Source: Candidatus Heimdallarchaeota archaeon B3_Heim (GTDB lineage: Archaea > Asgardarchaeota > Heimdallarchaeia > Hodarchaeales > Hodarchaeaceae). From it: a stretch of 6,681 nt of DNA. Position numbers and translations under genes: made by a program. The notes below the pieces were generated by a model. It was not told where the DNA came from, ran no database searches, and saw only the letters and a program-made list of their open reading frames with translations. Position 1 is the first letter of the stretch, and every line of letters starts with the position of its first letter. The DNA is taken from positions 1-6,681 of the forward strand of contig NJBF01000091.1 of the NCBI GenBank assembly GCA_003144275.1, in the 5' to 3' direction. Below, one piece after another: positions 1 through 6,681 of this stretch.

Positions 1-40
1 AGGAAAAACACTTGAAGAAATGGAAAAAATTTGGAAATAA
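1..40 (+). CDS. 3' end (partial) of a probable MFS sugar porter family transporter (XylE/GalP-like)
   Basis: The frame starting at position 2 reads GKTLEEMEKIWK* (TAA 38-40). This matches the PETKG(K/R)(T/S)LEE C-terminal signature of sugar porters. Only 12 codons are visible. Confidence 0.7.
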   Translation, partial: GKTLEEMEKIWK

Positions 41-95
41 TCATAGAAGACCATTTTTATCAAGAACATAGCTTCATGAATTTATTAAAAAATAT

Positions 96-113
96 CACTA
101 TTATCCGACTAAA
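96..113 (+). repeat. Terminal inverted repeat of element A (downstream of the transposase)
   Basis: CACTATTATCCGACTAAA, 16/18 to the reverse complement of 1522-1539. Confidence 0.85.
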
Positions 114-173
114 TTATTTTTTCTCTAATTTTTCGTCTGTATCGCCCATGAAATGGGTACTAATTTTATAATT

Positions 174-1445
174 TCAAAAGAGACCTCCCCTTGTTTTTAA
201 ACCAAATAAGCTTAGCTGTAATGAACCAGGTGGTGATTCCCGCGCTTTGTGGTAACCACGACGTGTACTTCTGAGCAATTCACTCACATCTAACATGCTA
301 ATCAGGTGTATTCTTACCTAAGAGGCCACAACTGAGAAAGCTTTTTTTGTTTGAGCTATTTTCTGGATGACCGTTAAAAGCAATTGGGCTATTAGTGTAC
401 ACCAAACCTGTGTTCTTATTGCATTCTCATTTTCTCCATAGAAATAGTGTAATTGAAAATTCTGCTTCATTTTTTTGAACAATATCTCTATTCCCCACCG
501 TTTCTTATAGAGGAAAGCCACCTCCTCAGCTGTAATTTCAAAATTATTTGCAAGAAATTCATAATATCTATTCCGTTCATCCTGGTAACAAACTTTTCTT
601 AATCGTAGTTTTTTCTTAACCTTTGTTTGTTTCTTTCCGGTTTCATCTTCCGGGTGGTATTCCAACTCTATTATCTCGTCGCTGAGAACTTTTGCTATTC
701 CTTTTTTTCGGTAATGCTTGCGTGTAACTTCTACGACCGTGTAAACTGCACCCTTTTTCAAACGGGTAACAAAAAATACCTGTTTTTGAATCCAAAGTGC
801 AAATTGGTGATAATAGTTATATGCCTTGTCGAAAACAATCATGCTGTGGGATATTAATTCCAGGCTTTTCAGAAAGTTCTTGTCATGTACTTTGGCTGCC
901 GTGATTTTAATAAATCGTCCAACCGATTGAACTGCATCTATTAACATGTGTACCTTAAGACCTCCCTTTTTCTTCCCGTCACCCTTCGGGTTACGTCCAA
1001 CGCCTTTAAGTATGTCACTAAACAAACGAATGGTGGTAGAATCAATCAAAAGGACTTCTTTAAAGGTCAATCCAAACGTTCGGCTGTCCGACAAAAACGA
1101 TTGGTATTTTTTTACCAGACTGAAATATAAATCTTCAAAGAAAATGTTATTCCTTTTTCTTAAACCATCGCAGGCTGTACTCTTGGCTGGAGCTTTTTCA
1201 AGTCCCAAATGATTTAGCTTTCCTCCCAAAGCCCTTAGCCCTTCACATATCTCGGTCATTGAATCACACCGGCTAAGAATACCGAAAAGCATCGTAATCA
1301 GGTGTATCTTGCTCTTGAATGCCTTGTAGTAATGGTCGCTATTGTGCTTCTTTATTAATCCTTGAATGTTAACTGCATCAACCAAATTAACGATTTGTTT
1401 GAAAATCGGCTGTCCGACAAATTTTATTTCTGTATTTTTACTCAT
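174..1445 (-). pseudogene. IS4-family DDE transposase (N-terminus DUF4372-like) with a premature TAG at 318-320; 375 aa translated, 423 aa if restored
   Basis: Catalytic D135 (LLIDSTT), D206 (VFDKAY) and E320, with an exact IS4 Y-2-R-3-E-6-K motif (Y313, R316, E320, K327). The frame stays open for 47 codons past the TAG (VRIHLISMLDVSELLRSTRRGYHKARESPPGSLQLSLFGLKTRGGLF) to TGA at 174-176. Confidence 0.85.
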
Positions 1446-1484
1446 GTTGTATGATGTTTGGTCAAAAACAAAAGTACAACATGA
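1442..1484 (-). promoter_or_regulatory. Hairpin covering the transposase start codon
   Basis: Perfect 10-bp arms at 1442-1451 (TCATGTTGTA) and 1475-1484 (TACAACATGA), with an inner 5-bp stem at 1455-1459/1466-1470. The ATG (1443-1445) lies inside the stem. Confidence 0.6.
1469..1476 (-). promoter_or_regulatory. Candidate Bacteroidota sigma70 -7 box for the transposase
   Basis: The minus strand reads TACTTTTG, fitting the TAnnTTTG consensus, about 23 nt upstream of the ATG. No clear -33 TTTG at the expected spacing. Confidence 0.5.
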
Positions 1485-1521
1485 AGGGGAAACCTCAGGG
1501 GAGTACCCTTCTTTTTATATT

Positions 1522-1539
1522 TTTAGTCGGACAGTAGTG
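1522..1539 (-). repeat. Terminal inverted repeat of element A (upstream of the transposase)
   Basis: TTTAGTCGGACAGTAGTG, the partner of 96-113. Confidence 0.85.
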
Positions 1540-1678
1540 TTATTTTATATAAAATTCCACTACTGTCCGGTTAACGAATATATAAAAGTTCGGGAAGACT
1601 AAATATATAAGCGATAGAAGTTCTTTGAAATATTTTTCGATTTGAAATCAAAATCCTCATATAAAACGCTCTCTCTTC

Positions 1679-1696
1679 GTCCGCCAGCTGGCGGAC
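1679..1696. repeat. Perfect 18-bp GC-rich palindrome (REP-like)
   Basis: GTCCGCCAGCTGGCGGAC equals its own reverse complement and sits in AT-rich surroundings. Confidence 0.9.
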
Positions 1697-1699
1697 TGA

Positions 1700-1852
1700 C
1701 GGCTGAAATTGGAACAAAAACTTTACACAATTCTACAAATTCTTAGCATCAGCTTATTTGAGGAAGCTCCTTTAAATCAGATGTTTAACAAGCATGTTTA
1801 CAGAAATATTGAAAACAATAATTATAACCAATTGAAACTGTTCGACTTATAA
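1700..1852 (+). pseudogene. C-terminal fragment of a second IS4-family transposase
   Basis: Reads RLKLEQKLYTILQILSISLFEEAPLNQMFNKHVYRNIENNNYNQLKLFDL*. From memory, this resembles the LY.ILQILS.SLF...QL.LF tail of IS4/DUF4372 transposases. The TAA (1850-1852) lies in the terminal repeat. An in-frame TGA at 1697-1699 bounds it upstream. Confidence 0.75.
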
Positions 1853-1913
1853 CCGGACAGTAATTATCGTTAACATGTTATCAATAACGGTCTATTAAGA
1901 GCCTAAATAAATT

Positions 1914-4900
1914 ATGATAAGTAATATGGCTGAGAATATTGAAAAGCCTCAATTATTGTTTGAGGTAAGCTGGGAAGTCTGCAACAAGGTTGGCGGTATC
2001 CATACTGTTATATCAACTAAAGCCTCAACATTAACAGAGGAGTTCAGGAACAAGTATATTTTGATAGGACCGGATGTTTGGAGAGATGAGAGAGAAAACC
2101 CCGAATTCATTCCCGATACGCTTCTTTTTAAGGACTGGAAAGAAAGGGCTGAAGCGGAAGGAATATTGATAAAGACAGGCAGGTGGAATATATCAGGAAA
2201 GCCAATAGTGATTCTGGTTGATTTTTACAATTTCATCTCTCAAAAAGATGACATTTTTAAAATATTCTGGGAAAAATTTAAGCTTGATTCCATATCCGGA
2301 CAGTGGGATTATATAGAGCCGGCATTGTTTGGATATGCCTCTGCCAAAGTAATTGATAGTTTTGTGAATTTCAACATGGGTTATTATGATAGGGTAGTAG
2401 CCCAGTTTCACGAGTGGATGACAGGAACCGGCGTTTTATATCTTCATGAAAATGCACCGGGTGTAGGAACTGTTTTTACTACCCATGCCACGGTACTTGG
2501 CCGCTCTATTGCCGCGAATAACAGGCATTTATATAGTAATTTACAACAGTATAACAGCCAGCAGATTGCCAGGGAATTTAATATAATTTCAAAACAATCA
2601 CTTGAAAAGATATCAGCACAAACTGCTGATGCATTTACAACCGTTAGTGAGATTACTTCGAAAGAATGCAATCATTTTTTAGGCAAAAAACCGGACATTG
2701 TCACGCCCAATGGATTTGAAGACAATTTTGTGCCGGTGGGAGATGAATATGAAAGAAAAAGGAAACAAGCCCGTGAAAAACTGATCCAGGTTGCCGGATC
2801 TGTTTTTGGCTATGCGGTTCCCGGTAATGCCCTGCTTGTAGCCATTAGTGGAAGATATGAGTTTAAGAACAAAGGGATCGATCTGTTTATTGATTCCCTT
2901 GCAAAACTGAACCGATCAAATGATACCGAAAGGGAAATTCTGGCTTTTATTTTAATACCGGCAAATAATTACGGGCCAAGGGAGGAGGTTTTAAGAAATT
3001 TAAGCGAGACAGGAAAAAATATTGATACCGGAGACCCTTATCTGACTCATGGTTTGCATGATTCTGAATTCGATCCCATCCTGGCAGGGATAAAAAAAGG
3101 TGACCTGAAAAACAGCCAGGAAGATAAGGTAAGAGTTGTTTTTGTTCCTTCATATTTACAGGGCGATGATGGAATTTTTAACGAAACATATTATGACTTA
3201 CTGATTGGTTTTGATCTTACCCTTTTCCCCTCTTATTACGAACCGTGGGGATATACTCCGCTGGAGAGTTTAGCTTTTTGTATTCCTACGGTTACCACTT
3301 CACTGGCAGGCTTTGGCTCCTGGGTAAAAAATCATTTTTCTGAGCCGGGTAACGGCATCCTTGTTATCGACCGTACTGATGATAATGATGAATATGTGGT
3401 TGAATCCATCACAAATAATCTGAAACATTTTTCGGCTCTTTCGTTGAAAGAAGAAAACGACGCAAGAAAAAAGGCATTTGAAATTTCAAGAATTGCCTTA
3501 TGGAACAACCTGATAGACTTTTATTTTAAGGCTTATCTGCTTGCTCTGGAAAAAGCAGGCAGCAGAATTGATACTTTTGAAATCTCTGCTGAAATGAAAC
3601 CTGCTCCTGAAATAACGGAACACAGGGAAATTTCCAGGCCCATTTGGAAAAAACTATATGTCGGATCCAAATTGCCTGAAGAATTGGAACCTCTCAATGA
3701 GTTGTCGAAAAATTTATGGTGGTCGTGGAATACTGAAGCTGAAGATCTTTTTAAAGCCATTGATCCTGTTTTATGGGAGGAGTGTGCACATAATCCGGTC
3801 ACTCTTCTCGAAAAAGTCGATTACAGAAAAATTTTAGTGTTGGGAAAAGACAAAAACTTTACTAATAAACTGAATAACGTTTATAAAAGATTTTGTGATT
3901 ATCTGGACACAAAACCTCCTGAGAACCACCCAAAAGTTGCCTATTTCAGCATGGAATACGGCTTACATGAAAGTTTAAGGATCTTTTCCGGAGGGTTGGG
4001 AATTCTTGCAGGTGATTATTTAAAAGAAGCCAGCGATTCGAATTTCACTATTACAGGAATTGGTTTATTATACCGGTATGGTTATTTCAAACAAATCTTA
4101 TCGGTTAACGGCGAACAGCATGAAATTTATGATCCTGAACATTATTCGAAACTTCCACTGATACCCGCAAAGGATGAAAAAGGAATATGGAAAACCATAA
4201 GCATTGTTTTTCCGGGCAGGACGGTTACTGCAAGGATTTGGGAGGTTAAGGTTGGGAGGGTATCCCTTTATCTGCTGGATACTGACCATGAAGATAACCT
4301 GGAAAAGGATCGTTTTATTACCCATCATTTATACGGAGGTGATAAAGAAAACCGGTTGAAACAGGAATTGTTACTCGGTATTGGGGGTATAAGGATTTTG
4401 CGCGTTCTGGGTATTAATGCTGATCTGTTCCACAGCAATGAAGGACATTCAGCTTTTATCGGGCTTGAACGATTAAGGATATTGATTTCTGAAAATAACC
4501 TTTCTTTCACGGAGGCACTGGAGGTGGTCAGGGCATCCACTCTTTTCACAACCCATACTCCGGTACCTGCCGGTCATGATGCTTACGACGAAAATCTTTT
4601 GCGAACCTATATCGCTCACTATCCGGAACGGCTAAAAATATCCTGGGATGAATTTATGGCTTTTGGCAGGAGTAATCCGGAGAACCGGAATGAGAAATTT
4701 AATATGAGTTACCTCGCTGCTAAATTGTCTCAGGAAGTAAATGCCGTGAGTAAACTTCATGGAGAAGTGACACGGGAGATGTTTAGCAAGCTGTGGCCGG
4801 GATATTTACCACGGGAGCTGCATATCGGCTATGTAACCAATGGAGTCCATTATTCCACCTGGGTTGCACGTGAATGGCTGGACTTGTATCAGAAAAAACT

Positions 4901-6173
4901 CGGGAAATCAATCGTTCAGCATCAATCTGAAAAAGAATGCTGGGAGGAGATTTATAAATTCAAGGATGAAGTCATTTGGAAAACCAAACAGAATTTAAAG
5001 AGTCAATTGATCTCCTATGTAAAAGAGAGGTTCCGTTATAATTGGATAAGAAGGCATGAAAACCCGAAACATATTGGTGAAATAACCAGGACCTTAAATG
5101 ATAAAGCCCTGACAATCGGATTCGCGAGAAGATTTGCAACTTATAAACGGGCAAATTTGATATTTAAGGATGTCGAAAGGCTGGCAAAAATTGTTAATAA
5201 TCCCGATAAACCCGTGCAATTTCTGTTTGCCGGAAAGGCACATCCTAAGGATGGTGGTGGAAAAGAACTGATTAAAAAGATTTTTGAACTTTCAAAAAGA
5301 CCGGAGTTCCTTGGGAAGATCCTGTTCCTTCAGAATTACGACATGGATCTGGCTAAAAAACTTGTACAAGGCGTGGATATTTGGTTGAATACCCCAACTC
5401 GTCCTATGGAAGCTTCGGGAACAAGCGGGGAAAAAGCCGTGATGAATGGCGCCTTGCATTTCAGTGTCCTTGATGGCTGGTGGGTTGAAGGTTATGTCTC
5501 AAACGCCGGATGGGCAATTTCTGAAAAAAGAACATATGAAAATCAGGACTTTCAGGATGAACTGGATGCGGAAACCATTTATCATTTGCTGGAAAACGAG
5601 ATAATTCCCGCGTTTTATGACCGGAATGAAAAGGACATTCCTGCAAAATGGGTAGGATTTATTAAAAATTCCATGGCTAAAATAGCACCGAATTACACCA
5701 TGAAAAGAATGTTTACGGATTACCGGGAGCAATTTTATAATAAGCTGTTCGATCGTACCCTGGTTATGAGGAAAAACCATTATGCCATGGCAAAAAGATT
5801 GGCTTCATGGAAGAAAAAAATCTACCGGTCGTGGAAGGATCTTGAAGTGATTTCTGTTGATCTTTCAGCGCCTGTTGAGAAGTCATATAAAATAGGAGAA
5901 GAATATAATGGTACTATAATCATTGATCTGAAGAATGTGCCGGCATCCCAAATCGGGCTGGAATTAGTCGTTTCAAACAATAGTAAAAACGAATCTCCTG
6001 AAATTATCCATAAACAGGAATTTACACTGGAAAAAGTTGAGGAAGGCAAGGCTTACTTTAAAGCAAAAATTATTCCCACAAAACCGGGAAGTTTCACTTT
6101 TGGATTCAGATTGTTCCCCAAACATCCTGACCTGCCACACCAACAGGATATTGAATGTGTAAAATGGATTTAG
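1914..6173 (+). CDS. glgP: Fused GT3 glycogen synthase / GT35 alpha-glucan (glycogen/maltodextrin) phosphorylase, 1419 aa (alternative start ATG 1926)
   Basis: N-terminal half: FEVSWEVCNKVGGIHTV, FHEWMTG, FTTHATVLGR, GRYEFKNKG and FPSYYEPWGYTPLE (E443-X7-E451), all GT3 motifs. C-terminal half: NLWWSWN, YFSMEYG, SGGLGILAGD, NEGH, TTHTPVPAGHD, FARRFATYKRA, AGKAHP and EASGTSGEK (PLP lysine K1174), all GT35 motifs. One uninterrupted ORF. The symbol glgP describes only the C-terminal half. Confidence 0.95.
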   Translation: MISNMAENIEKPQLLFEVSWEVCNKVGGIHTVISTKASTLTEEFRNKYILIGPDVWRDERENPEFIPDTLLFKDWKERAEAEGILIKTGRWNISGKPIVILVDFYNFISQKDDIFKIFWEKFKLDSISGQWDYIEPALFGYASAKVIDSFVNFNMGYYDRVVAQFHEWMTGTGVLYLHENAPGVGTVFTTHATVLGRSIAANNRHLYSNLQQYNSQQIAREFNIISKQSLEKISAQTADAFTTVSEITSKECNHFLGKKPDIVTPNGFEDNFVPVGDEYERKRKQAREKLIQVAGSVFGYAVPGNALLVAISGRYEFKNKGIDLFIDSLAKLNRSNDTEREILAFILIPANNYGPREEVLRNLSETGKNIDTGDPYLTHGLHDSEFDPILAGIKKGDLKNSQEDKVRVVFVPSYLQGDDGIFNETYYDLLIGFDLTLFPSYYEPWGYTPLESLAFCIPTVTTSLAGFGSWVKNHFSEPGNGILVIDRTDDNDEYVVESITNNLKHFSALSLKEENDARKKAFEISRIALWNNLIDFYFKAYLLALEKAGSRIDTFEISAEMKPAPEITEHREISRPIWKKLYVGSKLPEELEPLNELSKNLWWSWNTEAEDLFKAIDPVLWEECAHNPVTLLEKVDYRKILVLGKDKNFTNKLNNVYKRFCDYLDTKPPENHPKVAYFSMEYGLHESLRIFSGGLGILAGDYLKEASDSNFTITGIGLLYRYGYFKQILSVNGEQHEIYDPEHYSKLPLIPAKDEKGIWKTISIVFPGRTVTARIWEVKVGRVSLYLLDTDHEDNLEKDRFITHHLYGGDKENRLKQELLLGIGGIRILRVLGINADLFHSNEGHSAFIGLERLRILISENNLSFTEALEVVRASTLFTTHTPVPAGHDAYDENLLRTYIAHYPERLKISWDEFMAFGRSNPENRNEKFNMSYLAAKLSQEVNAVSKLHGEVTREMFSKLWPGYLPRELHIGYVTNGVHYSTWVAREWLDLYQKKLGKSIVQHQSEKECWEEIYKFKDEVIWKTKQNLKSQLISYVKERFRYNWIRRHENPKHIGEITRTLNDKALTIGFARRFATYKRANLIFKDVERLAKIVNNPDKPVQFLFAGKAHPKDGGGKELIKKIFELSKRPEFLGKILFLQNYDMDLAKKLVQGVDIWLNTPTRPMEASGTSGEKAVMNGALHFSVLDGWWVEGYVSNAGWAISEKRTYENQDFQDELDAETIYHLLENEIIPAFYDRNEKDIPAKWVGFIKNSMAKIAPNYTMKRMFTDYREQFYNKLFDRTLVMRKNHYAMAKRLASWKKKIYRSWKDLEVISVDLSAPVEKSYKIGEEYNGTIIIDLKNVPASQIGLELVVSNNSKNESPEIIHKQEFTLEKVEEGKAYFKAKIIPTKPGSFTFGFRLFPKHPDLPHQQDIECVKWI
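1926..3557 (+). other. GT3 (eukaryote-type) glycogen synthase domain of the fusion, boundaries approximate
   Basis: KVGG at K25, EPWGYTPLE at 3240-3266, and a C-terminal W...Y..AY..AL helix. Confidence 0.85.
3636..6170 (+). other. GT35 alpha-glucan phosphorylase domain of the fusion, boundaries approximate
   Basis: Starts RPIWKKLYVGSKLPEELEPLNELSKNLWWSWN. PLP motif at 5409-5438. Confidence 0.9.
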
Positions 6174-6177
6174 AGAT

Positions 6178-6262
6178 ACTCGTCCGACGACCCGGCCGAA
6201 CGCCCGCCTGAACGAATTCATTCGGGCAGGGTATCAGCCGGGCGGGCTCCAGTTCGACGAGT
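6178..6262. repeat. GC-rich nested stem-loop (REP-like) immediately after the stop codon
   Basis: Outer stem ACTCGTC/GACGAGT (6178-6184/6256-6262), middle stem CCCGGC/GCCGGG (6191-6196/6237-6242), inner stem CCCGCCTGAA/TTCGGGCAGGG around GAATTC. No U-tract follows. Confidence 0.75.
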
Positions 6263-6280
6263 TAACCCTAACCCGAATAA

Positions 6281-6309
6281 ACCCCGTAGGATAATTATTC
6301 CAACGGGGT
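6281..6309. repeat. Short imperfect palindrome ACCCCGT-AGGATAATTATTCCA-ACGGGGT
   Basis: 7-bp perfect stem plus a GGA/TCC extension. Not followed by a T run on the + strand. Confidence 0.7.
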
Positions 6310-6316
6310 AAACCGG

Positions 6317-6449
6317 AAATTCCAAAACACAAAACACAAATATCAAATAAGTTCCAATTCCGAAATTCAAAACTCCAAACAAATGTTTGATAATTTGGTA
6401 ATTGATTATTGTTTTTTATTTGTTATTTATCTTTTGTCATTTGGGATTT
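6317..6449. repeat. Mirrored degenerate heptamer array (A/C-rich arm, then T/G-rich arm)
   Basis: Left arm: AAATTCC AAAACAC AAAACAC AAATATC AAATAAG TTCC AATTCCG AAATTCA AAACTCC AAACA. Right arm reverse-complemented: AAATCCC AAATGAC AAAAGAT AAATAAC AAATAAA AAAC AATAATC AATTACC AAATTATC AAACA. The centre is at 6382-6383. Confidence 0.8.
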
Positions 6450-6485
6450 TCTGTCAAAAAATTCAAGAAAGTTAATAATAAGACA

Positions 6486-6582
6486 CTATTTTTTTTCCAA
6501 GACTTCGCTTGTAAAAAAAGCCCTTCGGGGAAAATATAATATGGAATAATTAACAAAAAACGAAGTCTTGGAAAAAAAATAG
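6486..6582. repeat. 97-bp element with a perfect 22-bp inverted repeat (possible miniature mobile element)
   Basis: CTATTTTTTTTCCAAGACTTCG (6486-6507) and CGAAGTCTTGGAAAAAAAATAG (6561-6582) are exact reverse complements. The 53-bp interior contains CCC-TTCG-GGG. Confidence 0.85.
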
Positions 6583-6640
6583 AAATTTCAAAATCCAAAA
6601 ATCAAAATCCCAAATAAATCCCAATTAAAGAAATCCCAAA
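6583..6640 (+). repeat. Second A/C-rich heptamer tract, with no mirror arm inside the window
   Basis: AAATTTC AAATCCA AAAAATC, then AAATCCC three times (6605, 6616, 6631). One G in 58 nt. Confidence 0.75.
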
Positions 6641-6653
6641 ATGAATAATAAAT

Positions 6654-6661
6654 TAATTTTG
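6654..6661 (+). promoter_or_regulatory. Possible Bacteroidota -7 box for a gene beyond the window
   Basis: TAATTTTG fits TAnnTTTG. No -33 element is seen and the context is AT-rich, so a chance match is plausible. Confidence 0.25.
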
Positions 6662-6681
6662 TTGCATGAAACACAAAGATA

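What the first reader, a model, noticed from the sequence alone, without database searches (positions are those of the whole stretch)
6317..6449. Mirrored period-7 array: architecture conserved unit by unit while the sequence drifts
Seen: both arms follow the same plan, five AAA-led heptamers, a 4-nt unit, three more units, then AAACA. About 46 of 65 positions are complementary (28/35 in the outer five units). The left arm has only 2 G and the right arm only 2 C. Register and strand asymmetry are better kept than exact sequence, unlike an ordinary terminator, REP or MITE. From recollection (unverified), similar AAATCCCAAA/TTTGGGATTT tracts bracket small genes such as four-helix-bundle and GxxExxY proteins in Bacteroidota. 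Inference: this is the empty form of an arm-cargo-arm cassette that folds as a long ssDNA or RNA hairpin, possibly an uncharacterised cassette mobility or RNA-processing system.
Basis: partly seen in the sequence, partly recalled or inferred. Interest (0 to 1): 0.7.

Follow-up and report, generated by a model that had tools for sequence, protein, structure and literature searches.

The report
Gene-less four-helix-bundle hairpin cassette
The mirrored 7-base repeat tract is real: it is the empty, worn-down shell of a small selfish cassette that in related Bacteroidales carries a four-helix-bundle gene (the family found in ribosomal-RNA intervening sequences) at the tip of the same hairpin, and the empty shell has multiplied by itself to about 100 copies in one genome.

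Summary
Observation confirmed. Window 6312-6384 (A/C-rich) and 6385-6454 (T/G-rich) are period-7 arrays that mirror each other. They pair better than arms shuffled separately (1 of 1000) or shuffled unit by unit (3 of 1000).

The tract belongs to a sequence family found in 212 of 401 sampled Bacteroidales genomes. CAAA recurs every 7 nt on the left arm and TTTG on the right. One genome (G115) has about 100 copies.

Related copies carry an intact TIGR02436 four-helix-bundle (4HB) gene exactly at the hairpin tip (L171/L227, L228, L253). The gene's ATG lies in the innermost arm unit, so the A/C-rich arm is its leader. L253 also shares the window's CCCCGT..ACGGGG hairpin module. In G115, empty copies at different loci keep the same fused start/stop junction, so the gene-less form spread on its own, like a MITE.

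The family's handedness (C-rich arm first) is opposite to that of most 4HB cassettes (32 of 32 in one sample) and follows the 4HB protein clade. I found no arm covariation, no RNA evidence and no filled variant at this locus.

A 549-aa-ORF transposon (X) sits exactly behind the element's 3' motif TAAGACACTA. X ends in a similar motif, so it is a candidate mobiliser (speculative).

Earlier notes of this scan described heptamer-armed 4HB cassettes on other DNA.

The parts
6263..6488 (+). Whole gene-less cassette: 5' module, A/C arm, T/G arm, 3' tail
   Evidence: The 5' boundary is the joint at 6263, where strains in runs X2 and X4 lack 6170-6262. The 3' end is the TAAGACACTA motif, after which the X repeat begins. 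Region 6263-6390 aligns to the left part of the filled cassette L253 (z = 9.8). The tail 6441-6486 aligns to the G115 element tail (z = 6.6).
6282..6308 (+). 5' module: CCCCGT..ACGGGG hairpin
   Evidence: The same hairpin sits directly before the A/C arm in the two other copies in this assembly (C6, C39). It also flanks the filled cassette L253 beside the arm that acts as the gene's leader, and the two share a CCCCGTAGGATAAT start. The module alone matches at 92% in G172 and G275 and 89% in G292. It is highly repeated in sediment metagenomes.
6312..6384 (+). A/C-rich arm, period 7 (nnnCAAA units)
   Evidence: In alignment A2, CAAA is conserved every 7 nt across the 21 aligned copies (19 of them span both arms in full).
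6385..6454 (+). T/G-rich arm, period 7 (TTTGnnn units), mirror of the A/C arm
   Evidence: In filled relatives the reverse complement of this arm is the 5' leader and holds the ATG of the 4HB gene.
6455..6488 (+). 3' tail ending in TAAGACACTA (6479-6488)
   Evidence: It resembles the tail of the G115 element. The TAAGnnnCTA motif also ends G115 copies and transposon X (TAAGAGCCTA).
6486..6681 (+). 5' end of transposon X: 25-bp-stem hairpin 6486-6510/6558-6582, a second A/C array 6577-6641, ATG 6642 (13 codons), and the ORF X start at 6666. This is a neighbour, not part of the cassette.
   Evidence: Region 6546-6681 is 98.5% identical to C81:8866-9000, which continues into a 549-aa ORF. Higher-depth contigs start at 6485. 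Twenty-five relatives from metagenomes define the element's ends.

Best explanation
Window 6263-6488 is a gene-less, partly decayed copy of a small selfish cassette family of Bacteroidales. The full form is a long hairpin whose arms are inverted arrays of 7-nt units (nnnCAAA on the 5' arm, TTTGnnn on the 3' arm). It has non-identical ends: a short GC hairpin module at one end and a tail ending TAAGnnnCTA at the other. A four-helix-bundle gene of about 120 codons (TIGR02436, the 23S-rRNA-IVS / Avd family) sits at the tip.

In the full form the A/C-rich, G-poor arm is the gene's 5' leader and holds its ATG, and the other arm follows the stop codon. A transcript can therefore close into a stem around the ORF, as in rRNA intervening sequences.

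Loss of the gene's interior leaves the two arms abutting, which is the mirrored array seen here. This empty form can still multiply in trans, like a MITE.

Shown: membership of the sequence family, filled relatives, the decay series, amplification of the empty form, and the opposite handedness.

Inferred: that the hairpin forms in vivo, and how the element moves. My best guess is a strand-specific nick at the TAAGnnnCTA end made by an X-like transposon protein supplied in trans.

The window copy itself is probably inert. It would be no more than a long AU-rich hairpin in the 3' region of the glycogen synthase-phosphorylase gene.
For: 1. The array is real and pairs better than composition-matched controls.

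2. It is recurrent. There are three copies in this assembly, each behind a CCCCGT..ACGGGG hairpin. BLAST hits occur in 212 of 401 Bacteroidales genomes, and the best cover the whole array at about 75% identity. All 21 aligned copies have the A/C arm first, with CAAA/TTTG conserved every 7 nt. The arm 16-mer occurs in 16 of 151 genomes and in none of the reversed controls, with 102 hits in G115.

3. Filled relatives exist. L171/L227 has an intact 119-aa TIGR02436 gene exactly at the tip, with its ATG in the innermost arm unit. L228 in G115 has the same ends as the empty copies there. L253 has AAATCCC-type arms and the CCCCGT module, and the window aligns to it with z = 9.8.

4. The close clade of that 4HB protein (at least 61% identity) occurs in the genomes that hold the hairpin family. 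It is C-first in 8 of 10 loci.

5. A decay series exists in G115: full gene, about 95-nt remnants of both gene ends, then a fused stop+start junction. The fused junction is kept in 10 of 20 copies at different loci. Ten empty copies are 85% identical to each other.

6. Copies fill short intergenic gaps in every gene arrangement.

7. Population variants at this locus change the mismatches 6328/6438, 6337/6429 and 6351/6415 into pairs. This fits a window copy decayed from a better palindrome.
Against: - The window copy has no recognisable remnant of the 4HB gene at its tip. Only a weak alignment links its inner units to the first codons of the L253 gene.
- Its 5' module differs from that of the G115 subfamily (z = 0.4).
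- No arm covariation: each copy's own arms pair no better than arms taken from different copies (own 23.7, cross 25.6). RNAalifold finds only 10 pairs, 9 without any double change. Pairing may therefore reflect shared descent rather than selection.
- No filled or hairpin-free variant of this locus was seen in three metagenomes, and there is no RNA evidence.
- Orthologous glgA-glgP loci of 80 other species lack any such array. This shows the array was gained here but gives no polymorphism.
- Most 4HB cassettes sampled have the opposite handedness (32 of 32), so this is a minority class.
Confidence: 0.8

Rival explanations
1. The tract is a host-selected structural element rather than a selfish remnant. 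It could be a long bidirectional terminator or a 3'-UTR stabiliser of the glycogen gene. It could also be a protein-binding array, since CAAA/TTTG recurs every 7 bp and TTTG is the Bacteroidetes -33 promoter word (my own knowledge, not tested).
For: It lies 90-280 nt after the stop codon of a long gene, and the C6 copy lies between convergent genes. The 3' arm is U-rich on either strand. The hairpin is kept in strains from three studies. The conserved letters are CAAA/TTTG while the other three positions of each unit drift.
Against: Eighty orthologous loci have nothing like it, and 693 kb of unbiased Bacteroidales DNA holds only 6 long hairpins, none of them arrays. Copies also sit between tandem and divergent genes. 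The stem is not GC-rich and no U run follows it. The same shell encloses a gene in relatives and has reached about 100 copies in one genome. The arms do not fit the -7 word TAnnTTTG (sequence read).
Confidence: 0.1
2. The two arms are not one unit. The T/G arm would really pair with the second A/C array (6577-6641) around a 122-nt insert, giving a cassette of the common G-first type. The left A/C arm would then be the end of a separate element.
For: Region 6415-6452 is 71% complementary to 6581-6618, and 12-nt and 10-nt perfect matches link 6439-6450 with 6604-6615 and 6440-6449 with 6631-6640. Most 4HB cassettes and their empty forms are G-first.
Against: The second A/C array lies inside transposon X. 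It travels with X in C81, L202, L204, L222 and L225. In 19 of the 21 family copies the A/C arm and the T/G arm lie side by side as in the window (C39 breaks off inside the T/G arm and C6 holds only the inner A/C units). Pairing with the left arm is better (79% against 71%).
Confidence: 0.05
3. The array is a piece of transposon X, or a MITE made only from X sequence, and is unrelated to four-helix-bundle cassettes.
For: The X leader holds a homologous A/C array (70-78% identity over 36-50 nt). Both ends of the G115 hairpin element recur around a distant X-like ORF (L118: z = 11.9 and 4.5). X and the hairpin element end in the same TAAGnnnCTA word.
Against: Most X relatives have no array in their leader. 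No X-like ORF was found in G115, G068 or G128, which hold many hairpin copies (these are MAGs, so this is weak). Filled copies hold a 4HB gene, not X. Empty copies keep the start and stop of the 4HB gene.
Confidence: 0.05

Closest known systems
ORF-bearing intervening sequences (IVS) of 23S rRNA, e.g. Coxiella burnetii helix 45 (PMC4990558, read)
   Same: Both are small selfish inserts with an ORF of the same protein family (S23p / four-helix bundle, TIGR02436/PF05635). In Coxiella the IVS is cut out by RNase III, which acts on paired RNA (the paper's abstract); that paired flanking sequences enclose the ORF is my own knowledge of IVSs, not read in the paper. The ORF tends to decay, and ORF-less forms exist.
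   Different: This element lies between protein-coding genes, not in rRNA. Its arms are long arrays of 7-nt units. It has distinct 5' and 3' end modules. The gene-less form is amplified to about 100 copies in one genome. RNase III processing was not tested here.
Heptamer-armed four-helix-bundle cassettes of the common (G-rich arm first) handedness
   Same: Both are inverted short-period arrays around a TIGR02436 gene in intergenic gaps of Bacteroidales. Thirty-six of 47 sampled genes have significant flanking inverted repeats, and empty array hairpins occur nearby.
   Different: The handedness is opposite. Here the C-rich arm comes first, so the gene's leader is A/C-rich, whereas 32 of 32 strongly skewed cassettes in that sample have the G-rich arm first. 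Handedness follows the 4HB protein clade. I found no paper that describes either class. Earlier notes of this scan do describe them.
MITEs and REP/BIME-type palindromic repeats; non-autonomous rolling-circle elements such as DINE-1/Helentron derivatives (PMC4067079, seen only as a title and abstract)
   Same: All are short, non-coding, hairpin-forming and intergenic, have many copies per genome, derive from a longer element by internal deletion, and are probably moved in trans.
   Different: The ends are not inverted repeats of each other. The parent carries a 4HB gene, which is not a recognisable transposase. I defined no target-site duplication. The arms are tandem 7-nt arrays.
Heptameric tandem repeats of Nostoc and Xanthomonas (PMC4692102, abstract seen)
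   Same: Both are intergenic arrays of 7-nt units with strong strand asymmetry.
   Different: Those were described as G-quadruplex-forming simple repeats, with no mirror partner or cargo mentioned in what I read. Any relation is untested.

Membership tests
C-first heptamer-armed four-helix-bundle cassette (family defined here) | Two adjoining arms of period-7 units in inverted orientation, A/C-rich arm first | tested here: met
   Polarity index is -23.
C-first heptamer-armed four-helix-bundle cassette (family defined here) | Sequence similarity of the arms and end modules to copies that enclose a 4HB gene | tested here: met
   Whole-array BLAST hits at about 75% identity; alignment A2; L171 belongs to the same hit set and is filled; window against L253 left part z = 9.8; tail against the G115 element z = 6.6.
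C-first heptamer-armed four-helix-bundle cassette (family defined here) | TIGR02436 gene at the hairpin tip | tested here: not met
   There is no ORF between the arms. The window copy is the gene-less form. Membership therefore rests on the shell.
C-first heptamer-armed four-helix-bundle cassette (family defined here) | Remnant of the gene's start and stop at the tip, as in G115 empty copies | tested here: inconclusive
   The G115 junction CTAnTTTGAnTTTGTCAT is present in 10 of 20 copies. The window tip does not keep it. Only a weak alignment links the inner units to the first codons of L253.
23S rRNA intervening sequence (IVS) | Inserted in a 23S rRNA helix (25 or 45) | tested here: not met
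   The window has no rRNA (Rfam scan). The element follows a glycogen synthase-phosphorylase gene.
23S rRNA intervening sequence (IVS) | Stem cut by RNase III and the element removed from the RNA | not testable with these tools
   The only RNA run held a 34-nt low-complexity match.
MITE | Many near-identical gene-less copies derived from a longer element that shares their ends | tested here: met
   This holds for the family, not for this genome. G115 has 102 arm-core hits, empty copies 85% identical with a shared deletion junction, and a filled copy L228 with the same ends.
MITE | Terminal inverted repeats and a target-site duplication | tested here: not met
   The ends differ: a 5' hairpin module against a 3' TAAGnnnCTA tail. 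I saw no duplication.
Intrinsic terminator | Short GC-rich stem followed by a U run | tested here: not met
   The stem is 65 bp at 27% GC and no U run follows it.
Known RNA families (Rfam 15) | Match at the gathering score | tested here: not met
   There is no match on 6263-6488. Only sub-threshold miRNA-like hits fall on other hairpins.

The most novel reading that the evidence does not exclude
Heptamer-armed four-helix-bundle cassettes, and by extension IVS-type elements, are non-autonomous passengers of a family of strand-specific (rolling-circle-like) transposons typified by the 549-aa ORF X. Both end in TAAGnnnCTA. X inserts exactly behind that word at the 3' end of cassettes at three independent loci (window, L202, L210). 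A distant X-like element (L118) has both termini of the G115 cassette. The X leader has captured a cassette arm. The two handedness classes (C-first and G-first) would then be separate lineages whose arm polarity fixes whether the cargo's leader is A/C-rich or G/U-rich.
Probability: 0.25. Interest if true: 0.8.

Novelty: new variant of a known kind. Interest (0 to 1): 0.6.

Why it matters
The four-helix-bundle ORF of rRNA intervening sequences has been a puzzle since the 1990s (my own knowledge). Nobody knows what the protein does or how the element moves.

This locus and its relatives show that the same gene travels in ordinary intergenic DNA inside a defined shell. The shell consists of period-7 mirror arms, a 5' hairpin module and a 3' TAAGnnnCTA end. 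It survives and multiplies without the gene. It comes in two mirror-image handedness classes that follow the protein clade.

This yields three concrete handles:
- a decay series that dates gene loss;
- defined termini that can be tested for nicking;
- a candidate mobiliser (transposon X) that docks at the same end motif.

It may also account for some of the unexplained heptamer repeat tracts seen in bacterial intergenic regions.

For this particular genome the copy is most likely an inert relic.

Tried and rejected
- Composition-only scans for G-poor or C-poor tracts and low-threshold TRF were far too unspecific.
- An ungapped skew-tract inverted-repeat scan of the assembly could not separate signal from control and missed the window's own hairpin.
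- Exact-seed inverted-repeat scans also missed the hairpin, because of a 3-nt register shift between the arms.
- The 'relatives' of G000 gave nothing. Earlier notes call the bin an Asgard MAG, while this contig's best protein matches are Bacteroidales. I therefore re-centred searches on Bacteroidales genomes reached through orthologue loci.
- Orthologous glgA-glgP loci in 80 species show no array.
- Midway I read the tract as 'not a 4HB cassette because the handedness is opposite', and as 'a pure MITE of transposon X'. I dropped both readings once filled C-first copies turned up.
- The class of ORF X could not be confirmed. Pfam, NCBIfam and a PDB profile search gave nothing. The AlphaFold model is poor (pLDDT 50.6) and Foldseek found nothing meaningful. 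The Rep_trans-like assignment in note e1-5444668 therefore remains unchecked by me.
- No X-like ORF was found in G115, G068 or G128.
- Read laying: the only RNA run covered nothing useful here. A joint 6357->6433 has a 21-nt side, which is too weak to count. No circles were seen.
- Literature searches for a description of such cassettes or of Bacteroidales MITEs of this kind found none.
- A Bacteroidetes promoter reading of the TTTG arrays was set aside, because the arms lack the TAnnTTTG word.

Full report
WHAT IS IN THE WINDOW

The window is a whole 6681-nt contig (C17) of a 3.95-Mb metagenome bin. It holds, in order:
- an IS4-family transposase gene (318-1445, minus strand);
- a 1419-aa fusion of glycogen synthase, DUF3417 and alpha-glucan phosphorylase (1914-6173);
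- a GC-rich hairpin (about 6180-6262);
- a CCCCGT..ACGGGG hairpin (6282-6308);
- the mirrored array (6312-6454);
- a short tail;
- the start of a repeated element that continues on contig C81 into a 549-aa ORF, called X here.

The fusion protein's best relatives are Bacteroidales, at 64% identity at most. Earlier notes of this scan call the bin an Asgard archaeon. The contig is therefore probably mis-binned, and the bin's own 'relatives' were uninformative.

The unit plan, the 2 G / 2 C depletion and the mirror order are as described.

The outer 39 nt of the arms are 79% complementary. The RNA fold gives -32.9 kcal/mol with z = -4.06.

- Arms shuffled separately reach the observed energy in 1 of 1000 trials.
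- Arms with whole 7-mers shuffled reach it in 3 of 1000.
- The arm alignment score (22) is never reached.

Lag-7 self-similarity (0.58 and 0.62) exceeds the 95th percentile of shuffles.

IT IS A MEMBER OF A WIDESPREAD SEQUENCE FAMILY

Two more copies lie in the same bin (C6, C39). Each also sits behind a CCCCGT..ACGGGG hairpin.

A BLAST of window 6262-6470 against 401 Bacteroidales genomes hit 212 of them at E <= 0.01. The best hits cover the whole array at about 75% identity, and some loci match on both strands, as a palindrome should.

In an alignment of 21 copies, every copy has the A/C arm first. CAAA is conserved every 7 nt on the left arm and TTTG every 7 nt on the right, while the other three positions of each unit drift.

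A 16-mer from the right arm occurs in 16 of 151 genomes and in none of the reversed controls. One genome (G115) has 102 hits, G068 has 18 and G128 has 10.

Copies fill short intergenic gaps between tandem, convergent and divergent genes.

By contrast, 693 kb of unbiased Bacteroidales DNA holds only six long hairpins, and none is an array. Eighty orthologous glgA-glgP loci have nothing similar. This is therefore not a general terminator style.

FILLED RELATIVES

In L171/L227 (G055) the same arms enclose an intact 119-aa ORF on the minus strand, exactly at the tip. It matches TIGR02436 (four-helix-bundle protein) at 72 bits against a cut-off of 24. Its ATG lies in the innermost arm unit, so the A/C-rich strand of the arm is its 5' leader. 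Its stop codon abuts the other arm.

L228 in G115 is a filled copy with the same ends as the many empty copies in that genome.

L253 (G275) is a filled copy with AAATCCC-type arms. Beside the arm that acts as the gene's leader it has a CCCCGT..ACGGGG hairpin that starts with the same 14 letters as the window's. Window 6263-6390 aligns to its left part with z = 9.8 (0 of 500 shuffles), and the T/G arm aligns to its right part with z = 3.0.

No GxxExxY gene was found in this bin.

FROM FULL TO EMPTY

The 20 G115 copies that I fetched show a series. Some carry a full gene. Some carry about 95 nt that are the two ends of the gene (L184, L188, L200). Some carry shorter remnants (L189, L197). Others carry a junction in which the last codons and the stop are fused to the start codon.

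That same junction is present in 10 of 20 copies at different loci, and ten empty copies are 85% identical to each other. A shared deletion junction at many loci means that the gene-less form multiplied after the deletion. The shell therefore moves without the gene in cis, as a MITE does.

The window copy is more decayed. It keeps no clear start/stop junction, and its 5' module is of the L253 type rather than the G115 type.

HANDEDNESS

For an inverted repeat, 'G-rich arm first' or 'C-rich arm first' reads the same on either strand, so it is a true handedness.

Sample 1 comprised 47 TIGR02436 genes taken as the best HMM hits in about 30 Bacteroidales genomes plus this bin. Thirty-six have significant flanking inverted repeats, and all 32 with strong skew are G-first. 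Seven empty array hairpins near them are G-first too.

The window family is C-first, with an index of -23.

Handedness follows the protein. Of 10 loci whose 4HB is at least 61% identical to the L171 protein, 8 are C-first, one is weakly C-first and one has no repeat. Among the 20 more distant ones (36-44% identity), 10 are G-first, 4 are C-first and 6 are weak.

The consequence is that C-first cassettes give their gene an A/C-rich, G-poor leader, while G-first cassettes give a G/U-rich one. I have no test of what that means for expression.

WHAT THE HAIRPIN DOES NOT SHOW

Each copy's own arms pair no better than arms taken from different copies. RNAalifold finds only 10 pairs, 9 of them without any double change, and no covariation energy. 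Complementarity may therefore simply be inherited from a palindromic founder.

In contigs from three sediment or seep metagenomes the locus is present with the hairpin. Variants turn three mismatches or wobbles (6328/6438, 6337/6429, 6351/6415) into Watson-Crick pairs. This fits a window copy that has drifted from a better palindrome.

One search showed no variant with a gene at the tip or without the hairpin, no circle junction and no usable RNA.

The words of the left arm and of the CCCCGT module are extremely abundant in those metagenomes, with summed depth up to about 15,000 against about 17 for the neighbouring gene. Much of that comes from other loci and other organisms.

THE NEIGHBOUR, TRANSPOSON X

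Twenty-five relatives of ORF X from metagenomes (56-100% identity) define the element's ends. The 5' end has a TTTTTCC..GGAAAAA hairpin followed by a GCCCTTCGGGG hairpin. The 3' end is a hairpin followed by TA, reading ..TTTAAGAGCCTA. The ends are not inverted repeats of each other.

Copies often stand in tandem. Window 1861-1909 is a solo 3' end just before the glycogen gene.

In most copies whose 5' end is intact, the letters just before the 5' hairpin read TAAGnnnCTA or something close to it.

The cassette ends in that same word: TAAGACACTA in the window, and similar words in G115. X sits exactly behind it in the window, behind a different cassette copy in L202 (flank about 70% alike while X is about 100% alike), and behind a related non-coding element in L210.

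A distant X-like element (L118) carries both termini of the G115 cassette, with z = 11.9 and 4.5. The leader of the closest X copies contains a cassette-like A/C array, which is the second tract at 6577-6641. Most other X relatives lack it.

These facts make an X-like protein a candidate mobiliser of the cassettes, but this is inference only. I could not confirm the enzyme class of X, and I found no X-like ORF in the high-copy genomes.

COMPARISON WITH WHAT IS KNOWN

The nearest described relative is the ORF-bearing intervening sequence of 23S rRNA. In Coxiella burnetii this is a 428-nt selfish element in helix 45 with an S23p ORF that is decaying, and RNase III excises it (PMC4990558). The element here shares the protein family and the tendency to lose the ORF. 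It differs in location, in its repeat-array arms, in having defined unequal ends, and in the MITE-like spread of the empty form.

I found no paper describing such cassettes outside rRNA.

Earlier notes of this scan report heptamer-armed four-helix-bundle cassettes and gene-less twins in more than 100 other genomes. My tests agree with them on the general design. They add the C-first class, the shared deletion junction and the link to the TAAGnnnCTA end.

VERDICT

The tract is a gene-less, probably inert copy of a C-first four-helix-bundle hairpin cassette. How the family moves is still open.

Noticed in passing
window 6170-6262: This 93-nt GC-rich hairpin, just after the stop codon of the glycogen gene, is an insertion/deletion polymorphism. 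Contigs of two other metagenomes (X2, X4) join 6169 to 6263 with only ATAAATAC between. It is probably a separate small mobile palindrome.
   Followed up: partly
window 6486-6681 and G000:C81:8866-10680: Transposon X has a 549-aa ORF with no Pfam, NCBIfam or PDB match and unequal hairpin ends. Its copies stand in tandem, and it inserts right behind TAAGnnnCTA, which resembles its own 3' end. My poor model could not confirm this.
   Followed up: partly
window 1861-1909: A solo 3' end of an X-type element (86% identical to C81:10632-10680) lies directly before the ATG of the glycogen synthase-phosphorylase gene.
   Followed up: partly
G000:C81:10649-10795: A four-helix-bundle gene fragment (TIGR02436, 46.7 bits, one stop inside) lies on the minus strand, with its end directly against the 3' terminus of transposon X at the contig edge.
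   Followed up: no
G000:C42:4327-5026 and G000:C71:5386-7236: Two four-helix-bundle genes in the same bin are framed by G-first arrays with other units (TTAGTTAG type and GTGAAAG type). In C71 a third array follows the next gene (a 372-aa ORF), so arrays alternate along the contig.
   Followed up: partly
L190, L192, L193, L194, L198, L200 (G115): A 13-15-nt GC mini-palindrome (CCGCCGCGGCGGA type) is nested inside the heptamer arms of several cassette copies, at differing positions. It looks like a very small mobile insert that targets the arrays.
   Followed up: no
G000:C6:6340-6660, G000:C39:260-560; L156, L159, L165, L175: Several family copies are framed by an extra pair of inverted imperfect palindromes centred on TAATTAG or ending GTCTATAAA. 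Relative to this pair, the inner part is in opposite orientation in C6 and C39.
   Followed up: no
window 78-113 and 1522-1557; 1511-1588: 36-nt inverted repeats (83%) bound the IS4-family element that holds the 375-aa transposase. The right repeat is followed by an extra inverted copy, giving the hairpin that Rfam scored as miRNA-like.
   Followed up: no
whole window: The contig looks like Bacteroidales (best protein identity 64% to a Rikenellaceae MAG), while earlier notes treat the bin as an Asgard archaeon. It is probably mis-binned, along with other short contigs (C6, C39, C42, C71, C81).
   Followed up: partly
window 1914-6173: A single 1419-aa ORF fuses a glycogen synthase (PF05693) to DUF3417 and an alpha-glucan phosphorylase (PF00343). 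The fusion is conserved in at least 80 Bacteroidales species.
   Followed up: no
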